NCBI RefSeq assembly: GCF_003334315.1 | Contig: NZ_QOWR01000032.1 | Source: Escherichia coli | GTDB taxonomy: Bacteria > Pseudomonadota > Gammaproteobacteria > Enterobacterales > Enterobacteriaceae | DNA length: 50,212 nt | Reading direction: 5' to 3' (one strand) | In this document: positions 1-50,212 of the stretch, in pieces | Numbering within the stretch: the first letter of the stretch is position 1 | How the letters are laid out: each line of letters opens with the position of its first letter | The notes under the pieces: generated by a model | Told to the model about the DNA's origin: nothing | Seen by the model: the letters and a program-made list of their open reading frames with translations, nothing else | Databases searched by the model: none | Translations under genes and position numbers: made by a program

Positions 1-438
1 AGGCCGCAGTCGGTAACCTCGCGCATACAGCCGGGCAGTGACGTCATCGTCTGCGCGGAAATGGACGAACAGTGGGGCTATGTCGGGGCTAAATCGCGCC
101 AGCGCTGGCTGTTTTACGCGTATGACAGTCTCCGGAAGACGGTTGTTGCGCACGTATTCGGTGAACGCACTATGGCGACGCTGGGGCGTCTTATGAGCCT
201 GCTGTCACCCTTTGACGTGGTGATATGGATGACGGATGGCTGGCCGCTGTATGAATCCCGCCTGAAGGGAAAGCTGCACGTAATCAGCAAGCGATATACG
301 CAGCGAATTGAGCGGCATAACCTGAATCTGAGGCAGCACCTGGCACGGCTGGGACGGAAGTCGCTGTCGTTCTCAAAATCGGTGGAGCTGCATGACAAAG
401 TCATCGGGCATTATCTGAACATAAAACACTATCAATAA
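1..438 (+). CDS. insB: IS1 transposase InsB, 5'-truncated by window edge
   Basis: Frame 1 is open from base 1 ([20 protein letters not shown] then [24 protein letters not shown]...HYLNIKHYQ, stop 436..438); this is the C-terminal portion of IS1 InsB as I remember it. Confidence 0.9.
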
Positions 439-453
439 GTTGGAGTCATTACC
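1..453 (+). mobile_element. IS1 insertion sequence, 3' portion (window begins inside the element); right terminus ends at 453
   Basis: InsB-frame translation runs from base 1 through 438; element ends ...ATCAATAAGTTGGAGTCATTACC at 453, which matches the IS1 right inverted repeat as I recall it. Confidence 0.9.
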
Positions 454-1153
454 CACTTGCGTTATCGCGGTGAAAAACGACGTGTTGTTTATCATCTTCA
501 ATGAACGAACCATGCTGAATAGCCACTGCCATTGCCGCATCCAGTCCGCTCAAGGATGTTCCCATAATACCCACGTTACACGCATCGACCTTTGCTTCCA
601 TCAGGCCTGACCACGGGCTGGGAAAATACGTTCGGGTTGCTTCTTCTTCATCAGGCCAGACGTGACCCGTGGCAATCACCGCTAAATCAAACGTCTCGCT
701 GGGTAAATCCTGATTTGTAGCGAGCATGACGCCAGCATTTGTAATTTGCAGATCGGTAACCTGGCATGATTCATAAACAGCCACTGCAAATTTTTGCTTT
801 CGTGCCTGGTCTACTAATCGTAAAAATTGATCGCGGAAATATTCGCCCAGCAGAATTCGCGGTAAAAACTGACGATCGTGCAAGGTTTCTTTTTTAACGC
901 CATAACGCTGGAGATGGCTGGCTTCTTGCTTTTGTAGCCATTCGAGATACGTACAATAAATCGGCGGTATTTCAATACTGGCAATATTTGCCAGCATCAT
1001 TTTTGAGTTTTCCTCATCACTGTATGGCATCCCGACACCGGCCTCGTCAGCCTGCTCGAAGATAGAAATAGAAAGTGGAGTTTGTTGCTGTAGAAGCGAG
1101 AATAAGGTGTAGATCCCCGTAGGCCCGGCACCCACAATAGCAATTTTTTTCAT
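454..1153 (-). pseudogene. ydhS: ydhS (FAD/NAD(P)-binding oxidoreductase) 5' fragment, truncated by IS1 insertion
   Basis: Minus-strand ORF 449..1153 (234 aa) begins MKKIAIVGAGPTGIYTLFSL (Rossmann GxGxxG motif). Recalled YdhS is about 534 aa; here the frame runs into the IS1 terminus and stops at 449..451 inside IS1. Confidence 0.7.
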
Positions 1154-1244
1154 TGTTACTTACCTGTACGCATTCTTTCGAATTTAGTGTTATCAGATAA
1201 GTTTGGTTGAAATTTTTAGAATTTGAGAAATTTCAGACAGGGAT

Positions 1245-1266
1245 GAAAAGGGCGCTAACCGCCCTT
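1245..1266 (-). terminator. Hairpin downstream of ydhR (putative intrinsic terminator)
   Basis: Inverted repeat AAGGGCG-CTAACC-CGCCCTT just past the ydhR stop; on the minus strand it is followed by a modest T-rich stretch. Confidence 0.35.
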
Positions 1267-1278
1267 GATTAAATTCTG

Positions 1279-1584
1279 TCAGGCGAGTTTTGCCTGATTG
1301 ATTTGACTCAGTGGCTCATTGACATCGAAAACTTTGGCGACAACTTCCTCAACGCCGAGATTTTTCAGTCGGGCAGTGTGTTTTTCCAGATAGGCAAGGG
1401 CGCTTTTTTCATCAGTGAAAAGGTAGATCCCACCGGCTTCGTGGTTCTTTTCACTTTCGGTCCATACCTTCCACAGAAAACCAGGTTCCTGATTAATCGA
1501 CTCAGCAAGCGGTTTAAGCTGCTCAGCCATTGTGTCGCCAAATGGGCCATTGAAAGAAAAATGAAGTTGTAACAAAGTTGCCAT
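1279..1584 (-). CDS. ydhR: YdhR, putative monooxygenase (101 aa)
   Basis: ORF track 101 aa [22 protein letters not shown]...; length and position (next to valVW and ydhS) match K-12 ydhR. Confidence 0.85.
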
Positions 1585-1691
1585 AGCGATTCTCCTTCTG
1601 ATAACGCATACGAAGACAGTGTAAATCTTTTAACGTATTGGATACAGAGAAGAAACAGAGGGAAAAAGGAGAAGACCAGATTAAGAAAATC

Positions 1692-1768
1692 TGGTGCGTC
1701 CGAGTGGACTCGAACCACCGACCCCCACCATGTCAAGGTGGTGCTCTAACCAACTGAGCTACGGACGC
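1692..1768 (-). tRNA. tRNA-Val (anticodon GAC), 77 nt, distal copy of tandem pair
   Basis: Reverse complement reads GCGTCCGTAGCTCAGTTGGTTAGAGCACCACCTTGACATGGTGGGGGTCGGTGGTTCGAGTCCACTCGGACGCACCA: cloverleaf with GAC in the anticodon loop and 3' CCA. Corresponds to the valV/valW pair of K-12. Confidence 0.9.
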
Positions 1769-1772
1769 AGGA

Positions 1773-1849
1773 TGGTGCGTTCAATTGGACTCGAACCAAC
1801 GACCCCCACCATGTCAAGGTGGTGCTCTAACCAACTGAGCTATGAACGC
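1773..1849 (-). tRNA. tRNA-Val (anticodon GAC), 77 nt, proximal copy of tandem pair
   Basis: Reverse complement reads GCGTTCATAGCTCAGTTGGTTAGAGCACCACCTTGACATGGTGGGGGTCGTTGGTTCGAGTCCAATTGAACGCACCA; differs from the other copy only by compensatory changes in acceptor and T stems. Confidence 0.9.
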
Positions 1850-2156
1850 AACGTTGTAGGTGACAACGGGGACGAATATTAGCGGCAGAGTGGGAAGGTG
1901 GCAAGAGGCAAAACGTAATTTTCTGCGCTATTTCGACCGTTTGCAGAGCTTTTAAGCAAATTGGCTATATTTTGTTGATTTGCAAGGGCGATTTTTATTC
2001 AGGATCGCATTTACATCTGATACAACCCAATAATTCGTGTATCAGAGTTTAAACAGAGTTGTTTGCCACCATCTCAAATCTGTCGTGGATAAATCCTCCG
2101 TAGCCTTTACACTTAGGTAGCAATAAAGGCACACAGATGCAGCAAAGGAATAAATC

Positions 2157-3413
2157 ATGGGATCTGATGCGAAAAACTTGATGAGCGACGGGAATGTGCA
2201 AATTGTTAAGACCGGCGAGGTCATTGGCGCGACGCAACTTACTGAAGGCGAGTTGATTGTTGAAGCTGGCGGAAGAGCCGAAAATACCGTGGTCACGGGG
2301 GCTGGCTGGTTGAAAGTGGCAACCGGTGGGATCGCCAAATGCACACAGTACGGTAACAATGGCACGCTATCGGTCAGCGACGGTGCCATTGCCACAGATA
2401 TTGTTCAGTCCGAGGGAGGCGCAATTAGTCTCTCTACGCTCGCTACGGTTAATGGCCGCCATCCCGAAGGTGAATTCAGCGTTGATAAAGGTTATGCCTG
2501 CGGTTTGTTGCTGGAAAATGGCGGTAACCTGCGTGTACTGGAAGGCCATCGCGCGGAAAAAATCATTCTCGATCAAGAGGGCGGCCTGTTGGTTAATGGG
2601 ACAACCTCAGCGGTCGTGGTAGATGAAGGTGGTGAATTGTTGGTGTATCCAGGTGGGGAAGCCAGCAATTGTGAGATTAATCAGGGCGGCGTTTTTATGC
2701 TGGCCGGGAAAGCCAGTGATACGTTGCTTGCTGGTGGCACCATGAATAATCTCGGTGGTGAAGACTCTGACACTATTGTTGAGAATGGATCCATTTATCG
2801 TCTGGGGACGGATGGCCTTCAGCTCTACAGTTCCGGTAAGACGCAAAACCTGTCCGTGAATGTGGGTGGTCGGGCTGAAGTGCATGCCGGTACGCTGGAA
2901 AATGCGGTAATACAAGGTGGAACAGTGATCCTGTTGTCACCCACCAGCGCGGACGAAAATTTTGTCGTAGAGGAAGATCGCGCACCGGTTGAACTGACCG
3001 GGAGTGTTGCATTACTGGACGGCGCTTCAATGATTATTGGTTATGGCGCAGAGCTGCAACAATCAACGATTACTGTACAGCAGGGCGGTGTGTTGATTCT
3101 CGACGGCAGTACGGTAAAAGGTGACAGTGTCACTTTCAGTGTTGGTAACATCAATCTGAATGGCGGAAAACTGTGGCTGATCACTGGTGCGGCAACGCAT
3201 GTGCAACTGAAAGTGAAACGCCTGCGCGGAGAGGGAGCGATTTGCCTGCAAACCAGTGCGAAAGAAATTTCACCTGACTTCATCAATGTGAAAGGGGAAG
3301 TTACCGGTGATATACACGTTGAGATAACAGATGCCAGTCGGCAAACTCTGTGTAACGCACTGAAACTACAGCCAGACGAAGACGGGATTGGCGCAACGCT
3401 CCAGCCTGCGTAA
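2157..3413 (+). CDS. ydhQ: YdhQ, autotransporter-passenger-like / adhesin-related protein (418 aa)
   Basis: ORF 418 aa MGSDAKNLMSDGNVQIVKTGEV..., Gly/Thr/Val-rich repeats typical of beta-helical passenger domains; length matches K-12 YdhQ. Confidence 0.85.
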   Translation: MGSDAKNLMSDGNVQIVKTGEVIGATQLTEGELIVEAGGRAENTVVTGAGWLKVATGGIAKCTQYGNNGTLSVSDGAIATDIVQSEGGAISLSTLATVNGRHPEGEFSVDKGYACGLLLENGGNLRVLEGHRAEKIILDQEGGLLVNGTTSAVVVDEGGELLVYPGGEASNCEINQGGVFMLAGKASDTLLAGGTMNNLGGEDSDTIVENGSIYRLGTDGLQLYSSGKTQNLSVNVGGRAEVHAGTLENAVIQGGTVILLSPTSADENFVVEEDRAPVELTGSVALLDGASMIIGYGAELQQSTITVQQGGVLILDGSTVKGDSVTFSVGNINLNGGKLWLITGAATHVQLKVKRLRGEGAICLQTSAKEISPDFINVKGEVTGDIHVEITDASRQTLCNALKLQPDEDGIGATLQPA

Positions 3414-3419
3414 AAATAC

Positions 3420-3453
3420 AGGCGCAACCCGTGAAGGTTGCGCCTTGTCTTTA

Positions 3454-3455
<2 letters not shown>
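3420..3455. terminator. Bidirectional rho-independent terminator between convergent ydhQ and mdtK
   Basis: GGCGCAACC-CGTGAA-GGTTGCGCC stem-loop (3421..3444) followed by TTGTCTTTATT on the plus strand and preceded by TAAAAATACA (T-run for minus-strand reading). Confidence 0.6.
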
Positions 3456-4848
<1,393 letters not shown>

Positions 4849-5041
4849 TTATATGAGAGACTAAAAAGCCGCCTGAATGGGCAGCAAAAAGAAGAAGCAG
4901 GGGAAATTCAGTCTATTGTAGCGAGGATTTATTAATTCTCCAGTGAAAAAATAGCCATTCTTACCCCTTCACTGGTAAGGGCGTTTTCCACCTGCTATTG
5001 TGCTGAACAGAATGTCTTAACTGATTTCAGGAGTTGTAAGT

Positions 5042-5683
5042 ATGTTTACGGGGATTGTACAGGGCACCGCAAAACTGGTGTCGATTGACGAGAAACCAAA
5101 TTTTCGTACGCATGTGGTGGAGTTACCCGACCACATGCTGGACGGCCTGGAAACCGGTGCTTCCGTGGCGCATAACGGTTGCTGCCTGACCGTGACGGAA
5201 ATTAACGGCAACCATGTCAGTTTTGACCTGATGAAAGAAACGTTACGCATTACCAATCTTGGCGATTTAAAAGTGGGGGATTGGGTAAACGTTGAGCGTG
5301 CGGCGAAATTCAGTGATGAAATTGGCGGACACTTAATGTCAGGTCATATTATGACCACTGCTGAAGTGGCGAAAATATTAACCTCAGAAAATAATCGCCA
5401 GATCTGGTTTAAAGTCCAGGATAGTCAGTTGATGAAATATATTCTGTACAAAGGATTTATTGGCATCGACGGTATTAGCCTGACCGTCGGCGAAGTCACG
5501 CCAACGCGTTTTTGCGTCCATTTAATTCCGGAAACTCTGGAACGCACGACTCTTGGGAAGAAAAAACTCGGCGCACGCGTCAACATTGAAATTGATCCAC
5601 AAACTCAGGCAGTGGTAGATACGGTAGAACGTGTGCTGGCGGCACGAGAAAATGCCATGAATCAACCAGGTACAGAAGCCTGA
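5042..5683 (+). CDS. ribC: Riboflavin synthase (alpha subunit), 213 aa
   Basis: ORF 213 aa [29 protein letters not shown]...; classic riboflavin synthase N-terminus; AGGAG-like RBS upstream. Confidence 0.92.
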
Positions 5684-5691
5684 TCTGAAAT

Positions 5692-5710
5692 CGCCCCCGG
5701 AGAGGGGGCG
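5692..5710. terminator. GC-rich hairpin between convergent ribC and cfa (likely shared terminator)
   Basis: CGCCCCC-GGAGAG-GGGGGCG perfect 7-bp GC stem located between the ribC stop (5683) and the cfa stop (5723). Confidence 0.5.
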
Positions 5711-5722
5711 ATAGAATAGCCT

Positions 5723-6871
5723 TTAGCGAGCGACTCGAAGGCCGTTTTCAACACCGCGTGAGAACACGACCTGCCAGAGCTGAATATCACGGGCGCGGAA
5801 AGCACCTGCACAGGCATTCAGATAATAGGTAAACATTCGTTTAAAGCGTTCACTGTAGTTATCCGCAATTTCTGGCCATGCGGCGAGGAATCGTTCATAC
5901 CACGCCATCAACGTAGTATCGTAATCAGCACCGAAGTTATGCCAGTCTTCCATCACAAAGTGGGGTTCGCTGGATTGAGCAATCTGGCGTACAGAGGGCA
6001 GGCAACCGTTTGGAAAAATATATTTGTTAATCCAGGGATCAACATTCAGATCGGTTTTTTTCGAACCGATAGTATGGAGCAGGAATATGCCTTCCGGTTT
6101 CAAATTACGATCCACCACCGCAAAATAGGTATCGTAATTTTTCGGTCCGACGTGCTCGAACATCCCCACAGAAACAATACGATCAAACTGGTCGTTCAGG
6201 TCACGATAATCTTGCAGCAAAATGGTGACATCCAGGCCTTCACAGCGTTCCTGAGCCATTTTTTGCTGTTCGGCAGAAATGGTGACGCCCACCACGCTTA
6301 CGTCATAATTAGATGCCATGTAGTGTGCCAGTCCGCCCCAGCCGCAGCCAATATCCAGTACGCGCATCCCTGGTTTTAACTGCAATTTTTCACAAATCAT
6401 TTTGAGCTTCGCCTGCTGGGCAGATTCCAGATTATCGGCATCTTTCCAGTAAGCGCAGGAATATTGCATGAAGGGATCAAGCATGCGGCTGAACAAGTCA
6501 TTACCCAAATCGTAATGCTCTTTGCCGACTATCCAGGCACGTTTTTTACTCTGCAGATTGAAGAGACGAGCGCCGGCAATACGCAGCGTGTCTTTGAAAT
6601 GATGGGGGAGTTGGTTCTCGAGACCTGCGCGTAAGACTTTGCTAAAAAACATATCCAGTCGGTCACATTCCCACCAGCCATCCATATAACTTTCGCCTAA
6701 CCCCAAAGAGCCTTCTTGCAGAACGCGTTTAAAAAAATCGGGGTTTTTCACACGAATATCCGCCGGGGCAGAACCGTTAATGGCTATACCGGCACGGCTA
6801 AGTAATTCGTTGGCGATACGGTACCAGTTGTCATCCGGTACGCTGACTTCTTCTATACACGATGAACTCAT
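5723..6871 (-). CDS. cfa: Cyclopropane-fatty-acyl-phospholipid synthase (382 aa)
   Basis: ORF 382 aa MSSSCIEEVSVPDDNWYRIANELLSRAG... with SAM-methyltransferase motif VLDIGCGWGG; length matches Cfa. Confidence 0.92.
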   Translation of the reverse strand: MSSSCIEEVSVPDDNWYRIANELLSRAGIAINGSAPADIRVKNPDFFKRVLQEGSLGLGESYMDGWWECDRLDMFFSKVLRAGLENQLPHHFKDTLRIAGARLFNLQSKKRAWIVGKEHYDLGNDLFSRMLDPFMQYSCAYWKDADNLESAQQAKLKMICEKLQLKPGMRVLDIGCGWGGLAHYMASNYDVSVVGVTISAEQQKMAQERCEGLDVTILLQDYRDLNDQFDRIVSVGMFEHVGPKNYDTYFAVVDRNLKPEGIFLLHTIGSKKTDLNVDPWINKYIFPNGCLPSVRQIAQSSEPHFVMEDWHNFGADYDTTLMAWYERFLAAWPEIADNYSERFKRMFTYYLNACAGAFRARDIQLWQVVFSRGVENGLRVAR

Positions 6872-7161
6872 AGTTTCTCCATCACTGGTCGGTGATCAGA
6901 ACCTTAAAACAGCGTAGACGCTTTTTGGGCTTTGTGAGAAATCTCGCAGAAAAAACCGCGAGTCTATAATCCGACGTAGAACAGAGGGAAAGGAGGAACC
7001 CTTGCCGAAATGACCATCCATAGTGAGTCGGGAGCGATCCTGTCCCCGTAAAAACATAATATTTATCGTAGCTTTAACAACTCGAAATTAGTATAGGCCG
7101 CTAATTTCAATCATACAACAAAATTTTGTTAGCAGCCTAAGTATAAGTATATCGATATAGA

Positions 7162-8373
7162 TCAGTGTGATTCGCTATGAGCGACTTCGGCATTGCCATG
7201 ATTCTGGCAGCCAACTTCTTCACAACGTTGCATCATGTAACCCAGCGCGACCAGCACTACTGTTGATAACATCACGCTGGTGGTGGTGAGCAATGGCGTG
7301 CTGATACTGATCAGCCAGGAAACTACCAGACTTGCGAGGAAGCACAGACCCAGTTGTAGAGTGTTCTGCAAAGCTGCGGCGCGACCAGTTGCGTGTGGGA
7401 AGGGACGCAGCGCCTGGGCGACAACAATAGGGTAGATCGCGCCATTGGCAATCGCCATCACACAGAATGGGATCAGGATTTCGACCAGCGACACATGGCT
7501 AATGAAGCCTGCAGCCCAGGTCGCAATGACGCTGACAGCAAACAGCACCAGCAACCACGGTAATAACTGCTTGCCTTGCCATTTCTGCAGTGCGGCGCGA
7601 CAGCCATAACCACCAATCAGAAACGCGATAGTTTGCGGGACATAACTTAAACCAATAACTGCCGGGCTGTAGCCCATTTCACTAAGGATGAACGGTGAAC
7701 CGGTCAGCCATGCAAAAAAACTGGCTGAACAGGCCGCATATATCAGCACGTTGCCGCGATAGGTTTTAGAACGTAGCAGGTCGGTAAAGGTCAGACCATC
7801 CTGACTATTGTTACGGGCCTTCGTCGTGGGTTTGAGCCAGAAAATAGGCAGAATCAGCACCACGGTAATGGCAAACAGGGTGGCGAAAATCGCCTGCCAG
7901 GAAAAATGGACCAGCAGCCAGCTTCCTAACAGGGGAGCAAGTGCCGGAGACAGACCCACCAGCGGCATGATGGTCGCAAAAATACGGTTGACTTTCTGTG
8001 AAGGATAATAATCCGTCACTAACGCTTGCCAGATAACCGCCGCGGCGCAGACCCCCACAGCCTGTACAAAACGCAATACCAGCAGCGTAGCGGCGTTTTC
8101 TACCCACAGCATCCCCAGACTACCTAACGCAAAAATTGTCAGGCCGATTAATAACACCGGTTTACGACCATAACGGTCGGAGAGTGGCCCCCACAGAAGC
8201 TGGGCTGCGGCAAAACCGGCAAGGAACAGACTAAGGCTGGCACTGACAGCAGACGCAGGCGTTTGCAGGTCGGCCTGTATGGCGGCGAAAGCAGGCAGAT
8301 ACATATCGGTTGCCAGAAAACCGAGTACGCTCAAACCCGCCAGCCAGACTAAAAATCTTTTCCCAGGTTGCAT
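7162..8373 (-). CDS. ydhC: YdhC (PunC) MFS transporter (403 aa)
   Basis: ORF 403 aa [29 protein letters not shown]...; 12-TMS MFS pattern; divergent from LysR-type ydhB as in K-12. Confidence 0.88.
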
Positions 8374-8485
8374 GTATATTCTCTAAATCTCTCAATTAAA
8401 CACCGCCGCAAAGTGTAGGGAGTGAAATTAGTGTTGTGAAACGGTAATATTTGATGACTGGTTTCAAAAATTTTGTAGGCAGACT

Positions 8486-9418
8486 ATGTGGTCAGAATAT
8501 TCACTCGAAGTTGTTGATGCGGTAGCGCGTAATGGTAGTTTTAGCGCTGCGGCACAGGAGCTGCATCGCGTTCCTTCTGCGGTCAGCTATACCGTGCGTC
8601 AGCTGGAAGAGTGGCTGGCGGTGCCGCTCTTTGAACGACGGCACCGTGATGTGGAGCTGACCGCTGCTGGAGCGTGGTTTCTCAAAGAAGGGCGCTCTGT
8701 TGTCAAAAAAATGCAGATCACCCGCCAGCAATGTCAGCAGATAGCGAACGGCTGGCGCGGTCAGTTAGCTATCGCAGTGGATAATATTGTCAGGCCAGAA
8801 CGTACACGGCAGATGATCGTTGATTTTTATCGCCATTTTGATGATGTCGAACTTCTTGTCTTTCAGGAAGTGTTCAACGGTGTCTGGGATGCGCTTTCCG
8901 ACGGGCGCGTGGAACTGGCGATTGGCGCAACACGCGCGATTCCGGTAGGCGGTCGTTATGCCTTCCGGGATATGGGGATGCTAAGCTGGAGTTGCGTTGT
9001 TGCCAGCCACCACCCGCTGGCGTTGATGGATGGCCCATTCAGCGATGATACGTTGCGCAACTGGCCGTCGTTGGTGCGCGAAGACACCTCGCGAACGCTA
9101 CCTAAGCGTATTACCTGGTTGCTGGATAACCAAAAAAGACTTGTCGTGCCTGACTGGGAATCATCGGCAACCTGTATCTCGGCAGGATTATGCATAGGGA
9201 TGGTGCCAACACATTTCGCCAAACCGTGGCTTAATGAGGGGAAGTGGGTAGCATTAGAACTGGAAAACCCCTTTCCGGATTCGGCATGTTGTCTGACATG
9301 GCAGCAAAATGATATGTCGCCTGCGTTAACCTGGTTGCTTGAGTATCTCGGCGATAGTGAGACGCTGAATAAGGAGTGGCTGCGGGAGCCGGAAGAGACT
9401 CCCGCAACGGGTGATTAA
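8486..9418 (+). CDS. ydhB: YdhB (PunR) LysR-family transcriptional regulator (310 aa)
   Basis: ORF 310 aa; N-terminal LysR helix-turn-helix ([27 protein letters not shown]); divergent from ydhC. Confidence 0.88.
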
Positions 9419-10440
9419 CGACGATAGTCGCGGAACGGGCCGTCAGCCACGGAGCGGCGTTCAATCAAGCGCGGATGCACTTCAATGGACTGCGGTTCTT
9501 CACGTTTGTTGACGATACGATCCAACAGCATGTTGAACGCTGTTTCACCCAGCGAGTCTTTTGGCTGATGGATCGTGGTCAGCGCCGGCGTAAAATAGCG
9601 GGCGTTGCGCACGTTATCATAACCGATCAGCGAAACATCCTGCGGGACGCGCAGGCCCATTTCATCAGCAGCACAAAGTGCGCCCATTGCCATGATATCG
9701 CCACCACAGAAGACGGCAGTAGGGCGATGCGGCTGCGACAGGATTTGCTGCATGGCGCGATAACCGGATTCAGGTTCAAAATCACCCTGCACAATCCAGC
9801 TTTCCGGCACCTTGATCATTGCTTCTTCCATCGCCTTCATAAAACCGGCAAGGCGGCCTGCGCCAGTGTTACGTTCCAGCGGGCCGGGGATAACGCCGAT
9901 TTCGCGGTGACCGCGTTCAATCAGATAACGCCCGGCCATGTAGCCGCCTTCGAACGCGTTATCAATGACCGCATCGGTGAAGTCAGCTTTTGCTTCACCC
10001 CAGTCCATCACCACCATTGGGATATGGCGATACTCTTCCAGCATCGCCAGCAACGGCTCTGGGTACTCAGAACACATCACCAGCAGACCATCGACGCGTT
10101 TTTGCGCCATCATCGACAGATAAGCCCGCTGTTTCTCAAGATTGTTCCACGCATTACCCAGAATCAGGGTGTAACCTTTCTGGAAGCAATTTTTTTCAAC
10201 CGCTTCAATGATCTCGGCAAAATAGGCCGCTTCGCTGCTGGTCGCCAGCAAACCGATAGACTTGGTGTGGTTAACCTTCAGGCTACGCGCCACCGCGCTA
10301 GGGGAGTAGTGTAATTCTTTAATCGCTGCCCACACGGCGTTGCGCGTTTCTTCAGCGACGAAACGTGTTTTGTTGATCACGTGTGACACAGTTGTAGTGG
10401 AAACGTTTGCTCGTTTCGCTACATCTTTTATTGTTGCCAT
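9415..10440 (-). CDS. purR: Purine repressor PurR (341 aa), LacI family
   Basis: ORF 341 aa [33 protein letters not shown]...; stop codon overlaps the ydhB stop (TTAA at 9415..9418). Confidence 0.95.
10397..10412. promoter_or_regulatory. PurR operator (pur box) inside the purR 5' coding region
   Basis: GTGGAAACGTTTGCTC, close to the pur box consensus centred on AAACGTTT; purR is known to be autoregulated through operators downstream of its transcription start. Confidence 0.6.
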
Positions 10441-10484
10441 TCCATTTCACTCCAGACCCTAACTTCAGCTCCTGCAAAATCGCA

Positions 10485-10500
10485 AGGTAAACGTTTGCCT
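10485..10500. promoter_or_regulatory. PurR operator (pur box) in the purR 5' leader
   Basis: AGGTAAACGTTTGCCT, about 45 bp upstream of the purR start codon; second copy of the AAACGTTTGC core. Confidence 0.6.
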
Positions 10501-10738
10501 TTACACACCTTACGCACAACAAAAGTGTTGCGGTACGCCGGAAAAACGACACGGAGCGTCAGGAAGGGGTCAATGGCCAGTACGCAAATAGTGTAAGCGT
10601 GGAATTTTGGCCGATCTTGACGAAAAGGGGAAGTGGTAAAAACACTTATCATTATAAATGACGGGAGATTTTTTCATCACAGTGTGTAAAAATGCGTAAT
10701 ATCACTTTTTGTGTGGTAATAAAAAAGGAGAAAACTTG

Positions 10739-10828
10739 ATGAGCACCGACCTTAAATTTTCACTGGTAACAACGATTATCGTCCTCGGTTTGATCGTAGC
10801 CGTGGGTTTGACTGCCGCGCTGCACTGA
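10739..10828 (+). CDS. ynhF: YnhF small membrane protein (29 aa)
   Basis: ATG at 10739 preceded by AAGGAG RBS; translation MSTDLKFSLVTTIIVLGLIVAVGLTAALH (single TM helix); matches my memory of K-12 YnhF. Absent from the ORF track because it is below the length cutoff. Confidence 0.65.
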   Translation: MSTDLKFSLVTTIIVLGLIVAVGLTAALH

Positions 10829-10993
10829 TTTCCTCTCGAGGGAGCGCGTTCTCCCTCGCATCTCCTTCCTGTTTGTTAGCAAAATGGCAAAAGTGTTTTC
10901 TCTTTTTGTTATTTTCATTTTTTTGTGATTGCTGTCATGCTTTCGCCACTTTAATGAATATCGCGTAATGACGCGAAGAGGTGGAGATAAGGC

Positions 10994-12163
10994 ATGAAAA
11001 TTAACTATCCGTTGCTGGCGCTGGCGATTGGCGCGTTTGGTATCGGGACAACGGAGTTCTCGCCAATGGGCTTGTTGCCCGTCATTGCGCGCGGTGTGGA
11101 TGTCTCGATTCCCGCTGCCGGAATGTTAATCAGTGCCTATGCAGTTGGCGTAATGGTGGGCGCGCCGCTGATGACGCTTCTACTTTCTCATCGTGCCCGC
11201 CGCAGTGCGTTGATTTTCCTGATGGCAATTTTCACGCTCGGCAACGTTCTTTCCGCCATCGCGCCGGATTATATGACCCTGATGCTTTCACGCATTTTGA
11301 CCAGCCTGAATCACGGAGCATTTTTTGGTTTGGGTTCAGTCGTGGCCGCAAGCGTGGTGCCAAAACATAAACAGGCCAGCGCAGTTGCCACTATGTTTAT
11401 GGGGTTAACCCTGGCAAATATCGGTGGCGTGCCGGCGGCGACCTGGTTGGGTGAAACCATCGGCTGGCGGATGTCATTTCTGGCAACGGCGGGGCTGGGA
11501 GTGATTTCAATGGTAAGTCTGTTCTTCTCATTACCTAAAGGTGGTGCAGGGGCACGACCTGAAGTGAAAAAAGAGCTGGCGGTATTAATGCGTCCGCAGG
11601 TGCTGTCTGCATTGCTGACGACGGTACTGGGAGCTGGTGCAATGTTTACTCTCTACACCTATATCTCTCCGGTACTGCAAAGTATTACCCACGCAACACC
11701 GGTGTTCGTCACGGCAATGCTGGTGCTGATTGGTGTCGGATTCTCTATCGGTAACTATCTCGGCGGCAAACTGGCAGATCGTTCAGTTAACGGCACGTTG
11801 AAAGGCTTTTTGTTGCTGCTGATGGTGATTATGCTGGCAATCCCGTTCCTGGCCCGCAATGAGTTCGGCGCAGCTATTAGCATGGTGGTGTGGGGCGCAG
11901 CAACCTTTGCGGTCGTACCGCCGTTACAGATGCGCGTGATGCGTGTCGCCAGTGAAGCGCCGGGTCTGTCTTCATCAGTCAATATTGGTGCCTTTAATCT
12001 TGGAAATGCGCTGGGAGCAGCTGCTGGTGGTGCGGTAATTTCCGCTGGGCTGGGATACAGCTTTGTGCCAGTGATGGGAGCGATTGTCGCGGGACTGGCA
12101 TTATTGCTGGTGTTTATGTCAGCCAGAAAACAACCTGAAACAGTTTGCGTTGCTAACAGCTAA
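10994..12163 (+). CDS. ydhP: YdhP MFS transporter (389 aa)
   Basis: ORF 389 aa MKINYPLLALAIGAFGIGTTEFSPMGLLPVIA...; GGAG RBS upstream; length matches YdhP. Confidence 0.88.
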   Translation: MKINYPLLALAIGAFGIGTTEFSPMGLLPVIARGVDVSIPAAGMLISAYAVGVMVGAPLMTLLLSHRARRSALIFLMAIFTLGNVLSAIAPDYMTLMLSRILTSLNHGAFFGLGSVVAASVVPKHKQASAVATMFMGLTLANIGGVPAATWLGETIGWRMSFLATAGLGVISMVSLFFSLPKGGAGARPEVKKELAVLMRPQVLSALLTTVLGAGAMFTLYTYISPVLQSITHATPVFVTAMLVLIGVGFSIGNYLGGKLADRSVNGTLKGFLLLLMVIMLAIPFLARNEFGAAISMVVWGAATFAVVPPLQMRVMRVASEAPGLSSSVNIGAFNLGNALGAAAGGAVISAGLGYSFVPVMGAIVAGLALLLVFMSARKQPETVCVANS

Positions 12164-12197
12164 TTAAACAAAAACGCAGAAGGATAACCTTCTGCGT
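12161..12197. terminator. Terminator hairpin at the ydhP 3' end (T-run on minus strand, so likely terminates sodB-direction transcripts)
   Basis: ACGCAGAAGG-ATAA-CCTTCTGCGT perfect 10-bp stem; minus-strand reading is followed by TTTTTGTTTAATT. Confidence 0.45.
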
Positions 12198-12226
12198 TAC
12201 AGTTGCTGACAACGTGCGATTTATCT

Positions 12227-12374
12227 TGCCGGATGCGGTGTTAACGACTCATCCGCGTTGACATGAAAAGACGCGTTAGGCGTCGTATCATGCAGCGCTT
12301 GTCGGATGCGGCGAGTGCCTTATCCGACCTACATCGATGATCCGCGTAGGCCTGATAAGCGTAGCGCTTCAGGC
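12227..12374. repeat. REP/BIME cluster (at least three REP-like palindromic units) between ydhP and sodB
   Basis: GCCGGATGCGG..., TGTCGGATGCGGCGAGTGCCTTATCCGACCTAC and GTAGGCCTGATAAGCGTAGCGCTTCAGGC resemble the E. coli REP consensus (GCCGGATGCGGCG...TTATCCGGCCTAC) in alternating orientation. Confidence 0.7.
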
Positions 12375-12397
12375 AATGCTGCATTTGCCATCAGTTA

Positions 12398-12979
12398 TTA
12401 TGCAGCGAGATTTTTCGCTACGAATTCCCAGTTCACCAGCGCCCAGAAGTGCTCCAGATAGCCAGGACGTGCATTGCGATAGTCGATGTAATAAGCGTGT
12501 TCCCAGACATCAACGGTCAGCAGCGGAGTCGCATCGGTGGTCAGCGGAGTACCCGCGTTAGAGGTTGAAACGATAGCCAGTTTGCCATCGCTGTTTTTCA
12601 CCAGCCAGGTCCAGCCAGAACCAAAGTTTTTGATCGCTGCATCAGTAAACTGCGCTTTGAAATCGGCAAAGCTGCCAAAAGATGCGGCGATAGCTTCAGC
12701 GACTTTTCCAGTCGGTTCGCCACCGGCGTTCGGTGCCAGGCAGTTCCAGTAGAAAGTATGGTTCCAGACCTGAGCTGCGTTGTTGAATACGCCACCTTCA
12801 GAGCTGCGAATAATCTCTTCCAGTGATTTACCTTCAAACGCGGTACCTTTAATCAGGTTGTTCAGGTTAGTGACATAAGTCTGATGGTGCTTGCCGTAGT
12901 GATACTCGATGGTTTCCGCAGAAATGTGCGGTGCCAGAGCATCTTTAGCATATGGTAGTGCAGGTAATTCGAATGACAT
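12398..12979 (-). CDS. sodB: Superoxide dismutase [Fe] (193 aa)
   Basis: ORF 193 aa [46 protein letters not shown]...; canonical Fe/Mn-SOD sequence. Confidence 0.95.
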
Positions 12980-13106
12980 TGCTACTCTCCTTTATTATTA
13001 ATTTGCATACGTACAATAGCCTTATTGTGCGTATGGATAGGGTAGCAAATTAAAAGGTGAGACAAAAGATGAACTTACCCTGTTGCCGTAACAACAGGGT
13101 AAAGTT

Positions 13107-13922
13107 TTAGCGAAGTGTTTTTGGGGTCATTACCCGACGAGCGCCAACATAGTGGCGCTGCCAGTAGTCTTCACTGAGAGAAGTGATTTGAATTTCCTGA
13201 CCTGTGCGCGGTGACTGAATAAATTTGCCGTTGCCGACATACACGCCGACATGATCGGCTGTGCCGCGTCCCTGAGTACGGAAAAAGACCAGGTCGCCGT
13301 TTTTCAGTTCACTACGTTCGATTGGCGCTGCATCACGCAGGTGATACATTTCATTCGCCGTACGCGGAATACGAATTTTCACCAAATCTTTATAAGCGTA
13401 ATAAACCAGGCCGCTGCAATCAAAACCGGTACGCGGTGAGCTGCCACCCCAACGATATGGCTTACCAATTTGCTGCATCAGTTTATTCATTGCCACTTTC
13501 GTAGCTTTTTGCACCTTCGCTTTGTGCGCGTCGGCAAGAGTTCCTGACGCGGCATTTTTGACTTTCACACAATGCGATTTATAGCCCTTACGTTTGGTAC
13601 ACTTTTCGGTAAAGCTGGCTGAGGCCGTTTTATTGACGGCGTGTTTGCTGCGAGTTTTGGCGTTTTTAGAAGCGGTAATGGAAGATTTTTTAACGGAAGA
13701 AGCGGTTTTGCTTTTGGTCGTACTTTTACTGGCGGCTTTTTTCGCTGTTTTCTGGGTCTTTTTGGTGGTTGCCGTGCTTTTCTTTTTATCTGCTTTTTTG
13801 GTGATATGAGTGGTAGCAGAACTCTCCCTGGCTTGCTTTGAAGCATGGGCCATAGGCGTTAAAGGCAGGGTGGTAAAAAGTAAAGCACAGAGCGTGATCG
13901 AAATACGGTTTATCCGCGCCAC
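13107..13922 (-). CDS. mepH: MepH (YdhO) NlpC/P60 peptidoglycan DD-endopeptidase (271 aa)
   Basis: ORF 271 aa with signal peptide, Lys/Ser/Thr-rich low-complexity linker, and C-terminal NlpC/P60 domain (RWGGSSPRTGFDCSGLVYYAY...GDLVFF...HVGVYVGNGKFIQSP). Confidence 0.88.
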   Translation of the reverse strand: MARINRISITLCALLFTTLPLTPMAHASKQARESSATTHITKKADKKKSTATTKKTQKTAKKAASKSTTKSKTASSVKKSSITASKNAKTRSKHAVNKTASASFTEKCTKRKGYKSHCVKVKNAASGTLADAHKAKVQKATKVAMNKLMQQIGKPYRWGGSSPRTGFDCSGLVYYAYKDLVKIRIPRTANEMYHLRDAAPIERSELKNGDLVFFRTQGRGTADHVGVYVGNGKFIQSPRTGQEIQITSLSEDYWQRHYVGARRVMTPKTLR

Positions 13923-14255
13923 TGAGCGTCCCTCTGTTAAGGCAGGTCTATCATGCCTGCGTCTGATTTACAAAACTTGATGATTCTAATGCATAGAAGA
14001 AGAGAAAGTTAATAGCTTTTATTGTTAAAAAATACGTTTCGTTGGCGAGCGCAAAAAAATGCAGCAGTGAAAGCTAAAAATGGTTATAAATACGCCAGTT
14101 TGCCGGCATCAGAGAAGAAACGAATATTTGAAATGCAACAAATAGAGCAAAGGGATAAAATAGCAAAAGCGTGATGAAAATGTTATTTTCCGATGCCGCA
14201 CTGACCCGCTACAATGTCAGATTACTGCCGTAAAGAAGTTTGAGGAAGCAAGACA

Positions 14256-14603
14256 ATGAGCACCACTATCGAAAAAATCCAACGCCAGATTGCTGAAAAC
14301 CCGATCCTGCTGTACATGAAAGGTTCACCGAAACTGCCGAGCTGCGGTTTCTCTGCCCAGGCAGTCCAGGCGCTTGCCGCATGTGGCGAACGTTTTGCCT
14401 ATGTTGATATTCTGCAGAATCCGGACATTCGTGCGGAACTGCCGAAATATGCTAACTGGCCGACCTTCCCGCAACTGTGGGTTGACGGCGAGCTGGTCGG
14501 CGGTTGTGATATCGTGATCGAAATGTATCAGCGTGGCGAACTGCAGCAGCTGATCAAAGAAACTGCCGCTAAATACAAGTCTGAAGAGCCGGACGCGGAA
14601 TAA
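14256..14603 (+). CDS. grxD: Monothiol glutaredoxin Grx4 (115 aa)
   Basis: ORF 115 aa MSTTIEKIQRQIAENPILLYMKGSPKLPSCGFSAQAV... with CGFS active-site motif. Confidence 0.95.
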   Translation: MSTTIEKIQRQIAENPILLYMKGSPKLPSCGFSAQAVQALAACGERFAYVDILQNPDIRAELPKYANWPTFPQLWVDGELVGGCDIVIEMYQRGELQQLIKETAAKYKSEEPDAE

Positions 14604-14619
14604 TCCGTCCTGCAATACT

Positions 14620-14652
14620 GACGGATGCGAACGGGCATCCGTCAGTCCTTTC
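14620..14652. terminator. Hairpin between convergent grxD and lhr
   Basis: GACGGATGC-GAACGG-GCATCCGTC 9-bp stem directly after the grxD stop, followed by AGTCCTTTCTC. Confidence 0.5.
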
Positions 14653-14653
14653 T

Positions 14654-17600
14654 CTATCCCCAATCCAGCCCTTGTGGCGAACTTGAAAATCCCGCCTCAC
14701 GCAGCAGCATAAACATCGGCGTTTGCCGGACCGGTAGATCATTCACTTCTGTTAGCGTAAAGCGCAGCCGTGGTTCGCGACGCAGTGCGGTAGTCAGCGC
14801 GTGGAAAACCTCTGGGGCGAGTAATTCCTCTTTTTCCTGCCAGACCAGCATTTTTTTGCCACCTTGCGCCAGATAGAGTAACAATTTGCCGCCAGAAACG
14901 ACCACCAGCGCACCCGCCCGACGCGTTGGAACCAGCGTTGCCGGATGTGCAGGCCAGGGCAGAAGATTTCCCCACACATTAGCCGGATCGTTGGCAGAGA
15001 GCGCCACTGGTGTATAGTGGCGCGTTTGCGTGGCTTGTGTCGCCAGATCGCGCAATCGGTCAATAGTCAGACGTTCAGCGAATTGCGCGCCACCCAGACC
15101 TTCTACAAAACGACCTCGCATAATTCGCCCGGAGTCTTCCATACTTCGACAAAGCGTTTGCATCGATGGAAACCCGCCAGGGATATTTTCGGCTATCACC
15201 GCCTGACGACTGATGATGCCGTAGCGGTCGAGCATATTTTCCGCCAGCGCCAGCATCCTTTCGGTATCGTTTAGTGGCTCCACCTGCAATAACGACCAGC
15301 GTCCAGCCAGATTTGGTGTGTTGTAAGATACCCGCGGCGAGACGGGTTGCGCATAGACAGGACGTCCACGACGAGCCCGGTGACTGCGGCGAGTTGAGGT
15401 GCGTGCGTTGGAACTGCTGCGGGTGAGGGCGCGTAACGGTGCCCAAATGTCGCTGGTGATGACGCCTTGCCAGACCAGCGCCCATAACGCCTCTTGCAGG
15501 GCAGAGAGATCAACCGATTCGCCGATTTTGTCGCGTATCCGTTGGCTGATTTGTTGTGCAAACCAGGCTCCTCCGTCAGCCAGAACAGCGACTATCGCTT
15601 GTTGCAGCGCCGAACGATTCGCCTGATCCGCTTCGGCGGGAGTGAACGATTCTGCAGCATATTCCTGTAGATGCAGTGCCACCAGGCCGTCATCTTCACC
15701 CAGTTTTTTTTGCCCCGACCAGATAACCGCACCGGTTGCCAGTAATTCATCGAGCATTTCTGACGAATAGTCGCGTACGCGGGCAGGCAGGATCTGGCTT
15801 TCCCAGAGTGAGGCGGGTAAACCGACTCCGGCAAGCTGTTCGATCACCCGCATCACGCCATCTACGCCCTCATAAACGCCTGGCGATGTTGAGGCAAAGA
15901 GCGCCGGGCTACCATCGGTGGCGGGTAATACGCCCTGACGTTCCAGCAGCAATCGCGCATAGGTCGTGGCTGCAACGGGACGCGTCGCTTCTCTGGCGGC
16001 TTGCAGCGAGCGCAAACGCAGACGACGAAATACTTCATCGCTCACCCAGATGTCTTGTTGCAGATTCATCACCAGACCCTGTTCACGCAGTTGCTGAAGC
16101 TGCTCTTCGACAATGGCAATACCGAGACTAAACTCATGAGCCAGTTGTTCAGCCGTGACCAGAGCATGAGCCCGGAGATAGCGCAGAAAGAGGTCGCGAA
16201 GCGGGTAACTGACTCTATGTAAATAAATCTCTGGCAATGACTCTGGTAGTCGTACGCCGAGGGCATCACGCAGCCTGGCGGCATCATCCATACAGGCAAG
16301 ACGCTCCTGTCCGCTAATCATCGCTGGGAAGATTCGTTTTACTGCAAGAAGATTTTCCAGATACGACGCAACCTCTTCACTGCTGCCTGTATGCCGTTGC
16401 GCCAGGTCTTCAACGGTCATTGGCCCCAGTTCGCGCAGCAGGTCGAACAATCCTTCTTCACCTTTCGCTCTTCTGCCAGGAGCCAGTCGTTGCAACTCTT
16501 CTTCCACCTGGCGAATGACCTGCGGGTCGAGTAATTCCCCCGGATCGACCTGTCCGAGTAGATTGCGCAGTAACTCGCTGTCCAGCGACAGTACGGATGC
16601 CCGGCGCTCTGCCAGCGGGGCGTCGCTCTGGTACATAAATTCCGCGACATAGCCGAACAATAAACTTGTGGCGAAAGGCGAGGGCGTAGTGGTCGTTACA
16701 TCGGATATTTGAATTTCGCCACCGTTCAGGCGACGCATCAAACGTTCCAGTGCGGGAAGATCATAAACATCTTGCAGACATTCGCGTAGGGTTTCGAGAA
16801 TGACCGGAAAATCCGGATATCCCTGAGCGATTTCCAGCAACTGACTGGCGCGCAGCCGTTGTTGCCAAAGCGGGGTGCGATGGCCCGGAGTGCGCCCCGG
16901 CATTAATAATGCCCGCGCGGCGCATTCGCGAAAACGGGCGGCGAAAAGTGCCGAGCTGCCTACCGCCTCGCGGACAATTTGCAGCAACTTTTCTGGTTCA
17001 AACAAAAAAATCGCGGCATCGGGCAATTTACCATCGGTGTCAGGAATACGTGCAACAATGCCGTCATCACTGGCGACCACCGACGCGTCAGCGCCCCATA
17101 GCGCATGTATTCGCCCGGCAATCGCCAGCGCCCAGGGTTCATGCACCCGTCTTCCATAGGGAGAGTGCAAAATAATACGCCAGTCACCAATTTCATCACG
17201 GCACCGTTCGAGGACCAGATGGCGACTCCCCGGAACGATGCCCGTCGCGTTGCGCTGCTCCTCAATCAACCCCTGAATATTGGCGATCGTATTTTCTTCT
17301 GCCAGCCACGGGGGAATAGTCCCGGAAAAGAACGCGCCATCCGCCAGCAAATGAAGAAAATCGCCGATCATCTCGCCTAATTCAGCCGGACGTCCGTTAC
17401 CTTCACCACGCCAGAAGGGGAGCCGGGCAGAACGACCCGGAGCAGGAGTCACAATCACCTGATCGCCGGTGATTTGCTGGATCCGCCATGAGGTAGCGCC
17501 GAGAGTGATAATGTCGTTCACCCGCGACTCATATACCATCTCCTCATCCAGTTCACCCACCCGCCGCGAACCGGCCTTTTCTTCACCTTCGGGTAATAAC

Positions 17601-19270
17601 ACGCTATACATGCCACGATCCGGAATGGTGCCGCCGCTGGTAACCGCCAACAATTGAGCGCCAGGCCGGGCGGTCAATATCCCGGTCTCCCTGTTCCAGA
17701 CCAGTTTGGGGCGAAAAGCAGAAAAATCGCCAGAGGGATAGCGCCCGGAAAGCATATCCAGCGTGGCGTCAAAAACACGTCTTGGCAGATCTTTCCACGG
17801 TGCGGCACGGCGTACGCGGGAGTACCATTCGTCTACCTGTAATGCATCCATCGCCGCGGCGGCAACGGTTTGCTGCGCAAGGACGTCGAGAGGATTATGC
17901 GGTGGTGTCAGGTTTTCCAGCCTGCCTGCGAACATACACTCTACAATGACTGCGGAATCGACTAAATCACGCCGGGTACGGGGGAAAAACAGCCCTTTAG
18001 ATACACCGCCAACCTGATGTCCGGCGCGACCAATGCGTTGTAACCCACTGGCAACAGAAAGCGGCGTTGCCACCTGAATCACCAGATCCACCGCGCCCAT
18101 ATCAATCCCCAGTTCAAGACTGGAGGTTGCGACCACGCAGCGTAATTCACCCGATTTCAGCGCCTGTTCGGTGATTGCTCGTTGTTCTTTAGAGACGGAG
18201 CCGTGGTGTGAGCGGGCAATAAAAACGTCGCTACTTTGTACACGGTTAGAGGTTGCGCCGGAGGTCGACTCGAAATGGGCCGCATCAACGGCGATAGACG
18301 GGGAACGCTGTAAGCGTGCGGCGTAAAGCTCATTTAATCGTGCTGTCAGTTTTTCCGCCAGCCCCCGCGAATTAGTAAAGACAATGGTCGAGCGATGGCG
18401 CAACACTTCATCAAGGATACCCGTTTCAATATATGGCCAGATGGAGCCTTCCCGGCCGGCATGGCTGTCTTCGCCGGTGCCGCTGGCGACCGATGAGACA
18501 TCATCCATATTGGCGACCGGTACGACAATTCGTATCTGCGGATGGTGCATTGCGGGCGGGTTGACTACCGTAACCGGGCGATCGCCACCAAGAAATGCTG
18601 CCACATCGCTGGCTGAGCGCACAGTGGCAGAAAGGCCAATTCGCTGTGCTGAGGTGTGGAGCAGCGCATCGAGCCGCTCCAGACTTAACGCCAGATGCGC
18701 ACCACGTTTACTGCCCGCTACCGCGTGGACTTCATCAATAATTACCGTTTCGACGCCGCGTAGCGTTTCGCGCGCGCGGGAGGTCAGCATCAGATAGAGT
18801 GATTCGGGTGTGGTGATCAGAATATCCGGCGGATTACGGGTGAGTTTGCTGCGTTCCTGTGCAGGCGTATCGCCAGTACGGATCCCTACGCGAAGATTGA
18901 CTTCCGTTTCGCCGCGCCGCCGCCGTTCATCGGCAATACCCTTCAACGGGATCTGCAAGTTGCGCTGAACGTCGGTGCCCAGGGCTTTTATCGGTGAAAT
19001 ATAGAGGATGCGTGAGGTTTTACGCTTATGCGCCTCGCGGGTATCTTCGCCGCCTTCGCGGAAGAGCCGATCGAGGGCGTAGAGAAATGCTGCCAGCGTT
19101 TTCCCGGAGCCGGTCGGTGCAATCACCAGCGCATGTTCGCTTCGCGCCGCCACATGCCAGGTTTGCGGCTGGACAGCGGTCGGCTGTTTAAAGGCGCGAA
19201 GAAACCAGTCGCGGGTCGCCGGTGAAAACACGTCCGGCAGGAGCGATGAAGGGTCTGGATTATCTGCCAT
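14654..19270 (-). CDS. lhr: Lhr, large ATP-dependent helicase (1538 aa)
   Basis: Single 1538-aa ORF; N-terminal superfamily-2 helicase motifs (PTGSGKT Walker A, DEVH box); length equals K-12 Lhr; immediately downstream of rnt. Confidence 0.93.
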   Translation of the reverse strand: MADNPDPSSLLPDVFSPATRDWFLRAFKQPTAVQPQTWHVAARSEHALVIAPTGSGKTLAAFLYALDRLFREGGEDTREAHKRKTSRILYISPIKALGTDVQRNLQIPLKGIADERRRRGETEVNLRVGIRTGDTPAQERSKLTRNPPDILITTPESLYLMLTSRARETLRGVETVIIDEVHAVAGSKRGAHLALSLERLDALLHTSAQRIGLSATVRSASDVAAFLGGDRPVTVVNPPAMHHPQIRIVVPVANMDDVSSVASGTGEDSHAGREGSIWPYIETGILDEVLRHRSTIVFTNSRGLAEKLTARLNELYAARLQRSPSIAVDAAHFESTSGATSNRVQSSDVFIARSHHGSVSKEQRAITEQALKSGELRCVVATSSLELGIDMGAVDLVIQVATPLSVASGLQRIGRAGHQVGGVSKGLFFPRTRRDLVDSAVIVECMFAGRLENLTPPHNPLDVLAQQTVAAAAMDALQVDEWYSRVRRAAPWKDLPRRVFDATLDMLSGRYPSGDFSAFRPKLVWNRETGILTARPGAQLLAVTSGGTIPDRGMYSVLLPEGEEKAGSRRVGELDEEMVYESRVNDIITLGATSWRIQQITGDQVIVTPAPGRSARLPFWRGEGNGRPAELGEMIGDFLHLLADGAFFSGTIPPWLAEENTIANIQGLIEEQRNATGIVPGSRHLVLERCRDEIGDWRIILHSPYGRRVHEPWALAIAGRIHALWGADASVVASDDGIVARIPDTDGKLPDAAIFLFEPEKLLQIVREAVGSSALFAARFRECAARALLMPGRTPGHRTPLWQQRLRASQLLEIAQGYPDFPVILETLRECLQDVYDLPALERLMRRLNGGEIQISDVTTTTPSPFATSLLFGYVAEFMYQSDAPLAERRASVLSLDSELLRNLLGQVDPGELLDPQVIRQVEEELQRLAPGRRAKGEEGLFDLLRELGPMTVEDLAQRHTGSSEEVASYLENLLAVKRIFPAMISGQERLACMDDAARLRDALGVRLPESLPEIYLHRVSYPLRDLFLRYLRAHALVTAEQLAHEFSLGIAIVEEQLQQLREQGLVMNLQQDIWVSDEVFRRLRLRSLQAAREATRPVAATTYARLLLERQGVLPATDGSPALFASTSPGVYEGVDGVMRVIEQLAGVGLPASLWESQILPARVRDYSSEMLDELLATGAVIWSGQKKLGEDDGLVALHLQEYAAESFTPAEADQANRSALQQAIVAVLADGGAWFAQQISQRIRDKIGESVDLSALQEALWALVWQGVITSDIWAPLRALTRSSSNARTSTRRSHRARRGRPVYAQPVSPRVSYNTPNLAGRWSLLQVEPLNDTERMLALAENMLDRYGIISRQAVIAENIPGGFPSMQTLCRSMEDSGRIMRGRFVEGLGGAQFAERLTIDRLRDLATQATQTRHYTPVALSANDPANVWGNLLPWPAHPATLVPTRRAGALVVVSGGKLLLYLAQGGKKMLVWQEKEELLAPEVFHALTTALRREPRLRFTLTEVNDLPVRQTPMFMLLREAGFSSSPQGLDWG

Positions 19271-19322
19271 TAACGCTATTCCCCGTGAATATCATGCAGG
19301 ATGCGTGGAATAGCCTCACTAT

Positions 19323-19356
19323 AGATGCCTGAATCATTGCATGTCATCAGGCATCG
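19323..19356. other. Inverted-repeat hairpin in the rnt-lhr intergenic spacer
   Basis: GATGCCTGA-(14 nt)-TCAGGCATC, a 9-bp perfect stem between the rnt stop (19363) and the lhr start (19270). Confidence 0.4.
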
Positions 19357-19362
19357 ACTCGA

Positions 19363-20010
19363 TTACACCTCTTCGGCGGCAGATAGCGGCCAGCCTCCCA
19401 GACGTTTCCAGCGGTTGACGATTTCACAAAACAGCACAGCAGTGCGTTCGGTGTCGTACAGCGCGGAGTGCGCCTGGGTGCTGTCGAAGTCCATGCCAGC
19501 GGTCTGGCAAGCCTTTGACAATACGGTTTGTCCGAGTGCCAGCCCGGCCAGTGCAGCAGTGTCAAAAGTGGCGAAAGGGTGGAACGGGTTACGTTTCAGT
19601 GAGGCGCGTTCTGCGGCGGCCATCATAAAGCTGTGATCAAAATTGGCATTGTGCGCCACCATAATGGCGCGGTTACAGCCGCTCGCTTTAATACCTTTAC
19701 GTACAACTTTAAAAATTTCGTGCAGCGCCTCGTATTCGCTGACCGCGCCGCGATCGGGATCGTTCGGGTCAATGCCGTTGAAGGCGAGGGCTTCTGGTTG
19801 CAAATTTGCGCCGACAAATGGTTCGACGTGGAAATGTAATGTGGTGTCCGGCATCAGCCAGCCTTGTTCATCCATTTTCAGGGTGATGGCGGCAATCTCA
19901 AGCAGCGCATCGGTTTTGGCGTTAAATCCGGCTGTTTCAACATCGATCACAACAGGATAAAAACCACGAAAACGGTCGCACAGACCGGTAAGTTGAGCGT
20001 TATCGGACAT
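19363..20010 (-). CDS. rnt: Ribonuclease T (215 aa), DEDDh exonuclease
   Basis: ORF 215 aa [44 protein letters not shown]...; length and N-terminus match RNase T. Confidence 0.93.
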
Positions 20011-20112
20011 CTGATTCTCTTAATACGGATAAATTGCAGCGCGCATTATGACAAATATTACTTGTCGATGCAGTAAAGATGCGGGCGCGATGAGTTCACG
20101 CCCGGCAGGAGA

Positions 20113-20520
20113 TTAGTTGCCCAGACCGCGACCGGCGTCTTTCTCTTCGATTAACTCAATTTTGTAACCGTCCGGATCTTCCACAAACGCGATAACCGTA
20201 GTACCGCCTTTTACCGGACCCGCTTCACGGGTCACGTTACCCCCGTTTTGACGGATTTTTTCGCACGCTTCAGCGGCGTTATCTACGCTAAGCGCGATGT
20301 GACCATAAGCAGTGCCGAGTTCGTATTTATCCACGCCCCAGTTGTAGGTCAGTTCAATCACCGCTTCTTCGGTTTCCGGGCCGTAGCCAACAAACGCCAG
20401 TGAGTATTTGTATTCCGGGTTTTCGCTGGTACGCAGCAGTTTCATGCCCAGCACTTTGGTATAAAAATCGATGGAGCGTTGCAAATCGCCAACGCGCAGC
20501 ATGGTATGAAGAAGACGCAT
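20113..20520 (-). CDS. gloA: Glyoxalase I (lactoylglutathione lyase), 135 aa
   Basis: ORF 135 aa [47 protein letters not shown]... Confidence 0.95.
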
Positions 20521-20600
20521 CTTTTTATCCTCAAAATGGCTAACAGATTCAAAATGTTGTTTTAGTATAGCGGCGGCTTTACGCCGCTCGCAATGTTGGA

Positions 20601-21698
20601 TTACAACGTCGGGTAATCGGTATAGCCTTCCGCGCCGCCACCGTAGAAACTTTCGGCACGCTGTGGGTTAAGCTCAGCTTTGCGCTGCAAGCGGGCGACC
20701 AGATCCGGGTTCGCAATCCAGTCACGACCAAATGCCACCGCATCAATTAACCCTTTGCCGATCAGCGTTTCAGCTTTTTCTACTGTGTATGCACCTGCGC
20801 CGATAATCGGACCGTGGAAACGGGCGCGTACTTTTTCGCGGAACGCATCAGTATACGGTTCACCCCCCGCCCAATCTGGTTCTGACATATGCAGATAAGC
20901 AATGCCGCGTTTACCCAGTTGTTCAATCAGATACAGTGCATCGGCTTCTTCATTCGGGCCGTTATCTGTGTTCTGGAAAGTACCGATTGGTGAAACGCGA
21001 ATGCCAATGCGATCGGCACCCCATTCTTCAATCCCGGCATCGACCACTTCCAGTACCAAACGTGCGCGATTTTCCACGCTGCCGCCGTACTGATCGGTAC
21101 GATGGTTTGAAGAAGGAGAAAGGAACTGATGCAGCAAATAACCGTGAGCAGAGTGGAGCTCTACCAGATCAAAACCGGCTTCACGCGCGTTAGCAATGGC
21201 CTGACGGAAATCATTGACGATACCTGGAATCTCTTCCAGTTCAAGCGCACGCGGCATGGATGTTTCAACACGGATCGCCTGACCATTTTCATCGCGCAGA
21301 GAAGTACGTGTTCCCGCGCTAAGTGCTGAAGGCGCTACCGGTGCCTGACCGCCAGGTTGCAGGCTGGCGTGAGAAATGCGTCCGGTGTGCCACAGCTGCA
21401 CGGCCATATGACCATTTTCAGCATGAACGCCAGCGGTGATTTTTTTCCATGCGGCAATTTGCTCCGGACTATGGATGCCAGGCGCACCTGCATATCCTTT
21501 TGCCTGGGCAGAAATTTGCGTGGCTTCACTAATAATCAAACCGGCACTGGCACGTTGGCGATAGTATTCCGCCATCAACGGGGTAGGAATGTCACCCGGT
21601 TCAATACTGCGCAGACGCGTCAGCGGTGCCATAAAAATACGGTTTGCCGCCGTGATCGCGCCCACTTTCAGTGGGGAATACAGTTTTTCAGATGACAT
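20601..21698 (-). CDS. nemA: N-ethylmaleimide reductase NemA (Old Yellow Enzyme family), 365 aa
   Basis: ORF 365 aa [31 protein letters not shown]...; OYE/FMN reductase signature; located between nemR and gloA as in K-12. Confidence 0.93.
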
Positions 21699-21734
21699 AA
21701 AGGCTCCCGGTCGTCTGGTGATAAAAAATGCCTG

Positions 21735-22334
21735 CTAAACGGCAGGCGTCGCAATAATGTTTTTTACATGGGCCAGCGCGTTTTCCAGTGGCTCGAAACT
21801 GCGCGAAATTTTGGCCTGCAGATTCGCGCCAAGCCACAGTGCGTAAAGCACTTGTGCCTGTTGCAGCGGTTCGCCACAAAAGGTTAAACAATGGTTCTCA
21901 CGGCCATTTTCCAGCGCCTGAGAGAGCAGGGCGATCACGCCGCGAGCACCTTTATCCATCGCGCTGCGCATATCTTCTGACAGATCGCACACTTCGGCAG
22001 AGAGTTTTACTGTCAGGCAACCACTGATGGTTCCATGTTGGCAAAACTGGTTCAGTGTTTGCTGGTAATAAGCCAGTATGCGGTCGCGGTAGTTACCTTC
22101 GCCGGATTGCAGCAACTCAGTCAGTCGCTGGTGATATGCGGCGTAATGACGCTCAAGCATGGCAACGCCAAACGCTTCTTTAGAGCGAAAGTAGTGATAG
22201 AAGGACCCTTTCGGCACTTCAGCGGTTTTTAGTAATTCGCTTAGCCCCATCCCGGTGAATCCACGTTGCAGGCAAAGTTGCTCGCCCGTCGCCAGGAGAT
22301 GTTCGCGAGTATCATGTTCGGTGTGTTTGTTCAT
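21735..22334 (-). CDS. nemR: NemR, TetR-family electrophile-sensing repressor (199 aa)
   Basis: ORF 199 aa MNKHTEHDTREHLLATGEQLCLQRGFTGMGLSELLKTAEVPKGSFYHYF (TetR HTH). Confidence 0.92.
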   Translation of the reverse strand: MNKHTEHDTREHLLATGEQLCLQRGFTGMGLSELLKTAEVPKGSFYHYFRSKEAFGVAMLERHYAAYHQRLTELLQSGEGNYRDRILAYYQQTLNQFCQHGTISGCLTVKLSAEVCDLSEDMRSAMDKGARGVIALLSQALENGRENHCLTFCGEPLQQAQVLYALWLGANLQAKISRSFEPLENALAHVKNIIATPAV

Positions 22335-22348
22335 GCGTTGGAGTGTAG

Positions 22349-22364
22349 TAGACCAGTCGGTCTA
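22349..22364. promoter_or_regulatory. Palindromic NemR-box-like operator in the nemR/ydhL divergent promoter region
   Basis: TAGACCAGTCGGTCTA, a perfect 6-bp-arm inverted repeat (TAGACC/GGTCTA) 15 bp upstream of the nemR start codon. Confidence 0.55.
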
Positions 22365-22436
22365 GTGCAAGCAAAGTTGCTACTTTGGACATTAACAGCT
22401 TCAATAATGGTAATAATCTTATCTGAGGAGGGCGAA

Positions 22437-22676
22437 GTGGCGGAGCAATTAGAGTTCTTTCCCGTCCAGAGCCCGTGCCGGGGAATTTGCCAGTCTGACG
22501 AACGCGGGTTTTGTCGCGGCTGTTTTCGTAGTCGTGATGAGCGTTTTAACTGGAATAAAATGAGCGATGGCGAAAAACAAGAGGTGCTGCGCCTTTGTCG
22601 GCAGCGATTAATGCGCAAATTACGCGCAAATAAGCCAGCGTCATCAGACGAACCGGAGCAACCATCACTCTTTTGA
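22437..22676 (+). CDS. ydhL: YdhL (DUF1289, Cys-rich, 79 aa)
   Basis: Chosen GTG start gives (M)AEQLEFFPVQSPCRGICQSDERGFCRGCFRSRDERFNWNKMSDGEKQEVLRL...; the longer ORF-track version (136 aa from 22266) would overlap nemR and is rejected. Confidence 0.75.
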   Translation: MAEQLEFFPVQSPCRGICQSDERGFCRGCFRSRDERFNWNKMSDGEKQEVLRLCRQRLMRKLRANKPASSDEPEQPSLF

Positions 22677-22724
22677 ACCTAATCTTGCGTATACTCCTCT
22701 CATATCTGATAAGAGGAAGCGATT

Positions 22725-23621
22725 ATGGTTCAGCGTATTACTATTGCGCCGCAAGGCCCGGAGTTTTCCCGTTTTGTGATGGGCTACTGGCGATTGATGG
22801 ACTGGAATATGTCCGCCCGCCAGCTGGTCAGTTTTATTGAAGAGCATCTGGATCTCGGCGTGACCACCGTGGACCATGCTGATATTTATGGTGGCTATCA
22901 GTGCGAAGCGGCGTTTGGCGAGGCACTGAAACTGGCACCTCACCTGCGTGAACGGATGGAAATCGTCAGTAAATGCGGTATCGCGACGACCGCGCGTGAA
23001 GAAAACGTCATTGGTCATTACATCACTGACCGCGATCACATCATTAAGAGCGCCGAACAGTCGCTAATTAATCTCGCGACCGATCATCTGGATTTGCTGT
23101 TAATCCACCGACCAGACCCGTTAATGGATGCCGATGAAGTGGCGGACGCGTTCAAACATCTGCATCAGAGCGGCAAAGTGCGTCATTTTGGCGTATCGAA
23201 CTTTACGCCTGCGCAATTTGCCCTGTTGCAATCACGTCTGCCGTTTACCCTTGCCACTAATCAGGTGGAAATATCCCCGGTGCATCAGCCGTTACTGCTG
23301 GATGGCACGCTCGACCAACTACAACAACTGCGTGTTCGTCCGATGGCGTGGTCCTGCCTTGGTGGTGGTCGTCTGTTTAATGATGATTATTTCCAGCCGC
23401 TGCGTGATGAACTGGCTGTGGTGGCAGAGGAGTTAAACGCGGGCTCGATTGAACAGGTGGTTTACGCCTGGGTATTACGTTTACCATCGCAGCCGCTGCC
23501 AATTATCGGTTCAGGTAAAATTGAGCGCGTACGGGCAGCTGTCGAAGCAGAAACACTGAAAATGACCCGTCAACAATGGTTTCGTATCCGTAAAGCGGCA
23601 CTGGGGTACGACGTACCGTAA
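22725..23621 (+). CDS. ydhF: YdhF aldo-keto-reductase-family oxidoreductase (298 aa)
   Basis: ORF 298 aa MVQRITIAPQGPEFSRFVMGYWRLMDW...; AKR-like (DHADIYGGYQCE...). Confidence 0.88.
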   Translation: MVQRITIAPQGPEFSRFVMGYWRLMDWNMSARQLVSFIEEHLDLGVTTVDHADIYGGYQCEAAFGEALKLAPHLRERMEIVSKCGIATTAREENVIGHYITDRDHIIKSAEQSLINLATDHLDLLLIHRPDPLMDADEVADAFKHLHQSGKVRHFGVSNFTPAQFALLQSRLPFTLATNQVEISPVHQPLLLDGTLDQLQQLRVRPMAWSCLGGGRLFNDDYFQPLRDELAVVAEELNAGSIEQVVYAWVLRLPSQPLPIIGSGKIERVRAAVEAETLKMTRQQWFRIRKAALGYDVP

Positions 23622-23701
23622 GCACTTTTAGGAATAGCCGCCGTTCAAAAATGTGTCACTGGTTTACACTTATTCAGGAATGCACAATGAACGGAGGTCC
23701 T

Positions 23702-24223
23702 ATGAAACGTTTTAGTCTGGCTATTCTGGCGCTGGTTGTTGCAACCGGCGCACAAGCTGCCAGTGAAAAAGTCGAGATGAACCTCGTCACGTCGCAAGGG
23801 GTAGGGCAGTCAATTGGTAGCGTCACCATTACTGAAACCGATAAAGGTCTGGAGTTTTCGCCCGATCTGAAAGCATTACCCCCCAGTGAACATGGCTTCC
23901 ATATTCATGCCAAAGGAAGCTGCCAGCCAGCCACCAAAGATGGCAAAGCCAGCGCCGCGGAATCCGCAGGCGGGCATCTTGATCCACAAAATACCGGTAA
24001 ACATGAAGGGCCAGAAGGTGCCGGGCATTTAGGCGATCTGCCTGCACTGGTCGTCAATAATGACGGCAAAGCTACCGATGCCGTCATCGCGCCTCGTCTG
24101 AAATCACTGGATGAAATCAAAGACAAAGCGCTGATGGTCCACGTTGGCGGCGATAATATGTCCGATCAACCTAAACCGCTGGGCGGTGGCGGTGAACGCT
24201 ATGCCTGTGGTGTAATTAAGTAA
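23702..24223 (+). CDS. sodC: Periplasmic Cu/Zn superoxide dismutase (173 aa)
   Basis: Start chosen at MKRFSLAILALVVATGAQAASEK (signal peptide) within ORF 23651..24223; Cu/Zn-SOD motifs (GFHIHAKGSC, HVGGDNMSDQPKPLGGGGERYACGVI). Confidence 0.9.
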   Translation: MKRFSLAILALVVATGAQAASEKVEMNLVTSQGVGQSIGSVTITETDKGLEFSPDLKALPPSEHGFHIHAKGSCQPATKDGKASAAESAGGHLDPQNTGKHEGPEGAGHLGDLPALVVNNDGKATDAVIAPRLKSLDEIKDKALMVHVGGDNMSDQPKPLGGGGERYACGVIK

Positions 24224-26236
24224 TTAAGAGGCCAGCGTACCTTGCGGTGGTGCTTGCTCAAGTTGCGAAAGCGAGCAGTACAGCCGCCAGACAATTGCCG
24301 CCAGCTCACGGGCGGCAGGTTGATGATGACGGGCAAGGCTGTCGCAAATCCGCTGTAATTCTTCAAGTGTGGCCGCCAGTGATTTTTGCTGAACGCCACG
24401 CTCACTCATCACTCCCCGCAACAGTGAAATACAGTTATCCCGTACTCGCGATAACGGATCGGAACGCGATTCCCAGTCGCGCAATTGCCAGACAACATGA
24501 GAACAGTTCAGCAGCACTACACCCCAGCGTAATAACCAACGGCGAGCCAGCGCATCCTGGCTGTTACTCAACTGACTGACGTGATGATAAGTGAGCGATT
24601 CAAATTCGCTTTCACTCAGTGTTGGATGGCGGCTTAGCTGATCGACAAAATCCCGGCGCAGCGCGCGAATATGGCGGCGGCTTTTACGAGCATCCGATCC
24701 TGGACGCAGAATGGCGAACGCTAACCACGCCAACGCGACGCCAACGATTTTTGCCAGATTATCGTTAAGAAAATCAGCAAAATCATACACCGGGGGATTA
24801 GTGACAGCGATAAAAGAACCCATAAAAACAATCAGTTGCCCCCACAATGCGGCAAATTTTGGCATCTGCAATTTAAGAAGCTGCATTGTCGCCAGCAGTG
24901 GAAAGAGAAACAGTAAAAATTGCCACAGATCGCTAATCTGGACCATCAGACCAAATTTGACCACAAAGCTGAATAGCGAAAGTAACACCAGCGTGCGCAT
25001 CAGAAGTGACAACGACTTAAACGGTGCTGCGACGGCGGAGTAGAGTACGCAGCTAATTGCTGCCAGCGTTAATGCATTGGCACCGGCATCCCATTGCGAA
25101 GCAATACTCCATGCGCCAATCATCATCAACGTACAAAATGTACGCAGCCCGCTCCACATAGCTTCGGCGTTATCGGTTTGACGAGCCAGGCCGGATGTCC
25201 GTGGGAGTCTGGTATGATCATCTACACCGCTTTGCAGACGATGTAATTCCTGACTACTTTGCAGATAAAGGCGGCAAAAATAACGTAGTCGCTGCCAGAA
25301 GGCGACGTGCCGATAGTCGGCGACGTTGGTCGGGCGTAGCGGGGCGATAATACGTGCGACGGTGTAAACATCTGTTTGCGAACTGGCGAGCGCCGTCAGC
25401 AACTGTTCGAGAATTTCTCGTGTGGCACCTGGCGGTGAGGGCCAGTTGAGCAACATACGTCGCAGGCTGGAGATGACACTGGTCATACGTAATTGCTGGT
25501 GGAGCAGCGCATTAAGGCGCGCGTTTTGCTGGCGAAAACGATAGTGGCTCCAGAAAGCCTGGATACGCAGCAAATTCATGGTCAGTATCTGCCCAATCAC
25601 CCCTTCATGTGCTGCACGAATGGCATCGGTTGTTTCAGGCTGCCAGAGTAAACTGGCATGTTCCAGTAATCGGGCGTGCATGTTTTTCAATGCGGTTAAA
25701 AGGGCAGTAGCATCGGAACTGCTCGGCAGGATCATCATCATCATGCCGCCGCACAAAATACCGACTATTACCTCGCAAACGCGCGCCTGAGCGATATCCC
25801 ACAGCTGGCTGGCCTCAGTAATATTAACCATCGGAAAGGCGATGATGGCAGCCGTGTAGCCCGCCAGTTGAAATGCATACGCGACGTTATTCGTGAAGTG
25901 CGCACAGGCCCAGGTACAAAAGCCAAGCCACGCCGACATGCTCAATAGAAAAAACCACGGCTCATTGAGCGTATGCCCGGCAAGAAGCAGTGCCGCAATG
26001 GCTCCGAGCAAACTGCCAGCGATGCGTCCGAGGCTTTTGCTGATAACACCGCCAACGGTGGGAAAGCTAACCACTGCAGCCGAGGTCATCGCCCAATAGG
26101 GTTCATCCAGATTTAAATAATAGGCAACCGTCAGCGCCAGACACATGGCAATGGTATTGCGTAACGCATAACGCCATTGCGCCAGCGTGGCCCTGAACCA
26201 GGGCAAATTGCGCAAGGACCATGACGATGCGTTCAT
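24224..26236 (-). CDS. ydhK: YdhK, AaeB/fusaric-acid-resistance-family inner-membrane efflux protein (670 aa)
   Basis: ORF 670 aa; two hydrophobic multi-TM blocks separated by a soluble region; start overlaps ydhJ stop at 26236. Confidence 0.85.
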
Positions 26237-27093
26237 TATTGACCTACGGCAATGCTACAGGTGGTGCCCGACACCAACGTGACATCGCCTGGGACTTTAT
26301 CCAGCGCAAAGCGGACGGGAACGCGTTGGGCGAGTCGAACCCAGGGGACGTTAGGTTTAACATCCGGAATAAGGCTTGAGTCACTTTCAACGCTCTGATC
26401 ATAAATCGCCCGACCGATACTGGAAACGTGACCCTGTAACGTTTTGTTATCACTATAGAGGGTAATTTGTGCTGGTGCACCTTCGCGGATATGGCGCAAC
26501 TTGGTTTCTTCAAAATAACCAATGACGTAAAACGAGTGGCTGTCGACAAGGGCAAACAGCGGTTTCCCGGTATCAGCGTAATCGCCGATGCGGGTAGTAA
26601 GGTTAGTCACCCATCCACTCACCGGGGCGCGAATTTCCGTTTGCGCCAGTTGCCATTGTGCCTGTTTCAGCGTCGCCTGTGCGGCATCAACACTGGCCTG
26701 CATCGCTTTAACATTGAGGTTAGCGGTATCGAGTTCTTCGGCAGAAATAAAATTTTGTGAGAGATGACGACGACGATTCGCTTCGTTATTGGCTTTTGCG
26801 AGGTCAGATTGCGCTTTCGCCAGCTGAGCCTGTGCGTTCAGCTCGGCGATCTGAAAGGGCGTTTTATCGATCGTGAGCAGAAGATCCCCCGCGTTAACCA
26901 GCTGGTTGTCTTTTATATTCAGCTCAACAATACGTCCCGACACCTGTGGGGTGATAGAAACCTGTTCTGCGCGTATTTTCCCGTCGCGTGTCCACGGAGA
27001 TTGCATGTAATAATTCCACAGCCACCATCCGGCAAGAACCGCAACTACCGCTACAATGATTGTTGAGAAATACTTAATTGTTTTAATTGACAT
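26236..27093 (-). CDS. ydhJ: YdhJ, HlyD/AaeA-family membrane-fusion protein (285 aa)
   Basis: Start chosen at [24 protein letters not shown] (ATG at 27091..27093, immediately after the ydhI stop); coiled-coil middle region typical of periplasmic adaptor proteins. Confidence 0.85.
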
Positions 27094-27095
27094 AG

Positions 27096-27332
27096 TTACC
27101 ACGCAATCAGTATTGCCAGAGCAAGGCAAACGCAAATCGCAAACAGCGATAAATCCATTAACAAGGGATGCCAGATGTCACCGGCGTAGATCCAGCCACG
27201 AAGCAGGCGGTGTACGACAAGCCAGATGACGAATCCAAACGCGAATGCTTTGAAAAACGGAGGAAAGTAGACGGACGCACCGAACACCAGATCTTGTAAG
27301 GGCAATCCTGTTGCATTGAGCATAAACTTCAC
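27096..27332 (-). CDS. ydhI: YdhI (DUF1656 small membrane protein, AaeX-like), 78 aa
   Basis: ORF 78 aa [40 protein letters not shown]...; first gene of the ydhIJK operon. Confidence 0.85.
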
Positions 27333-27504
27333 AAAGTAGATTCCTTTACGACCGAATATATTGCGTTAGATTAATAAATATTCTTTAAGTGCGAAAAATT
27401 TACGCGCAATTTCTGAAAAATATGTCTGACGGTAACCAAATGCAGCAATACATTTGTTTTAGCAATACAATTGCTGCACACTATTCTAAAAGCCGCATAA
27501 TATC

Positions 27505-27516
27505 TTAGCAAGCTAA
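27505..27516. promoter_or_regulatory. SlyA recognition palindrome in the slyA / ydhIJK divergent intergenic region
   Basis: TTAGCAAGCTAA, a perfect palindrome matching the reported SlyA consensus, about 15 bp upstream of the slyA start. Confidence 0.6.
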
Positions 27517-27526
27517 TTATAAGGAG

Positions 27527-27967
27527 ATGAAATTGGAATCGCCACTAGGTTCTGATCTGGCACGGTTGGTGCGCATATGGCGTGCTCTGATAGACCATCG
27601 CCTGAAACCGCTGGAGTTAACACAAACCCATTGGGTTACGTTACACAATATCCATCAGTTACCTCCAGACCAGTCGCAAATTCAACTGGCAAAAGCGATT
27701 GGCATCGAGCAGCCATCACTGGTCCGTACTCTGGACCAACTGGAAGAAAAAGGGTTAATTTCGCGTCAAACTTGTGCCAGCGATCGTCGGGCTAAACGTA
27801 TTAAACTGACGGAAAAGGCAGAGCCGCTGATCAGCGAAATGGAAGCTGTTATTAACAAAACCCGCGCGGAAATATTACATGGCATCTCCGCAGAGGAACT
27901 GGAGCAACTGATTACGCTCATCGCAAAACTTGAGCATAATATCATTGAGTTACAGGCCAAAGGGTGA
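27527..27967 (+). CDS. slyA: SlyA, MarR-family transcriptional regulator
   Basis: [45 protein letters not shown]...; the annotated K-12 start may be the TTG two codons later (27533), giving 144 aa. Confidence 0.92.
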
Positions 27968-28013
27968 AATGAAGGGGGCGTGTGGTCAGTAACCTGACCA
28001 CACGCAAACTTAT

Positions 28014-28481
28014 TTAGCGCGGAGAAACGGTCACCTGACTGCCATTGCTGGCCAGTACGACACGTTGGCCCGGAGAGAAACGAGTGTTGCCTTGTTTCTG
28101 TACCACCATGATGGTATTACCATCGTCTTTACGAATTTCCAGCTCGACACCCTGCGTTTTGTTCATTGCACTCTGTACGCCCTGACCAGCTACGCCACCT
28201 GCAACAGCGCCTGCTGCAGTAGCCAGAGAACGCCCGGTTCCGCCACCAACAGTATTCCCCAGGAAACCACCAAGAACAGCACCGCCAATTGCACCGATAA
28301 CGTTGGAATCATCACCGCCCTGAATCTGTACCGGACGTACGTTAACGATGGTGCCATAGCTGACATTCTGTACTTGTTTCGCTTCAGAAGCGGTATAAAC
28401 ATCCCCTGACAGGGTGTCGTTATTAACACAACCGACAAGAGACAGACCTACCATTGAAACAACCAATACGCGTTTAATCAT
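28014..28481 (-). CDS. slyB: SlyB outer-membrane lipoprotein (155 aa)
   Basis: ORF 155 aa MIKRVLVVSMVGLSLVGC (lipobox) followed by a Gly-rich region. Confidence 0.92.
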   Translation of the reverse strand: MIKRVLVVSMVGLSLVGCVNNDTLSGDVYTASEAKQVQNVSYGTIVNVRPVQIQGGDDSNVIGAIGGAVLGGFLGNTVGGGTGRSLATAAGAVAGGVAGQGVQSAMNKTQGVELEIRKDDGNTIMVVQKQGNTRFSPGQRVVLASNGSQVTVSPR

Positions 28482-28754
28482 TGAAAAATCTCCTGTTCAC
28501 CATGAAACGCCACGCAAGCATCCCTCATGGTCAAAGTATATGGCATATGTGAATCCATGGTTACATGTTCTACCAAATATGAGCAAATCATAATGAAAGT
28601 AGGATCAACCAATTATAAACAAAACATTCATGATGATTATTGATTTGAAGATAATGTTTTACTACCAACGGTAAAAATCGGTCATTCCGCATGGTATTCA
28701 CGAAAAGTTTATGTTTGAGTGGTGCGCAAACGTCAGATTGAAAAAGGATGAACT

Positions 28755-29864
28755 ATGAAATCGGGCCGCTTTATTGGCGTTATGTCAGGCACCAGCCTTG
28801 ATGGTGTTGATGTTGTGTTGGCGACAATTGATGAACACCGGGTCGCACAGCTGGCAAGTTTGAGTTGGCCGATCCCGGTATCTCTGAAACAGGCTGTACT
28901 GGATATTTGCCAGGGCCAGCAGCTTACACTTTCGCAGTTTGGACAGCTTGATACTCAACTCGGGCGACTTTTTGCTGATGCGGTCAATGCCTTGCTTAAG
29001 GAACAAAATCTGCAGGCAAGAGATATAGTTGCGATCGGTTGTCACGGTCAAACCGTCTGGCATGAACCGACGGGCGTGGCACCACACACTTTACAGATTG
29101 GCGATAACAATCAAATTGTGGCACGCACCGGAATTACGGTTGTCGGTGATTTTCGCCGTCGCGATATTGCCTTGGGAGGACAAGGCGCACCGCTGGTACC
29201 TGCGTTCCATCATGCGCTGCTGGCTCACCCAACCGAGCGACGAATGGTGCTCAATATTGGCGGCATCGCCAATCTGTCACTGCTCATTCCTGGGCAGCCG
29301 GTTGGGGGCTACGATACCGGTCCTGGTAACATGCTGATGGATGCCTGGATCTGGCGTCAGGCCGGTAAACCTTACGATAAAGATGCCGAGTGGGCACGGG
29401 CGGGTAAAGTTATTCTCCCACTGCTGCAAAATATGCTCAGCGACCCGTATTTCTCGCAACCTGCACCGAAAAGCACCGGACGCGAATACTTTAACTATGG
29501 TTGGCTGGAGCGCCATTTGCGCCATTTTCCGGGTGTTGATCCCCGAGATGTGCAGGCGACACTGGCAGAACTCACCGCCGTGACCATTTCTGAACAAGTT
29601 TTGTTGAGCGGTGGCTGCGAACGATTGATGGTATGTGGTGGAGGTAGTCGTAATCCGCTACTCATGGCGCGTCTGGCGGCATTACTGCCAGGCACAGAAG
29701 TCACCACCACCGATGCCGTTGGCATTAGTGGCGATGACATGGAAGCATTGGCTTTCGCCTGGCTTGCCTGGCGGACGCTGGCGGGATTACCAGGAAATCT
29801 GCCTTCCGTCACTGGCGCAAGCCAGGAGACGGTACTGGGGGCTATTTTCCCCGCTAACCCGTGA
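28755..29864 (+). CDS. anmK: Anhydro-N-acetylmuramic acid kinase (369 aa)
   Basis: ORF 369 aa [27 protein letters not shown]... Confidence 0.92.
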
Positions 29865-29961
29865 TATCAGAGTTAACTGAATTTTTCTTACCGCGTCTGC
29901 CGTTACACTTGGAACGTTAGGGAGGGCGTATTGCCCTCCAGACCAGGAAAGTCTTCGGGAT

Positions 29962-30291
29962 ATGACTATGAAAAAACTGTTAATTATCATTTTGCCGGTC
30001 CTTCTCTCCGGCTGTAGCGCCTTTAATCAGCTGGTTGAGCGCATGCAAACCGATACGCTGGAATACCAGTGTGATGAAAAACCGTTGACGGTCAAACTGA
30101 ATAATCCGCGCCAGGAGGTCAGTTTTGTTTACGATAATCAACTACTGCATCTCAAACAGGGCATTTCAGCCTCTGGCGCGCGTTACACTGACGGAATCTA
30201 TGTTTTCTGGTCGAAAGGCGATGAAGCGACTGTCTATAAACGCGACCGCATCGTCTTGAATAACTGTCAGTTACAAAATCCACAGCGTTGA
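29962..30291 (+). CDS. mliC: MliC, membrane-bound lysozyme inhibitor of C-type lysozyme (109 aa)
   Basis: ORF 109 aa [21 protein letters not shown] (lipoprotein signal)... Confidence 0.9.
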
Positions 30292-30349
30292 GATTTTTCC
30301 AGGGGCGGCGCACAATAGCGTCACCCACTGACAATCCGTAAAGAAAACC

Positions 30350-31006
30350 ATGTCTGATAACGACGAATTGCAGCAAATCGCGCATCTGCGCCGTGAATAC
30401 ACCAAAGGCGGGTTACGCCGCCGCGATCTTCCCGCCGATCCATTAACCCTTTTTGAACGTTGGCTCTCTCAGGCTTGTGAAGCCAAACTGGCGGACCCTA
30501 CCGCGATGGTGGTCGCTACCGTGGATGAACATGGTCAGCCTTATCAGCGCATCGTTTTACTCAAACATTACGACGAAAAAGGCATGGTGTTTTACACCAA
30601 CCTCGGCAGCCGTAAAGCACATCAAATCGAAAATAATCCGCGCGTTAGCCTGCTGTTCCCGTGGCATACCCTTGAGCGCCAGGTGATGGTGATCGGTAAA
30701 GCAGAACGACTTTCGACTCTCGAAGTGATGAAATATTTTCATAGCCGCCCGCGTGATAGCCAGATTGGTGCATGGGTTTCGAAGCAGTCCAGTCGCATTT
30801 CTGCCCGCGGTATCCTTGAAAGTAAATTCCTGGAGCTGAAGCAGAAGTTTCAACAGGGCGAAGTGCCATTGCCGAGCTTTTGGGGCGGTTTTCGCGTCAG
30901 CCTTGAACAGATTGAGTTCTGGCAGGGTGGTGAGCATCGCCTGCATGACCGCTTTTTGTACCAGCGTGAAAATGATGCGTGGAAGATTGATCGTCTTGCA
31001 CCCTGA
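30350..31006 (+). CDS. pdxH: Pyridoxine/pyridoxamine 5'-phosphate oxidase (218 aa)
   Basis: ORF 218 aa [39 protein letters not shown]... Confidence 0.93.
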
Positions 31007-31134
31007 AAAGATGCAAAAATCTTGCTTTAATCGCTGGTACTCCTGATTCTGGCACTTTATTCTATGTCTCTTTCGCATCTGGCGAAAAGTCGTGTACCGG
31101 CAAAGGTGCAGTCGTTATATACATGGAGATTTTG

Positions 31135-32409
31135 ATGGCAAGCAGTAACTTGATTAAACAATTGCAAGAGCGGGGGCTGGTAGCCCAGGTGACGGACGAG
31201 GAAGCGTTAGCAGAGCGACTGGCGCAAGGCCCGATCGCGCTCTATTGCGGCTTCGATCCTACCGCTGACAGCTTGCATTTGGGGCATCTTGTTCCATTGT
31301 TATGCCTGAAACGCTTCCAGCAGGCGGGCCACAAGCCGGTTGCGCTGGTAGGCGGCGCGACGGGTCTGATTGGCGACCCGAGCTTCAAAGCTGCCGAGCG
31401 TAAGCTGAACACCGAAGAAACTGTTCAGGAGTGGGTGGACAAAATCCGTAAGCAGGTTGCCCCGTTCCTCGATTTCGACTGTGGAGAAAACTCTGCTATC
31501 GCGGCGAACAACTATGACTGGTTCGGCAATATGAATGTGCTGACCTTCCTGCGCGATATTGGCAAACACTTCTCCGTTAACCAGATGATCAACAAAGAAG
31601 CGGTTAAGCAGCGTCTCAACCGTGAAGATCAGGGGATTTCGTTCACTGAGTTTTCCTACAACCTGTTGCAGGGTTATGACTTCGCCTGTCTGAACAAACA
31701 GTACGGTGTGGTGCTGCAAATTGGTGGTTCTGACCAGTGGGGTAACATCACTTCTGGTATCGACCTGACCCGTCGTCTGCATCAGAATCAGGTGTTTGGC
31801 CTGACCGTTCCGCTGATCACTAAAGCAGATGGCACCAAATTTGGTAAAACTGAAGGCGGCGCAGTCTGGTTGGATCCGAAGAAAACCAGCCCGTACAAAT
31901 TCTACCAGTTCTGGATCAACACTGCGGATGCCGACGTTTACCGCTTCCTGAAGTTCTTCACCTTTATGAGCATTGAAGAGATCAACGCCCTGGAAGAAGA
32001 AGATAAAAACAGCGGTAAAGCACCGCGCGCCCAGTATGTACTGGCGGAGCAGGTGACTCGTCTGGTTCACGGTGAAGAAGGTTTACAGGCGGCAAAACGT
32101 ATTACCGAATGCCTGTTCAGCGGTTCTTTGAGTGCGCTGAGTGAAGCGGACTTCGAACAGCTGGCGCAGGACGGCGTACCGATGGTTGAGATGGAAAAGG
32201 GCGCAGACCTGATGCAGGCACTGGTCGATTCTGAACTGCAACCTTCCCGTGGTCAGGCACGTAAAACTATCGCCTCCAATGCCATCACCATTAACGGTGA
32301 AAAACAGTCCGATCCTGAATACTTCTTTAAAGAAGAAGATCGTCTGTTTGGTCGTTTTACCTTACTGCGTCGCGGTAAAAAGAATTACTGTCTGATTTGC
32401 TGGAAATAA
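31135..32409 (+). CDS. tyrS: Tyrosyl-tRNA synthetase (424 aa)
   Basis: Start chosen at [23 protein letters not shown]; contains HLGH and KFGKT class-I aaRS motifs. Confidence 0.93.
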
Positions 32410-32424
32410 TGCATTAAGTGGAAA

Positions 32425-32457
32425 GGGGGAGTGAGAAATCACTCCCCCTGGTTTTTA
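32425..32457 (+). terminator. Rho-independent terminator-like hairpin between tyrS and pdxY
   Basis: GGGGGAGTGA-GAAA-TCACTCCCCC perfect 10-bp stem followed by TGGTTTTTA, 15 bp after the tyrS stop and about 10 bp before the pdxY start. Confidence 0.55.
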
Positions 32458-32467
32458 TACAGGGAAC

Positions 32468-33331
32468 ATGATGAAAAATATTCTCGCTATCCAGTCTCAC
32501 GTTGTTTATGGTCATGCGGGTAACAGTGCGGCAGAGTTTCCGATGCGCCGCCTGGGCGCGAACGTCTGGCCGCTGAACACCGTTCAATTTTCTAATCACA
32601 CCCAATACGGCAAATGGACTGGCTGCGTGATGCCGCCCAGCCATTTAACCGAAATTGTGCAAGGCATTGCCGCCATTGATAAATTACACACCTGTGATGC
32701 CGTATTAAGTGGCTATCTGGGATCGGCGGAGCAGGGTGAACATATCCTCGGTATCGTCCGTCAGGTGAAAGCCGCGAATCCGCAGGCGAAATATTTTTGC
32801 GATCCGGTAATGGGTCATCCGGAAAAAGGCTGTATCGTTGCACCGGGTGTCGCAGAGTTTCATGTGCGGCACGGTTTGCCTGCCAGCGATATCATTGCGC
32901 CAAATCTGGTTGAGCTGGAAATACTCTGTGAGCATGCGGTAAATAACGTCGAAGAAGCGGTTCTGGCAGCGCGCGAACTCATTGCGCAAGGGCCACAAAT
33001 TGTGTTGGTTAAACACCTGGCGCGAGCTGGCTACAGCCGTGACCGTTTTGAAATGCTGCTGGTCACCGCCGATGAAGCCTGGCATATCAGCCGTCCGCTG
33101 GTGGATTTTGGTATGCGCCAGCCGGTAGGTGTTGGTGATGTGACGAGCGGTTTACTGCTGGTGAAACTGCTTCAGGGGGCAACGCTGCAGGAGGCGCTGG
33201 AACATGTGACCGCTGCAGTCTACGAAATCATGGTGACCACCAAAGCAATGCAGGAATATGAGCTGCAAGTGGTGGCTGCTCAGGATCGTATTGCCAAACC
33301 AGAACATTACTTCAGCGCAACAAAGCTCTGA
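32468..33331 (+). CDS. pdxY: Pyridoxal kinase PdxY (287 aa)
   Basis: ORF 287 aa [34 protein letters not shown]... Confidence 0.92.
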
Positions 33332-33343
33332 AATATCTCATTT

Positions 33344-33368
33344 CGGCCCACAACGACCTGTGGGCCGA
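33344..33368. terminator. Hairpin between convergent pdxY and gstA
   Basis: CGGCCCACA-ACGACC-TGTGGGCCG 9-bp stem; flanking T/A runs are weak. Confidence 0.35.
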
Positions 33369-33374
33369 TGGCTA

Positions 33375-33980
33375 TTACTTTAAGCCTTCCGCTGACAGCG
33401 CGTCTTGTACTTCCGGACGTTCAGCCATACGTTGCATAAATGCTGCAATGTGCTCTAACCCTTCCAGATTCAGTTTCACCGCGTATGCCCAGCGCAGAAC
33501 CGTAAACAGATAGGCATCAGCAATTGTAAATCTTTGCCCGCAGATCCAGTGCTCATCCTTCAGTGCCTCGTTCACATATTGCAGCTTCTTCTCCAGCTGC
33601 GCGCGAACTGTCGTTTTGTACTCTTCCGGTGTATCAGGGCGAAACAGAGGTGTGAAACCTTTATGCAGCTCGGTGGCGATGTAATTCAGCCATTCGATGG
33701 TTTTATAGCGGGAAATACTGTTTACCGGTGCCAGCAACTGGCGGTCGGGGACGCTGTCGGCAAGATACTGCATAATCGCTACGCCTTCCGTCAGCAAAGT
33801 ACCGTCATCCAGCAGCAATGCAGGCACCTGCCCCTTAGGGTTAACGGCAAAGTAATCGTCACCGTTTTCGAGACGTTTTTTCATTAAATCCACACTGACG
33901 AGGGTAAAATCCTTTCCGCTCTCACGCAGGGTGATATGGGAAGCGAGAGAGCAGGCACCCGGTTTGTAGAACAATTTCAT
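33375..33980 (-). CDS. gstA: Glutathione S-transferase GstA (201 aa)
   Basis: ORF 201 aa [60 protein letters not shown]... Confidence 0.93.
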
Positions 33981-34030
33981 CGGTAACTCCTTTTGTCTGT
34001 GGTTTAAAGTATGGTAGTGCGTTGCTGAAC

Positions 34031-34063
34031 AAAAAAAAAGCCGCTAACGAAAAGTTAGCGGCT
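34031..34063 (-). terminator. Rho-independent terminator of dtpA
   Basis: AGCCGCTAAC-GAAAA-GTTAGCGGCT 10-bp stem; on the minus strand it is followed by a 9-nt T-run (plus-strand AAAAAAAAA at 34031..34039). Confidence 0.65.
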
Positions 34064-34085
34064 TGTAAAAGAGTTTCCCTGAATT

Positions 34086-35588
34086 TTACGCTACGGCTGC
34101 TTTCGCCGCTTTGTCTGCAGCGTCATCCTGCGTCATGCGGTGCAGTTTCGGCGCGGTCAGCAGCATCAGTACTGCAATAACGGCAGTAGCGACACCAATC
34201 TGCAAGAATACGCGACCATAGACTTCCAGTGACATCAGCGGATCGGTAACGTTATCCGGCACAGCCATCATACCCGCAACATAACCACCAATCAGGTTTG
34301 CACCGGCAGTGGTCAGGAACCAGCTACCCATAATGAAGCCCATCAGACGCTGCGGAACGAGTTGAGCAACCATTGCCAGACCCAGACCAGAGATCATCAG
34401 TTCCCCGATGCTCTGCAGGCCATAGCTTGCGACCAGCCAGCTTACAGACACGATACCAGCGTCAGACGCGAATTTCGCACCCAGCGGCAGAATCAGGAAC
34501 GCACCAGAACACATCACCATGCCGATTGCAAACTTGGTTGGCATCGGCAGGGTATCGCCCATCTTGTTATAGATAGCGGCCAGAATCGGACTACCGATGA
34601 TGATCCAGAACGGGTTCAGTGCCTGATACTGCTCAGGTTCTACGGCCAGACCCAGAATGGAGTGCTCAACGTTACGAATCGCAAAGAAGTTCAGTGACGT
34701 TGGCATCTGGCTGTACAGCACGAAGAAGATAATGGCTTCGAGCATCAGGATGAAGGCAACGATCATTTTACGACGCGCAGCACCTTTCATCGCGAAGGCT
34801 TCTTTACCGAAGATAACCACGATACCGAAGGCAACAACGCCCAGCGCCATACGCGCAACTTCCTGATTGTGCAGCAGCCAGGTGGCGATAGCGATCAGTG
34901 CCACAACACCAATAATGGTCAGCAGCAGGTTACGGTAGTTGATAGGCTCGAAGTCTGGTTTTGAACCGTACTGTTTAACCCAGCGTTGGCAGAAGGCGAA
35001 GTTAACGATAGTGATCAGCAGGCCTACAACGCTCAACGCAAACGCAACACTCCAGCCGTATTTCGCGGCCAGCCACGGCGTAGCAATCATAGAGAAGAAA
35101 GAGCCGATGTTGACGGACATGTAGTACATGGTGAATGCACCGTCCAGACGCGGGTCGTTTTTCTCATAGCATGTAGAAAGCAGAGAAGACGGGTTAGCTT
35201 TAAACAGGCCGTTACCGACCGCAATAGCCGCCATACCCATATAAACGATACCGGCGTCGTGACCAGACCAGGCAACCAGAGCATAACCAATCGCCAGCAC
35301 AATAGCGCCGAGCATAATTACGCGTTTAGTACCCAGTACCTTGTCACCTAACCAGCCGCCGATAGCGACCAGACCATAAACCAGGGCACTAAAGGAAGAG
35401 AAAAGGGTGATTGAATCCGCTTCAGACATACCCAGTTGTTTAACCAGGTAAACAGCCATAATTCCTTGTAGGCCGTAATAACCAAAACGTTCCCATAACT
35501 CAATCGAGAAGATGAGATAGAACGCCTTCGGTTGTTTGAAAGCGTTCAAACTGACGCTTTCAGTTGGTTTTTGGTTTGCAGTGGACAC
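34086..35588 (-). CDS. dtpA: DtpA (TppB) proton-dependent di/tripeptide permease, POT family (500 aa)
   Basis: ORF 500 aa [49 protein letters not shown] (POT signature). Confidence 0.93.
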
Positions 35589-36172
35589 TTTTACCTCTTT
35601 TTTTACATCCCATATTAACGGGGGTGCTTTCTCGCGTTATGTATAAAAAACATACGCGCAATTGTTATAGTGGGAGGGGAAACAGCAGGTAATGTTCACT
35701 ATCTTGCACTTTCAGACAAGTCCTTTGTAATAATCTGTTACATATAACTGAGGCGGGGAATTCAACCATTCCGGGAAATGTTATCCAGCGTTAAATTTTT
35801 CAAAAAACGTAACGGCAGATTTTTTCACTGCACTGAGAGGGGGGTGATGGCTTAACGGCGATATGTTCTGCTATTTAGCGTTTTTACTAGTGAGATAGTC
35901 CAGTTTCTGAAAAATAGCCAGTGTAATGTTTTGTAGGTCAATATTTGTTGCGTGTGTAAATTTAAATGATTTTAACCTGATTCTTGCAATGTTTTTACAT
36001 TGCGACAGCATCGTGATCTTGATCACGAATGAATAGAAAATTTCGCTATTAAAAAAACAATTAACCTGCATTTTTGGTTATCCGCAAACGGATTACCTGA
36101 TGATAACGCTAAGCAATGGCATCATTGACGTTAAAAAGATGTTTTAAAAGAGGATAAAGAAAGGTTATCAAT

Positions 36173-36192
36173 GGGGTAATCGGTGTTACCCC
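36173..36192 (-). terminator. Hairpin immediately downstream of nth (end of rsx-nth operon)
   Basis: GGGGTAA-TCGGTG-TTACCCC 7-bp stem about 7 bp after the nth stop; moderately T-rich downstream on the minus strand. Confidence 0.4.
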
Positions 36193-36198
36193 TTTTCT

Positions 36199-36834
36199 TC
36201 AGATGTCAACTTTCTCTTTGTATTCACAAAGATCTTCAATAATACAAGAGCCACAGCGGGGCTTGCGGGCAATGCAGGTATAACGCCCGTGCAGGATCAA
36301 CCAATGGTGGCAGTCGACTTTAAACTCTGCTGGAACCACTTTCAGTAGCTTTTCTTCTACCTGTTCGACGTTTTTCCCCGGCGCAAATTGAGTACGATTA
36401 CAAACGCGGAAAATGTGCGTGTCGACAGCAATAGTCGGCCAGCCGAATGCAGTGTTTAATACGACGTTGGCTGTTTTACGACCTACGCCGGGCAGGGCTT
36501 CAAGCGCAGCACGATCTTCCGGAACCTCGCCATTATGCTGCTCCAGCAAGATACGGCAGGTTTTGATGATATTTTCTGCTTTGCTGTTATAAAGCCCAAT
36601 CGTTTTGATATAGGTTTTCACCCCTTCAACGCCCAGTTCAAGCATCGCTGCAGGCGTATTCGCCACCGGGTAGAGTTTCGCCGTCGCCTTATTAACACTG
36701 ACATCGGTCGCCTGAGCGGAAAGCAGTACGGCAATCAGCAATTCAAAAGGCGAACTGAAATTAAGCTCGGTGGTGGGATGAGGATTGTTCTCACGCAGGC
36801 GAGTGAGGATCTCCAGGCGTTTTGCTTTATTCAT
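36199..36834 (-). CDS. nth: Endonuclease III (211 aa), [4Fe-4S] DNA glycosylase
   Basis: ORF 211 aa [44 protein letters not shown]...; C-terminal Cys cluster (CIARKPRCGSCIIEDLC). Confidence 0.95.
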   Translation of the reverse strand: MNKAKRLEILTRLRENNPHPTTELNFSSPFELLIAVLLSAQATDVSVNKATAKLYPVANTPAAMLELGVEGVKTYIKTIGLYNSKAENIIKTCRILLEQHNGEVPEDRAALEALPGVGRKTANVVLNTAFGWPTIAVDTHIFRVCNRTQFAPGKNVEQVEEKLLKVVPAEFKVDCHHWLILHGRYTCIARKPRCGSCIIEDLCEYKEKVDI

Positions 36835-37529
36835 CAGACATTCCCTGTTTCACCGTTTGGCAATGCACGTTCTGCAGCTGCTTCAGCACGGCGCTTTTTC
36901 ATTCTTTCATCAATCAGGTATTTTCCTGCCAGCATCAGTCCCAGGCCAATAAATGCACCTGGTGGCAGCATCGCCAGCAGGAAAGGGGAGTCGGTGTGGA
37001 AAATCTCCACGCGTAATACTTTTGCCCAGCTACCTAACAGCGCATCTGCACCGTCAAACAACGTGCCATTGCCGATAATTTCGCGTAGTGAACCCAGCAC
37101 GAACATGGCGCAGGTTGCGCCCATACCAATTGAAAAGCCGTCCAGTGCCGAAAGCGCCGGACCTTTTTTGGCGGCGAAGGCTTCAGCGCGGCCCACCACG
37201 ATACAGTTAGTGACAATCAGCGGAATAAAAATCCCTAATGATTGATACAGGCCAAAGGCGTAGGCGTTGATCAGCATCTGTACAGCGCTGACCACCGAGG
37301 CGATGATCATCACGTAAATGGGAATGCGGATCTCGGCTGGCGTCCAGTGACGCAGCGTCGAAATGGTCAGGTTAGTCAGCGTCAGTACCAGCGTAGTCGC
37401 AAGTCCTAAACCCAGAGCGTTAGTGGCAGTGGACGTGACCGCCAATAGCGGACAGAGGCCGAGCAGCTGGACCAGCGCAGAGTTGTTTTTCCACAACCCC
37501 TGAACAATAACGTCTTTAATTTCGCTCAC
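36834..37529 (-). CDS. rsxE: RsxE (RnfE) ion-translocating oxidoreductase complex subunit (231 aa)
   Basis: ORF 231 aa [42 protein letters not shown]...; stop overlaps the nth start. Confidence 0.92.
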
Positions 37530-37532
37530 GCT

Positions 37533-38153
37533 TTATTCTCCACAGGCAGGAAGTTGAGAAAGTTGTGACGGTAACGTCTGAGCGTACAATCCGGCGCGTT
37601 TTACCGCATTAACCACCGCGCGGGGAGTAATCGTTGCGCCGGTGAACTGGTCGAAATCACCACCATCTTTCTTCACCGCCCAATGCGCATCATCCGCACC
37701 ACTGATTTTTTTACCCGCAAAATGGGTGATCCAGTCAGAAAGGCGCAGTTCGATTTTATCGCCAAGCCCTGGCGTTTCGTGGTGCTCTGTCACGCGCGTG
37801 CCAAGTACCGTGCCGTTAAAATCGGCTCCCACCAGCAGCTGAATCGCACCGGAATAGCCATCTGGCGCGGTTGTTTCCAGAACGGCGGCTACCGGTTTGT
37901 CATTCTGTTTGGCGATGTAAACCCGATGCTCACCTTTACCTAACTCTGGCGCAGTTACCAGATAGCAACTCTGTGCCAGCGCATTGTTATAGCGTTCGGC
38001 TGGCAGCACCTGATCAAATAACGCCTTTTGTTGCAGACTGGCCTGTTCAGCAATCGTCGTTTTGGTCATCTGGTTGATGGCCGCAGTTAACCCTGTTGAA
38101 CCCGCTGCAAATAGCGCCAACGTAATGCCGTGTTTTCGGATAGTTTTCAGCAT
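37533..38153 (-). CDS. rsxG: RsxG (RnfG) subunit, FMN-binding (206 aa)
   Basis: ORF 206 aa [37 protein letters not shown]... Confidence 0.92.
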
Positions 38154-38156
38154 GGT

Positions 38157-39215
38157 TTACCCTTTGCGATGGCCGTAGACGCGCGGACGCGTGTAGTAAT
38201 CGATCAGAGGAACCGTGATGTTCGCCAGCAGGACGGCAAAAGCCACGCCGTCAGGATAGCCGCCGAAACTGCGGATCAACCAGACTAATAAGCCCGCCAG
38301 CGCGCCGAAAATAAGACGACCACGATTGGTCGTAGAAGCGGTAACCGGGTCAGTCAAAATAAAGAATGCGCCGAGCATGGTCGCACCAGACAGCAGATGA
38401 ATTTGCGGTGCTGCCAGTGTTTCTGGTGAGAACAACCAGCCCAACGTTGCGCATAACGCCAGCGTTACTAAGAAGCTGAGGGGAATATGCCAGCGAATCG
38501 CTTTCTGCCATAGCAACCACAGGCCGCCAGCCAGCCAGGCGAGATTTACCCATTGCCAACCAGCGCCCGCCAGAATACCGCTGTAGATCGGATATTGCAT
38601 AATCTGTTCAACCGAATGACCGGCACGGACAGAGGTTTTAAATGTATCCAGCGGTGTCGCCTGACTAATGCCATCAATACCTAAGCGTAGTGTGTTCATA
38701 TCACCACCACTGGCGGTATGTCCGCTGAAAATAACCTGTATGGCGTCGATAAAACCAGGGATGTTGACCGCAATTTCATGTGGCGGTAACCAGCTGGTCA
38801 TCTGCACAGGGAAGGAGATCAGTAAGACCACATAACCAATCATTGCCGGATTAAACGGGTTTTGCCCCAGACCGCCATACAACTGTTTAGCGATGATCAC
38901 CGCAAACACCGTACCCAGCACGACCATCCACCATGGCGCGAGGGGGGGAATACTTACCGCCAGCAATAAGCCTGTCAGCAATGCTGAGTTATCTTTCAAC
39001 GTTGCGGCTACCGACTGCTTGCGTAGTTTGAGTACGAGAGCTTCGGCTAACAGAGCACTAACCGATGCCAACAGGATCTGAACGAGAGTACCCCAACCAA
39101 AAAACCACAGTTGCGCTGCGATTCCTGGCACGGCTGCGAGCAACACCAACAGCATAATGCGCGATGTCTGGCGCTGGTTATGGGTATAAGGGGAGCTAGC
39201 TATTCTGAATACCAT
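38157..39215 (-). CDS. rsxD: RsxD (RnfD) membrane subunit (352 aa)
   Basis: ORF 352 aa [42 protein letters not shown]... Confidence 0.92.
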
Positions 39216-41912
<2,697 letters not shown>

Positions 41913-41913
<1 letters not shown>

Positions 41914-42494
41914 TACAACTTCACCAAACCACTAAAGCCCATAAAGGCCAGAGACATAAGACCTGCGGTAATTAACGCAATGGCATTACCGCGAAAAGGT
42001 GCCGGGACATCAGCCACAGCAAGGCGTTCGCGGATGGCGGCGAAGAGCACCATCACCAGCGAGAAACCGACAGCGGCGGAAAAACCGTACAGCGCCGACT
42101 GCAAGAAATTGTGCCCGAGATTGATATTCAGCAACGCCACGCCGAGCACTGCACAGTTGGTGGTGATAAGCGGCAAAAAAATCCCCAGCAGACGGTAAAG
42201 CACCGGGCTGGTTTTGCGCACCACCATCTCGGTGAACTGCACGACCACAGCAATCACCAGAATAAATGCCAGGGTGCGCAGGTAAATCAGATTAAGTGGG
42301 ATCAAAATCCACGTATCGATAAGCCAGGCGCAAATAGACGCCAGCGTCATCACAAACGTTGTTGCCAGCCCCATGCCCATCGCGGTTTCCAGTTTTTTGG
42401 AAACCCCCATAAACGGACAGAGACCGAGAAACTTGACCAGTACAAAGTTATTGACCAGTACAGTTCCGACAAACAGTAACAGGTAGTCAGTCAT
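41913..42494 (-). CDS. rsxA: RsxA (RnfA) membrane subunit (193 aa)
   Basis: ORF 193 aa [48 protein letters not shown]... Confidence 0.92.
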
Positions 42495-42570
42495 TTTTCG
42501 GCCTGAAATAAAAAAGCCGCCTATTATCCGTTAATCCAGAGCAGGCGACAACAGGTTAACTGTAAGGTTA

Positions 42571-43011
42571 TTACGGATTCACAAACGTCGCTTTTACCCG
42601 CGACGAGCGTTTGAAATAGGGGACGATCAATGCGGTTGCCAACAAAGTAAACAGCAACTGGCGAACGGCTATGCCATCTTCCACGGGTGAAAAAGCGAAT
42701 GCTTTTACTGCCAGCAATACGGAAATAAGCAGCCAGATAATATAGTGTTTAGGAACACAACGCCGACGTTTAAAGAAAGCGATGGTCAACCACAGTGTGT
42801 AATACCACATGGCGATAGCGGTAATAAAAGAAACGCCCCATAAGATTTGTGTCGTCAGTGCTTGTCCGCCGAGCGTTTGAAATGTTTGCGGAGAAGATAA
42901 CGCAGCGGTATACAGCAACAACGCCAGCGTCGTACTCAACAGAGCGACTAAAAGCCAGGCCAACGGGCCAAGCAACCAGCCTCCAATACGTTGTGGCGTT
43001 GTGGTGGTCAT
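42571..43011 (-). CDS. ydgK: YdgK inner-membrane protein (146 aa)
   Basis: Start chosen at MTTTTPQRIGGWLLGPLAWLLVALL within ORF 42571..43035; hydrophobic small membrane protein upstream of rsxA. Confidence 0.8.
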   Translation of the reverse strand: MTTTTPQRIGGWLLGPLAWLLVALLSTTLALLLYTAALSSPQTFQTLGGQALTTQILWGVSFITAIAMWYYTLWLTIAFFKRRRCVPKHYIIWLLISVLLAVKAFAFSPVEDGIAVRQLLFTLLATALIVPYFKRSSRVKATFVNP

Positions 43012-43096
43012 AGGTTCTCCAGAATAGCGACGCAAACAGGCAAATCTAATTTTAGGGGCGTTATTATAAGGCTTTTATAACCGATCGCTACTTTCT

Positions 43097-43312
43097 TTAT
43101 TGGACATAGTGCCAGACGGACTTCGGTACCTGGCCGAGGTCAAACAAACGTCCGCCAGAAACCAGCTCTGCGCGACGGTGATCGGCAGCACGATACATAT
43201 TGATCAGTTCCTGATCGTCCGTCAGGGTGTAATTAAGATGGTCGTAGAGTTTTTCCAGACTTTCGAGTGAACTGATTTTGCGAAATTTTAATAAGTAGTC
43301 CTGAACAGTCAT
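43097..43312 (-). CDS. cnu: Cnu (YdgT), Hha-family oriC-binding nucleoid-associated protein (71 aa)
   Basis: ORF 71 aa [71 protein letters not shown]. Confidence 0.9.
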
Positions 43313-43532
43313 AAAAGGTCCATAAAATAATTAATACCAAAGGGGTAGGTATTATTAGTGATGATAAAATTTCACCAAAAGTGAACGCTTGTGTTATTAC
43401 AATAATAAGAATGCGCTGATGGCAAATATTCAGGGATGAAAAACTGCTCTGAAAAGAGTAACGCGCTTTACTATCCCTGACAATCACCAACAACATCGAA
43501 CAAGATAATAAATTCCTGGTTTAATATCCGAC

Positions 43533-43565
43533 AAGTGAAAACATGCACCCGGACGGGCAGCATGT
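43533..43565 (-). terminator. Hairpin downstream of blr
   Basis: ACATGC-(loop with internal CCCG/CGGG)-GCATGT followed on the minus strand by TTTTC; weak call. Confidence 0.3.
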
Positions 43566-43584
43566 CGCTCCACAAGTGCAGAGC

Positions 43585-43710
43585 TTACTTGTGTTGTACC
43601 GAAGCACTCTGTTCAGGTGGCTGATAGTTGTCAATGTGACTCGCCACGCCAAGAAGAATGACTGAAACGACAAGAACGATCCAACCTGTTAATTCAATAA
43701 GACGATTCAT
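43585..43710 (-). CDS. blr: Blr small membrane protein (41 aa)
   Basis: Internal ATG of ORF 43585..43785 gives MNRLIELTGWIVLVVSVILLGVASHIDNYQPPEQSASVQHK, matching recalled K-12 Blr (41 aa). Confidence 0.75.
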   Translation of the reverse strand: MNRLIELTGWIVLVVSVILLGVASHIDNYQPPEQSASVQHK

Positions 43711-43952
43711 TACAGCCCACATCTCTCTTGATTGATCCATTAACTTCAGGGGGTAAATGTTACTTAGCAATAATAGCTCCAGCAAGATTTTTACTGAGGT
43801 TTTTGCGATATTTAGCTTTTGTCGTTGGAAAATTCGCTATTTTTTTGACTTAAGTTAAACAACATCCCTTATTGCTGGCAGGTTATTAAACTGTTGAGCG
43901 TGGGTAAAGGATAGTGTCAAATAGCCATCATACTTCAATGAGAGGCAATGAC

Positions 43953-44993
43953 ATGAGCGACAACATCCGTGTTGGGTTGATTGGGTATGGTTATGCGAGC
44001 AAAACCTTCCATGCGCCCCTGATTGCGGGCACGCCCGGGCTGGAACTGGCGGTAATCTCCAGCAGTGATGAAACAAAAGTAAAAGCCGACTGGCCAACGG
44101 TTACGGTTGTCTCTGAGCCGAAGCATCTGTTTAACGATCCCAACATAGACCTGATTGTCATTCCTACACCCAACGATACCCATTTCCCGTTAGCCAAAGC
44201 GGCGCTTGAGGCGGGTAAACATGTGGTCGTTGATAAACCCTTTACCGTGACACTGTCACAAGCGCGAGAGCTGGATGCGCTGGCAAAAAGCCTGGGGCGT
44301 GTGCTGTCTGTATTCCATAACCGTCGCTGGGATAGCGATTTCTTGACGCTAAAAGGTTTACTCGCGGAAGGCGTGCTGGGTGAAGTTGCTTACTTTGAGT
44401 CTCATTTTGACCGCTTCCGTCCGCAGGTGCGCGATCGTTGGCGTGAACAGGGCGGCCCAGGCAGCGGTATCTGGTACGATTTAGCACCACATCTTCTTGA
44501 TCAGGCCATTACGCTTTTTGGTTTACCGGTCAGCATGACGGTAGATTTGGCACAGTTACGGCCCGGAGCGCAGTCGACCGATTATTTCCACGCCATCTTG
44601 TCCTATCCACAGCGGCGAGTCATTTTACACGGTACCATGCTGGCAGCCGCTGAGTCAGCACGGTATATCGTGCATGGATCCCGAGGCAGTTATGTGAAAT
44701 ATGGCCTCGATCCACAGGAAGAACGTCTGAAAAATGGCGAGCGTCTACCGCAGGAAGACTGGGGCTACGATATGCGTGATGGCGTACTTACCCGCGTGGA
44801 AGGTGAGGAACGTGTCGAAGAAACGCTGTTGACGGTGCCTGGGAATTATCCGGCTTACTATGCGGCTATTCGTGATGCGTTAAATGGCGATGGTGAAAAT
44901 CCGGTTCCGGCAAGCCAGGCAATCCAGGTAATGGAGTTGATTGAGCTGGGCATCGAATCCGCCAAACATCGCGCGACTTTGTGCCTTGCATGA
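43953..44993 (+). CDS. ydgJ: YdgJ Gfo/Idh/MocA-family oxidoreductase (346 aa)
   Basis: Start chosen at MSDNIRVGLIGYGYASKTFHAPLI (Rossmann fold) within ORF 43914..44993. Confidence 0.88.
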   Translation: MSDNIRVGLIGYGYASKTFHAPLIAGTPGLELAVISSSDETKVKADWPTVTVVSEPKHLFNDPNIDLIVIPTPNDTHFPLAKAALEAGKHVVVDKPFTVTLSQARELDALAKSLGRVLSVFHNRRWDSDFLTLKGLLAEGVLGEVAYFESHFDRFRPQVRDRWREQGGPGSGIWYDLAPHLLDQAITLFGLPVSMTVDLAQLRPGAQSTDYFHAILSYPQRRVILHGTMLAAAESARYIVHGSRGSYVKYGLDPQEERLKNGERLPQEDWGYDMRDGVLTRVEGEERVEETLLTVPGNYPAYYAAIRDALNGDGENPVPASQAIQVMELIELGIESAKHRATLCLA

Positions 44994-45025
44994 AAAATGG
45001 ATGGTGCATTTGCACCATCCATTTT
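44994..45025. terminator. Long inverted repeat between convergent ydgJ and add
   Basis: AAAATGGATGGTGCA-TT-TGCACCATCCATTTT, about 15-bp near-perfect stem with built-in A/T runs on both sides (bidirectional terminator geometry). Confidence 0.5.
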
Positions 45026-45026
45026 G

Positions 45027-46028
45027 TTACTTCGCGGCGACTTTTTCTCGCAGTGCGCGTTTTTCCTCAGCGCTGAGGAAAGCCATTTCCAGACCATTAA
45101 TCTGTGCCTGGCGGATTTGCTCGCGGGATAACCCAGCAGCTGGCGCGGCAACGGTATATTCGTGAATGATATCCACTCCCTGTACGCCGGGATCGTCAGT
45201 GTTAATGCTGGCACGAATGCCATGCTCAAGGAACGTTTTCAGCGGATGTGCAGCCAGCTCTGCTACGGTGCTGGTCTGAATATTGGAGGTCAGACAGGAT
45301 TCAATACCAATTTGTTGCTCGGCGAGAAAATCCATCAGCGCCCGATCTTCAATGGCTTTTACGCCATGTCCAATACGCTCCGCACCCAGTTCACGAATCG
45401 CCTGCCAGATGCTTTCCGGCCCGGCAGCTTCGCCTGCATGGACGGTAATATGCCAGCCCGCATCACGCGCGCGGTTGAAGTGAGAAAGGAACAGACTTCC
45501 CGGGAAACCAAGTTCATCACCGGCTAAATCAAGTGCGGTAATCTGGTCACGGTGGGCTAAAAAGGCCTCCAGCTCTTGCTGACAGGCGGCTTCGCCGAAG
45601 GTCCGGCTCATAATGCCGATAAGCTTCGCCTGCACACCAAAGGTGCGGCAACCTTCACGTACGCCATCGATCACCGCTTCGACAACACCCGCTACAGGCA
45701 GCTGATGTGCCATTGCCATGTAGCCTGGTGAAAAACGCAGCTCGACATAGTGCAGGCCGTGACGGGCTGCATCTTCAATGTTTTCAAATGCCACGCGGCG
45801 ACAGGCATCAAGAGAGGCGAGAACTTTAACGCCCCAGTCAAGTTTGGTCAGAAAGCTCACCAGATCGGGTTCGTTGGCAATGACCTGAACGTGGGGAATC
45901 AGTGTTTCCAGGGATTGTGCAGGAAGCGAGATATTATACTGGCGGCCAAGTTCAAGAATGGTCTGGGGACGAATGTTGCCATCAAGGTGGCGATGGATAT
46001 CAGTTAATGGCAGGGTGGTATCAATCAT
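45027..46028 (-). CDS. add: Adenosine deaminase (333 aa)
   Basis: ORF 333 aa [43 protein letters not shown]... Confidence 0.95.
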
Positions 46029-46131
46029 GGTCGCACTCTTTTTCTGGATATAAAAGTGCGCACCATTATAAAAACAAAGCAGGGTAAAAATCCACGATTG
46101 CGCAACGATTTTTTACGTTGCGCAATTGGGG

Positions 46132-47304
46132 TTAACGAACAGCGCGGATGGCGTTAATTAATCCAGCCACACCTTTTTCCAGTTTCGAACGTGGGCAGCC
46201 GGCATTGAGACGGACAAAACCACGACCTTCTTCACCGTAGGTATACCCCGGCATGATCGCGACTTTTTCTTGTTCGATAAGTGCTTTTTGCAACGCGTTG
46301 TCGTCAATATTCAACGGACGTAAATCAAGCCATGCCAGATAAGTGGATTGTGGGATCTGCCAGTTGAGTTCAGGAAACGCGGCGTTCATTTTATCTGCGA
46401 TATACGTCAGGTTATCTTTCAGATAGATGCGTAAGGCATCCAGCCACGGCGCGCCTTGCTGATAGGCGGCGATATGGGCAGTTAACGCCAGTACCGAAGG
46501 GGAAGAAAGCCCATCACGGCCTTTCAGTGCCGATAAATAGGCATCGCGGCTACTGCTATTTTCTATAATCCCGTAAGCACCGGTCAGGGCGGGAATATTG
46601 AAACTTTTCGAGCCCGACGTTAGCAACGCCCAGTCTCCGCGAGCCACATTACTCCAGGGAATATGCGGCTGCTCGCCCCAAACCATATCCATATGGATTT
46701 CATCGGAAATAACCCGCACACCATGACGCTCGCACAGGTCAGCCATGATCTCCAGCTCATCGCACGTCCACACTTTCCCGGTAGGATTCTGTGGGCTACA
46801 CAGGAGCATAATTTTACATTCTGGTTTCGCCAACACGGCTTCCAACTTGCCCATATCGCAAAACCAACCATCAGCCTGCTTCTCTAAAGCAACGGGCATT
46901 ACTGTGCGCTGGTTACCTTCAATGGCCTTGTAAAATGCGTCATAGGCGGGTGTGTGGATCACCACGCCTTCACCTGTTTCAGACCACTGACGAATCAGTT
47001 CTGAAACCATATAGATGACAGAAGGGCCATACACCACCGTCTGAGAATCGATGGCGGTGTAATGCTGGGTGGAAAACCAGTGGGCAATAGCCGCGAGAAA
47101 CTCATCGTTTTTCCAGCGGCTGTAGCCAAATACGCCGTGCATCAGGCGCTGATTCAGCGCCTCGATAATGCAGGGGGCAGTGGCAAAATCCATGTCTGAA
47201 ATCGTGAACGGTAACAGGTCAGCAGTGCCGAAACGGTCAGCGACATAATCCCACTGTGTACACCATGTGCCATGACGATCCACGACCTTTGAAAAATCGA
47301 ACAT
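46132..47304 (-). CDS. malY: MalY, PLP-dependent cystathionine beta-lyase / MalT antagonist (390 aa)
   Basis: ORF 390 aa MFDFSKVVDRHGTWCTQWDYVADRFGTADLLPFTISDMDFATAPCIIEAL... Confidence 0.93.
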   Translation of the reverse strand: MFDFSKVVDRHGTWCTQWDYVADRFGTADLLPFTISDMDFATAPCIIEALNQRLMHGVFGYSRWKNDEFLAAIAHWFSTQHYTAIDSQTVVYGPSVIYMVSELIRQWSETGEGVVIHTPAYDAFYKAIEGNQRTVMPVALEKQADGWFCDMGKLEAVLAKPECKIMLLCSPQNPTGKVWTCDELEIMADLCERHGVRVISDEIHMDMVWGEQPHIPWSNVARGDWALLTSGSKSFNIPALTGAYGIIENSSSRDAYLSALKGRDGLSSPSVLALTAHIAAYQQGAPWLDALRIYLKDNLTYIADKMNAAFPELNWQIPQSTYLAWLDLRPLNIDDNALQKALIEQEKVAIMPGYTYGEEGRGFVRLNAGCPRSKLEKGVAGLINAIRAVR

Positions 47305-47313
47305 ATCTTATCC

Positions 47314-50109
<2,796 letters not shown>

Positions 50110-50136
50110 TCCTCTCTTTATCTGCTATACCTGGTA

Positions 50137-50212
50137 GGTAATGGTGCCAACTTACTGATTTAGTGTATGATGGTGTTTTTGAGGTGCTCCCGTGGCTTCC
50201 ATCTCCATCAGT
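50137..50212 (+). mobile_element. IS1 insertion sequence, 5' end (left inverted repeat and start of insA), running off the window
   Basis: GGTAATGGTGCCAACTTACTGATTTAGTGTATGATGGTGTTTTTGAGGTGCTCC matches the IS1 left terminus; a GTG at 50192 opens an insA-like frame (VASISIS...). Same orientation as the IS1 copy at 1..453. Confidence 0.85.

Follow-up and report, generated by a model that had tools for sequence, protein, structure and literature searches.

IS1 interruption of ydhS in a clone of Escherichia coli, with the complementary junction in closely related assemblies

The ydhS locus

The window, that is, the whole stretch of 50,212 nt of E. coli DNA that was analysed, starts inside an IS1 element, which is joined directly to the 5′ part of ydhS on the minus strand, and it ends inside a second IS1. 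The features that matter here are listed by window position.

1..453, plus strand: right-hand 453 nt of IS1 (IS1 positions 316-768), with the transposase reading direction antisense to ydhS
431..453, minus strand: right terminal inverted repeat of IS1, GGTAATGACTCCAACTTATTGAT, an exact 23/23 match
449..1153, minus strand: truncated ORF of 234 aa, composed of 233 native codons, Gly and TAA, and starting MKKIAIVGAGPTG
454..462: right-hand copy of a 9-bp target duplication, CACTTGCGT on the plus strand and ACGCAAGTG in ydhS sense (ydhS nt 692-700)
454..1153, minus strand: 5′ part of ydhS, nt 1-700, comprising 233 codons and the first base of codon 234
1279..1584, minus strand: ydhR (monooxygenase), the intact upstream neighbour, assigned by NF008333 (169 bits against a cut-off of 103) and by syntenic annotation
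50137/8-50212 (the last 75-76 bases), plus strand: left end of another IS1 (variant GGTAATGGTGCCAACTTACTG...CCCGTGGCTTCCATCTCCATCAGT), which points the same way as the IS1 at the window start

A preliminary description of this DNA had reported a frame of 234 codons with its stop inside the IS1 terminal repeat, and both the frame and the stop were confirmed from the ORF list and the sequence. Window positions 454-1153 on the minus strand were found by blastn to be nt 1-700 of ydhS, with 700/700 identity to the intact ydhS of CP53, and in the DNA alignment the match to intact ydhS ended precisely at window position 454. By BLASTP, 233/233 residues of the stump were identical to positions 1-233 of CP53 YdhS (WP_000716938.1), a protein of 534 aa, which is the length that the preliminary description had given for the intact protein. 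The alignment to full-length YdhS, which had been suggested as a check, placed the breakpoint after nt 700, with native codons up to 233, and the claim that ydhS is interrupted by IS1 and represented in the window by its first 233 native codons alone held for both nucleotides and residues. Codon 234 is a hybrid, GGG in place of the native GAA, with its G taken from ydhS nt 700 and GG from IS1, and the TAA stop of the truncated frame (window 451-449) is formed by bases 3-5 of the IS1 repeat. Neither a second ydhS-like stretch nor the missing 3′ part was found by blastn within the 50-kb window, and the latter is missing from it because the window starts inside IS1.

The only Pfam domain detected on full-length YdhS, PF13454 (FAD/NAD(P)-binding Rossmann), spans aa 5-164 and lies wholly within the stump. 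The stump was further compared with the YdhS equivalog NF007381 / PRK09897, NF007381 being an FAD-NAD(P)-binding protein equivalog with a model of 535 positions and a curated cut-off of 783 bits; it covered model positions 1-233 and scored 472.3 bits, below that cut-off. The stump is a truncated remnant of YdhS that does not score as a full member of the family.

The native start and upstream region of ydhS are unaltered in the window. The context of the locus is native, since ydhR is intact upstream on the same strand as ydhS, and in comparison with reference loci the gene order from ydhS is retained through ydhR, valW, valV, ydhQ and mdtK. Identity and conserved position together point to orthology of the stump to ydhS, the ydhT side of that position being supplied by sibling contigs only. 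Between ydhR and ydhQ, at window 1692-1849 (minus strand), there are two tRNA-Val(GAC) genes in tandem, which share 92% identity and are separated by 4 nt, as in the references.

The IS1 element at ydhS

An ORF at window 61-438 (plus strand) matched NF033558 transpos_IS1 with 126.2 bits (cut-off 100) over profile positions 100-199 of 199, only the C-terminal half of the transposase (the InsB region) falling in the window. Matches to the terminal repeat GGTAATGACTCCAACTTATTGAT were seen in 0 of 100 shuffles. The part of the element that lies in the window differed from the IS1B copy of strain 042 by 4 mismatches in 453 nt. Two family features of IS1, a repeat of ~23 bp beginning GGT(A/G)ATG and an IS1-type transposase (InsB region), are present in the window itself.

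The rest of the element was obtained from a sibling contig, L006, which carries IS1 nt 1-440. This part and the window part (nt 316-768) were identical over their 125-nt overlap, and joining them rebuilt an IS1 of 768 bp, the left end of which comes from L006. The rebuilt element has an open insA, an A6C −1 frameshift site (TTAAAAAAC) and a left repeat (GGTGATGCTGCC...), and 8/768 of its positions differ from the IS1B of strain 042. With the sibling contig added, the remaining attributes of the family, namely a length of ~768 bp, insA, the frameshift site and the left repeat, were all found.

The complementary junction in sibling assemblies

The InsAB′ transposase of IS1 is made by −1 frameshifting; it binds to the terminal repeats and cuts the target with a 9-bp stagger, and repair of the cut yields a 9-bp target duplication. 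The junction on the far side of the element was found in contigs of sibling assemblies. In L006 (GCA_002462895.1) and L007 (GCA_965251415.1) the sequence reads ...AGTAAGTTGGCAGCATCACC, then ACGCAAGTG, then AAAAGCTAAATATC..., that is, the IS1 left end, ydhS nt 692-700 and ydhS from nt 701 onward, and L026 (GCA_025796285.1, 4 samples) has the same left junction, with the IS1 left end followed by ACGCAAGTG and AAAAGC... Beyond this junction, L006 and L007 continue in native order with ydhS nt 701-1605, ydhT, phsC (ydhU), ydhX, ydhW, ydhV, pykF and lpp, and L026 likewise runs from the junction to ydhT and onward in native order. On NZ_AP021891.1, a reference in which the site is uninterrupted, the window side begins at position 2451 and the left-side contigs extend as far as 2459, an overlap of exactly 9 bp. 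The 9-bp target duplication is therefore found with the sibling assemblies, the window holding its right copy only. The three left-side contigs are mutually close, with 3-6 SNPs in 7-11 kb.

The right and left junctions come from different assemblies among the contigs compared, in which one contig stands for several similar places, and the left IS1 flank of the source genome itself lies outside the window. A simple-insertion model predicted that the 3′ part would be called from Met241 as a protein of 294 aa, and the sequence for this is on record on L006 and L007. For an assembly with only 74 nt of IS1, the model also predicted, before the look-up, a frame of 328 aa that is open to the contig edge and starts DRNRSH...; contig L026 encodes this protein, P0031 (MCV5347675.1 and three more). 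P0031 was the one member of a set of ten predicted partial proteins that was present in the collection, and 9/10 were absent; in most records the 3′ fragment is annotated by NCBI as a pseudogene, without a protein accession.

Distribution of the allele

The exact 234-aa product is on record as WP_310998162.1 / MDS1607368.1 / TFA77689.1. The same right junction was present in 13 contigs from draft E. coli assemblies (NCBI) and Logan runs, all of which break off within IS1, after 28-126 nt of it. Compared with the window over up to 10.7 kb, the 13 contigs show 0-1 SNP and so belong to the same clone. As one piece, the nt-700 junction was found in 0/5,426 complete E. coli genomes using junction queries of 1,300 nt and 251 nt, and the breakpoint site was uninterrupted in 5,419/5,426 of them. 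The allele is already catalogued in public databases and, as an insertional pseudogene, is of an ordinary kind.

Many ‘partial’ YdhS proteins of 234-240 aa are also recorded, on several SNP backgrounds (P0002, P0005-P0007, P0011, P0014 and P0015). The sequence of contigs L012-L019 is native up to their ends at ydhS nt 717-722, which adjoin the polymorphic nt 714 (C/T) and nt 720 (G/A), and contigs L008 and L010 start at ydhS nt 721. An insertion hot spot at codons 234-240 was considered and rejected, as these are native contig ends beside polymorphisms, mostly in Logan runs, and the partial proteins are probably produced at assembly-graph branch points in mixed samples. That explanation does not account for the isolate contig GCA_012186905.1 (L012), which ends at ydhS nt 719. 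In L009 (Logan ERR10986197), positions 1-30, TAGCCAGCTGCTGAGCTACCAAG, are joined to ydhS at ~nt 702, which is 1-2 nt away from where IS1 sits; the join may represent the end of another element or a chimeric contig.

Other mobile elements in ydhS

In complete E. coli genomes, IS1 has entered ydhS independently at least four more times, and one IS1-flanked deletion was also seen. The insertions, each in a complete genome, are as follows.

ydhS nt ~1371, same orientation: IS1 in strain 042
ydhS nt ~360-367, same orientation: IS1 in strain 5CRE51
ydhS nt ~1212, same orientation: IS1 in strain FDAARGOS_944
ydhS nt ~150, same orientation: IS1 in strain CUPS04

These four share with the window the gene, the element family and the orientation, and are simple insertions in which both halves of the gene and ydhT are kept, the halves being annotated as pseudogenes; they differ from it in insertion site and strain. 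The window case is the same in kind as insertional inactivation by IS1A/IS1B-type elements, with the same repeat, transposase, 768-bp length and 9-bp duplication once the sibling contig is included.

The deletion was seen in strain 2017.10.01CC (NZ_AP027800.1, L027 3232-4000), in which IS1A joins ydhS nt ~676 to a truncated ydhV; the 3′ part of ydhS, ydhT, phsC, ydhX, ydhW and the C-terminus of ydhV are gone, with ~4 kb deleted. It resembles the window in that an N-terminal ydhS stump (~676 nt) adjoins an IS1 end, but its IS1 faces the other way, its breakpoint lies 24 nt from that in the window and the far flank is the truncated ydhV. No such deletion is indicated in the clone of the window. 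In strain 2017-19-1CC (NZ_AP027854.1, L024 3213-3980) an IS1 lies in the ydhR-ydhS spacer and ydhS is intact, and this insertion could affect ydhS expression. IS5-family elements are annotated beside ydhS in strains 17MR471 and MB10.

Chromosomal integration of blaCTX-M-15 into ydhS has been described for ST131 clade C2 sublineage L3 (PMC9334617). Judged from the published description, that case is alike in that a mobile element has landed in ydhS and is tolerated there, and unlike in that it concerns another lineage and inserted DNA with a resistance gene. Our literature search found no paper on ydhS together with IS1.

The window ends and the second IS1

Window positions 454-50137 form one gap-free alignment, with 13 mismatches, to normal E. 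coli chromosome from ydhS to malI. Within it, a 96-nt tandem repeat (4.4 copies, 88% identity) at window 39262-39687 lies inside an ORF at 39216-41342 (minus strand), which aligns with reference rsxC, and the same internal repeats are present in the reference.

The second IS1 lies in the spacer between malI and hdhA, ~28 nt beyond the malI stop, and is a sequence variant different from the first. Its variant end is common, being matched at ≥99% by 884 records. In strain VTB97420v an IS1A, with the duplication ACCTGGTAG, lies 0-1 nt from the malI-side site, and IS1 is also found near the malI-hdhA site in three further complete genomes; the spacer looks like a recurrent landing site for IS1. 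As both of its ends lie in IS1, the window probably represents a complete contig of a draft assembly that stops in IS1 repeats on either side, which would explain why ydhS looks ‘cut off’ in it. The direct-repeat IS1 pair brackets 49.7 kb (ydhS′-malI) and could support deletion or amplification of that segment. Siblings L003 and L004 are from contigs of ~95 kb that start at the ydhS junction, of which the first 10.8 kb were compared; their extent suggests that these contigs are without the second IS1 and, if so, the malI-side insertion is the more recent.

Discussion

Our study found two reciprocal junctions and a 9-bp target duplication, which together are the signature of one simple IS1 transposition, and it is very likely that a single event of this kind into ydhS produced an insertional pseudogene with a stump of 234 aa for a protein of 534 aa. 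In the proposed event the target would have been ydhS nt 692-700, where the 9-bp staggered cut would duplicate ACGCAAGTG. With IS1 sitting antisense, translation of ydhS would enter the element through its right repeat and stop after one extra codon. The left junction in the source genome would read ...GGCAGCATCACC, ACGCAAGTG, AAAAGCTAAAT, with the IS1 left end followed by ACGCAAGTGAAAAGC, and GGCAGCATCACCACGCAAGTGAAAAGCTAAAT would represent the IS1 left end, the duplication and ydhS from nt 701 onward. The remaining 914 nt of the gene (nt 692-1605) would be cut off from the promoter and start codon and displaced by 777 bp, because one IS1 and the 9-bp duplication intervene, and ydhT, ydhU (annotated as phsC), ydhX, ydhW and ydhV would stay in place beyond IS1. 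By analogy with the sibling assemblies, we infer that the source genome still has this simple-insertion arrangement. The preliminary description had left it that the downstream part of the gene and whatever lay beyond was ‘replaced or displaced by IS1’; the left junction in close relatives agrees with displacement, by 777 bp, and speaks against replacement, as the 3′ part and ydhT onward are intact there.

An IS1-mediated rearrangement in the source isolate, in which recombination with another IS1 or an adjacent deletion has left the 3′ part of ydhS and ydhT onward deleted or elsewhere, would fit the fact that the other flank of the element is outside the window, and it gains some plausibility from the second IS1 49.7 kb away at the other window end, from the further IS1 copies that the genome carries and from 2017.10.01CC, in which an IS1-flanked ydhS′-ydhV′ deletion has occurred at this very locus. 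However, assemblies of close relatives, in at least three sets, carry the left junction with a perfect 9-bp duplication, and the ancestral event was therefore a simple insertion. In 2017.10.01CC the breakpoint differs and IS1 is turned the other way round, which makes that deletion a separate event. As for the two IS1 copies that end the window, they are direct repeats but belong to different sequence variants, and the DNA that they enclose is intact and colinear. A rearrangement is accordingly considered unlikely. A contig that stops in IS1 at both ends is also what would be expected of short-read assembly halting in repeats, and the IS1-ydhS join might then be a chimeric contig end with ydhS really intact; yet 13 contigs, assembled independently in NCBI assemblies and Logan runs, share the identical junction, and the reciprocal junction was present in others, where a chimera would not yield a matching 9-bp duplication. 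An artefact of assembly is extremely improbable on this evidence.

The 234-aa product might alternatively be a functional short form of YdhS, in which the N-terminal dinucleotide-binding domain works alone, as PF13454 (aa 5-164) is wholly kept and the native start and upstream region are unaltered. Against this, the stump reaches 472 bits where the 535-position model demands 783, the sequence runs on across the breakpoint in 5,419/5,426 complete genomes, and NCBI flags comparable fragments as pseudogenes; a functional short form is highly improbable. The two observations that the preliminary description had named as speaking against an interruption, a natural YdhS of about 234 aa and a reference protein ending at this position, were not made, the reference ending at 534 aa, and a naturally short YdhS was ruled out by that length together with the equivalog score and the uninterrupted site in 5,419/5,426 genomes.

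Following a simple insertion, the stump would be non-functional and the allele null, because the C-terminal 301 residues, which are conserved at full length across the species, are lost. No solved structures related to YdhS by sequence were found. In the native arrangement ydhT converges on ydhS across an 11-nt gap and ydhS is the last gene in its direction, so no neighbouring gene should suffer from polarity. A promoter scan of window 300-1800 found no sigma-70-like site that would indicate a promoter created at the junction.

Loss of ydhS is probably neutral, since the gene can be dispensed with in the laboratory: the ydhS deletion strain of the Keio collection is viable, and it has been reported to be less susceptible to T6SS killing by Agrobacterium (PMC7012810). 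Mobile-element hits in ydhS now include at least five independent IS1 events, IS5 and the blaCTX-M-15 integration. These repeated hits and the reduced T6SS susceptibility of the knockout (PMC7012810) could be taken to mean that loss is selected rather than neutral, which we regard as improbable; the hits may not exceed what a dispensable gene of 1.6 kb would be expected to collect across thousands of IS1-rich genomes.

In summary, the importance of this insertion beyond annotation is little. The junction (IS1 right end joined to ydhS nt 700, with the duplication ACGCAAGTG) could serve as a marker for the clone, because it is absent from 5,426 complete genomes and common to a set of drafts. The 234-aa ORF should be annotated as the 5′ half of an IS1-split ydhS pseudogene, and not as a short ‘pyridine nucleotide-disulfide oxidoreductase’, the label that it carries in some records. 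More generally, a gene that appears ‘truncated’ at a contig end within an insertion sequence is usually a split gene, the other half of which lies on another contig.

Follow-up and report, generated by a model that had tools for sequence, protein, structure and literature searches.

The two tandem tRNA genes found in this stretch of Escherichia coli DNA (50,212 nucleotides, hereafter the window) are almost certainly the valV–valW operon of E. coli and Shigella, which would encode two equivalent isodecoders derived from an old duplication with compensatory divergence in the stems. The pair is already known and was described decades ago; its recognition here is correct and ordinary. The direct evidence consists of the sequence, the structure, the identity to K-12, the conservation, and the published expression and processing data. 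ARAGORN found exactly two tRNA genes in the window, both tRNA-Val genes with the anticodon GAC and both on the minus strand. A previous reading of the sequence alone had placed the tandem genes at positions 1692-1849, in agreement with the limits given by ARAGORN (1692-1768 and 1773-1849), with the strand left unstated. As minus-strand genes are read from right to left, the copy that begins with GCGTTCA (1849..1773) precedes the GCGTCCG copy in the order of transcription. The upstream gene is valV (1849..1773, minus strand), which encodes tRNA-Val2B, and the downstream gene is valW (1768..1692, minus strand), which encodes tRNA-Val2A. The spacer between them occupies positions 1769-1772 (minus strand), reads UCCU on the RNA strand, and has the 4-bp length originally reported.

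The comparison with valV and valW of K-12, which had been proposed as a check, showed 100% identity for both genes and for the UCCU spacer. The upstream gene matched positions 1746435-1746511 of NC_000913 and the downstream gene matched positions 1746516-1746592. In the K-12 MG1655 annotation, valV is b1665 and valW is b1666, both described as tRNA-Val(GAC). Along the whole interval from the start of ydhQ to the start of ydhR (window 2157..1586, minus strand) there was a single mismatch with K-12 MG1655 in 572 bp, located outside the tRNA genes. The genes, the spacer, the promoter, the leader, the downstream hairpin and the ydhQ and ydhR neighbors are all the same in the K-12 operon and in the window. 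The assignment of each gene to its RNA product was based on published oligonucleotide probes that serve to purify single E. coli tRNAs, from a study in which mature tRNA-Val2A and tRNA-Val2B were both isolated from cells (PMC1851638). The Val2A probe is an exact match to window positions 1695-1724, inside valW, and the Val2B probe is an exact match to positions 1776-1805, inside valV. Accordingly, valV corresponds to tRNA-Val2B and valW to tRNA-Val2A.

Both genes are 77 nt long, include the CCA end, and have the complete set of stems of a cloverleaf, with 7 bp in the acceptor, 4 bp in the D, 5 bp in the anticodon and 5 bp in the T stem and zero non-standard pairs flagged by cmscan. Covariance-model scoring, the other check that had been suggested, gave 70.1 bits for valV and 69.6 bits for valW with the Rfam tRNA model (RF00005), compared with a gathering score of 29. 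The matches covered the complete model length (1-71) and no pair was disrupted. A separate check of the pairs found none broken, with pair 49:65 being G-U in both copies. The AGTTGGTTA D-loop, the TTCGAGT T-loop and the terminal ACCA are present in both copies, which therefore have G18 G19, T54 T55 C56 and the 3' CCA. Thermodynamic folding of the individual tRNAs resulted in z-scores of about -2.1 and recovered the acceptor, D and anticodon stems, while the T arm was mis-drawn. Modest z-scores and a misplaced T arm are usual for unmodified tRNA sequences and do not speak against the cloverleaf, which is supported by the covariance model and by covariation.

A pairwise alignment showed that the copies are identical at 71 of the 77 positions. 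The six differences are located at linear positions 5, 7, 51, 65, 67 and 69, which correspond to positions 5, 7, 50, 64, 66 and 68 in the standard numbering. They constitute three base pairs, all of them changed on both sides and Watson-Crick in both copies, in agreement with the original statement that the differences are confined to paired positions. Pair 5:68 is U-A in valV and C-G in valW, pair 7:66 is A-U in valV and G-C in valW, and pair 50:64 is U-A in valV and G-C in valW. The acceptor stem is GCGUUCA/UGAACGC in valV, where the T-stem pair is U50-A64, and GCGUCCG/CGGACGC in valW, where the T-stem pair is G50-C64. The stem strings quoted in the sequence-only reading (GCGTCCG/CGGACGC versus GCGTTCA/TGAACGC, and GTGG/CCAC versus TTGG/CCAA) are those of the minus, RNA-sense strand. 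A core of 43 identical nucleotides lies between the differing sites of the two genes.

These differences coincide with previous descriptions of the RNAs. Goodenbour and Pan (PMC1693877) reported that tRNA-Val2A and tRNA-Val2B share the anticodon GAC and differ at four residues of the acceptor stem and two of the T stem, and that both Val2 RNAs were known from direct RNA sequencing before genome sequencing. The E. coli tRNA-Thr1/Thr3 (GGU) and tRNA-Tyr1/Tyr2 (GUA) are also same-anticodon pairs known by direct RNA sequencing, in which differences of the tRNA body are limited to stems or the variable arm; the former are distinguished by the T-stem and nucleotide 9, and the latter by the variable arm (PMC1693877). 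Unlike these two pairs, the Val2 tRNAs differ in the acceptor and T stems, and their genes are adjacent and belong to one transcript. Given the shared anticodon, "isodecoders" is a more exact term than "isoacceptors", the word first used for them, although the latter is not wrong.

Redundant duplicates can decay, and this general expectation is the sole point behind the idea that one of the copies is a non-functional or decaying duplicate, i.e., a pseudo-tRNA. Random decay would break pairs, whereas all substitutions between valV and valW are paired. Each copy scores about 70 bits and has no disrupted pair, the conservation of both extends to essentially all E. coli, with identical sequences in many genera, and specific probes allowed both RNAs to be purified from cells. 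A pseudo-tRNA at this locus is thus extremely improbable. The claim that pairing is preserved and that both genes are probably functional stands on the same scores, the same intact stems and the isolation of both mature RNAs from E. coli.

Mobile elements often integrate in tRNA genes. The duplication, or the divergence between the copies, could then be the scar of a mobile element integrated in a tRNA gene, such as the att site of an island or a prophage. Also speaking for such an origin is the proximity of an IS1, the nearest mobile element, which interrupts ydhS at a distance of 1.24 kb from valW. The 3' part of this IS1 occupies window positions 1-453; it encodes the C-terminus of the transposase at 61-438, its terminal inverted repeat ends at about position 453, and homology to K-12 begins at position 454. 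The insertion left a truncated ydhS (449-1153, minus strand) that conserves residues 1-233 of 535. However, the IS1 lies outside the tRNA locus, which was left untouched. While ydhS in K-12 does not include IS1, in the window this gene, located two genes downstream, is cut at about position 453, and the tRNA locus shows no difference. The exact IS1–ydhS junction was found as one continuous match in no complete E. coli genome of the collection. Nine complete E. coli genomes cover at least 80% of the IS1–ydhS query, in two pieces. The window may accordingly come from a Shigella or from an E. coli lineage rich in IS1.

Other evidence also argues against an integration scar. The genes are flanked by ydhR (1584..1279, minus strand) on the valW side and by ydhQ (2157..3413, plus strand) on the valV side, and the neighbors are core genes in the K-12 order, namely ydhS, ydhR, ydhQ, mdtK, ribE, cfa, punC and punR. 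In an identical strain, the genes annotated in the 12 kb to each side of the locus include no integrase, and none was found among the window open reading frames tested. A search of the 50-kb window with the 25-nt tRNA 3' end, allowing up to 3 mismatches, identified only the two genes themselves. Furthermore, neither copy is truncated, and their arrangement is ancestral in Enterobacteriaceae. An integrative element at the tRNA pair, which would be one without an integrase and without an att-like repeat, was rejected, and the probability that the duplication or the differences originated in this way is negligible. These neighbors and the unrepeated tRNA 3' end bear out the original statement that neither gene has an integrase or prophage remnant attached to it.

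A consensus scan identified a sigma-70 promoter for valV valW at positions 1876..1904 of the minus strand. The -35 hexamer is TTGCCA (1904..1899), and after a 17-nt spacer it is followed by the -10 hexamer TAATAT (1881..1876) and a G+C-rich stretch, TCGTCCCC. The scanned promoter agrees with the published one, with matches at 5/6 positions in the -35 and 4/6 in the -10 hexamer, and both hexamers are identical in K-12. The motif CTTGCC...GCTAATATTCGTCCCC is retained at most loci of other genera that have the valV-type and valW-type genes in tandem. Mohanty and Kushner (PMC2190699) described a single dicistronic valV valW transcript produced from this sigma-70 promoter (-35 5/6, -10 4/6), and their primer extension placed the start sites on two C residues that precede the mature 5' end of valV by 18-19 nt. 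These residues most likely correspond to window positions 1868 and 1869, with a possible deviation of 1 nt, and the 5' leader of the primary transcript is then at 1850..1869 (minus strand).

The processing of this transcript has been studied by others. The UCCU spacer does not have an RNase E site (PMC2190699), and RNase P alone separates valV from valW at this spacer (PMC2190699, PMC4176162). Exonucleases remove the 3' tail, and ydhR is not co-transcribed with valV valW (PMC2190699). Agrawal et al. (PMC4176162) found that Val2, i.e., the products of valV and valW taken together, is 38-47% aminoacylated in vivo. Both Val2A and Val2B are among the E. coli tRNAs listed with acp3U47. The pathway begins at one sigma-70 promoter with the synthesis of a single dicistronic RNA of valV and valW. 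RNase P cuts at the 5' end of each tRNA, including the 3' side of the UCCU spacer, and removes the leader, and the tail is trimmed by 3' exonucleases. The expected products are tRNA-Val2B from the upstream gene and tRNA-Val2A from the downstream gene, both of which would be charged by ValRS and used in translation on GUC/GUU.

A terminator-like scan, together with the fold energy, identified a hairpin, ACCAGAUU-uucuu-AAUCUGGU, at positions 1695..1675 of the minus strand, directly after valW. Its 5' arm uses the discriminator A73 and the CCA of tRNA-Val2A itself. The stem has 8 bp and an energy of -10.3 kcal/mol (z = -4.4), none of 200 shuffled sequences was as stable, and a C/U-rich tail (CUUCUCCUUUUUCCC) follows. 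Hairpins at the same position were found in Citrobacter, Enterobacter, Lelliottia and Pseudescherichia, with stems of up to 13 bp that start from G71/C72 and energies of -14 to -19 kcal/mol, as well as in other Escherichia species, with stems of 8-9 bp and about -9.5 kcal/mol. The loci with an equivalent hairpin include L004, L009, L019, L043, L097 and others. The stem sequences vary between genera and the pairing is kept. Among the matches listed, 31 of the 83 arrays with no further copy downstream have a hairpin of -9 kcal/mol or lower that uses the tRNA 3' end, a count that includes a few that are not the conserved tRNA-tail hairpin. This hairpin on the CCA end of valW, the one mildly new element of the analysis, disagrees with the published account, according to which the sequence downstream of valW lacks predicted secondary structure and termination is taken to be Rho-dependent (PMC2190699). 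Possible roles for the hairpin are those of a weak intrinsic terminator or of a 3'-end structure. That it acts as a functional terminator or guard is a tentative suggestion and, on balance, a doubtful one.

The same region gave a match to another Rfam family, HPnc0260 ("Bacterial antisense RNA", named from Helicobacter pylori), at positions 1568-1730 of the plus strand with 112 bits. The match is antisense to the 3' half of valW and to the spacer between valW and ydhR. At the equivalent place, the scores were 64-68 bits in Citrobacter, Enterobacter and Salmonella, and there was no match at the locus in Serratia, Pantoea, Aeromonas and Malikia. In the HPnc0260 model, the 3' third corresponds to a tRNA 3' half in reverse complement. 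An antisense RNA was rejected as the interpretation of this match, which is on the opposite strand and is probably driven largely by the complement of the tRNA 3' half. The match is probably not meaningful, despite its high score in E. coli. A full-length match to STnc550, an enterobacterial sRNA family, was found at positions 10441-10831 (plus strand, 396.5 bits) and is unrelated to the tRNA pair.

The 158-bp tRNA pair was matched in all 5426 complete E. coli genomes, and the surrounding 1.2-kb region was also matched in 5426/5426. In the search with the 158-bp pair, 2044 genomes fell in a "95-99% identity" band. Sequence variants were rejected as the explanation, as the band arises artificially when off-register pieces of the tandem repeat are joined. 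K-12 MG1655 falls in it at 97.5%, though it is truly 100% identical. The median of 2 places per genome has its origin in the same joining artefact. Genomes with a single copy were for this purpose counted by means of a junction-specific query instead of the 158-bp match.

A single tRNA-Val gene was present at the locus in 2 of the 5426 genomes, those of strains Q65 (NZ_CP180222.1) and EC7518 (NZ_CP085183.1). This single gene (in strain Q65, locus L002, 1502-1578) is a chimera of the 5' half of valV (U5, A7) and the 3' half of valW (G50-C64, C66, G68). In the resulting tRNA-Val, U5·G68 is a wobble pair and A7·C66 a mismatch, and the Rfam score is 60.5 bits, compared with about 70 for the regular genes. 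This is the product expected of recombination within the 43-nt identical core, and the chimera is either genuine or the result of a collapsed assembly. Recombinants between valV and valW come out mis-paired, as the compensatory differences imply. Two frog-derived E. coli strains, ET490 and ET670, have an IS1A within the ydhR–valVW–ydhQ region that matches window positions 1200-2400. In these strains (H1 and H2) the match is in two pieces, separated by about 0.8 kb more than in the query.

Tandem tRNA-Val(GAC) genes were then compared across species, using one genome per species and a search pattern consisting of two Val(GAC) D-arm/anticodon-arm cores 44-74 nt apart. At least 120 loci were found, and the matches listed included 117 usable tandem pairs, in which the D and anticodon stems cannot vary, as the search pattern itself had fixed them. 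Among the matches listed, the exact E. coli configuration, with a valV-type gene upstream and a valW-type gene downstream, each 100% identical to its E. coli counterpart, occurs in 49 of the 117 pairs. These 49 belong, among the matches listed, to about 18 named genera of Enterobacteriaceae, including Escherichia, Citrobacter, Enterobacter, Lelliottia, Kosakonia, Cedecea, Mangrovibacter, Buttiauxella and Franconibacter. No sequence is more widespread than the valW form (GCGUCCG), which accounts for 91 of 234 genes among the matches listed. The commonest spacer between tandem copies is 4 nt, found in 36/117 pairs among the matches listed, and a further copy follows the matched pair in 32 of the 115 arrays scanned within the same set.

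The differences between tandem copies are located almost entirely in the stems. In the 117 pairs among the matches listed, 620 of 639 differences are at paired positions, and the stem pairs that differ on both sides number 300, compared with 20 that differ on one side only. No pair is broken in 230 of the 234 genes among the matches listed. The remaining four are two off-register extractions (one with an indel and one starting inside the preceding gene) and two genes with one mismatch each. Covariation was assessed on 25 distinct sequences with the cloverleaf imposed, where 99.6% of the cells are paired, compared with 86.1% after shuffling and 29-51% when the partners are slid. In the same 25 sequences, both-side changes were detected in 7/7 acceptor pairs and 4/5 T-stem pairs, and the observed covariation score was reached by 0 of 500 shuffles.

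Arrays from Enterobacterales and from Gammaproteobacteria and Betaproteobacteria likewise consist of at least two head-to-tail Val(GAC) genes with short spacers and nearly always paired stem differences, but unlike in the E. coli pair, the stem sequences and the copy number vary. In Pantoea and Erwinia, a GCGCUCU or GCGUUCU form is found upstream of the valW form, and the downstream copy of Salmonella arizonae has two further paired changes. Identical copies were observed in 15 of the 117 pairs among the matches listed, for example in Serratia and Edwardsiella. The downstream copy of Candidatus Pantoea persica (L015) has an altered variable-loop/T-arm region (GGTGGTGGGTTGATAG...) outside the 77-nt register, and this second Val(GAC) gene may be degraded or indel-bearing in the symbiont genome.

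The positions of the three differing pairs can be compared with the known determinants of valine tRNA function. E. coli ValRS recognizes A35, C36 and A73 as major identity elements and G20 and G45 as minor ones, besides the acceptor pairs G3-C70 and U4-A69 in a regular helix (PMC9976931, a review of tRNA identity). A35, C36, A73, G45, G3-C70 and U4-A69 are present and the same in both copies. Both copies have U at position 20, like K-12 valV and valW; the minor element G20 was defined on tRNA-Val1. Since the K-12 genes have the same U, the missing G20 is no argument against valine identity. Discrimination between the copies by ValRS was rejected as an explanation for the differences, with pairs 5:68, 7:66 and 50:64 all outside the listed determinants. 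The affinity for EF-Tu is set by the T-stem pairs 49-65, 50-64 and 51-63, and in the additive table of Schrader and Uhlenbeck (PMC3239215) the contribution of 50-64 is 0.0 kcal/mol for both U-A and G-C. The other two pairs, 49-65 (G-U) and 51-63 (U-A), are the same in both copies. Tuning of the EF-Tu affinity was consequently discarded as the likely difference between Val2A and Val2B, for 50:64 scores 0.0 kcal/mol either way and the other two pairs are shared. The three paired changes are predicted to be neutral by the available ValRS and EF-Tu rules.

Because the differing pairs avoid the ValRS elements and are predicted to be neutral for EF-Tu, the simplest reading is that Val2A and Val2B are functionally equivalent isodecoders. 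It is this functional equivalence, together with a neutral compensatory origin of the differences, that we infer from the data described above. The published aminoacylation and processing work mostly probes Val2A and Val2B together. An alternative is that the isodecoders are specialized, the stem differences being adaptive through stability, modification, processing rate or nuclease resistance, with selection keeping both forms. This is compatible with the exact pair being unchanged at all six positions in the 49 species, and with its persistence despite a 43-nt identical core that could support gene conversion. It is also compatible with the rarity of the collapse into one gene in E. coli and with the paired changes that distinguish tandem copies in other lineages, such as Pantoea, Aeromonas and Malikia. 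However, the location of the differing pairs outside the listed ValRS determinants and their predicted EF-Tu neutrality count against it. Distinct forms are not required, because the two copies are identical in Serratia, Edwardsiella and some other lineages. Moreover, slow evolution of tRNA genes and selection against mis-paired chimeras also explain the persistence. Adaptive specialization is for these reasons unlikely. Somewhat less unlikely, but still doubtful, is the broader proposal that the two forms are actively kept distinct or that the compensatory pairs act as a recombination barrier.

The two genes probably come from an old tandem duplication, followed by divergence at three stem pairs through compensatory substitutions that left the cloverleaf intact. 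The two equivalent isodecoders would jointly set the gene dosage, which is two, for the anticodon GAC. Should active maintenance be true, Val2A and Val2B may differ in stability, modification, processing order or nuclease sensitivity. Should the compensatory pairs be a barrier, a recombinant between the copies would be a mis-paired tRNA of lower quality, as is the chimera in 2 of the 5426 genomes. The valV–valW pair matters little beyond its correct annotation. It illustrates, in textbook fashion, both compensatory substitution in an RNA helix and bacterial isodecoders, and the operon has been used as a model of RNase P processing of polycistronic tRNA transcripts. What the cross-species tabulation adds is only that the exact valV–valW pair is old and stable within Enterobacteriaceae.

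Follow-up and report, generated by a model that had tools for sequence, protein, structure and literature searches.

The gene ydhQ raises the question of how a protein that resembles the passenger of an autotransporter can be encoded with no obvious export apparatus, and whether such a protein is a remnant passenger or one that reaches its site by a different localisation route. The gene lies in a stretch of 50,212 nucleotides of an Escherichia coli genome (assembly GCF_003334315.1, contig NZ_QOWR01000032.1), which is referred to here as the window and in which all positions are counted. The ydhQ open reading frame occupies positions 2157..3413 of the + strand, is uninterrupted and encodes 418 amino acids plus a stop codon, with a product that starts MGSDAKNLMSDGNVQ, as given in the sequence-only reading from which the question comes. 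RefSeq names the same gene ydhQ and its product "AIDA repeat-containing protein", and the product matches the NCBIfam YdhQ equivalog (NF007409 / PRK09945) over residues 1-418 of 418 with 942.9 bits, against a cut-off of 830. The ydhQ region is 100% identical to that of E. coli HS30-1 and 99.2% identical to that of K-12, and the encoded protein differs from the K-12 protein in two residues. Glycine is its most abundant residue (15.3%), followed by leucine (10.5%), valine (9.1%), alanine (8.1%) and threonine (7.9%).

Passenger-type beta-helix of YdhQ

The region between residues 9 and 211 (positions 2181..2789, + strand) contains strand-loop-strand rungs of the AIDA/Ag43 type, of about 19 residues each, and includes an Ag43-like beta-hairpin insertion, GEFSVDKGYACGLLLENGGNLRVLEGH. 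Three matches to the Pfam AIDA family PF16168 were found in this region (E=2e-22, 1e-4 and 6e-4), the NCBIfam strand-loop-strand repeat TIGR04415 was matched with E=3e-11 and 43 bits (cut-off 30), and partial NCBIfam matches were obtained to the Ag43 passenger, at positions 249-442 of the Ag43 model, and to the AIDA-I passenger. Residues 1-220 show a periodicity of 17-19 residues, also visible at 36 and 54, that exceeds all 200 shuffles. Tandem repeats were searched for in the DNA of the coding sequence and were not found; the repeats are old and visible at the protein level only. With tandem rungs of about 19 residues matching both PF16168 and TIGR04415, YdhQ belongs to the AIDA-I / SAAT repeat family. 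Downstream of the rungs, residues 329-403 (positions 3141..3365, + strand) show a partial pertactin/autochaperone domain, which matches PF03212 with E=4e-5 over model positions 1-78 of 121.

Comparisons at the level of structure agree with the profiles. A phmmer search of PDB sequences gave Ag43 variants and TibA as the best matches (E 1e-25 to 3e-13), with YdhQ residues 26-214 aligned to residues 202-393 of the Ag43 chain. The AlphaFold2 model, computed from 19 sequences, shows a mean pLDDT of 91.2 and a pTM of 0.87 and consists of one right-handed beta-helix spanning residues 3-417, which closes with two short strands at residues 402-417. The only segment with pLDDT below 50 is the acidic loop SADENFVVEED (residues 264-274, positions 2946..2978, + strand), which is present in all YdhQ orthologues. 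Foldseek placed the model closest to Ag43, TibA and Ag43b in the PDB, at E 2e-12 to 9e-10, followed by IgA1 protease and pertactin. The likeness to a glycine-rich, beta-helical adhesin passenger that had been read from the letters alone is thus borne out by the Pfam and NCBIfam profiles, among them those of the AIDA and Ag43 types, by the periodicity and by a predicted fold that is a beta-helix and not another fold. Sequence, profiles and the predicted structure together establish the passenger-like beta-helical nature of YdhQ.

Two other origins or roles were considered for this fold and rejected. No match was found among the PADLOC defence models, and the PHROGs matches comprised only repeat families of unknown function, which rules out an origin in a phage tailspike or in anti-phage defence. 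A role of the acidic beta-helix as a DNA mimic finds no support, since the net charge of YdhQ, -26, lies between the median (-12) and the minimum (-60) of exported passenger segments, both per 418 amino acids; its five cysteines are also inside the range of exported passengers.

One full-length relative, from the same species, is YejO. BLASTP aligned YdhQ residues 2-392 with residues 72-486 of P0103 in colinear order, with 28% identity and E=6e-27, and P0103 was identified as the product of yejO by its narP/ccm context (ccmFGH-narP) and by a 100% DNA match. YdhQ is colinear with residues ~89-503 of E. coli YejO. YejO is a type Va autotransporter of the AIDA-I type, of 863 amino acids, in which AIDA repeats are followed by the pertactin/autochaperone domain in the same order as in YdhQ; unlike YdhQ, it also possesses a leader and the full autochaperone domain (Pfam positions 2-120), together with a linker helix and a barrel of the PF03797 family. 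The alpha-domain of Ag43 (Flu) and TibA belong to the self-associating autotransporters (SAATs); these are exported, anchored by a barrel of their own and cause cell-cell aggregation, whereas YdhQ has no export parts and corresponds to only about the middle 190 residues of these proteins, joined to a different C-terminal half. Aligned with its full-length relatives, YdhQ ends partway through the autochaperone domain, before the hairpin FTL(A/G)N...VD(V/I)GTYEY, and also lacks the proline-rich linker, the linker helix and the barrel ending in W-S-F. True autotransporters complete the PF03212 domain with the beta-hairpin FTLAN...VDVGTYEY; YdhQ, which covers the first 78 of the 121 positions with residues 329-403, has no such hairpin and shows the two strands at 402-417 in its place. 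YdhQ is therefore not a bearer of a complete autochaperone domain; it is a soluble, stand-alone beta-helix from the central part of a type Va passenger of the AIDA-I/Ag43 type. On these grounds, YdhQ is an old paralogue of a passenger of the YejO/Ag43 type.

Export features and flanking sequences

The sequence-only reading had noted an N-terminus that does not look like a signal peptide, no C-terminal beta-barrel and no adjacent translocator gene. In the first 70 residues of YdhQ, the best 10-residue Kyte-Doolittle value is 1.19, compared with 2.3-2.9 in nine homologous autotransporters that bear a leader, so hydropathy agrees with the first of these statements; the N-terminus is acidic and polar, and SignalP 6 on YdhQ is also reported as negative (PMC13101318). 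No lipobox was found, the first cysteine being at position 62, no twin-arginine (RR) motif was found at the N-terminus, and no transmembrane-grade segment is present anywhere along the protein. The autotransporter beta-domain PF03797 gave no match in YdhQ even at E<=10, while YejO (P0103) and P0114 were recovered in the same scan with E=1e-35 and E=2e-42, respectively, and the C-terminus lacks an aromatic beta-signal. The second statement stands accordingly with positive controls. As for other routes, Pfam and NCBIfam scans of YdhQ detected neither RTX nor any other secretion-signal family, and the neighbours of ydhQ are two tRNA-Val genes and mdtK, which encodes a MATE pump; mdtK does not encode a protein translocator. 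YdhQ is thus not a recognisable substrate of type I secretion, and the absence of an adjacent translocator gene is confirmed.

A misannotated start, or a protein recoded or extended so that it gains a hidden leader or barrel, would change this picture. Autotransporter leaders are sometimes atypical, as in the extended signal peptide region, and YcgV in the display study PMC13101318 scores only marginally in SignalP. Against this, an in-frame TAA at positions 2151-2153 closes the ydhQ frame two codons 5' of the ATG and therefore makes a longer N-terminus impossible, so that an alternative upstream start is ruled out, and stops occur throughout all three upstream frames. A Shine-Dalgarno sequence, AAGGA (positions 2145..2149, + strand), was read from the sequence 7 nt before the ATG and is invariant in six aligned Escherichia loci; both the ribosome-binding site and the start codon are conserved. 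Every YdhQ orthologue starts with MGSDAKNL, and the C-terminus, ...LQPA with A418 as last residue, is kept across the orthologues as is the N-terminus. On the 3' side, only 40 nt separate the stop codon of ydhQ from that of the convergent mdtK (positions 3454..4827, - strand; identified as an open reading frame, by RefSeq and by Pfam MatE in orthologous loci). This spacer is filled by a GC-rich inverted repeat resembling an intrinsic terminator (positions 3420..3445, both strands), which the terminator scan described as 10-11 pairs with T runs on both strands and which is common to both convergent genes. A tblastn search of the flanks 1850-2200 and 3380-3470 with 114 autotransporter queries gave a best E of 0.07, which is a chance match, and rules out hidden remnants of leader or barrel coding sequence beside ydhQ. 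The probability left to a hidden leader or barrel is close to nil.

YdhQ thus shows the beta-helical passenger domain of a type Va autotransporter and lacks the Sec leader, the alpha-helical linker with the barrel, and the complete autochaperone domain. Because the leader, the final hairpin of the autochaperone domain, the linker and the 12-stranded barrel are all missing, it cannot secrete itself. A signal peptide, a transporter domain and a non-beta-helical fold, the three outcomes at odds with the sequence-only reading, were all absent.

Genus-specific insertion, conservation and selection

The ydhQ gene is located in a region of about 1.5 kb (~1925..3450) that contains its upstream region, its coding sequence and the terminator, between the promoter region of the valVW tRNA genes and the 3' end of mdtK. 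The genes valV and valW, two tRNA-Val(GAC) genes at positions 1692..1849 of the - strand, were identified with ARAGORN and are conserved in Salmonella and Enterobacter; a promoter scan placed a promoter-like site for them at 1904-1876 of the - strand. The alignment of the Salmonella (L007) and Enterobacter (L008) loci to the window ends at ~1924 and resumes at ~3452, and in both genera mdtK is followed by ~150 nt and then by the same two tRNA-Val genes. Since ydhQ is absent from this junction in Salmonella and Enterobacter, it belongs to an Escherichia-specific insert, which was acquired in the ancestor of the genus.

The distribution of YdhQ was taken from genome coverage, named database members and a cluster search. 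In E. coli, ydhQ is a core gene: of 5426 complete genomes, 5420 contain its region at a coverage of at least 80%. Orthologues of 418 amino acids in the same gene order (ydhR, two tRNA-Val genes, ydhQ, mdtK) were found in E. albertii, E. marmotae and Escherichia sp. E4742, and an orthologue of 419 amino acids, with 71% identity and the same tRNA flank upstream, in a further Escherichia lineage. All named database members belong to Escherichia or Shigella. Among 1.84 billion cluster representatives, one full-length cluster of the YdhQ type was recovered, the remaining matches being fragments of YdhQ or large autotransporters of 600-6000 amino acids. An exact-peptide pattern scan of genome contigs recovered one locus only and was uninformative about the distribution.

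Between Escherichia lineages, pairwise Nei-Gojobori estimates gave a dN/dS of 0.06-0.13 for ydhQ at dS 0.7-3; the corresponding values for its neighbours are 0.015-0.02 for mdtK and 0.06-0.09 for ydhR. Calculated by quarter, the ydhQ values range from 0.07 to 0.16, and the last 39 codons show 0.085. YdhQ evolves fast, yet purifying selection is clear over its whole length. Intact open reading frames of 418-419 amino acids with no frameshift are present in six lineages, and on both counts, selection and intactness, ydhQ does not behave as a pseudogene or a decaying fragment.

These data bear on another possibility, in which ydhQ would be the functionless leftover of a complete autotransporter, still made and heading for loss. 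Both ends of the parental architecture are gone and the stop codon falls inside the autochaperone domain; there is no known laboratory phenotype on deletion of ydhQ; other autotransporter genes of K-12, including the paralogue yejO, are often pseudogenes; and a few E. coli entries contain shortened variants of 370-402 amino acids. A decaying gene would not be expected, however, to show a dN/dS of ~0.1 for all lineage pairs (dS 0.7-3) and in every region, both termini included, to keep a length of 418 amino acids with no frameshift in the six lineages, to be nearly universal in E. coli, or to conserve its ribosome-binding site and start codon, and a functionless relic is accordingly a very improbable explanation. 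The description as a remnant passenger consequently holds for the origin of ydhQ, given the colinearity with YejO and the stop partway through the autochaperone domain, and fails for its decay, in view of the dN/dS of ~0.1 and the conserved length and synteny. YdhQ is maintained by selection; held at 418 amino acids under purifying selection, its product therefore does something useful.

Expression, location and proposed intracellular role

The literature supports that YdhQ is expressed, that it is cytosolic without a leader and that it is co-regulated with the sigma-32 regulon. YdhQ has been quantified in whole-cell proteomes (PMC6561319). A display-toolkit paper of 2026 names the same protein a "leaderless autotransporter YdhQ" in which SignalP finds no leader, and reports that leaderless fusions of a reporter to YdhQ are fluorescent and cytoplasmic (PMC13101318); the absent leader and the cytosolic location agree with the present analysis. 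In that study, addition of a foreign leader to the YdhQ fusion raised the reporter activity, which its authors scored as surface display (PMC13101318). The study uses YdhQ as an autotransporter anchor, whereas the analysis presented here finds neither barrel nor linker and hence not an autotransporter by definition. Because the study contains no protease-accessibility test and the missing barrel is not discussed, the surface-display claim is mechanistically unproven (PMC13101318).

Other reports on ydhQ concern its regulation and its deletion. The gene appears in a RegulonDB-derived list of the RpoH regulon (PMC2710865), and under misfolding stress it is up together with dnaJ, grpE, lon, ycjX and yhdN (PMC2868799). 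In the window, a sigma-32 promoter-like site, TTTAAA-N13-CACCATCT, is located at positions 2048..2074 of the + strand, 83-109 nt before the ydhQ start codon, with the putative -10 CACCATCT at 2067-2074. It agrees with the consensus used in the scan, TTGAAA-N12-16-CCCCATNT, at 11 of the 13 positions; in the 50-kb window, scanned on both strands, only one further site scores 11/13 or better, and that site lies within the rsxB coding sequence. Three Escherichia lineages keep the putative -10 block, CC(A/T)CCAT(A/C)T, which has degenerated in E. albertii and in the P0018 locus, and the putative -35 is not conserved across other Escherichia species. Published reports also describe an FlhDC SELEX site at ydhQ and predicted CsrA binding. 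For positions 2081-2175, RNA folding did not exceed that of shuffled sequences (z=+0.25), and a structured 5' UTR with hairpins of the CsrA type was dropped on this ground, so that targeting by CsrA comes from the literature only. Deletions of ydhQ are routinely used as neutral controls and as integration sites (PMC6962156; bioRxiv 10.1101/2023.03.28.534373), and any function must therefore be subtle under laboratory conditions.

The main alternative to a cytoplasmic protein is that YdhQ reaches the envelope or the cell surface along a non-classical route and acts there like an adhesin. The routes conceivable are lysis or vesicles, piggy-back transport on Ag43 or YejO through self-association of the beta-helices, and an unrecognised secretion signal. 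Homology to the part of Ag43 that self-associates extends over residues 26-214, and the COG group of YdhQ was seen in vesicle proteomes (PMC10458587). According to a secondary source, ydhQ is required in early adhesion (PMC9110714, citing Roux 2005), and the same source reports positively selected sites in YdhQ, as for surface proteins; the increased activity with an added leader, scored as surface display (PMC13101318), points in the same direction. The protein itself carries neither a leader nor a lipobox, and no Tat motif, transmembrane segment or barrel; scans of it revealed no family of RTX or other secretion signals, no transporter gene adjoins ydhQ, and control by sigma-32 points to a cytoplasmic rather than an envelope role. 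The leaderless fusion remained cytoplasmic, and the display study in question neither includes a protease-accessibility test nor addresses the absence of a barrel (PMC13101318). An envelope or surface location is for these reasons considered unlikely. The different localisation route proposed in the sequence-only reading is likewise not supported, since no feature of any export route was found and fusions are cytosolic without a foreign leader (PMC13101318).

YdhQ is probably a passenger fragment that was taken over for an intracellular, stress-linked role. It is a copy of the centre of a passenger, with the rungs of 19 residues and, counted from its start, two thirds of the autochaperone domain; it arrived in the ~1.5-kb insert between mdtK and valVW in an ancestor of the genus Escherichia and was kept afterwards at 418 amino acids by purifying selection. 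According to the literature, the protein is made and is retained in the cytoplasm, and a sigma-32 heat-shock promoter would account for at least part of its transcription, as suggested by published regulon data and by the putative motif. YdhQ may then be an intracellular binding or scaffold protein tied to the cytoplasmic stress (proteostasis) response, and the reported effects of ydhQ on adhesion would be indirect.

Candidate partners, in a more tentative reading, would be misfolded or nascent beta-rich proteins, autotransporter passengers before their export, and nucleic acid or ribosome-associated factors. EF-Tu co-purification and RNA-binding capture are frequent background signals. The last group of candidates is included because EF-Tu co-purified with YdhQ (PMC2672614) and because YdhQ was captured as an RNA-associated protein in an RNA-interactome study (bioRxiv 10.1101/2023.07.03.547468), which together give a hint in this direction. 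In the same tentative reading, YdhQ may be the first example on record of the beta-helix of a type V passenger being recruited inside the cell, as a genus-specific, heat-shock-induced and partner-binding cytoplasmic beta-solenoid.

The ydhQ gene, its homology to Ag43 and the missing leader were already known from databases and papers. New in the present analysis are the explicit demonstration of a missing barrel, the placing of the truncation within the autochaperone domain and the colinearity with YejO, together with the genus-specific insertion, the uniform purifying selection and the sigma-32-like promoter. As a consequence, unless a way of attachment to the outer membrane is shown, genome surveys, lists of virulence factors and studies of positive selection should leave YdhQ out of their autotransporters and adhesins, and it should not serve as an "anchor" in display kits. 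Users of ydhQ deletions as neutral controls should note that the gene is conserved and is listed in a stress regulon.

By current understanding, the passengers of autotransporters fold only once exported, with the autochaperone domain helping at the cell surface. In YdhQ, a beta-helix of the passenger type would fold in the cytoplasm and persist there, and selection has preserved it throughout the history of the genus Escherichia. If the intracellular, heat-shock-linked role is true, adhesin scaffolds would be recyclable for cytoplasmic functions.

The valV-valW tRNA pair and the valW-ydhQ spacer

The valV-valW tRNA-Val(GAC) pair, located on the minus strand at window 1692-1849, is a genomic island hot spot. 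The corresponding pair borders SPI-2-type type III secretion genes in the Salmonella locus (L007, 7523-7686) and a type VI secretion cluster in the Enterobacter locus (L008, 7528-7685). Escherichia carries ydhQ on the other side of the tRNAs, the one facing mdtK. The spacer between valW and ydhQ, for which a FlhDC SELEX peak has been reported, contains a block of approximately 50 nt, TTTGCAGAGCTTTTAAGCAAATTGGCTATATTTTGTTGATTTGCAAGGGCG (window 1941-1990), which is nearly invariant in all six Escherichia lineages, including one with 71% protein identity, but is missing in Salmonella and Enterobacter. This block may be a regulatory site.

Other features of the window: IS1, ydhS and the rsx genes

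The window start cuts an IS1 element, whose remainder occupies window 1-453 and shows the InsB ORF (61-438) and a terminal inverted repeat ending near 453. The element has cut short ydhS, a gene that K-12 and strain HS30-1 carry in intact form (534 aa). On the minus strand, the rsxC ORF (window 39216-41342) encodes 708 aa, with a repeat unit of roughly 32 aa present four to five times in tandem in the C-terminal half. The second sigma-32-consensus-like match, GTGAAA-N15-CCCCAGGT (window 41683-41711, minus strand), falls within the coding sequence of rsxB; chance is its most likely explanation.

Length variants of YdhQ and the paralogue yejO

Seven database entries matched by YdhQ at 100% query coverage (P0003, P0007-P0009, P0012, P0014 and P0015) are variants of 370-402 aa. 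They are rare, each with a single member. Certain E. coli isolates could have lost one or two beta-helix rungs in frame, or the short forms could be artefacts of assembly. The full-length paralogue, yejO, is colinear with ydhQ; the annotation of E. coli 23AR0885 (locus L012, 550-3141) lists it as a pseudogene that has an internal stop. Since yejO is covered at 80% or more in only 4282 of the 5426 E. coli genomes, this complete autotransporter is less conserved than its export-less relative, ydhQ.

Follow-up and report, generated by a model that had tools for sequence, protein, structure and literature searches.

The purine repressor PurR of Escherichia coli recognizes the pur box, a 16-bp imperfect palindrome (ACGNAAACGTTTGCNT) with a central CpG and AAAC/GTTT arms (PMC3159470). 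The boxes of purF, purT, purHD and purL consist of this same ACGNAAACGTTTGCNT palindrome and are bound by PurR in a co-repressor-dependent manner, as is the site pair at the purR gene itself. Unlike the purR sites, however, the purF-type sites cover the -35 and -10 elements or the spacer separating them and thereby prevent initiation, an arrangement found at 14 of 32 promoters (PMC3159470), and they repress more strongly than the purR pair. A second arrangement is represented by purB and purR, where PurR binds within the reading frame and halts elongation, PurR being at the same time a regulator of its own gene (PMC3159470, citing He and Zalkin 1992). The purB gene (He and Zalkin 1992) resembles purR in having an intragenic PurR box downstream of the promoter at which elongation is blocked, but its one site (AGGTAACCGATTGCGT, 21.3 bits) is far inside the gene and is graded stronger than the two purR sites. 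The designation of PurR as a roadblock repressor is also found in further literature.

Autoregulation of purR through two sites located downstream of its promoter is, according to its title, the subject of the report by Rolfes and Zalkin (1990). The operators purRo1 and purRo2 of E. coli K-12 belong to the same locus as the pair analyzed here, and their sequences, AGGCAAACGTTTACCT and GAGCAAACGTTTCCAC, are identical to ours without any difference. In that 1990 study, O1 is said to lie downstream of the transcription start but ahead of the start codon, and O2 within the coding sequence; both sites are reportedly needed for a 2-3 fold autoregulation, and both are said to bind PurR more weakly than the purF operator does. 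The present analysis concerns a 50,212-nucleotide stretch of an E. coli contig (NZ_QOWR01000032.1), referred to below as the window, in which O1 and O2 very probably serve as the operator pair for repression of the E. coli purR gene by its product. This pair is already known, and what the initial annotation re-identified is a textbook case, dating from 1990, of a repressor that autoregulates through two weak sites downstream of its promoter. Added to the known system here is the co-occurrence of O2 with one residue of PurR, Asn12, a modest and testable point.

The purR locus and the position of the two operators

The purR coding sequence occupies positions 9415..10440 of the minus strand in the list of open reading frames (341 amino acids plus stop codon), with the ATG at 10440-10438. 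K-12 derivatives, DH5alpha among them, match positions 9300-10800 at 100% identity. Of 5426 complete E. coli genomes, 5425 contain the segment, annotated as punR/purR/cydH. The neighboring gene punR/ydhB (plus strand, 8486-9418) is convergent with purR, and the stop codons of the two genes share 4 bp (9415-9418). The assignment of the purR start is based on the identity of residues 2-341 to the crystallized purine repressor chains (PDB 1PNR/1QPZ and others), on the maintenance of the N terminus in 80 species, and on a 3-periodic conservation that begins at the ATG. A likely ribosome-binding site, GGAG, is located at 10450..10453 of the minus strand, 10-13 nt 5' of the ATG, and the block that surrounds it (TCTGGAGTG) is almost unchanging across the 80 Enterobacteriaceae species. 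The initial annotation had considered that the operators support the choice of the start codon; the start codon itself was right, but the operators contribute little to its assignment.

The strings AGGTAAACGTTTGCCT and GTGGAAACGTTTGCTC were located on the plus strand of the window at 10485-10500 and 10397-10412, respectively. Since purR is encoded on the minus strand, these strings, which are the ones quoted in the initial annotation, are the antisense reading of the sites. In the sense orientation, O1 (10485..10500, minus strand) is AGGCAAACGTTTACCT and lies in the 5' leader at -60..-45 from the ATG, whereas the intragenic O2 (10397..10412, minus strand) is GAGCAAACGTTTCCAC and spans +29..+44, i.e., codons 10-15. 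These codons encode the R-A-N-V-S-T peptide that forms the turn of PurR's own helix-turn-helix, and their position within the open reading frame places O2 within the transcribed region. The centers of O1 and O2 are 88 bp apart in E. coli, one on each side of the purR ATG. The annotated range, 10395-10500, thus does contain both sites flanking the ATG, and the pur-box core attributed to them is indeed complete, both O1 and O2 retaining AAACGTTT. When compared with the pur-box consensus ACGCAAACGTTTGCGT, O1 shows three mismatches and O2 five, the latter by hand count.

The published data agree with this identification, as the initial annotation had anticipated. The 16-mers of O1 and O2 are both among the known PurR sites of RegulonDB (PMC2585596 Table 2), and the motif given for the purR peak in a PurR ChIP-chip experiment, in which binding was detected with adenine, is O1 (PMC3159470 Table 1). 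That experiment reported one motif for the purR region, two sites 88 bp apart being beyond its resolution (PMC3159470). In genome coordinates, O2 corresponds to 1737872-1737887 and the center of O1 to 1737791 (PMC5110547). The comparison with published operator coordinates had been proposed as a check on the annotated pair. With the purR start at its presumed genomic position, the O1 coordinates of the PurR study and the O1 and O2 coordinates of PMC5110547 fit -60..-45 and +29..+44, and annotation and published sites agree.

Motif scores and chance expectation

To score the sites, a PurR weight matrix was derived from 27 motifs, the purR motif being left out, of the PurR ChIP-chip peaks published by Cho et al. 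(2011; PMC3159470 Table 1); on this matrix the validated-site cut-off of P<1e-4 (Cho et al. 2011) equals about 7 bits. O1 reached 21.7 bits (P 3.3e-8), which makes it the top PurR-matrix match of the 50-kb window and places it 7th among 28 PurR sites, in the upper third of the validated ones. With the same matrix, built without the purR site, O2 reached 9.5 bits (P 3.6e-5), and just 2 of the 27 other ChIP-supported sites, which span 6.4-25.4 bits, fall below it. The matrix scan that had been proposed to challenge the annotation therefore left O1 far above the threshold, whereas O2 passed it marginally and came close to being rejected.

The number of matches scoring at least as high as O2 that are expected by chance is about 3.6 per window and about 336 per genome, and eight other loci of the window outscore O2 on the PurR matrix; according to our own arithmetic, the chance of a match of at least 9.5 bits at most 100 bp from O1 is about 0.014. 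The score by itself secures O1 but not O2. Because about 3.6 equal or better matches are expected per window, O2 is established by conservation and by the literature rather than by its score, and it illustrates a case in which the matrix score alone would not separate an operator from chance matches.

The AAACGTTT core occurs five times in the window versus 1.3 expected, and none of 100 shuffles attained five copies. Apart from those in O1 and O2, two copies are in a pair of sites 78 bp apart, GATAAAACGTTTTATC (48957-48972) and GGTAAAACGTTTTATC (49035-49050), which we take to be the known MalI boxes; this pair is intergenic, between a malX-like open reading frame and a LacI-family one (MalI) that starts at 49081. 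The MalI boxes resemble the purR pair in having the AAACGTTT core and in being paired operators at the repressor's own gene, but they have other flanks (GATAAAACGTTTTATC) and are outside the top 20 PurR-matrix matches. Taken as a control, they indicate that the AAACGTTT core is a feature of the LacI family and no PurR signature, so that more than this core is needed to recognize a PurR site. The last copy, at 23705, is by coordinate mapping the start of sodC (ATGAAACGTTT), and it was judged to be a chance occurrence.

Conservation of O1 and O2 in the Enterobacteriaceae

The conservation of the two sites was analyzed in purR loci from 80 Enterobacteriaceae species whose coding DNA is just 81-84% identical to that of E. 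coli. All 80 species have O1, at -57..-60, and all 80 have O2, at +29..+44, with the sequence GAGCAAACGTTTCCAC in 33 of them, GCGCAAACGTTTCCAC in 44 and single-base variants in the remaining 3. Within E. coli, a 121-bp segment that spans O1 and O2 is maintained at 99% identity or more in 5338 of 5425 genomes.

Within O2, the third positions of codons 11-14 (GCA AAC GTT TCC) are 99-100% fixed in the 80 species, in a gene where fixation at 97% or more is seen for just 17 of 322 degenerate codons. The normalized synonymous entropy of codons 11-14 is 0.02, compared with a gene mean of 0.63, and none of 100000 random four-codon sets had an entropy as low; the lowest synonymous entropy in purR begins at codon 11 whatever the window size tested, from 4 to 13 codons. 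When the 4608 synonymous encodings of RANVST were ordered by their PurR-matrix score, the E. coli sequence ranked 9th and that of the CGC-type species 1st, the median encoding scoring -8.8 bits. Since these codons are frozen synonymously and the natural encodings are near-optimal, the O2 DNA is under selection that exceeds the requirements of the protein. Both O1 and O2 are under purifying selection, the synonymous positions of O2 included. The constraint at synonymous positions proves that O2 functions at the DNA or RNA level, without showing which protein reads it.

The spacing between O1 and O2 ranges from 85 to 88 bp across species. This drift disfavors a strict helical phasing or looping of the two sites and is still compatible with a roadblock. 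PurR is a dimer that lacks a tetramerization domain, which is consistent with a loose spacing.

Three further codons located beyond O2 (10372-10395), Thr16 ACA, Ser19 TCA and Asn23 AAC, are also 99-100% fixed in the 80 species, ACA and TCA being non-preferred codons. Therefore, the synonymous constraint reaches about 30 bp past O2. On the 5' side of O1, positions 10528-10630 (-88..-190 of purR) are about 90-100% conserved across the 80 species, and on the purR strand this block contains a hairpin with a T-run after it (10561..10547). A structured RNA element in the purR leader was nevertheless unsupported, the folding energy being unremarkable (z = -0.94).

Asn12 and the distribution of O2

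The central AAC of O2 is supplied by codon 12 of purR (10405..10407, minus strand), which encodes Asn12 and is AAC in all 80 Enterobacteriaceae species. Every PurR sequence with an identity of about 89% or higher has Asn12 (RANVSTT), whereas all those at 85% identity or less, 95 of 120 PurR homologues, have glycine at this position (RAGVSTT). The residue thus separates the Enterobacteriaceae, which alone have Asn12, from the genera that supplied the Gly12 homologues: Erwinia, Pantoea, Yersinia, Serratia, Providencia, Hafnia, Pectobacterium and Xenorhabdus. Gly also occupies position 12 in more distant PurR-like representatives (55% and 59% identity), and it is the commonest residue at the equivalent position of related LacI-family proteins.

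Two sequences that appeared to depart from this distribution were discarded. An Asp12 "intermediate" (P0014/L090) is a chimera or a paralogue on a 1.6-kb metagenome contig of 0.41x coverage, and it was rejected because its N terminus and its GC-rich upstream region are unrelated; an Asn12 sequence at 80% identity (P0116/L091) comes from an ordinary Enterobacteriaceae locus whose assembly contains a frameshift.

O2 was absent from the eight Gly12 loci examined (L081-L088), where the corresponding position scored between -5 and -27 bits and free variation was seen at codons 11-14. The pur-box core is incompatible with a Gly codon, and the best possible O2 encoding with Gly12 reaches 2.3 bits; for a Ser12 encoded by AGC, a score of up to 10.1 bits would be attainable. 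At these same loci, O1 is weaker than in E. coli or missing: it scored 17.7 bits in Pantoea, 12-13 bits in the Erwinia, Yersinia, Hafnia and Pectobacterium loci and only 4.7 bits in Xenorhabdus, and was effectively absent in Providencia and in Serratia microhaemolytica.

By parsimony, we infer from this distribution that O2 would have arisen together with a Gly-to-Asn replacement at the base of the Enterobacteriaceae. It is conceivable, although we consider this reading tentative and just short of evenly balanced, that selection for the DNA element O2 fixed the Gly12-to-Asn change in the ancestor of the family and then froze four codons synonymously, the AAC codon completing the AAACGTTT core and O2 acting as a second autoregulatory site that GalR, or an antisense cydH/STnc550 promoter, might also use. 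If this were true, the sister families with Gly12 would show weaker purR autoregulation or none. The comparison itself offers a small, clean case of mutual constraint between regulatory DNA and protein sequence within the same 16 bp, O2 being confined to the Enterobacteriaceae, coinciding with the Gly-to-Asn change and holding four codons fixed at synonymous sites. A recent review reports that the purR autoregulatory site is absent from Vibrio and Pasteurellaceae and says nothing further on its lineage distribution. A literature search for lineage-specific purR sites yielded no mention of a link between Asn12 and O2, although one may exist.

Other possible functions of O2

Because the conservation of O2 does not indicate by itself which protein binds there, O2, and to a lesser extent O1, might be mainly a GalR operator or a site shared by PurR and GalR, in which case the conservation would reflect GalR binding or cross-talk. 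We regard this as unlikely, although it is the alternative that fares best. A GalR ChIP-chip peak confirmed by ChIP-qPCR was found at ynhF/purR, and the GalR sites inferred there, GTGGAAACGTTTGCT and AGGCAAACGTTTACC, are exactly O2 and O1 (PMC5110547). When the window was scanned with a GalR matrix made from 17 other GalR sites, O2 was the best match (13.7 bits) and O1 the third (9.7 bits), and GTGGAAAC, which makes up one half of O2, matches the GalR half-site perfectly. GalR operators are, like the purR sites, LacI-family 16-bp palindromes with a central CG, but their consensus is GTGNAANCGNTTNCAC, with arms GTG..AA.C, and the purR sites score below bona fide GalR sites: the GalR scores of both O1 and O2 are under those of all 17 training sites (17-23 bits). 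Moreover, the GCGCAAAC form of O2 that is present in 44 of the 80 species shifts the other half of the site toward the PurR consensus and away from that of GalR. The expression of ynhF/purR showed little or no GalR-dependent change (PMC5110547), and RegulonDB assigns both O1 and O2 to PurR (PMC2585596).

A second alternative, which appears rather improbable, is that the target of O2, in addition to or in place of purR, is a plus-strand transcript that would start near the purR ATG and run antisense through the leader into cydH (ynhF; 10740-10829), so that O2 would overlap the -35 region of the corresponding promoter and O1 would be inside the transcript. Such a transcript would be consistent with the Rfam match to RF02081 (STnc550, an enterobacterial sRNA) at 10441-10831 of the plus strand (396 bits), which covers the whole purR-cydH intergenic region and cydH, is antisense to the purR leader and O1, and begins one base past the purR ATG. 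By eye, TATTGT (10429-10434) and TTGCTC (10407-10412) are weak candidates for the -10 and -35 elements of a transcript starting near 10441, and O2 would occupy positions -44..-29 of that promoter if the 5' end of STnc550 is real. In addition, a marbox-like sequence, GCTCGTTTCGCTACA (10409-10423, plus strand; purR codons 6-10), shares 4 bp with O2 and is one mismatch away from the sequence predicted to be bound at a Salmonella MarA/RamA ChIP peak in purR<>ynhF (PMC10268841), and the additional synonymous constraint at codons 16, 19 and 23 might also be accounted for in this way. In contrast, a consensus scan of 10380-10760 detected no sigma-70-like site on either strand, the candidate -10 corresponds to codons 3-4, which are variable among species, and a better-looking cydH-proximal -10, TAATAT, is present near 10698-10703 (by eye). 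Furthermore, the 5' end of the STnc550 model is the exact gene boundary, and since both coincide, this end may reflect the definition of the intergenic region rather than a mapped transcript end; a literature search gave no mention of STnc550.

Finally, that O2 is a by-product of coding for the helix-turn-helix peptide R-A-N-V-S-T, with no regulatory role, is most improbable: its score does fall inside the chance expectation for a 50-kb window, and the first and second codon positions are fixed anyway because the amino acids of O2 are invariant, but O2 is curated as an experimentally known site (RegulonDB; PMC2585596), and the by-product reading is effectively refuted by the synonymous-site result, that is, by third positions of a fixity rare in the gene, by the high rank of the natural encodings, and by the free variation of the same codons in the Gly12 species.

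Autoregulation of purR through O1 and O2

Repression of purR by its own product through O1 and O2 thus remains the preferred reading of the site pair. According to this proposal, a PurR dimer carrying hypoxanthine or guanine would bind O1 in the transcribed leader and O2 at codons 10-15, and the bound repressor would most likely act as a partial roadblock to the elongating RNA polymerase. The roadblock is proposed because both O1 and O2 are downstream of the promoter. The location of O1 downstream of the transcription start is derived from the title of the 1990 paper and from the conserved block upstream of O1, the consensus scan of 10380-10760 having returned no sigma-70-like promoter for purR on either strand. 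The sub-optimal match of the sites, above all that of O2, would fit a modest negative feedback that requires both of them, and the feedback is reportedly of about 2-3 fold. What the analysis itself shows is the sequences of the sites, their positions, their motif scores and the selection acting on them; that PurR binds, that both sites are required and that elongation is obstructed is taken from the literature.

Minor observations

In E. coli HB101 (NZ_CP178859.1), the 121-bp query that spans both operators aligns from base 32 onward only, in two places that are unannotated, which suggests a rearrangement or an insertion within the first purR codons. Elsewhere in the window, an Rfam match to HPnc0260 ("bacterial antisense RNA"; 112 bits) was found at 1568-1730 of the plus strand, opposite tandem tRNA-Val genes whose matches are at 1695-1768 and 1776-1849 of the minus strand, and HPnc0260 probably matches there only because it is antisense to tRNA.

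Follow-up and report, generated by a model that had tools for sequence, protein, structure and literature searches.

The mepH gene of Escherichia coli, carried by the 50,212-nt stretch of DNA analysed here (the window), very probably combines two things: a real disordered basic tail on the encoded enzyme, and spurious open reading frames (ORFs) that overlap the DNA for that tail. Three ORFs of at least 60 aa lie across the tail, and all three are by-products of base composition, not genes. A floppy tail at the start of mature MepH is a correct but ordinary finding; MepH is already known. The features of the locus are collected in Table 1.

Table 1 Features of the mepH locus (positions in the window).
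Feature	Position	Strand	Description	Basis
mepH (ydhO) CDS	13107..13922	-	271 aa, GTG start; NlpC/P60 (C40) peptidoglycan DD-endopeptidase	ORF list and DNA identity
Predicted signal peptide	13842..13922	-	codons 1–27: MARINR, hydrophobic core, AHA	read from sequence
Polycationic tail, predicted disordered	13602..13841	-	codons 28–107; 23 K+R, 3 D+E, pI 10.9	
Low-complexity core	13614..13802	-	codons 41–103; K/T/S/A make up 85% of residues	
Conserved pre-domain segment	13467..13601	-	codons 108–152	alignment of 54 orthologues and AlphaFold secondary structure
NlpC/P60 catalytic domain	13134..13466	-	codons 153–263	Pfam PF00877, E = 2.3e-36
12-nt (QKAS) indel polymorphism	13752..13757	-	imperfect tandem duplication CCAGAAAGCCAG/CCAGAAAACAGC; short allele in window	
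A6 run (K78 K79)	13686..13691	-	A6-to-A7 frameshift allele	alignment of P0030-encoding contigs
A6 run (K42 K43)	13794..13799	-	A5 in two assemblies gives chimeric proteins, +1 frame	alignment
By-product ORF, 93 aa	13565..13846	-	+1 frame of mepH; Pro/Lys/Arg/Leu-rich, pI 12	
By-product antisense ORF, 71 aa	13594..13809	+	TTG start; hydrophobic, L/V/A/F-rich	
By-product antisense ORF, 66 aa	13641..13841	+	GTG start; in-register antisense, F/G/R-rich	

The mepH gene and its domain organization

The gene is E. coli mepH, the ortholog of K-12 mepH by sequence identity and synteny. A 1101-nt query covering it is 100% identical to RefSeq genomes annotated mepH, in which the matching locus is labelled 'peptidoglycan DD-endopeptidase MepH' and holds no other gene, and the protein is WP_000101193.1. 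The initial annotation had named the gene MepH as well, and in accordance Pfam places an NlpC/P60 domain at residues 153–263, with a match that spans the whole model (1–105 of 105). A Shine-Dalgarno motif, GAGG, lies 8 nt upstream of the start. The neighbours are sodB on one side and grxD/lhr on the other, and the order grxD-mepH-sodB is that of the RefSeq genomes. In E. albertii, Salmonella, Citrobacter, Leclercia, and Kosakonia, grxD and mepH are likewise paired; the gene downstream of mepH is sodB in all of these but Kosakonia, which has an MFS transporter there.

Two residues of the catalytic domain, C169 (DCSG motif) and H224 (HVGVY), are unchanged in 54 orthologues; from general knowledge of the NlpC/P60 family, we take them to be the catalytic residues. 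In the PDB, 39 NlpC/P60 chains match MepH at E < 1e-5, and these homologues reach only from residue ~122 onward. NCBIfam contains no MepH-specific model and every match of MepH to it falls below the curated cut-off, the best being the MepS equivalog NF008096 (86 bits, with the cut-off at 186). The low scores are due to the lack of a MepH model in the library and not to a fault in the gene, which RefSeq still names MepH. MepH is essential in cells that lack both MepS and MepM, and NlpI-Prc controls it. Its DD-endopeptidase activity is directed at 4-3 cross-links (PMC11211486, PMC8996183).

The segment that precedes the catalytic domain is 43–49 residues long among the orthologues, with an identity of 0.68. 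Residues C108 and C118, invariant in the 54 orthologues, are positioned on a predicted β-hairpin that is followed by a helix at residues 129–151 in the AlphaFold model, and the two cysteines may form a disulfide.

At the N-terminus, a short hydrophobic core, where AlphaFold places a helix (residues 7–17), is followed by an A-x-A site (AHA). The next residue, S28, is invariant in the orthologues, and a lipobox is absent. Signal peptidase is therefore predicted to cut before S28, between AHA and SK.

Composition and predicted disorder of the tail

The N-terminal third of MepH had been described as a highly basic low-complexity segment at 13565–13850, which corresponds to residues 25–120, and the peptide quoted for it, KKADKKKSTATTKKTQKTAKKAASKSTTKSKTASSVKK, is present exactly in the MepH translation. 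The composition agrees with that description. The core contains 30% K, 19% T, 19% S, and 17% A, with 20 basic residues and one acidic residue, and the tail as a whole has a net charge of about +20 and only five hydrophobic residues in 80. In 25-residue windows, the Shannon entropy falls to a minimum of 2.1 bits in the tail, compared with 3.3–3.8 bits in the remainder of MepH.

The bias is equally visible in the DNA. The sense strand of the core is composed of A, C, G, and T in the fractions 0.45, 0.29, 0.15, and 0.11, the AT skew of the whole window is at its lowest (-0.604 on the + strand) precisely at 13614, and a T content this high on the + strand is seen in just 0.03% of the 189-nt windows in the stretch. 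The compositional bias of the tail is no chance fluctuation. Tandem Repeats Finder reports no repeat array in 13400–14000, indicating that the tail is compositionally biased but not built of tandem units. A search of 12000–15000 against Rfam at a permissive E-value returns nothing in the tail, and the terminator-like + strand matches inside it are explained by its T-richness on that strand. Outside the tail, the Rfam search gives sub-threshold matches to naRNA4 and the SodB-thermometer.

Model and composition together support the assignment of residues 28–107 as a probably disordered low-complexity region. In the AlphaFold model, residues 19–104 have a pLDDT of 27–32 and no secondary structure by DSSP. 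The model is weak overall, with a mean pLDDT of 47 and values of 40–78 in the catalytic domain, so that the low pLDDT of the tail is supportive only and not decisive. In the Uversky plot, the tail has <H> 0.36 compared with a boundary of 0.50, but the folded domain is also near the boundary; since neither this plot nor the TOP-IDP threshold separates the tail cleanly from the folded domain, we relied on neither. No relative found in a PDB search covers the tail, save for a low-complexity alignment to LytE, and a literature search gave no report of experimental disorder for MepH.

The initial annotation proposed that the segment is a disordered spacer or tether. The disorder is upheld by the low pLDDT, the scarcity of hydrophobic residues, and the fast divergence of sequence and length. 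The word linker does not hold: the predicted cleavage makes the tail the N-terminus of mature MepH, and it is therefore not a linker between two domains.

Evolution of the tail

An alignment of 54 orthologues, the check that had been proposed for variation in linker length, gives tails of 64–96 residues with a median of 80. Identity among the orthologues is 0.41 in the tail compared with 0.91 in the catalytic domain, and the tail pN/pS is 0.26 compared with 0.04 in the rest of the gene. The composition of the tail is nevertheless kept, with K+R at 24–32%, D+E at 1–5%, and a net charge of +15 to +23. Among full-length 50%-cluster representatives whose domain identity is 55% or more, nearly all have a basic tail of 55–200 aa (net +10 to +38), and in more distant relatives the tail stays strongly basic as its composition moves toward R, P, V, and Q. 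As charge and composition are conserved while sequence and length drift, any function would depend on bulk properties.

The same figures bear on whether the tail does anything specific. It could be a passive, nearly neutral low-complexity expansion, a spacer without specific interaction that is kept since indels and substitutions in it are harmless. The low identity, the spread of lengths, and the higher pN/pS of the tail would fit such a spacer, as would the rare E. coli database proteins that miss 9–61 tail residues and the non-synonymous changes at five of the seven variable sites among six E. coli alleles. However, the tail pN/pS (0.21–0.26) is still well below 1, the median length is retained, and the net charge, the acidic fraction, and the K/S/T/A content are tightly bounded across genera, with a strongly basic character that outlasts the R/P/V/Q shift in distant relatives. 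The alleles with large deletions are singletons, mostly on short contigs. The conservation of positive charge across genera argues for more than a passive spacer, and we regard the passive reading as rather unlikely.

Proposed function of the tail

The mechanism that we prefer, tentatively and at somewhat less than even likelihood, is electrostatic targeting. Once cut by signal peptidase, MepH would be a soluble periplasmic enzyme whose N-terminus is a disordered polycationic tail. Such a tail would be drawn by its charge, without specificity, to the anionic peptidoglycan sacculus or to other polyanions of the envelope, and the catalytic domain would thereby be enriched where its substrate lies. 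A literature search found no experiment or paper on the function of the MepH tail.

The tail may alternatively act mainly as a recognition and docking element for the NlpI adaptor and the Prc protease, setting the turnover of MepH and not its binding to substrate. Prc degrades MepH with the help of NlpI (PMC8996183, PMC11789061), the disordered N-terminus of MepS binds NlpI and folds upon binding (PMC11211486), and MepH and MepS are both NlpC/P60 endopeptidases with disordered N-termini. However, no resemblance in sequence was found between the tail of MepH and the N-terminus of MepS, the NCBIfam and PDB matches to MepS starting only from residues ~101/145 onward. The MepS–NlpI contacts are hydrophobic (L34, V35, and V38; PMC11211486), whereas the MepH tail is nearly devoid of hydrophobic residues, and a large share of MepH proteolysis is independent of NlpI (PMC11789061). 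A docking role as the main function is thus doubtful. A looser version, by analogy with MepS, in which the tail would serve as a flexible handle for NlpI-Prc control of MepH levels, is compatible with the electrostatic role; we give it about one chance in four.

Another reading takes the signal peptide as uncleaved. It would then be an inner-membrane anchor, and the tail would be a true tether between this anchor and the catalytic domain that bridges the periplasm as far as the sacculus. An 80-residue tail is ~29 nm long when fully extended, with a coil end-to-end distance of ~7 nm, so the sacculus is within reach, and the signal peptide is conserved beyond the usual, with a constant length of 27 residues, 76% identity, and invariant T10, L11, C12, A13, and L14 in the 54 orthologues. 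However, the canonical AHA site, the short hydrophobic core, the invariant S28, and the missing lipobox all point to cleavage, and an uncleaved anchor appears improbable.

To return to targeting in the broader sense, the proposition that the tail is a conserved functional module that sends MepH-type endopeptidases to the sacculus or to NlpI-Prc is evenly balanced in our judgement, and it is likelier than the proposition that the 71-aa ORF is a gene. If the tail is such a module, it would add modestly to what is known of cell-wall biology. The conserved charge across Enterobacterales suggests a determinant of MepH localisation or turnover, which is a small and tractable question.

Origin of the overlapping ORFs

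The stop-free runs extend over mepH codons 21–119 in the +1 frame and over codons 28–101 and 39–114 in two antisense frames. At least four frames free of stops across 180 nt are found at ~1% of positions in the window, the tail among them. The codons of the tail residues (AAA/AAG, ACN, GCN, and AGC/TCN) drive the sense strand to 45% A and 11% T. Because a stop on the sense strand requires T, and an antisense stop requires TTA, CTA, or TCA in the sense sequence, three of the five other frames are open for 73–98 codons.

The initial annotation had called the open frames on both strands spurious, and four lines of evidence sustain that call. First, when synonymous codons are resampled for the same protein, runs at least as long as those observed occur with a probability of 0.28 in the +1 frame, 0.86 in the 66-aa frame, and 0.85 in the 71-aa frame. 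Second, none of the 93-, 71-, and 66-aa ORFs has a Shine-Dalgarno motif (AGGAGG-type, at least 4 nt, 4–12 nt upstream). Third, in a comparison of E. coli with E. albertii, the mepH frame has the lowest pN/pS (0.21), the other values being 1.64 in the 93-aa, 3.79 in the 66-aa, and 0.42 in the 71-aa frame. Fourth, the 93-aa frame does not stay open in Salmonella, Leclercia, and Kosakonia.

Other observations are in line with this. Two of the three ORFs start with TTG or GTG. A promoter scan of 13000–14260 gives no site on the + strand for the antisense ORFs and only a site upstream of mepH. The boundaries and peptides of the overlapping ORFs are not conserved across genera, and in the seven complete genomes of E. 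coli that were inspected, RefSeq has no gene other than mepH at this locus. The exact sequence of the 93-aa ORF was not found in a collection of 15 billion proteins, the 66-aa ORF is called only on short ENA/Logan contigs, and the 71-aa ORF has a single deposition, under the name 'Uncharacterised protein [Shigella sonnei]' (CSP62639.1). A literature search that covered the papers themselves returned nothing relevant on translated ORFs internal to mepH.

Codon log-odds are -0.33 for the 93-aa ORF and 0.25 for the 71-aa ORF; the latter value lies among those of real genes in the window, so that codon usage by itself gives no ground for rejecting the 71-aa ORF. Its pN/pS of 0.42, twice the value of the mepH frame, is an inheritance effect of an antisense frame that shares the sense wobble position. 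That at least one overlapping ORF is real, the best candidate being this one as a small hydrophobic membrane protein nested in the mepH tail, is very improbable: the codon score, the pN/pS, the one deposition, and an antisense frame free of stops across at least some of the tail in six of six genera examined stand against an open frame expected from the MepH sequence alone, a TTG start with neither a Shine-Dalgarno motif nor a promoter-like site on its strand in the region scanned, a start, length, and peptide that vary by genus, the mepH-only RefSeq annotation, and four database members, three of them on contigs shorter than 1 kb.

The 5' third of mepH shows less synonymous variation than the 3' part, with a pS of 0.185 in the tail, 0.23–0.27 in the flanking genes, and 0.53 in the 3' domain. 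We considered low 5' synonymous divergence as a sign of an overlapping gene and rejected it, since pN/pS is lowest in the mepH frame and the tail pS is near that of the flanking genes, the 3' domain being the outlier.

Indels and frameshift alleles

The tail is prone to indels (a 12-nt duplication, rare in-frame deletions, and frameshifts by slippage at A6) because of its A-runs and short direct repeats. Counted with a 202-nt BLAST query in 5425 complete E. coli genomes, the QKAS indel is present as the short allele (80-residue tail) in 3546 and as the long allele in 1879.

The A7 allele of the run at K78 K79, found in the contigs that encode P0030, joins the start of the 93-aa ORF to the catalytic domain, and gene callers use the ATG of the 93-aa ORF; this allele is absent from the 5425 complete RefSeq E. 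coli genomes. Both assemblies with A5 at K42 K43 also have grxD and lhr broken, so that the A5 reads are probably homopolymer assembly errors. We considered whether the double-frameshift chimeras P0013 and P0022 are natural variants that tolerate frameshifts and rejected this, as they come from the same assemblies with broken grxD and lhr.

Frameshifted or mis-assembled mepH alleles are called as chimeric 'exported hydrolases', with a start at the +1-frame ATG or a tail read in the +1 frame. The locus is a lesson for annotation: a T-poor coding segment yields long ORFs in other frames, and gene callers sometimes report them.

Comparison with known systems

The protein is identical to E. coli K-12 MepH (YdhO; MEROPS C40), and the gene lies in the same neighbourhood, here with the short tail allele. 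The closest parallel outside MepH is its paralogue MepS (Spr), also an NlpC/P60 endopeptidase (PDB 2k1g, 7v6s, and 8xud; E about 1e-19 to 1e-20) with a disordered region N-terminal to the catalytic domain, and also a substrate of NlpI-Prc. However, MepS is an outer-membrane lipoprotein whose N-terminal region, of ~36 residues and not polycationic, binds NlpI via hydrophobic residues (PMC11211486), whereas the signal peptide of MepH is of the ordinary kind and its 80-residue tail has a net charge of +20, and beyond the catalytic domain no sequence similarity between the two was seen.

Listeria p60/Iap, B. subtilis LytE, and mycobacterial RipC likewise have a Ser/Thr/Asn/Lys-rich low-complexity stretch before the NlpC/P60 domain. 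Sub-threshold NCBIfam and PDB alignments enter the MepH tail (PRK13914 at residues 22–264, RipC at 40–250, and LytE, 8i2e, at 51–263) because these Gram-positive hydrolases share low-complexity segments. In them, the segment joins wall-binding modules (LysM, SH3, or coiled coil) to the catalytic domain, whereas MepH has no N-terminal module, and MepH scores far under the curated cut-offs of their models (81 bits against 647). The resemblance is one of composition and not of homology.

Histone H1 and bacterial histone-like tails are Lys/Ala/Ser/Thr-rich, of similar charge, and encoded by low-complexity, indel-prone DNA, like the MepH tail (PMC5400378); DNA in the cytoplasm or nucleus is what these tails bind, whereas MepH is an exported protein, and the likeness is compositional only. 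B. subtilis PBP1 and RsgI differ from MepH in organism, envelope, family, and composition, so that the analogy is in concept only. They too have disordered low-complexity extracytoplasmic segments in which bulk properties matter over sequence, and these regions have been proposed as probes of the peptidoglycan meshwork (PMC9732909).

The mepH gene and its flanks

The gene is E. coli mepH itself, neither a new member nor a variant. Every one of the 5426 complete RefSeq E. coli genomes contains a match to a 1101-nt query (13000-14100), identity being 100% in many of them, and the annotation beneath the match reads 'mepH: peptidoglycan DD-endopeptidase MepH'. The gene order in the E. coli region is sodB-mepH-grxD-lhr; in strain 120899, ydhP, sodB, mepH (WP_000101193.1), grxD, and lhr are the sole annotated features at the locus. 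GAGG lies 8 nt 5' of the mepH start. Since the only promoter-like site of a consensus scan lies 5' of mepH and a stem-loop follows the gene, the transcript is likely monocistronic, as judged from the sequence.

Two sub-threshold Rfam matches adjoin sodB: naRNA4/CssrE, a REP-like element downstream of the gene (47.7 bits versus a gathering score of 59.5), and the SodB 5'UTR thermometer over its leader (31 bits versus 98). Separately, mepH is partly lost in 2 of the 5426 genomes, both times annotated as a pseudogene. In TUM2805 (L003, NZ_CP128950.1, 2608-2721) the final 114 nt are all that remains, and in ST2747 (L019, NZ_CP007394.1, 1501-2127) mepH has neither start nor signal peptide and only part of its tail. 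Such losses agree with the view that a cell with intact mepS and mepM can do without mepH.

Features of the mepH locus and regions of MepH
Feature	Position	Strand	Remarks
mepH ORF, 271 aa	13107..13922	-	GTG start; contains the peptide quoted in the initial annotation; ORF listing
Sigma-70-like promoter match, TTAACT-18-TAGAAT	13983-14012	-	~60 nt upstream of mepH start
13-bp stem-loop, then T-run	13074-13103	-	Directly 3' of mepH stop codon
Sub-threshold Rfam matches adjoining sodB	12260-12329 and 12950-13054		Rfam search
Sec signal peptide (predicted cleavage)		-	MARINR, hydrophobic core, AHA, then invariant S28; A-x-A site, read from sequence
K/S/T/A tail	MepH residues 28-107	-	Read from sequence
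Beta-hairpin, predicted	MepH residues 104-109 / 117-122	-	Carries C108 and C118
Helix	MepH residues 129-151	-	Precedes catalytic domain
NlpC/P60 domain	MepH residues 153-263	-	Pfam, E = 2.3e-36
ORF, 93 aa	13565..13846	-	+1 frame of mepH; ORF listing, at least 60 aa
ORF, 71 aa	13594..13809	+	ORF listing, at least 60 aa
ORF, 66 aa	13641..13841	+	ORF listing, at least 60 aa

MepH carries a cationic tail predicted to be disordered

The low-complexity basic segment noticed by the initial annotation in the N-terminal part of MepH (13565-13850, residues 25-120) is a genuine translated part of mepH, strongly cationic and indel-prone, and every particular of its description is correct. The core (residues 41-103) is 30% Lys, 19% Thr, 19% Ser, and 17% Ala, with 20 basic residues and one acidic residue, and the entire pre-domain stretch (residues 28-152) has a net charge of +30. 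In 25-residue windows, Shannon entropy reaches a minimum of 2.1 bits in the core, compared with 3.3-3.8 bits elsewhere in MepH. The sense strand of the core is 45% A, 29% C, 15% G, and 11% T, each base making up about 25% of the catalytic domain. The most extreme AT skew of the 50-kb window falls exactly at 13614, and only 0.03% of its 189-nt windows are as T-rich on the + strand.

By prediction, the tail is without a fold. Only 5 of its 80 residues are hydrophobic, and its mean hydropathy is 0.36 versus a charge-hydropathy boundary of 0.50. In an AlphaFold2 model computed with a 54-sequence alignment, residues 19-104 have pLDDT of 27-32 and no secondary structure, which is supportive only, the model being weak overall (mean 47). 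No solved structure covers the tail; homologues in the PDB begin at about residue 122, save for a low-complexity alignment to LytE. The proposed disorder is thus supported, with one change of term: once the signal peptide is removed, as predicted, nothing lies N-terminal to the segment, and 'tail' is therefore a better word than 'linker'. C108 and C118 (13569-13601, codons 108-118), one on each predicted hairpin strand, are invariant in 54 orthologues and likely form a periplasmic disulfide.

The overlapping ORFs are by-products of composition

The 93-, 71-, and 66-aa ORFs are spurious compositional by-products that are occasionally mis-annotated. Their frames are free of stops over mepH codons 21-119 (+1 frame) and 28-101 and 39-114 (the two antisense frames), and the remaining two alternative frames have ordinary stop density. 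We redrew the synonymous codons of MepH 2000 times from the codon usage of the window, and, in a separate test, shuffled the codons of the gene itself. In the 93-aa, 66-aa, and 71-aa frames, 28%, 86%, and 85% of resamples, respectively, have an open run at least as long as the observed one, indicating that the open frames follow from the MepH amino-acid sequence alone. None of the three ORFs has a Shine-Dalgarno motif of at least 4 nt at a usable distance, two of the three start with TTG or GTG, and the consensus scan finds no promoter-like site on the + strand. No Rfam family matches the segment.

Codon statistics reject the 93-aa and 66-aa ORFs (log2 odds per codon of -0.33 and 0.03). The hydrophobic 71-aa ORF escapes rejection (0.25, inside the real-gene range), which probably explains why it is occasionally called. 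When gap-free tails are compared between the 275-aa allele of E. coli and E. albertii, the mepH frame has the lowest pN/pS, 0.21; the values for the 93-aa and 66-aa frames are 1.64 and 3.79, and that for the 71-aa frame is 0.42. This last is the antisense frame that shares its wobble position with mepH and thus inherits part of the mepH selection signal. Nor are the ORFs conserved across genera. In Salmonella the +1 frame is interrupted at codon 62, in Leclercia and Kosakonia it has no ORF that crosses the tail, and the antisense frames are open to differing extents, with different starts and peptides.

The warning against annotating such frames is borne out by the databases. The 71-aa ORF falls in a cluster of four, one of which is CSP62639.1, 'Uncharacterised protein [Shigella sonnei]', and the 66-aa ORF in a cluster of two, most members coming from contigs shorter than 1 kb. 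A collection of about 15 billion proteins has no entry with the exact 93-aa sequence.

Elsewhere in the window, an rsxC/rnfC-like ORF of 708 aa (39216-41342, - strand) ends in four to five Ala/Lys/Glu/Gln-rich tandem repeats of ~32 residues (especially 39227-39894). This repeat region is the window's largest stretch with at least four stop-free frames, and its overlapping ORFs are longer than those of the tail: 403 aa (39111..40322, + strand), 183 aa (39227..39778, - strand), and 200 aa (39292..39894, + strand).

The tail evolves fast and keeps its charge

The tail is evolving fast and is constrained in composition and charge. We aligned 54 orthologues from Escherichia, Citrobacter, Salmonella, Kosakonia, Leclercia, Enterobacter, and others, the check that the initial annotation had proposed for length variation. 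Mean pairwise identity is 0.76 in the signal peptide (length fixed at 27), 0.41 in the tail (length 64-96, median 80), 0.68 in the hairpin and helix (length 43-49), and 0.91 in the catalytic domain (length fixed at 119). The bulk properties of the tail are narrow: K+R 24-32%, D+E 1-5%, S+T+A 42-57%, hydrophobic residues 3-12%, and net charge +15 to +23. For a wider search of 1.84 billion cluster representatives, only residues 105-271 were used, the tail being left out to avoid biasing the matches. Of the full-length, single-domain relatives that have at least 55% domain identity and begin with what resembles a signal peptide, nearly all have a pre-domain region of 55-200 residues with a net charge of +10 to +38, even where composition moves to Arg, Pro, Val, and Gln. 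Such a region is absent from more distant relatives that are the size of MepS.

E. coli is polymorphic for a 12-nt imperfect tandem duplication (CCAGAAAGCCAG / CCAGAAAACAGC), which adds QKAS. The short allele, that of the window, occurs in 3546 and the long allele in 1879 of 5425 complete genomes. Rare database MepH proteins are without 9-61 tail residues, and the deletion end-points share 3-9 nt of microhomology (e.g. ACCGCTTCT). Among six E. coli alleles, 5 of 7 variable tail sites are non-synonymous; all 18 in the rest of mepH are third-position changes.

Synonymous divergence between E. coli and E. albertii (L010, 601-1428) climbs along mepH: 0/21 sites differ in the signal peptide, and the later regions have values of 0.185 (tail), 0.286 (hairpin and helix), and 0.528 (catalytic domain). 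In the flanking genes it is 0.267 (sodB) and 0.228 (grxD). E. coli polymorphism has the same gradient. The value that seems out of line is that of the catalytic domain, which recombination may have raised; a recombination mosaic or 5' synonymous constraint are possible causes of the gradient. Frame-specific pN/pS does not indicate an overlapping gene as its source.

Frameshifted alleles in databases

In several database 'MepH' proteins, the tail is read in the +1 frame (KKQIKRKARQPPKRPRKQRKKPPVKV) before the return to the catalytic domain. One such cluster, P0030, has 101 members, from many Logan short-read assemblies and a single NCBI contig of 4.8 Mb. Its frameshift is an A6-to-A7 insertion at K78-K79 (e.g. 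ERR13763722, ERR13669413, ERR13763582, ERR15567864; L004-L007, about 1656-1662). The gene call runs from a +1-frame ATG (13846) into the catalytic domain, and the resulting 246-aa protein, which has no signal peptide, is annotated as 'putative exported hydrolase'. None of 5425 complete RefSeq E. coli genomes carries the allele, which probably represents a single clone with a mepH pseudogene. Clusters P0013 and P0022 each have A6-to-A5 at K42-K43 plus a second, compensating indel. Because grxD and lhr are broken too in their assemblies, these are most likely homopolymer assembly errors.

Possible roles of the tail

No work on the MepH tail was found in the literature searched. Charge and length are conserved and sequence is not, so function should depend on bulk electrostatics. 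Peptidoglycan stem peptides bear free carboxylates, and the sacculus is net anionic. A flexible +20 tail on soluble, periplasmic MepH would raise its local concentration on the sacculus, and we tentatively take such electrostatic targeting as the main role.

A handle for NlpI-Prc, which would be compatible with electrostatic targeting, is rather unlikely. MepH is degraded by Prc, partly with NlpI (PMC8996183; PMC11789061), and the disordered N-terminus of its paralogue MepS binds NlpI (PMC11211486), but MepS makes this contact through hydrophobic residues, of which the MepH tail has almost none. That the tail is a passive spacer is equally doubtful. It is improbable that the signal peptide stays uncleaved as an anchor, in which case the segment would be a true tether.

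Comparison with known systems

The feature is already known, and the main use of the locus is as a documented case of spurious ORFs driven by composition and of mis-annotation driven by homopolymers. PBP1 and RsgI of B. subtilis have extracytoplasmic disordered regions (PMC9732909) that are a conceptual comparator only, without homology to the MepH tail. Listeria p60, B. subtilis LytE, and RipC have low-complexity spacers before NlpC/P60, and their sub-threshold alignments into the tail reflect analogy, not homology. Among the closest comparators is the disordered N-terminus of MepS, its likeness to the tail being compositional or functional rather than one of homology.

Follow-up and report, generated by a model that had tools for sequence, protein, structure and literature searches.

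The paradigm for an intercistronic stem-loop that stabilises mRNA is the REP sequence between malE and malF. For REPs that lie close to a stop codon (<16 nt), reduced translation of the preceding gene has also been reported (Liang, Rudd and Deutscher 2015, as cited in PMC12306157). A structure with features of both is found in Escherichia coli between rnt, which encodes RNase T, and lhr. The window, meaning the whole stretch of DNA that was analysed, comprises 50,212 nt of K-12 sequence and carries both genes on the minus strand. The open reading frame of rnt (20010..19363, with the stop codon TAA at 19365..19363) matches the TIGR01298 equivalog with 383 bits and is annotated as rnt in MG1655, and that of lhr (19270..14654) encodes 1538 aa and matches PRK09751 (Lhr) with 3406 bits. 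The spacer between them (19362..19271) has 92 nt and reads, in the RNA sense, UAA-UCGAGUC-GAUGCCUGA-UGACAUGCAAUGAU-UCAGGCAUC-UAUAGUGAG-GCUAUUCCACG-(18 nt)-CGGGGAAUAGC-GUUA-AUG. The original prediction held that the two genes are co-oriented and probably co-transcribed; the orientation is as it said, and rnt and lhr are described as co-transcribed in the literature (PMC8301817). A 331-nt query over the feature was 100% identical to MG1655 and gave a single match in each of 5426 complete E. coli genomes.

The inverted repeat that had been predicted for this spacer, perfect over 9 bp, is present. Its arms, referred to here as those of hairpin 1, occupy 19324-19332 (GATGCCTGA) and 19347-19355 (TCAGGCATC) on the plus strand, are complementary at 9/9 positions and are separated by 14 nt; in NC_000913.3, the element lies at 1729002-1729033. 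In the RNA, the 5' arm GAUGCCUGA (19347..19355, minus strand) starts 7 nt past the rnt stop codon and leads into the 14-nt loop UGACAUGCAAUGAU (19333..19346). The 3' arm UCAGGCAUC (19324..19332) is followed by UAUAGUGAGG, with no U tract. The total length is 32 nt, and five of the nine pairs are G-C. When folded alone as RNA, hairpin 1 reaches -14.6 kcal/mol, with z = -3.1 relative to dinucleotide shuffles; the 121-nt region around the hairpins is unexceptional as a whole (z = -0.7). A scan for perfect 9-bp arms with loops of 3-20 nt found 44 inverted repeats in the 50-kb window (about 21 distinct loci), compared with 4.35 +/- 2.5 in dinucleotide shuffles. At this shuffle rate, chance alone would place only about 0.008 of them in a 92-nt spacer, and hairpin 1 is thus a stable and non-random structure. 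A change of the 3' arm from UCAGGCAUC to UCACCGAUC would break the stem. Rfam covariance models, applied with a permissive E-value to 18800-20200, gave a sole match inside lhr, at chance level (E = 3.9).

Within E. coli, the element is remarkably uniform. A 40-nt segment with hairpin 1 was found by blastn (word size 11, E-value limit 10) in every one of the 5426 complete genomes and at no second place in any of them, which rules out a multi-copy repeat. The K-12-type haplotype, identical over the 40 nt, is carried by 4713 genomes, and three loop variants account for 357 (GC-to-AU), 197 (U-to-A) and 127 (A-to-G). These four common haplotypes cover 5394 of the 5426 genomes and differ only at four loop positions, so the loop holds all three common polymorphisms and the 5' arm is invariant in at least 5394 genomes. 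Among the other 32 genomes, one (L097) has an A-C mismatch in the stem, the only such genome seen. What had been called a conserved-looking hairpin is indeed conserved, with common variation limited to the loop. The GC-to-AT variant (19339-19340; L095 and L096, 357 genomes) changes ATGACATGCAATG to ATGACATATAATG and creates a perfect TATAAT within the loop; strain EC19, noted beside this variant, has an lhr annotated as a pseudogene with an internal stop.

Many strains have lost lhr and kept the hairpin. An internal 1-kb fragment of lhr is absent from 1042 of the 5426 complete genomes. Strains ECONIH2, D8 and MS20673 retain only short 5' remnants of the gene (ECONIH2 also about 126 nt of its 3' end), and such remnants are annotated as "endonuclease" or "ATP-dependent helicase" pseudogenes (for example, L002 3211-3439). 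In the lhr-losing strains, the spacer and both of its hairpins are still intact, which suggests that hairpin 1 serves rnt; its survival may also simply mirror the recent date of the deletion.

Comparison between species points to constraint on the whole spacer. Of the 92 spacer positions, 6 distinguish K-12 from E. albertii, and the divergence of the two at four-fold sites is 0.24 in rnt and 0.42 in lhr; the spacer is thus 4-6 times less diverged than four-fold sites. A more distant comparison is provided by L086, a metagenomic, Escherichia-like lineage with a four-fold divergence of 0.50 from K-12 and a spacer that is also 92 nt long. Here, the stem positions of the two hairpins are identical at 30/34 (88%) and the other positions at 31/58 (53%; Fisher p = 6e-4), with neutral divergence at approximately 50%. 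The stems have been kept by selection. E. albertii, L086 and the Citrobacter-type loci, which comprise C. amalonaticus, C. farmeri and the metagenomic L100 and L101, also have a stem-loop whose core is GCCUG/CAGGC, and in each it begins 5-8 nt past the stop codon of rnt. The 5' and 3' arms of these homologues are AAUGCCUG and CAGGCAUU in L086, UGCCUGAUAA and UUAUCAGGCA in C. amalonaticus, GGCCUGGUAA and UUAUCAGGCC in C. farmeri, and GCCUGAUAGC and GUUAUCAGGC in L100 and L101. The distance between the arms varies from 4 to 16 nt. In E. fergusonii, only GCCUGA is kept, and another hairpin is found at the same place.

Among the lineages, outer stem pairs change from G-C to A-U and from U-A to G-C. 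Pair counting for hairpin 1 gave 89.5% of cells paired, with five invariant core pairs and three outer pairs that each show one double change; three double changes were matched by 37 of 500 shuffles. Covariation is, on these alignments, suggestive and not compelling. Independent insertions of REPs, that is, homoplasy within the REP family, could also mimic both conservation and compensation. A second hairpin in the spacer (19275..19314, minus strand), identified by folding and by comparison of seven lineages, consists of a 5' arm GCUAUUCCACG at 19314..19304 and a 3' arm CGGGGAAUAGC at 19285..19275 that includes the lhr Shine-Dalgarno sequence GGGGAA. It folds with -13.6 kcal/mol, and 95.7% of cells are paired over the seven lineages, a value reached by only 19 of 500 shuffles. 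Its changes are A-U to G-C in E. fergusonii and A-U to a G-U wobble in L086 and strain D8. Hairpin 2 probably keeps the translation of Lhr low.

The arms of hairpin 1 are REP-like. They read TGCCTGATG...TCAGGCA (RNA: TGCCUGAUG...UCAGGCA) and match the canonical REP GCCTGAAGCGCTACGCTTATCAGGC-CTAC at 12350-12374, between sodB and ydhP, which is the only canonical REP in the window. In Citrobacter, the corresponding sequences come close to a canonical REP (GCCTGATAACGC..GCTTATCAGGC). By motif comparison rather than by profile, TGCCTGA(T) and TCAGGC are common to hairpin 1, the REP at 12350-12374 and the Citrobacter versions; the upper stem and the loop are unrelated. Hairpin 1 is extragenic, lies within a transcribed spacer and forms a palindromic stem-loop of 32 nt, within the range of 14-40 nt for REPs. 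It occurs in a single copy (5426 genomes), and its flanks are GAGUC and UAUAG in place of the GTAG/CTAC that is recognised by RAYT and is present in the canonical REP of the window and in an Enterobacter REP (L027). For these two reasons, hairpin 1 is called REP-like or REP-derived here, and not a REP. The feature record of NC_000913.3 holds zero REP features, the canonical REP at 12350-12374 being absent as well, and is thus uninformative on REP annotation. True REPs are inserted directly after rnt in Enterobacter and Cedecea. In Enterobacter sp. MGH 24 (L027, about 3655-3690), a canonical REP, GTAG-GCCGGGTAAGCGCAGCGCCACCCGGC, abuts rnt, and its GTAG supplies the TAG stop codon of the gene, which has 219 codons there.

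The position of lhr after rnt is itself unusual. When the rnt loci of 80 species were compared, lhr followed rnt in 0 of 78 species, i.e., all but E. coli and E. albertii. In this set, rnt is usually followed by a bidirectional terminator, AAAAAGCGACC-loop-GGTCGCTTTTTT, and by the convergent gene grxD; the strict terminator pattern was found in 28/78 and a generic hairpin with a T run in 51/78, and in Klebsiella, rnt adjoins grxD. An lhr gene between rnt and grxD is seen in E. coli, E. albertii, L003, E. fergusonii, C. farmeri, C. amalonaticus, L086, L100 and L101, and the lhr of Phytobacter is located elsewhere. No trace of the ancestral terminator was found in E. coli at either end of lhr, and the spacer and lhr thus behave as a cassette that replaced it. 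At the distal end, just past the lhr stop codon, the inverted-repeat scan and Term-seq identify a 12-bp perfect palindrome (ACTGACGGATGC/GCATCCGTCAGT, 14617..14646). This is the grxD terminator on the opposite strand, with Term-seq 3' ends at 1733706/7 (minus strand), and it stands in place of the AAAAAGCGACC..GGTCGCTTTTTT terminator of lhr-less species.

In E. fergusonii, four-fold divergence from K-12 is 0.14 in nemA, 0.06 in gloA, 0.60 in rnt, 0.51 in grxD and 0.38 in sodB, and Lhr is only 73% identical. Judging from these values, the rnt-lhr-grxD block of this species is one that was exchanged with a distant lineage. Between gloA (1756-2163) and rnt (2266-2913) of its locus (L083), there is a sharp recombination breakpoint. 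The spacers of the Citrobacter-type loci have a further feature, a strong LexA box of the form (T/C)ACTGTATATTTGACCAGT(A/C). It is present in all four (L084 2905-2924, L085 2907-2926, L100 572-591 and L101 617-636) with 15-16/20 consensus matches, about 20-35 nt past the REP-like hairpin, and its sequence implies that lhr would be under SOS control there. In the Lhr papers PMC8053096 and PMC10953399, LexA appears only in connection with the LexA-independent mycobacterial pathway.

Taken together, the reading that is tentatively preferred here is that hairpin 1 is a REP-like, and probably REP-derived, RNA stem-loop between two cistrons, and that it shields the rnt portion of their joint transcript or uncouples it from the lhr portion. 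The spacer would have arrived with the lhr cassette, displacing the strong bidirectional terminator between rnt and grxD. As the stem has no U tract, RNA polymerase is proposed to read through it and to continue into lhr. Hairpin 1, 7 nt past the rnt stop codon, would then most likely block 3'-to-5' exonucleases, and the rnt portion of the message could persist when the 4.6-kb lhr portion has decayed or its transcription has ended prematurely. In this way, the output of RNase T may be uncoupled from that of Lhr and held above it. A stem so near to the stop codon may also hamper terminating ribosomes, as for stop-proximal REPs. Separately, hairpin 2 would hold lhr translation low by pairing with the lhr Shine-Dalgarno sequence. 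The barrier, the uncoupling of the two outputs and a possible influence on the translation of rnt are inferred from anatomy, conservation and analogy. In SMRT-Cappable-seq, operons that begin at the promoters of rnt, gloA or nemR include rnt but do not extend over lhr ("ShorterEnd"), which fits an lhr output below that of rnt; the missing coverage may also reflect under-sampling of 5-kb transcripts. Against a barrier, Term-seq in three conditions has no 3' end at hairpin 1, where a stable decay intermediate should show, though rnt is weakly expressed. In the searchable literature, no experiment on hairpin 1 was found, and the supplement files of Cappable-seq 2016 and RepRanger 2025 contain no entry at the locus. 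The original prediction was thus sound in placing a real, non-random and conserved hairpin between reportedly co-transcribed genes, and a processing site or exonuclease barrier is plausible; the partial terminator that it also offered is not supported. Features beyond those that it named are the REP-like arms, the overlapping promoter-like hexamers, the hairpin that pairs with the lhr Shine-Dalgarno sequence, and the arrival of the spacer together with lhr where a terminator used to be. Considering anatomy, conservation and analogy, it is most plausible that hairpin 1 sets rnt expression relative to that of lhr through RNA stability and not through termination.

The same likeness to REPs is open to a neutral explanation, in which hairpin 1 is a decaying REP remnant that has no measurable regulatory role and hitch-hiked with the lhr cassette. 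Its persistence would then be due to low divergence within Escherichia, together with REP-type sequences that recur at the site. The single copy, the short stem and the missing GTAG/CTAC are what a remnant would show, covariation is weak, and neither a 3' end nor a transcription start site (TSS) is mapped there. In addition, E. fergusonii does without hairpin 1, and REPs have been inserted after rnt repeatedly in other genera. However, a sequence that is free to decay is difficult to reconcile with a spacer diverging 4-6 times less than four-fold sites, with stems conserved at 88% and non-stem positions at 53% when neutral divergence is about 50%, and with common E. coli polymorphisms that all fall outside the stems. 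Even E. fergusonii has a substitute hairpin rather than nothing. A role-free remnant is, on this evidence, unlikely.

Hairpin 1 also overlaps a sequence that resembles a sigma-70 promoter (19318..19347, minus strand), and the palindrome could be incidental to, or a modulator of, an internal promoter for lhr. The -35 hexamer ATGACA (19347..19342) begins at the end of the 5' arm and runs into the loop, the 3' arm lies within the 18-nt spacer, and the -10 hexamer TATAGT (19323..19318) comes after the stem. The match is in the same direction as lhr, 48 nt before its ATG, and agrees with the consensus at 10/12 positions; a score of at least 10/12 is reached only twice in the window (100 kb of strands). 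The other site, TTGGCA-16-TATAGT at 14991-15018 (plus strand), is inside lhr and antisense to it. Neither hexamer varies among E. coli, L003 and E. albertii, and the common loop polymorphisms spare the -35. The LexA box in Citrobacter-type spacers also implies a promoter between rnt and lhr in that group, and the lhr of Phytobacter stands alone, away from rnt. As in a sigma-70 promoter, the hexamers are at the required spacing of 16-18 nt; unlike in an established one, no TSS was detected downstream of TATAGT and the hexamers are not kept in L086, where each has 4/6 matches while the stems persist. Neither Kim 2012 nor SMRT-Cappable-seq, both limited in sensitivity, reports a TSS in the rnt-lhr spacer, and the nearest is that of rnt at 1728318/9. 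Furthermore, the literature has rnt and lhr co-transcribed, the 18-nt spacer is suboptimal, and transcription from this site would begin inside the 5' arm of hairpin 2, which is conserved. An internal lhr promoter is therefore distinctly unlikely. The ATG of ATGACA also opens an upstream ORF of 23 codons (19276-19347, minus strand; MTCNDSGIYSEAIPRILHDIHGE and a stop codon) that ends 5 nt before the lhr ATG. It was rejected as a coding gene: when K-12, L003 and E. albertii are aligned, all six of their substitutions are non-synonymous and at codon position 1 or 2, and the frame is not kept in L086. From its sequence, a functional peptide is unlikely, and the ORF may have a sequence-independent coupling role.

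The main idea of the original prediction was a partial terminator, which would here be a terminator or attenuator, intrinsic or Rho-assisted, that halts some polymerases between rnt and lhr. In its favour, attenuation of transcription has been reported for REP elements (PMC12306157), full-length reads that begin at three upstream TSSs span rnt and not lhr, and the homologous hairpin of L100 is followed by AUUUUUCUU and scores as terminator-like. A true terminator also exists at the same position in lhr-less species. Compared with that rnt/grxD terminator of lhr-less Enterobacterales (AAAAAGCGACC-loop-GGTCGCTTTTTT, Rho-independent), hairpin 1 has the same place just past rnt and five G-C pairs of nine, but it differs in its missing U tract, its long loop and the lack of a mapped 3' end. 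Specifically, it is followed by UAUAGUGAGG, its loop is 14 nt as opposed to 3-8 nt in Rho-independent terminators, and it was called neither by an intrinsic-terminator scan nor by a separate hairpin-plus-T4 test. An intrinsic terminator is ruled out by the absent U tract and the negative scans. The experimental tables agree. Published Term-seq data (Adams et al. 2021) assign no 3' end to rnt in three conditions, and on the plus strand of the reference, none is listed from the gloA terminator (1728279) to the end of lhr, in a thresholded list from which weak ends could be missed. The Term-seq check that accompanied the original prediction, followed here through these published tables, therefore yields no 3' end at the rnt-lhr junction and speaks against the partial terminator that it proposed. 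There is also no Rho-dependent sense 3' end listed in lhr, and the SMRT-Cappable-seq table has no termination site at 17289xx-17291xx. Attenuation at hairpin 1 is thus highly unlikely.

Two further proposals combine the palindrome with the promoter-like hexamers. In the first, they form a regulated internal lhr promoter in Escherichia, with the arms acting as a repressor operator or as a structure switched by read-through. This would be a functional replacement of the Citrobacter LexA box and would mean that Lhr is conditionally induced in E. coli by a non-SOS route; no LexA box (CTG-N10-CAG, consensus TACTGTATATATATACAGTA) was found at 19171-19470 on either strand, and the proposal as a whole has a very remote chance of being correct. 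Scarcely credible is the second, in which hairpin 1 is a DNA operator for a dimeric regulator on two 9-bp half-sites, 23 bp centre to centre and flanking the -35-like hexamer: dyad symmetry is perfect over the promoter-like site and the Citrobacter equivalent of the spacer has a LexA operator, but the E. coli spacer and its flanks have no LexA-type box, we know of no regulator with the arm motif, arm changes in other lineages keep pairing and not a fixed half-site, and arm distances of 4 to 16 nt between lineages are incompatible with fixed geometry.

Hairpin 1 matters little beyond its locus. If the preferred role as a protecting or decoupling RNA stem-loop is true, it would be another REP-type stem-loop that tunes the relative output of two genes of an operon, in this case those for the exoribonuclease RNase T and for Lhr, a repair helicase-glycosylase. 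The comparison of lineages is more useful than the hairpin. It concerns a cassette that replaced a terminator, was exchanged between lineages by recombination and is missing from roughly one in five complete E. coli genomes, and the Citrobacter LexA box offers a testable lead on when Lhr is needed.

Hairpin 1 can be compared with three described systems. Like REP elements, it is extragenic, transcribed and about 30 nt long, it is placed ahead of the next gene at no more than 15 nt from the preceding stop codon, and its arms match the REP arms GCCTGA...TCAGGC. In contrast to REPs, it is single-copy, has no GTAG/CTAC and carries an AT-rich 14-nt loop instead of a GC-rich upper stem, so that relative to classical REPs, the stem is short and the loop is long. 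Although it is not a canonical REP and resembles stop-proximal REPs by position alone, its stem at 7 nt is inside their limit of <16 nt. The stem-loops of the malE-malF type differ from hairpin 1 in that it has no mapped 3' end, and the likeness to them comes from anatomy: hairpin 1 is likewise stable, has no U tract and follows the upstream cistron of an operon with a less-expressed distal gene.

Follow-up and report, generated by a model that had tools for sequence, protein, structure and literature searches.

The slyA-ydhIJK locus of Escherichia coli: an AaeXAB-like efflux operon divergent from slyA, with a conserved SlyA site in the shared intergenic region

Positions 24224..27967 of the window (the whole stretch of 50,212 nucleotides that was analyzed, E. 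coli contig NZ_QOWR01000032.1) are the known slyA-ydhIJK locus of E. coli K-12, 100% identical to MG1655 and found in every one of the 5426 complete E. coli genomes, and the preliminary description of this stretch was correct and ordinary. At a probability of roughly 90%, the locus as a whole is best explained as a coupled operon for FusC/AaeAB-type efflux of aromatic carboxylates, with a SlyA operator in the intergenic region that it shares with slyA and with a σE input in E. coli. The locus has been described by Will et al. 2019 (PMC6401476), Curran et al. 2017 (PMC5797941) and Will et al. 2025 (PMC12506092), and in comparison with the published E. coli and Salmonella locus we found no structural difference: the sequence is that of MG1655, the 12-mer discussed below and a second TTAN6TAA site are as printed, and the divergent layout is shared. 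The genes, the binding site, the binding of SlyA, the repression in relatives and the fusaric-acid phenotype are all already in print. Since most of the checks proposed in the preliminary description have likewise been published, ydhIJK and its SlyA control are not a new lead, and the observation adds little as a finding. What the locus offers is a view of SlyA itself, which is central to the counter-silencing of virulence genes and acts as a sensor of small aromatic compounds, in that the cargo of the neighboring pump could reveal the signal that SlyA perceives in vivo.

The three pump genes lie on the minus strand, and open reading frames, RefSeq annotation (which also agrees on slyA) and domain matches concur on the identities first proposed for them. 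ydhK (24224..26236) encodes a 670-aa FUSC-family inner-membrane transporter whose Pfam match to PF04632 (FUSC) covers residues 20-661 (E 3.9e-139), as befits a full-length FUSC protein; ydhJ (26236..27093) encodes a 285-aa HlyD-family membrane-fusion protein, or periplasmic adaptor, with one N-terminal transmembrane helix; and ydhI (27096..27332) starts with GTG and encodes a 78-aa small membrane protein with two hydrophobic segments and a DUF1656 match (E 1.8e-14). We propose that YdhK acts as the inner-membrane FUSC transporter, with YdhJ as a short periplasmic adaptor and YdhI as a small DUF1656 membrane protein. The coupling of the three genes asserted in the preliminary description is evident at their junctions, where ydhI and ydhJ are separated by a 2-nt gap (TAA-CT-ATG) and the stop codon of ydhJ overlaps the start codon of ydhK by 1 nt (TAATG), and it is conserved in ~77 other species, whose junctions are mostly gaps of 1-4 nt or overlaps of 1 or 4 nt. 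The divergent orientation relative to slyA also holds across Enterobacteriaceae, in 78 of 80 species. No outer-membrane factor gene is present at the ydhIJK locus, and the convergent sodC stands directly after ydhK. The arrangement would suit a tightly coupled operon for FusC/AaeAB-type efflux of aromatic carboxylates.

BLASTP identities of 33%, 41% and 24% to AaeX, AaeA and AaeB support, at the level of sequence, the earlier suggestion that ydhIJK is an AaeXAB-like efflux module. Because all three proteins score under the NCBIfam equivalog cut-offs (YdhI against AaeX, 21.4 vs 82; YdhJ against AaeA, 243.4 vs 400; YdhK against AaeB, 119.9 vs 870), we take them to be paralogues of AaeXAB, not orthologues. 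AaeXAB, the E. coli p-hydroxybenzoate exporter, shares with ydhIJK the gene order of DUF1656 protein, short membrane-fusion protein and FUSC transporter, and each operon has a divergent regulator gene: that of ydhIJK encodes the MarR-family SlyA, and that of aaeXAB, which lies at a locus of its own, encodes AaeR, an activator of the LysR type. The combination of an FUSC inner-membrane protein with a membrane-fusion protein is common to ydhIJK, Burkholderia FusC/FusD/FusE-Bucl8, Stenotrophomonas FuaABC and E. coli MdtNOP, and a small DUF protein is found in both ydhIJK and the Burkholderia FusC-type operon. The FusC-type operons, however, encode their own outer-membrane channel (FusA/Bucl8, FuaC or MdtP), whereas ydhIJK does not; YdhJ is missing ~58 residues of the coiled-coil hairpin of MdtN, and YtcA, the small protein of mdtNOP, has no similarity to YdhI. 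Fusaric-acid resistance has been reported for FusC-type pumps (PMC7682875) and likewise for Salmonella YdhIJK, in which ydhIJK mutants showed delayed growth on 30 µg/ml fusaric acid and slyA mutants grew better (PMC6401476). This phenotype belongs to Salmonella, not to E. coli, and is a growth delay only.

On the plus strand, slyA (27533..27967) encodes a MarR-family regulator of 144 aa, read as in RefSeq from the TTG at 27533 and not from the ATG at 27527; the Shine-Dalgarno sequence AAGGAG (27521..27526) directly adjoins that ATG and stands 6 nt ahead of the TTG, which is retained in 79 of 80 species. The protein scores 277 bits against NF002926 (cut-off 120), and PDB entries 3q5f, 3qpt, 3deu and 4aih provide structures of SlyA and RovA. 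The salicylate-pocket residues named in PMC6401476 (R14, W16, R17, T32, W34, H38 and T66) are all present in the window translation, numbered from the TTG start. As with MarR and marAB or EmrR/MprA and emrAB, the gene for a ligand-sensitive winged-helix dimer here adjoins a pump operon, and SlyA, like MarR and EmrR/MprA, recognizes a pseudo-palindrome within the control region, from which aromatic carboxylates such as salicylate release it (PMC6401476). Unlike the classical MarR-family repressors, SlyA now has its main role in H-NS counter-silencing at many horizontally acquired genes (PMC6401476), and unlike the classical MarR-pump pairs, this one has repeatedly lost its pump in lineages beyond the core enterics, with slyA and the operator retained (PMC6401476 and the loci compared here).

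The slyA-ydhI intergenic region (27333..27532) is 200 bp long with 31.5% GC, against 51% in the window. By per-column conservation across 80 Enterobacteriaceae species, its slyA-proximal block of 93 bp (27440..27532) shows almost no variation; the slyA Shine-Dalgarno sequence is found here together with the SlyA site and promoter-like hexamers, and the near-invariance is consistent with the text on Fig. 6C of PMC6401476. The ydhI-proximal half (27333..27439) is variable between genera. Within the conserved block, the high-affinity SlyA operator TTAGCAAGCTAA (27505..27516) matches the SlyA consensus at 12 of 12 positions and is the PslyA site listed in Table 3 of PMC5797941. The preliminary description had placed a perfect palindrome here, correctly as to position and incorrectly as to perfection: the reverse complement, TTAGCTTGCTAA, differs at two positions, self-complementarity holds for only 10 of the 12 bases, and the element is a pseudo-palindrome whose symmetric 5+5 arms (TTAGC/GCTAA) flank a non-symmetric AA center. 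The footprints behind the SlyA consensus reportedly come from the Salmonella slyA promoter. Because that consensus derives partly from footprints, in addition to SELEX (PMC5797941), the 12/12 match does not constitute independent evidence, whereas conservation across species does: 78 of 80 Enterobacteriaceae species carry the exact 12-mer, each of the remaining two has one mismatch, and the distance from its end to the slyA start, 16 nt in E. coli, is 16 nt in 77 species and 15 nt in one. In electrophoretic mobility shift assays E. coli SlyA shifted a 200-bp slyA-ydhI fragment with an apparent Kd of ~50-100 nM (PMC5797941), and this binding, with the naming of the 12-mer in Table 3 of the same paper, supports the proposal of SlyA control at this locus.

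Between the 12-mer and the ydhI start are 172 bp, and the 12-mer is exact both in a species that has lost ydhIJK and at a locus where ydhIJK survives as a remnant. Because it ends 16 nt ahead of the slyA TTG in a near-invariant block and is exact even without ydhIJK, we conclude that it is a SlyA site that travels with slyA and not with the pump, and that it is primarily slyA's own operator. A candidate slyA -10 hexamer, CATAAT (27496..27501, plus strand; TATAAT in Salmonella and Klebsiella), read from the sequence, would have slyA transcription begin within the SlyA site. The 12-mer would then sit between the likely -10 hexamer and the ribosome-binding site of slyA, a placement that would make slyA autoregulation its first job. 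The E. coli slyA transcription start was reportedly mapped by Corbett et al. in 2007. All placements of E. coli slyA and ydhI promoters given here are predictions.

Control of ydhIJK by SlyA is supported by published work, and the sign of this control differs between E. coli and Salmonella/Klebsiella. In vitro, Salmonella SlyA repressed ydhI ~19-fold and salicylate relieved the repression (PMC6401476), and RNA-seq indicated that ydhIJK is repressed by SlyA in vivo in Salmonella (PMC12506092); in Klebsiella lacking KvrA, the SlyA orthologue, proteomics recorded YdhJ up 45- to >100-fold (bioRxiv 10.1101/845925). In E. coli K-12, by contrast, overproduction of SlyA raised ydhIJK 2.2-fold and did not repress it (PMC5797941), a change in the opposite direction to the Salmonella and Klebsiella results. 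We envisage that SlyA, as a ligand-sensitive MarR-family dimer, binds the shared AT-rich intergenic region and that, from the 12-mer or from weaker nearby sites, it may also set ydhIJK transcription; in Salmonella and Klebsiella this takes the form of repression relieved by salicylate-like aromatic carboxylates, and in E. coli K-12, on overproduction, of a mild net increase.

Which site controls E. coli ydhI we can only infer. One operator region is often common to both members of divergent MarR-regulator/pump pairs, and by analogy the 12-mer could serve ydhIJK as well as slyA, a SlyA dimer blocking the leftward ydhI -35 and the slyA +1 together; such back-to-back overlapping promoters are the model that the preliminary description implied. 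A σ70-like promoter toward ydhI predicted by consensus scan (27483..27511, minus strand, 17-nt spacer) overlaps the 12-mer as this model needs, with its -35 TTGCTA (27511..27506) inside the SlyA site, and both this hexamer and the -10 TAGAAT (27488..27483) are invariant across 80 species. The scan, however, returned three sites against 6.0 expected from shuffled sequence and, being below the shuffled expectation, carries little weight on its own; the predicted promoter would also give ydhI a ~144-nt leader, and the 12-mer is still exact where only a remnant of the pump, or none of it, is left, which speaks against a shared role. In Salmonella, moreover, the salicylate-sensitive footprint near the ydhI -35 covers a site with only a 75% consensus match and not the 100% site (PMC6401476), and in two Salmonella subspecies the sole sequence that fits the SlyA consensus at 9 of 12 positions is found ~104 bp upstream of slyA. 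A single operator common to both transcription units is thus conceivable, and we consider it doubtful.

The preferred reading, a coupled efflux operon with a SlyA operator and an E. coli σE input, draws on a second promoter-like element. ydhIJK has been reported to be σE-dependent (PMC2685091, PMC7075262), and a motif scan and alignment located GCACTT-N16-TCTAA at 27366..27392 (minus strand; predicted start near 27359), which we tentatively assign as the ydhI σE promoter and which would add envelope-stress control in E. coli. Three σE-like motifs occur in the window against ~1 expected. The -35 element is E. coli-specific in the alignment, and the same motif scan found none in the loci of 79 other species, so the motif is not a conserved feature. 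Its -10 is overlapped by TTAGATTAATAA (27366..27377), a second TTAN6TAA-type candidate SlyA site (PMC5797941 Table 3), which lies 34 bp upstream of the ydhI GTG and is restricted to Escherichia.

The specificity of the σE-like -35 element to E. coli also fits a different account of the E. coli promoter, in which SlyA relieves H-NS silencing of the intergenic region and its net effect is therefore activation; the repressed promoter known from Salmonella would have decayed and the σE promoter would have taken over. ydhIJK rose 2.2-fold on SlyA overproduction and is flagged as H-NS-associated in Table 2 of PMC5797941, the GC content of the intergenic region is low, its ydhI-proximal half differs between genera, and E. 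coli carries ACGGTAACCAAA (6/12) at the position of Salmonella TTGGTAAGCAAA (9/12), all in keeping with such a switch. The rise, however, was small and was seen in one overexpression experiment, E. coli ydhIJK is cited in the Klebsiella preprint as a direct target of SlyA repression (10.1101/845925), and on σE induction initiation at PydhIJK changed weakly although the RNA increased 20-fold (PMC7075262). We therefore hold counter-silencing at E. coli ydhI to be a tentative and somewhat unlikely explanation.

For the transport mode of YdhK, the preferred efflux-operon reading can be set beside a structural one. The AlphaFold2 model of YdhK (pLDDT 94.1) is built from two repeats of six transmembrane helices and a helical cytosolic domain; six transmembrane helices and the helical cytosolic domain superpose on an ALMT protomer, and as modeled YdhK resembles the plant ALMT anion channels. 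Our comparison set comprised plant AtALMT1, AtALMT9 and GmALMT12 and the mycobacterial FUSC-domain channel Rv2571c, and a sequence search of the PDB returned no solved FUSC-family transporter structure. An internal duplication in YdhK is suggested by the model, by the matches of its halves to ALMT and by alignment of the YdhK N-terminal half to the C-terminal half of MdtO; BLASTP of half against half was not significant (E 0.19). Across 84 FUSC proteins, R71 in the third helix is at least 90% conserved and R152 in the sixth helix is invariant; going by helix order, they may correspond to the pore arginines of ALMT TM3 and TM6. YdhK as a single chain mimics the ALMT homodimer; unlike ALMT, its C-terminal repeat is without the conserved arginines and it partners with a periplasmic adaptor. 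On this basis YdhK might be a single-chain pseudo-dimer of ALMT fold with pore arginines in the N-terminal repeat only, through which cytoplasmic aromatic carboxylate anions would exit down the membrane potential, YdhK then not being a proton antiporter and YdhJ and YdhI serving as periplasmic and membrane accessories. The natural cargo would be an endogenous SlyA ligand, and YdhK and SlyA would form a pump-regulator feedback loop, partly rewired to σE in E. coli, that tunes SlyA activity through that ligand. We regard this composite proposal as speculative and improbable.

Far less probable still is that the 12-mer is a functionless AT-rich near-palindrome in an AT-rich spacer: although TTAN6TAA-type sequences, whose core it contains, occur 18 times in the window and consensus matches with at most two mismatches appear at the chance rate (4 observed, 3.95 expected), TTAGCAAGCTAA itself is present as a single exact copy where ~0.006 would be expected by chance, and its conservation in sequence and offset, together with the binding of SlyA to the slyA-ydhI fragment (PMC5797941), rules out a chance origin.

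Three smaller features of the region may be recorded. A candidate secondary SlyA site, TTAGCAATACAA (27459..27470, plus strand), is a sequence match only, at 9 of 12 consensus positions, and falls inside a direct repeat of 13 nt with copies at 27444-56 and 27461-73. A 9-bp inverted repeat, TGCAGCAAT/ATTGCTGCA (27441-49 and 27470-78), considered as an RNA hairpin or an additional operator, was discarded on finding that it is not conserved in Salmonella and Citrobacter. Rfam and tRNA scans of 24224..27967 returned no features, and just past this stretch a hairpin with a 12-bp stem (27978..28005), located between the convergent slyA and slyB, resembles a bidirectional terminator.

The 3744-bp stretch that carries ydhK (24224..26236, minus strand, 670 aa), ydhJ (26236..27093, minus strand, 285 aa), ydhI (27096..27332, minus strand, GTG start, 78 aa) and, across a 200-bp spacer, slyA (27533..27967, plus strand, TTG start, 144 aa) matches E. 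coli K-12 MG1655 at 100% identity and occurs, always at no less than 95% identity, in every complete E. coli genome (5426 of 5426). Relative to NC_000913.3 the window is in reverse-complement orientation, and an NC coordinate is obtained as 1,748,357 minus the window position. The positions claimed for the genes and for the 12-mer TTAGCAAGCTAA in the preliminary description were borne out by the ORF list, the RefSeq annotation of the identical MG1655 stretch and an exact-match scan. The ydhI/ydhJ junction reads TAA-CT-ATG and the ydhJ/ydhK junction TAATG, and across ~77 species the junctions are mostly gaps of 1-4 nt or overlaps of 1 or 4 nt; because they are tight both here and in those species, the proposed coupling of ydhIJK is sound at the sequence level. 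The longest slyA ORF opens with an ATG at 27527, adjoining a Shine-Dalgarno AAGGAG (27521..27526); the annotated start, a TTG 6 nt downstream, is shared by 79 of 80 species.

The 12-mer occupies 27505..27516 and is the sole exact copy within the window, where ~0.006 copies are expected by chance. It had been called a perfect palindrome, which it is not: its reverse complement differs at the two central bases. A match to the SlyA consensus is circular on its own, because that consensus was derived partly from footprinting, reportedly of the Salmonella slyA promoter, and limited SELEX. The 12-mer is the published consensus, and Curran et al. list exactly TTAGCAAGCTAA as the E. coli PslyA site together with a second site, TTAGATTAATAA (27366..27377), and report a gel shift with SlyA for the 200-bp slyA-ydhI fragment (PMC5797941).

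Independent evidence for the 12-mer came from 80 Enterobacteriaceae loci collected via SlyA. The 12-mer is exact in 78 of the 80 species, with one mismatch in the remaining two, and its end lies 16 nt before the slyA start codon in 77 of those 78 (15 nt in the other). The surrounding 93-bp block (27440..27532) hardly varies across the 80 species, whereas the half of the spacer nearer ydhI differs between them, in agreement with the description of Will et al. (PMC6401476). The site is also exact in Intestinirhabdus alba, where ydhIJK is absent from the vicinity, and in Kosakonia oryziphila, where only ydhIJK remnants persist, which argues that it is first of all slyA's own site. Its position just downstream of the likely slyA -10 hexamer, which reads CATAAT in E. 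coli but TATAAT in both Salmonella and Klebsiella, fits slyA autoregulation. In these two loci (L038 and L064) slyA and its operator are intact, and ydhK is apparently truncated in three others (L022, L071 and L078; 491, 479 and 236 codons), where sequencing errors are possible; this pattern of truncation and operon loss fits published accounts of recurrent pump loss.

The block is near-invariant even though the SlyA proteins of the 80 species differ by up to 15%, and its invariant base strings point to dense regulatory information beyond one SlyA site, with added input possibly from PhoP, as reported for Salmonella. Inside the block lie a 13-nt direct repeat, AGCAATACA(T/A)TTG, at 27444 and 27461, and a perfect 9-bp inverted repeat, TGCAGCAAT/ATTGCTGCA, at 27441..27478 with arms 20 nt apart; the latter, sought in Salmonella and Citrobacter, is not kept there.

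The suggested control of ydhIJK by SlyA finds support in published data. In Salmonella in vitro transcription, SlyA represses ydhI ~19-fold and slyA ~5.3-fold, falling to 3.2-fold and 2.8-fold, respectively, with 2 mM salicylate (PMC6401476), and RNA-seq confirmed repression of ydhIJK in vivo (PMC12506092); in Klebsiella, loss of the SlyA orthologue KvrA raises YdhJ 45- to >100-fold (10.1101/845925). In E. coli K-12 the sign is opposite, SlyA overproduction raising ydhIJK 2.2-fold (PMC5797941). Will et al. place a salicylate-sensitive site, just 75% identical to the consensus, near the ydhI -35 (PMC6401476). The sole 9/12 consensus match in two Salmonella subspecies is TTGGTAAGCAAA, ~104 bp upstream of slyA, and its E. 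coli counterpart, ACGGTAACCAAA, matches at 6/12. A consensus scan, not enriched relative to shuffled sequence, predicts a ydhI-facing promoter with its -35 inside the 12-mer and an invariant -10. Except for the word 'perfect', the preliminary description was right in what it observed, and its interpretation is supported; the slyA-ydhIJK locus, the SlyA site, SlyA binding and most of the experiments that it proposed are in print already.

The operon is also a reported member of the σE regulon, with its RNA rising ~20-fold on rpoE induction (PMC2685091, PMC7075262). A candidate σE promoter motif, GCACTT-N16-TCTAA, lies on the ydhI strand at 27392..27366 and overlaps the second TTAN6TAA site, TTAGATTAATAA; in alignment with other species its -35 was found in E. 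coli only. The window holds three σE-like motifs (G-N-ACTT, 15-17 nt, TC[TA][AG]A) against about one expected, the other two candidates being at 23622..23649 and 43118..43144, one of them just upstream of sodC.

With its NCBIfam equivalog model SlyA scores 277 bits, above the cut-off of 120. YdhI is a DUF1656 protein (E 1.8e-14), YdhJ an HlyD-type adaptor and YdhK a full-length FUSC protein (PF04632, E 3.9e-139), and YdhIJK is of the wider FusC-type pump kind, which combines a FUSC protein, an adaptor and a small DUF protein. The noted resemblance to AaeXAB holds, with identities of 33%, 41% and 24% to AaeX, AaeA and AaeB, respectively; because all three proteins score well below the AaeXAB equivalog cut-offs, they are paralogues. 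The regulators differ, being MarR-type SlyA at ydhIJK and LysR-type AaeR at aaeXAB. A Salmonella ydhIJK mutant shows a growth delay on fusaric acid (PMC6401476). The Burkholderia, Stenotrophomonas and E. coli MdtNOP versions of the FusC-type pump include a dedicated outer-membrane channel (PMC7682875), whereas ydhIJK has no such gene, since ydhK ends directly against convergent sodC. YdhJ is, like AaeA, an unusually short adaptor and lacks ~58 residues of the coiled-coil hairpin that MdtN has; it may be unable to reach TolC or any outer-membrane channel.

A sequence search of the PDB detected no solved FUSC structure. The AlphaFold2 model of YdhK is confident (pLDDT 94.1, pTM 0.91) and predicts a helical cytosolic domain together with a membrane part made of two repeats, each of six transmembrane helices. 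Among PDB structures, Foldseek finds full and convincing matches to it only in plant ALMT anion channels (probability 1.0), and since every match spans half of YdhK, the modelled protein resembles an ALMT homodimer fused into one chain; that FUSC and ALMT proteins are related was known before. R71 and R152, conserved basic residues in helices three and six of the N-terminal repeat (R152 being invariant in an alignment of 84 FUSC family members), would correspond, by helix order only, to the pore arginines that ALMTs and the mycobacterial FUSC-domain channel Rv2571c carry in their own third and sixth helices (10.64898/2026.03.10.710584). The 84 proteins are unevenly conserved: almost all of their invariant or near-invariant residues (W103, Y120, R152, G159, K67, R71 and others) fall in the N-terminal repeat, suggesting that the two pseudo-dimer halves are probably not functionally equivalent.

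At the sodC/ydhK junction the stop codons touch (TAA at 24221..24223, plus strand; 24224..24226, minus strand), with 0 nt between the convergent genes and no space for an intergenic terminator; the junction sequence TTAAGTAATTAA (24216..24227) also fits TTAN6TAA. Between convergent slyA and slyB, a strong hairpin at 27978..28005 (12-bp stem, 8 GC pairs) is likely a shared bidirectional terminator. Elsewhere in the window, an Rfam match to the enterobacterial sRNA family STnc550 lies at 10441..10831 on the plus strand (396 bits), and two tandem tRNA-Val(GAC) genes occupy 1692..1849 on the minus strand, with an 'HPnc0260' match antisense to the tRNAs.

Follow-up and report, generated by a model that had tools for sequence, protein, structure and literature searches.

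The gap between tyrS and pdxY in Escherichia coli very probably holds a canonical intrinsic (Rho-independent) terminator, a leaky one that acts inside the pdxH-tyrS-pdxY operon. This reading draws on the structure of a GC-rich hairpin in the gap, on the conservation of that hairpin with compensatory changes across Enterobacteriaceae, and on an RNA 3′ end mapped in vivo to the U-run behind it.

Gene context and hairpin structure

The DNA around the site is E. coli chromosome carrying pdxH–tyrS–pdxY–gstA, and it forms part of the window, by which we mean the whole 50,212-nt stretch analysed. A 2.3-kb query around the site found a match in all 5426 complete E. coli genomes, many of them 100% identical, and across tyrS-pdxY the window and E. 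coli genomes match at 100% identity. RefSeq places anmK, mliC, pdxH, tyrS and pdxY on the plus strand and gstA and dtpA on the minus strand, which agrees with the identities that the preliminary description of this DNA had given to pdxH, tyrS and pdxY. According to the RefSeq annotation of identical E. coli genomes mapped to the window, together with the list of open reading frames, tyrS (tyrosine--tRNA ligase) lies at 31135–32409 (+) and closes with a TAA stop codon at 32407–32409, and the distal gene pdxY (pyridoxal kinase) lies at 32468–33331 (+). From that TAA and the ATG at 32468, the gap is exactly 58 nt (32410–32467), as had been stated.

We detected a weak Shine-Dalgarno-like AGGGA (32461–32465) ahead of two candidate pdxY starts in the sequence, ATG 32468 and ATG 32471, the three together spanning 32461–32473 (+). 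The annotation of the gene uses the first of the two, which are adjacent (MMKNIL...). In other genera the gene opens at the second position (MKNIL...), and in E. whittamii an ACG stands in for the first ATG. The AGGGA motif sits 5 nt upstream of the second ATG, and the true pdxY start may be 32471, giving a protein of 286 aa.

On the sense strand of the gap, 14 nt of spacer (32410–32423, +) separate the tyrS stop codon from the foot of the hairpin AGGGGGAGTGA-GAAA-TCACTCCCCCT (32424–32449), which is followed by GGTTTTTATA. The 5′ arm AGGGGGAGTGA occupies 32424–32434 (+) and the 3′ arm TCACTCCCCCT occupies 32439–32449 (+), both supported by sequence, fold and compensatory changes across Enterobacteriaceae, and they enclose a GAAA tetraloop of the GNRA type (32435–32438, +; sequence and fold). 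The stem consists of 11 perfect Watson-Crick pairs, seven of which are G-C. Folded as RNA, the gap reaches -24.3 kcal/mol (z = -4.45), a stability matched by none of 200 shuffles, and the hairpin by itself accounts for -21.6 kcal/mol. The U-rich tail GGTTTTTATA (32450–32459, +) contains a T5 run at 32452–32456; its opening stretch, GGUUUUUAUA, has five U within the first 8 nt and so satisfies the scan criterion, and the GG that adjoins the stem makes the U-tract imperfect, interrupting it beside the stem.

Strict hairpin-plus-T-run sites (a perfect stem of at least 9 bp with at least 5 G/C, a loop of 3–8 and at least 5 T in 8) numbered 10 on both strands of the 50-kb window, whereas 30 dinucleotide-preserving shuffles averaged 0.13, an enrichment of about 75-fold, and the hairpin-plus-T-run is confirmed not to be a product of chance. 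The preliminary description had reported a strong terminator-like hairpin with a perfect 10-bp GC-rich stem followed by a T-run. The hairpin is real, although its stem has 11 pairs, the closing A-T pair having been omitted; the T-run likewise exists, but it comprises only five T and starts after GG rather than directly at the stem. The word "strong" has to be qualified, since a U-tract interrupted by GG beside the stem fits a leaky terminator.

Two other roles for the hairpin were considered and rejected. As a bidirectional terminator it would have to work on the minus strand as well, where the hairpin is equally stable, yet the tail TTCCACTTAA is not U-rich and there is no convergent gene. 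As an RNase III site, the stem is too short, judged on general knowledge. Further along the window, a strong terminator after dtpA (34064–34038, 11-bp stem, T7 run) is overlapped by a sub-threshold Rfam match to sroB (34031–34115, minus strand; 31.8 bits, gathering score 44, E = 0.23); the terminator hairpin itself most likely gave rise to this match by chance.

Conservation of the terminator

A PdxY search yielded 80 usable species-representative Enterobacteriaceae loci, sampled from Escherichia, Citrobacter, Salmonella, Enterobacter, Klebsiella, Raoultella, Kosakonia, Kluyvera, Leclercia, Lelliottia, Cedecea, Buttiauxella and other genera. Wherever upstream DNA was present at these 80 loci, tyrS lay directly upstream of pdxY, usually 55–90 nt off, and every tyrS–pdxY gap among them contained a GC-rich hairpin and then a T-run. 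The finder for perfect stems mis-scored three loci, two with one internal mismatch each (L004, L026) and one with a bulge (L081), and at five more (L074–L078) it absorbed the T-run into an A/T extension of the stem; hairpin plus T-run were present at all of these loci on direct reading of the sequence.

The sequence of the hairpin varied considerably, with 33 distinct versions in 81 gaps, exemplified by GGGGCGTGG-GAAA-CCACGCCCC in Citrobacter, Enterobacter and Klebsiella and by AAAAGCACGGC-TTAT-GCCGTGCTTTT in Cedecea-like genomes; the loop was GAAA in 72 of the 81. When 71 distinct gaps were aligned with MAFFT and scored on the E. coli pairing scheme, 90.6% of cells were paired and both sides had changed in six of the 11 pairs. 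The covariation score of this alignment was 0.330, compared with 0.179 ± 0.010 for column shuffles (0/500 reached 0.330) and at most 0.149 for slid partners. The 33 distinct hairpins and the compensatory changes in six of 11 pairs indicate that structure, not sequence, is conserved, and a conserved structure joined to a T-run points to selection on the fold as well as on the U-tail, the hallmark of an intrinsic terminator.

Most other genera have 6–7 T (U) in the first 8 nt after the stem (UUAUUUUUU), so that the Escherichia U-tract, GGUUUUU or GAUUUUU, is poorer beside the stem than theirs. The spacer upstream of the hairpin is poorly conserved in sequence; its length, from the tyrS stop codon to the hairpin, is 11–15 nt in about 73 of the 81 gaps and 6–8 nt in three species, and the distance from hairpin to pdxY ATG ranges from 21 to 46 nt (81 gaps).

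Within the species, a 141-nt region containing the site occurs in every one of the 5426 complete E. coli genomes, and in 5208 of them the match is at least 99% identical. The region is single-copy, with a median of one place per genome; two places occurred in one genome, where the match is split by an insertion of IS200C. In that genome (NZ_CM136177.1, E. coli PRO_A-1028-6W-A_ESBL), IS200C (tnpA, about 710 bp) has inserted exactly after the terminator's GGTTTTT and before ATACAGGG, corresponding to window position 32456/32457 and to 1857–2569 of the extracted locus (L082). In this strain the full insertion sequence lies between the terminator and pdxY, which should alter pdxY expression. A different insertion was observed in Enterobacter sp. 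BIGb0383, where about 150 nt of added sequence (L056, 2296–2450) extends the gap from about 60 to 208 nt. The added sequence is a long imperfect palindrome that separates the tyrS stop codon from the conserved terminator; with it the gap has a minimum free energy of -98.9 kcal/mol, and it is probably a miniature inverted-repeat element.

Transcript ends in vivo and probable read-through into pdxY

The Term-seq data of Adams et al. 2021 (eLife 10:e62438, PMC7815308, Supplementary file 1) list an RNA 3′ end at MG1655 1715904 on the minus strand, with an average of 41,205 reads in the LB OD600 0.4 sheet and the label "primary" for tyrS, a class defined there as ends that share the strand of an annotated gene and lie no more than 50 bp downstream of it. 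The sequence listed for this end, GAAATAATGCATTAAGTGGAAAGGGGGAGTGAGAAATCACTCCCCCTGGTTTTTATACAGG, is identical to the window. We took the register of the 61-nt sequence column (50 nt upstream, the end itself and 10 nt downstream) from the sgrS row, where the final U of the SgrS terminator is base 51, and cross-checked the conversion of MG1655 coordinates to the window on a pdxH-internal end. This register places the tyrS end at the second U of the U5 run, position 32453 (+), 4 nt past the stem. The end exceeded the threshold only in the LB OD 0.4 sheet and not in LB OD 2.0 or M63 (Adams et al. 2021). Mapping of 3′ ends had been proposed earlier as a check on the hairpin, and the abundance of this end within the U-run (Term-seq, PMC7815308) establishes that transcripts do end there.

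How these ends arise is a separate matter, because the Term-seq signal comprises, inseparably, true termination and exonuclease trimming back to a stable hairpin. At intrinsic terminators the 3′ end usually lies 7–9 nt from the stem, and an end only 4 nt past it suggests some trimming here. We also noted a hairpin, GGCGGGTTACGCCGCC (window 30407–30426), within the 5′ part of pdxH. The same data set records an ORF-internal 3′ end 4 nt past it (MG1655 1717931 = window 30426, +76 in pdxH), seen in two growth conditions, not Rho-dependent and with an intrinsic-terminator score of 1.9 (Adams et al. 2021); processing and a pause are candidate origins of that end.

We suggest that, as RNA polymerase moves past tyrS, the 11-bp GC-rich hairpin with its GAAA loop would form and the enzyme would pause on the U-run. 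Most polymerases would then let go of the transcript at the U-run, leaving a hairpin-capped tyrS mRNA, and the minority that pass the terminator would be the source of pdxY mRNA. The net effect would be a fixed step down in expression, from the abundant and essential TyrS to the low-level salvage kinase PdxY. That a minority reads through is expected from the short, interrupted U-tract (GGUUUUUAUA), as a U-tract that is poor beside the stem predicts incomplete termination. Yang, Tsui, Man and Winkler (1998) are reported to have put a number on this, with about 92% of tyrS transcripts ending at a putative Rho-factor-independent attenuator before pdxY (about 8% read-through). In the literature searched we found no direct measurement of read-through or of a pdxY transcription start, and neither gene is named in the SMRT-Cappable-seq supplements (tyrS, pdxY). 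The attenuated read-through into pdxY that the preliminary description anticipated is supported by the mapped end in the U-run, by the anatomy of the site and by its conservation.

Alternative explanations

The source of pdxY mRNA had been left as either its own promoter or leakage through the terminator, and leakage is now favoured. Were pdxY transcribed mainly from a promoter of its own, the hairpin would merely end the tyrS unit; a poor -10-like TATACA (32456–32461) does lie 6 nt before the ATG, and a leaderless mRNA is possible in principle. This candidate, however, lacks the invariant final T, has a poor -35 and falls in a segment that differs in other genera. Moreover, pdxY has the same orientation as tyrS and its ATG comes 11 nt past the T-run, leaving no room downstream of the terminator for a σ70 promoter and leader, and a consensus scan of the plus strand from 30316 to 35291, the gap included, returned no promoter-like site. 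The lack of room and of any such site argue that pdxY is fed by read-through, and Yang, Tsui, Man and Winkler are also reported to have observed complete co-transcription of pdxY with tyrS; we therefore regard a predominant pdxY promoter as very unlikely, and the view that pdxY is reached only via read-through is supported. Equally slight is the chance that the hairpin is a processing or stability element only, at which polymerase does not stop and which protects tyrS mRNA from 3′-to-5′ exonucleases that trim a longer RNA back to it. The mapped end just 4 nt past the stem would suit such an element, and many Term-seq ends arise by processing (Adams et al. 2021, PMC7815308). A pure stability hairpin would not need a T-run, though, and one follows the hairpin in every species examined; position and orientation fit a terminator, and Yang and colleagues reportedly read the site as one of termination. 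Exonuclease trimming could nonetheless shape the exact position of the 3′ end. The chance is smallest for Rho-dependent termination or a repeated extragenic (REP/BIME-like) element in place of an intrinsic terminator, which nothing specific favours: Rho would have far too little untranslated RNA to load on, and the Rho-termination region list of Adams et al. 2021 includes neither tyrS, pdxY nor any coordinate in their range, which is negative evidence only. A repeat element is rejected on the single-copy state of the sequence across 5426 E. coli genomes.

The alternative to which we assign slightly more weight than to the others, while still considering it improbable, is that the leaky terminator is a regulated attenuator, with read-through into pdxY varying in response to PLP or B6 vitamers, tyrosine or charged tRNA-Tyr, growth rate, or the ribosome at the tyrS stop codon. 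The element does have an aminoacyl-tRNA synthetase gene on one side and a vitamin-B6 gene on the other, its Term-seq end is above threshold in one of three growth conditions, and in most species the hairpin starts 11–15 nt past the stop codon, about where the leading edge of a terminating ribosome would lie. Modulation of read-through by translation termination at the tyrS stop codon, in particular, would make PdxY output track tyrS translation or growth state instead of a fixed fraction, and we think this very doubtful, as the spacer is only 6–8 nt in three species and a short spacer may simply have had few indels. The regulated reading in general is also at odds with a gap of only 58 nt and with a spacer that is not conserved in sequence. 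In a 186-nt fold that included the 3′ coding region of tyrS, the hairpin appeared in both the minimum-free-energy and centroid structures and no competing antiterminator was present, and an Rfam scan of 30000–35000 placed no family at the site, its two chance-level hits lying elsewhere. The finding of no alternative antiterminator structure argues against a regulated attenuator and for a constitutive partial terminator that is not a sensor.

Significance and comparison with known systems

The tyrS-pdxY terminator is already known: we take the hairpin to be the tyrS-pdxY 'Rho-factor-independent attenuator' of E. coli K-12 (Yang, Tsui, Man and Winkler 1998), the same element at the same locus, differing in nothing. 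What is added here is its conservation and covariation across species and its link to a 3′ end from genome-wide Term-seq. The element would account for one operon yielding much TyrS and little PdxY. It bears as well on the engineering of tyrS, since edits to tyrS alter pdxY expression, and thus on work in which tyrS is deleted or replaced, such as kill-switch and vaccine-vector studies that cite the pdxH-tyrS-pdxY operon; in passages of later papers, the operon is credited to Yang et al. 1998 (J Bacteriol 180:1814-1821, PMID 9537380). Beyond correct annotation the result has little importance and raises no new question.

Compared with canonical intrinsic terminators of E. coli, the element shares a GC-rich stem, here of 11 bp, a stable GNRA tetraloop and a U-rich tail. 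Like them, it lies on the sense strand just past a stop codon and has an RNA 3′ end within its U-run. It differs from them in that its U-tract has only five U, set off from the stem by GG, for which a lower efficiency is expected, and in that the next gene begins 11 nt past the T-run, so that it acts within an operon and not at its end. Internal partial terminators of E. coli operons include the rplL-rpoB attenuator and the rpsU-dnaG terminator T1. Each of these is likewise a leaky intrinsic terminator between co-transcribed genes that lowers distal expression; their sequences are unrelated to that of the tyrS-pdxY element and they belong to different operons, making the likeness one of function and not of homology. 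With regulated attenuators, such as trp-type leader peptides, T-box elements and riboswitches, the element has in common a hairpin that limits transcription of a gene from upstream. Unlike them, it has no leader peptide, antiterminator, or ligand- or tRNA-binding domain, and it is not a member of that class.

Follow-up and report, generated by a model that had tools for sequence, protein, structure and literature searches.

Conserved elements at fixed distances make the 610-bp nth-dtpA gap of Escherichia coli a likely cis-regulatory region of dtpA

The nth and dtpA genes of Escherichia coli are separated by an unusually long stretch of DNA, which raises the question of whether this stretch holds a gene of its own or belongs to the control of a neighbouring gene. 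In the window, i.e. the whole stretch of 50,212 nucleotides that was analysed, the gap occupies positions 35589-36198 between nth (36199..36834) and dtpA (34086..35588, GTG start), the product of which imports di- and tripeptides. Both genes are on the minus strand, and the window is in reversed orientation with respect to K-12, where the equivalent of the gap is 1712159..1712768. The original prediction described a 610-bp AT-rich gene-free gap, and this description was accurate: the ORF list of the window gives exactly 610 bp, the GC content of the gap is 36.7% versus 51.2% for the whole window, the gap is one of the five longest stretches of the window without ORFs of at least 150 aa, and RefSeq annotates nothing in the K-12 equivalent. 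Likewise, no annotation was found in the gap in the RefSeq region of strain 300709, or under any E. coli match among those listed. The DNA itself is retained throughout the species, as a 1-kb query spanning the gap gave matches in 5,424 of 5,426 complete genomes with 95-100% identity.

On the nth side, the gap opens with the nth terminator hairpin GGGGTAATCGGTGTTACCCC (36173..36192, minus strand), located directly after the nth stop codon. A hairpin at this position was present in every genus in the orthologue comparison, with unrelated sequences. In Escherichia, the better T-run of this hairpin is on the opposite (plus) strand; in most genera other than Escherichia, the T-run is on the nth-sense strand, and there the hairpin is an ordinary nth terminator. 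Between the terminator and the dtpA control unit described below lies fast-evolving filler of low conservation and variable length (36069..36172). The two A/T tracts quoted in the original prediction occur in one copy each, at 35961-35977 and 36037-36066 of the plus strand, and both the tracts and the hairpin were located where they had been placed.

On the dtpA side, the core promoter was identified at 35684..35719 of the minus strand, consisting of the ‒35 hexamer TTGTCT (35714-35719), a 17-bp spacer and the ‒10 hexamer AACATT (35691-35696), with the transcription start site (TSS) at 35684. This position corresponds to the b1634 TSS at 1712673 detected by SMRT-Cappable-seq, which is labelled as the ‘same’ as the database entry. 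In addition, long-term stationary-phase evolution gave rise in three cultures to an A-to-T mutation in the nth/dtpA intergenic region (+503/‒108), with an approximately 23-fold increase in dtpA mRNA. We located this mutation at window position 35696, where it converts AACATT into TACATT; this hexamer lies where a ‒10 element should be, 7 nt upstream of the TSS. The dtpA promoter is weak, with a poor ‒10 hexamer. Four independent data sets, namely, the SMRT-Cappable-seq TSS, the offsets of the OmpR and GadX ChIP-exo peaks given below, and the evolved mutation, therefore indicate one transcription start. Using our own ‒35/‒10 matrix, dtpAp was the only conserved sigma70-like site on the dtpA strand, being detected in 94% of orthologues.

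The proximal 250 bp of the gap are the already known dtpA promoter, and the published binding data could be placed on it at the level of individual elements. An OmpR ChIP-exo peak at 1710621-1710680 of U00096.2, scored ‘Act’ and centred at ‒46.5, corresponds to window positions 35701-35760, using an offset of +1976 from U00096.2 to NC_000913.3 inferred from the dtpA coordinates. Within this peak lies the proximal OmpR site ATGTAACAGATTATTACAAAGG, herein box D (35722..35743, minus strand, about ‒59 to ‒38), the half-sites of which, TGTAACAGAT and TATTACAAAG, span about ‒58 to ‒39 and are unchanged in position in 78 of 78 species. OmpR is thus situated just upstream of the ‒35 element on tandem 10-bp half-sites, the arrangement of OmpR-activated promoters. 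The activity of a PdtpA(‒201..+15)-lacZ fusion was reported to be strongly reduced in an ompR deletion strain, and the response of dtpA to the OmpR level is biphasic, with activation at low and repression at high OmpR. A second element of this type, box C (AAATTTAACGCTGGATAACATTT; 35776..35798, minus strand), is nearly invariant and contains two TnTAAC half-sites 10 bp apart. The distance from box C down to box D is 53 bp, which makes about five helical turns. As the half-sites TTTAAC and GATAAC of box C are similar to TGTAAC and TATTAC of box D, we propose that box C (‒111 to ‒92) may bind a further OmpR dimer, on the DNA face that box D also occupies. The ChIP-exo data contain one OmpR peak at dtpA, and a second peak was not found there. 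Further upstream, a GadX ChIP-exo peak at 1710534-1710554 of U00096.2, scored ‘Rep’ and located at ‒151, falls on 35827-35847 and, together with the conserved box AGTGAAAAAATCTGCC recognized in the alignment, covers 35814..35847. In the order of boxes along the alignment, the place between the B boxes described below and box C is taken by AGTGAAAAAA. Binding of YdcI upstream of dtpA by ChIP-exo has been reported without coordinates.

Downstream of the TSS, the last part of the gap forms the 96-nt dtpA leader (35589..35683, from the TSS at 35684; minus strand), which begins with the conserved C/A-rich stretch CCCCTCCCACTATAACAAT and carries the Shine-Dalgarno sequence GAGG (35594-35597) before the GTG start at 35588. 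Two hairpins were identified on this strand, hairpin 1 at 35633-35658, detected by covariation, and hairpin 2 at 35609-35622, which was 98% paired. For hairpin 1, changes on both sides were observed in eight of nine pairs, and none of 500 shuffles reached the observed value. For the leader structure overall, 85% of cells were paired versus 33-45% in slid controls, again with none of 500 shuffles reaching the observed values. The leader therefore combines the conserved pairing and compensatory changes of a structured cis-regulatory leader, and Rfam implies no ligand or riboswitch family for it. In Salmonella, tppB (dtpA) is listed among the verified R1 targets of GcvB, and RIL-seq chimeras have been reported in E. 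coli. In this respect, dtpA resembles the GcvB-repressed leaders of dppA and oppA, sharing the GcvB R1 target listing, a 5′ UTR with structure and a C/A-rich segment that is conserved. This likeness covers no more than the final 96 nt of the gap. We also considered a 12-aa uORF within the leader and rejected it, as neither its frame nor its start codon is conserved.

The elements described so far account for the dtpA-proximal part of the gap. To characterize the remainder, we fetched the nth-dtpA locus from 80 species of Enterobacteriaceae, giving 81 sequences including the window. In all 80 species loci nth precedes dtpA, and in 70 of these the gap is 570-640 bp, which bears out the original remark that the spacer is unusually long and indicates that its length is not due to chance. 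In the species with longer gaps, an extra gene sits upstream of a dtpA-side unit of roughly 480 bp, which is itself unchanged. Thus, in Kosakonia and Phytobacter the gap is about 1.1-1.2 kb; in Kosakonia, an ORF for a 141-aa membrane protein is inserted on the other strand adjoining nth, and in Phytobacter the dtpA-proximal ~450 bp retain the layout. The box-to-promoter distances given below apply throughout the searched loci. The control unit stays at ~450 bp from dtpA even with another gene inserted upstream. Alignment of 71-78 species showed conserved boxes, reaching about 385 bp upstream of the TSS, interleaved with unconstrained spacers of constant length. Identity to E. coli was 58-96% for the boxes and, outside Escherichia, 18-58% for the spacers, the latter being at or below the identity of the four-fold degenerate sites of dtpA (about 50%). 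Within Escherichia, the differences likewise concentrate in the spacers. Identity over the whole gap to distant genera was 51-60%.

The distance from each box to the promoter anchor was then compared among species, based on 71-78 species except for the CRP site (n=65) and box B2 (n=62). Box A1 was located at 364 bp in 63 of 71 species (range 362-365) and the CRP site at 323 bp in 56 of 65, while the distances of box B2 (195 bp, 62/62), box B3 (169 bp, 71/71), box C1 (95 bp, 76/76) and box D (39 bp, 78/78) were the same in every species. As controls from the same genomes, the distance from the nth stop codon to box A1 was 93-160 bp in 69 of 71 species and 258 and 698 bp in the other two, and the dtpA-gstA gap, about 105 bp in length, ranged from 98 to 166 bp. 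Since the box distances are invariant and the neighbouring gaps variable, the spacing must be under selection over about 365 bp. As judged from this alignment, selection on spacing argues for a protein–DNA assembly, in which the sites would keep both their distance and their helical face. The AA/TT periodicity, computed as a test of DNA wrapping, gave many peaks from sequences that are not independent of each other.

The most distal element, box A (36033..36068, minus strand), is composed of CAGGTTAAT, a T7 tract, a non-conserved segment of 6-7 bp and then AAATTTTCTAT. Within it, TAGCGAAATTTTCTA resembles the Lrp SELEX consensus in our own comparison, with 13 of 15 positions matching. Box A is single-copy, since no paralogous copies were found in E. 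coli. On the promoter side of the CRP site lies an inverted repeat, GCAATGT-AAAAA-CATTGC (35986..36003), recognized in the alignment; in other genera, this position is occupied by TAACA/TGTTA repeats with 11-bp spacing. The pairing test for the inverted repeat as an RNA hairpin was weak, with 59.6% of cells paired. The TGTTA-N6-TGTT repeats resemble response-regulator boxes of the ArcA type. Leucine and anaerobic conditions induce tppB in Salmonella. For Shewanella, dtpA has been reported as a direct ArcA target. The inverted repeat is followed by spacer 1 (35938..35985), with a saturated sequence and an invariant length: its identity to E. coli is 0.18-0.46, a random level outside Escherichia, and a divergence of about 54% already separates E. 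coli from other Escherichia species. Next to it are the middle boxes B (35857..35937, minus strand), consisting of ACAAAACATTACAC, ATTTTTCAGA (35906-35915), CTATCTCACTAG (35888-35898) and AGCAGAACATATCGCC (35857-35872), in which reading of the alignment gave a partial IHF-like match only. From their conservation, boxes A and B and the CRP site are inferred to be further protein-binding sites. For Lrp, ArcA and OmpR, the assignments are resemblances to consensus sequences and may serve as leads; for boxes A and B, Lrp, ArcA, IHF, CytR, PhoP, TyrR and NagC were considered by consensus sequence, and we claim none of these factors.

Among the distal elements, the CRP site ttCGTGAtcaagaTCACGatg (36009..36029; core 36012-36027, centre 36019.5) has direct binding data. 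Its centre is at about ‒335.5 from the dtpA TSS. In a Footprint-seq preprint of January 2026 (Table 1), a CRP site centred at 1712342 and assigned to dtpA was listed among 37 ‘novel’ high-affinity CRP sites, with an inferred Kd of about 2.1 nM in vitro. The E. coli site matches TGTGA-N6-TCACA at eight of ten core positions, which together with this affinity marks it as a high-affinity CRP site, and 59 of 78 orthologues have kept at least eight of ten core positions at an unchanged location. In most other genera, the site is nearer to the consensus than in E. coli (TGTGATCnnGATCACA). In its near-consensus sequence, nanomolar affinity and conservation across genera, it thus resembles the sites of CRP-dependent promoters. 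It differs from those of class I, II and III in position, as its centre lies ~335 bp from the only mapped TSS and not near ‒41.5, ‒61.5, ‒71.5, ‒82.5 or ‒92.5, and no promoter is found at 41.5-93.5 bp on either strand. Neither the matrix scan of orthologues nor site-anchored inspection revealed, on either strand, a conserved ‒10 element spaced as in class I or II, and there was no conserved promoter-like site within 100 bp of the CRP site, also on either strand. At ~335 bp from the TSS and with no nearer promoter, CRP therefore cannot contact RNA polymerase in any of the known ways; the site is bound in vitro and has no promoter to go with it. The CRP site has decayed in Kluyvera, Kosakonia, Pseudocitrobacter and Superficieibacter, where the other boxes and the spacing persist, indicating that CRP is not the sole reason for the geometry.

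Altogether, we consider it likely that the gap is cis-regulatory DNA of dtpA and holds no separate gene. In this reading, the dtpA cis-regulatory region comes after the nth terminator and some 100 bp of filler. RNA polymerase starts at 35684 from the weak TTGTCT-17-AACATT promoter, activated by OmpR bound just upstream; GadX bound at about ‒151 represses, and GcvB acts on the leader. Far upstream (~‒335), CRP binds in vitro with nanomolar affinity. Distal box A, the CRP site and boxes B would act on dtpAp together, in a single nucleoprotein complex whose geometry is fixed, with spacers that are free to drift in sequence and never allowed to change in length. The most likely form of such a complex would be a CRP-bent loop or a wrapped array that brings the distal factors onto the OmpR-bound promoter, and the signals integrated would be carbon status (cAMP), envelope and acid conditions (OmpR, GadX), and probably amino acids or oxygen. 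That the mechanism is specifically a looped or wrapped one of fixed geometry is put forward tentatively, at less than even confidence. More doubtful still is a detailed version in which the roughly 365-bp indel-free region might be a long-range switch, with CRP at ‒335 bending the DNA so that the factors on box A and on the TAACA/TGTTA repeats touch the OmpR-occupied promoter, in a loop like that of ompF F4 with CRP as the hinge. If true, this switch would explain both the activation at low and repression at high OmpR and the frozen length of spacers that are free in sequence. As for the regulatory region in general, the original suggestion that it is large and OmpR-controlled holds well, given the OmpR and GadX ChIP-exo peaks, the in vitro CRP site and the boxes reaching ~385 bp upstream of the TSS. 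Three observations weigh against a model involving its full length: the ‒201..+15 fusion is already OmpR-dependent without the distal boxes, the CRP site at ‒335 fits no known activation class, and the locus serves as a supposedly neutral landing pad with no harm reported.

The distal module could instead be a separate CRP-controlled transcription unit, with a promoter within or next to box A that is active under particular conditions, producing a short noncoding RNA or a long alternative dtpA leader. A nanomolar CRP site without a TSS in reach needs explaining, and a unit of this kind would also give a role to the TAACA/TGTTA inverted repeat that follows the CRP site in most genera, to the T-run on the opposite strand of the Escherichia nth hairpin, and to the hairpins with a T-run found within 130 bp beyond the CRP site in 9 of 78 orthologues versus 1.4 expected from shuffles. 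These terminator-like sites are, however, few and at differing positions, so that no conserved terminator was detected in the gap among the 78 orthologues, and the inverted repeat pairs in about 60% of cells only. As to a promoter, no conserved sigma70-like site lies near the CRP site on either strand, the alignments contain no ‒10 element at class I or II distance, a consensus promoter scan of the gap returned 0 sites, and our own ‒35/‒10 matrix gave no strong site in the E. coli gap beyond dtpAp-level scores. Conserved antisense promoter-like matches were also noted, all within conserved boxes C-D and the leader, and these were set aside as probably incidental. The SMRT-Cappable-seq library selects long RNAs. 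Among the SMRT-Cappable-seq entries listed, there was no second capped full-length TSS in the gap besides the dtpA start at 1712673. The transcript data cover few growth conditions, namely, LB, M63 or M9, and a short transcript specific to other conditions may have escaped them. The curated Term-seq tables (Adams et al.) contain no 3′ end in 17120xx-17127xx and are without entries for nth, dtpA, rsxE and gstA. An Rfam 15 scan of the gap with E up to 10 gave five noise matches, with 10.9-19.1 bits versus gathering scores of 37-228.9, and the listed E. coli matches carry no annotation here. The gap resembles enterobacterial sRNA genes such as the OmpR-controlled MicF and OmrA/B in being a long, AT-rich, OmpR-linked locus with hairpins, and differs from them in having no promoter of its own, conserved terminator, transcript ends or Rfam family. 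The original alternative of an unannotated small RNA is accordingly not sustained, lacking an Rfam match, a conserved promoter of its own, a conserved terminator, a Term-seq 3′ end and a second TSS. We therefore regard a separate transcription unit as unlikely. A plus-strand sRNA ending at the nth hairpin was considered separately and rejected, since the plus-strand T-run is restricted to Escherichia and no fitting promoter exists.

The exact distances of the boxes also bear on whether the distal part serves dtpA at all. Its boxes might be bound by H-NS, Fis, IHF, Lrp and CRP for a chromosomal or architectural role unrelated to dtpA, for example insulation from rsx-nth read-through; the DNA is AT-rich, the ‒201..+15 fusion is functional although it lacks the distal boxes, and a high in vitro affinity for CRP need not mean regulation. 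The boxes nevertheless keep their exact distance to the dtpA promoter and not to nth, and they stay with dtpA when a gene is inserted between them and nth, which makes this role quite improbable. A relaxed, neutrally evolving AT-rich spacer in front of a short promoter of the conventional type would agree with the overall identity of only 51-60% to distant genera. It is very hard to reconcile with boxes that are 58-96% identical as far as ‒385 next to spacers at the random level, with four-fold sites at about 50%, or with a 364-bp length that is invariant between variable neighbouring gaps, and we give it very little weight. Even less credible is a small protein encoded by the 66-aa ORF (35871..36071, minus strand) or another small ORF. 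The 66-aa ORF was originally described as the only ORF of the gap and as unconvincing: it is the sole ORF of at least 60 aa, although several ORFs of 30-42 aa are present as well, and the doubt about it was justified. It is an ATG-initiated frame of 66 codons on the dtpA strand, but has no Shine-Dalgarno sequence, is shortened to 15-38 aa in further Escherichia species, E. albertii and E. whittamii among them, is absent elsewhere, and is unannotated in the RefSeq records examined. Conservation inside it is box-like without three-base periodicity, and the orthologue comparison revealed no conserved ORF in the distal region. Neither a conserved frame nor a ribosome-binding site thus marks it as a gene. 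The small ORFs of the gap in general were rejected, as frame and start codon are not conserved.

With cis-regulatory DNA of dtpA as the preferred reading, the closest known parallel is ompF. This gene uses the OmpR sites F1-F3, the far-upstream OmpR site F4, and IHF. Both ompF, in the asnS-ompF gap, and dtpA have an OmpR-dependent sigma70 promoter behind a co-directional upstream gene, the gaps are of similar length (602 bp and 610 bp, respectively), conserved elements are located about 350-385 bp upstream, and both genes respond biphasically to OmpR, with activation at low levels and repression at high ones. In our own comparison, box D of dtpA and the F4 stretch of ompF agreed at 14 of 19 positions. 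Unlike ompF, dtpA shows a single OmpR ChIP-exo peak, its far-upstream module consists of a CRP site and boxes with no recognised OmpR site, and dtpA is reported as unresponsive to osmolarity (Goh 2004, as cited elsewhere). Compared with a loop of the ompF type, the distal boxes of dtpA are at a strictly fixed distance and the IHF-like match is partial.

In kind, the region is an ordinary multi-factor promoter, with an architecture that is modestly interesting in three respects: control elements reaching as deep as ‒385, spacers that are frozen in length and free in sequence, and a conserved nanomolar CRP site outside the known activation geometry. As the proximal promoter was already known, it is the distal part that represents the previously uncharacterized portion, and an unannotated gap is now converted into a mapped promoter and a defined set of far-upstream elements. 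A free sequence with a frozen length over 364 bp would be a natural signature of geometry-dependent regulation, which is rarely documented for bacterial sigma70 promoters. Promoter-up mutations of dtpA recur under long starvation, so that the control of this gene bears on fitness. The nth-ydgR gap is also in practical use, being a ‘neutral’ landing pad widely chosen for synthetic constructs and reporter libraries. Insertions into this landing pad may part dtpA from its distal control elements, and the reporters placed there may adjoin CRP-, GadX- and OmpR-bound DNA.

When E. coli was compared with other members of its genus, including E. albertii and E. whittamii, approximately 54% of the positions in spacer 1 (35938–35985, 48 bp), the segment between the distal and middle conserved boxes of the dtpA control region, were different, and indels were absent. 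In the same comparison, only approximately 30% of the four-fold degenerate sites of dtpA were different. Judged from these sequences, spacer 1 looks like the product of segmental replacement or accelerated change, with its length exactly kept.

In a few genera, spacer 1 combined a GC-rich hairpin with an A-run and a T-run (columns ~112–145 of alignment A2), an arrangement that resembles a bidirectional terminator and is located approximately 250–290 bp upstream of the dtpA transcription start site. This terminator-like element was detected in Pluralibacter (loci L040 and L072), RIT691 (L051), Franconibacter (L048) and Pseudenterobacter (L047), and was absent in E. coli. Outside these cases, spacer 1 was otherwise unconstrained in sequence.

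The upstream edge of the control unit was placed at about box A (36033–36068), based on the presence of extra DNA between nth and the unit in some species. In Kosakonia oryzendophytica (locus L046, 1335–1760), this DNA includes an additional 141-aa ORF, a predicted membrane protein encoded on the opposite strand. Similar extra DNA was observed in other Kosakonia and in Phytobacter (L049, L055, L057, L058, L060, L062, L073 and L082); the ORF itself was read in L046, and the other long-gap loci were compared by the start of the sequence after nth, which was similar to that of L046.

In K-12, the nth–ydgR gap (window 35589–36198) serves as a standard 'neutral' landing pad for chromosomal integration (Kuhlman and Cox 2010), and genome-integrated promoter reporter libraries have been placed in it. 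Insertions at this locus may separate dtpA from its distal elements, or the reporters may be exposed to CRP-, GadX- or OmpR-bound DNA.

The K-12 asnS–ompF gap (locus L083, 1184–1785; 602 bp), with a co-directional upstream gene, has nearly the same layout as nth–dtpA. The 9-mer ACATTGCAA is common to the F4 stretch of ompF and to window 35984–35992, adjoining the dtpA CRP site. One shared 9-mer is within chance expectation.

Two further candidates were found in the dtpA leader. A 12-codon uORF (35615–35653, minus strand) inside hairpin 1 is probably not functional, because its ATG and frame are kept only within the Escherichia–Citrobacter group. Antisense to the leader, the promoter-like site ATAAAA-17-TATAGT (35666–35671, plus strand) was 'conserved' in 89% of species; this conservation is probably incidental, since the site overlaps the conserved leader sequence CCCACTATAACAAT.

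Term-seq tables for E. coli included no 3′ end for nth. In Escherichia, only the strand antisense to nth carries a good T-run after the hairpin that follows nth (36173–36198; GGGGTAATCGGTGTTACCCC TTTTCTT); on the nth strand, this hairpin is followed by ATTGATAACC. In most other genera, the T-run of this hairpin is on the nth strand.
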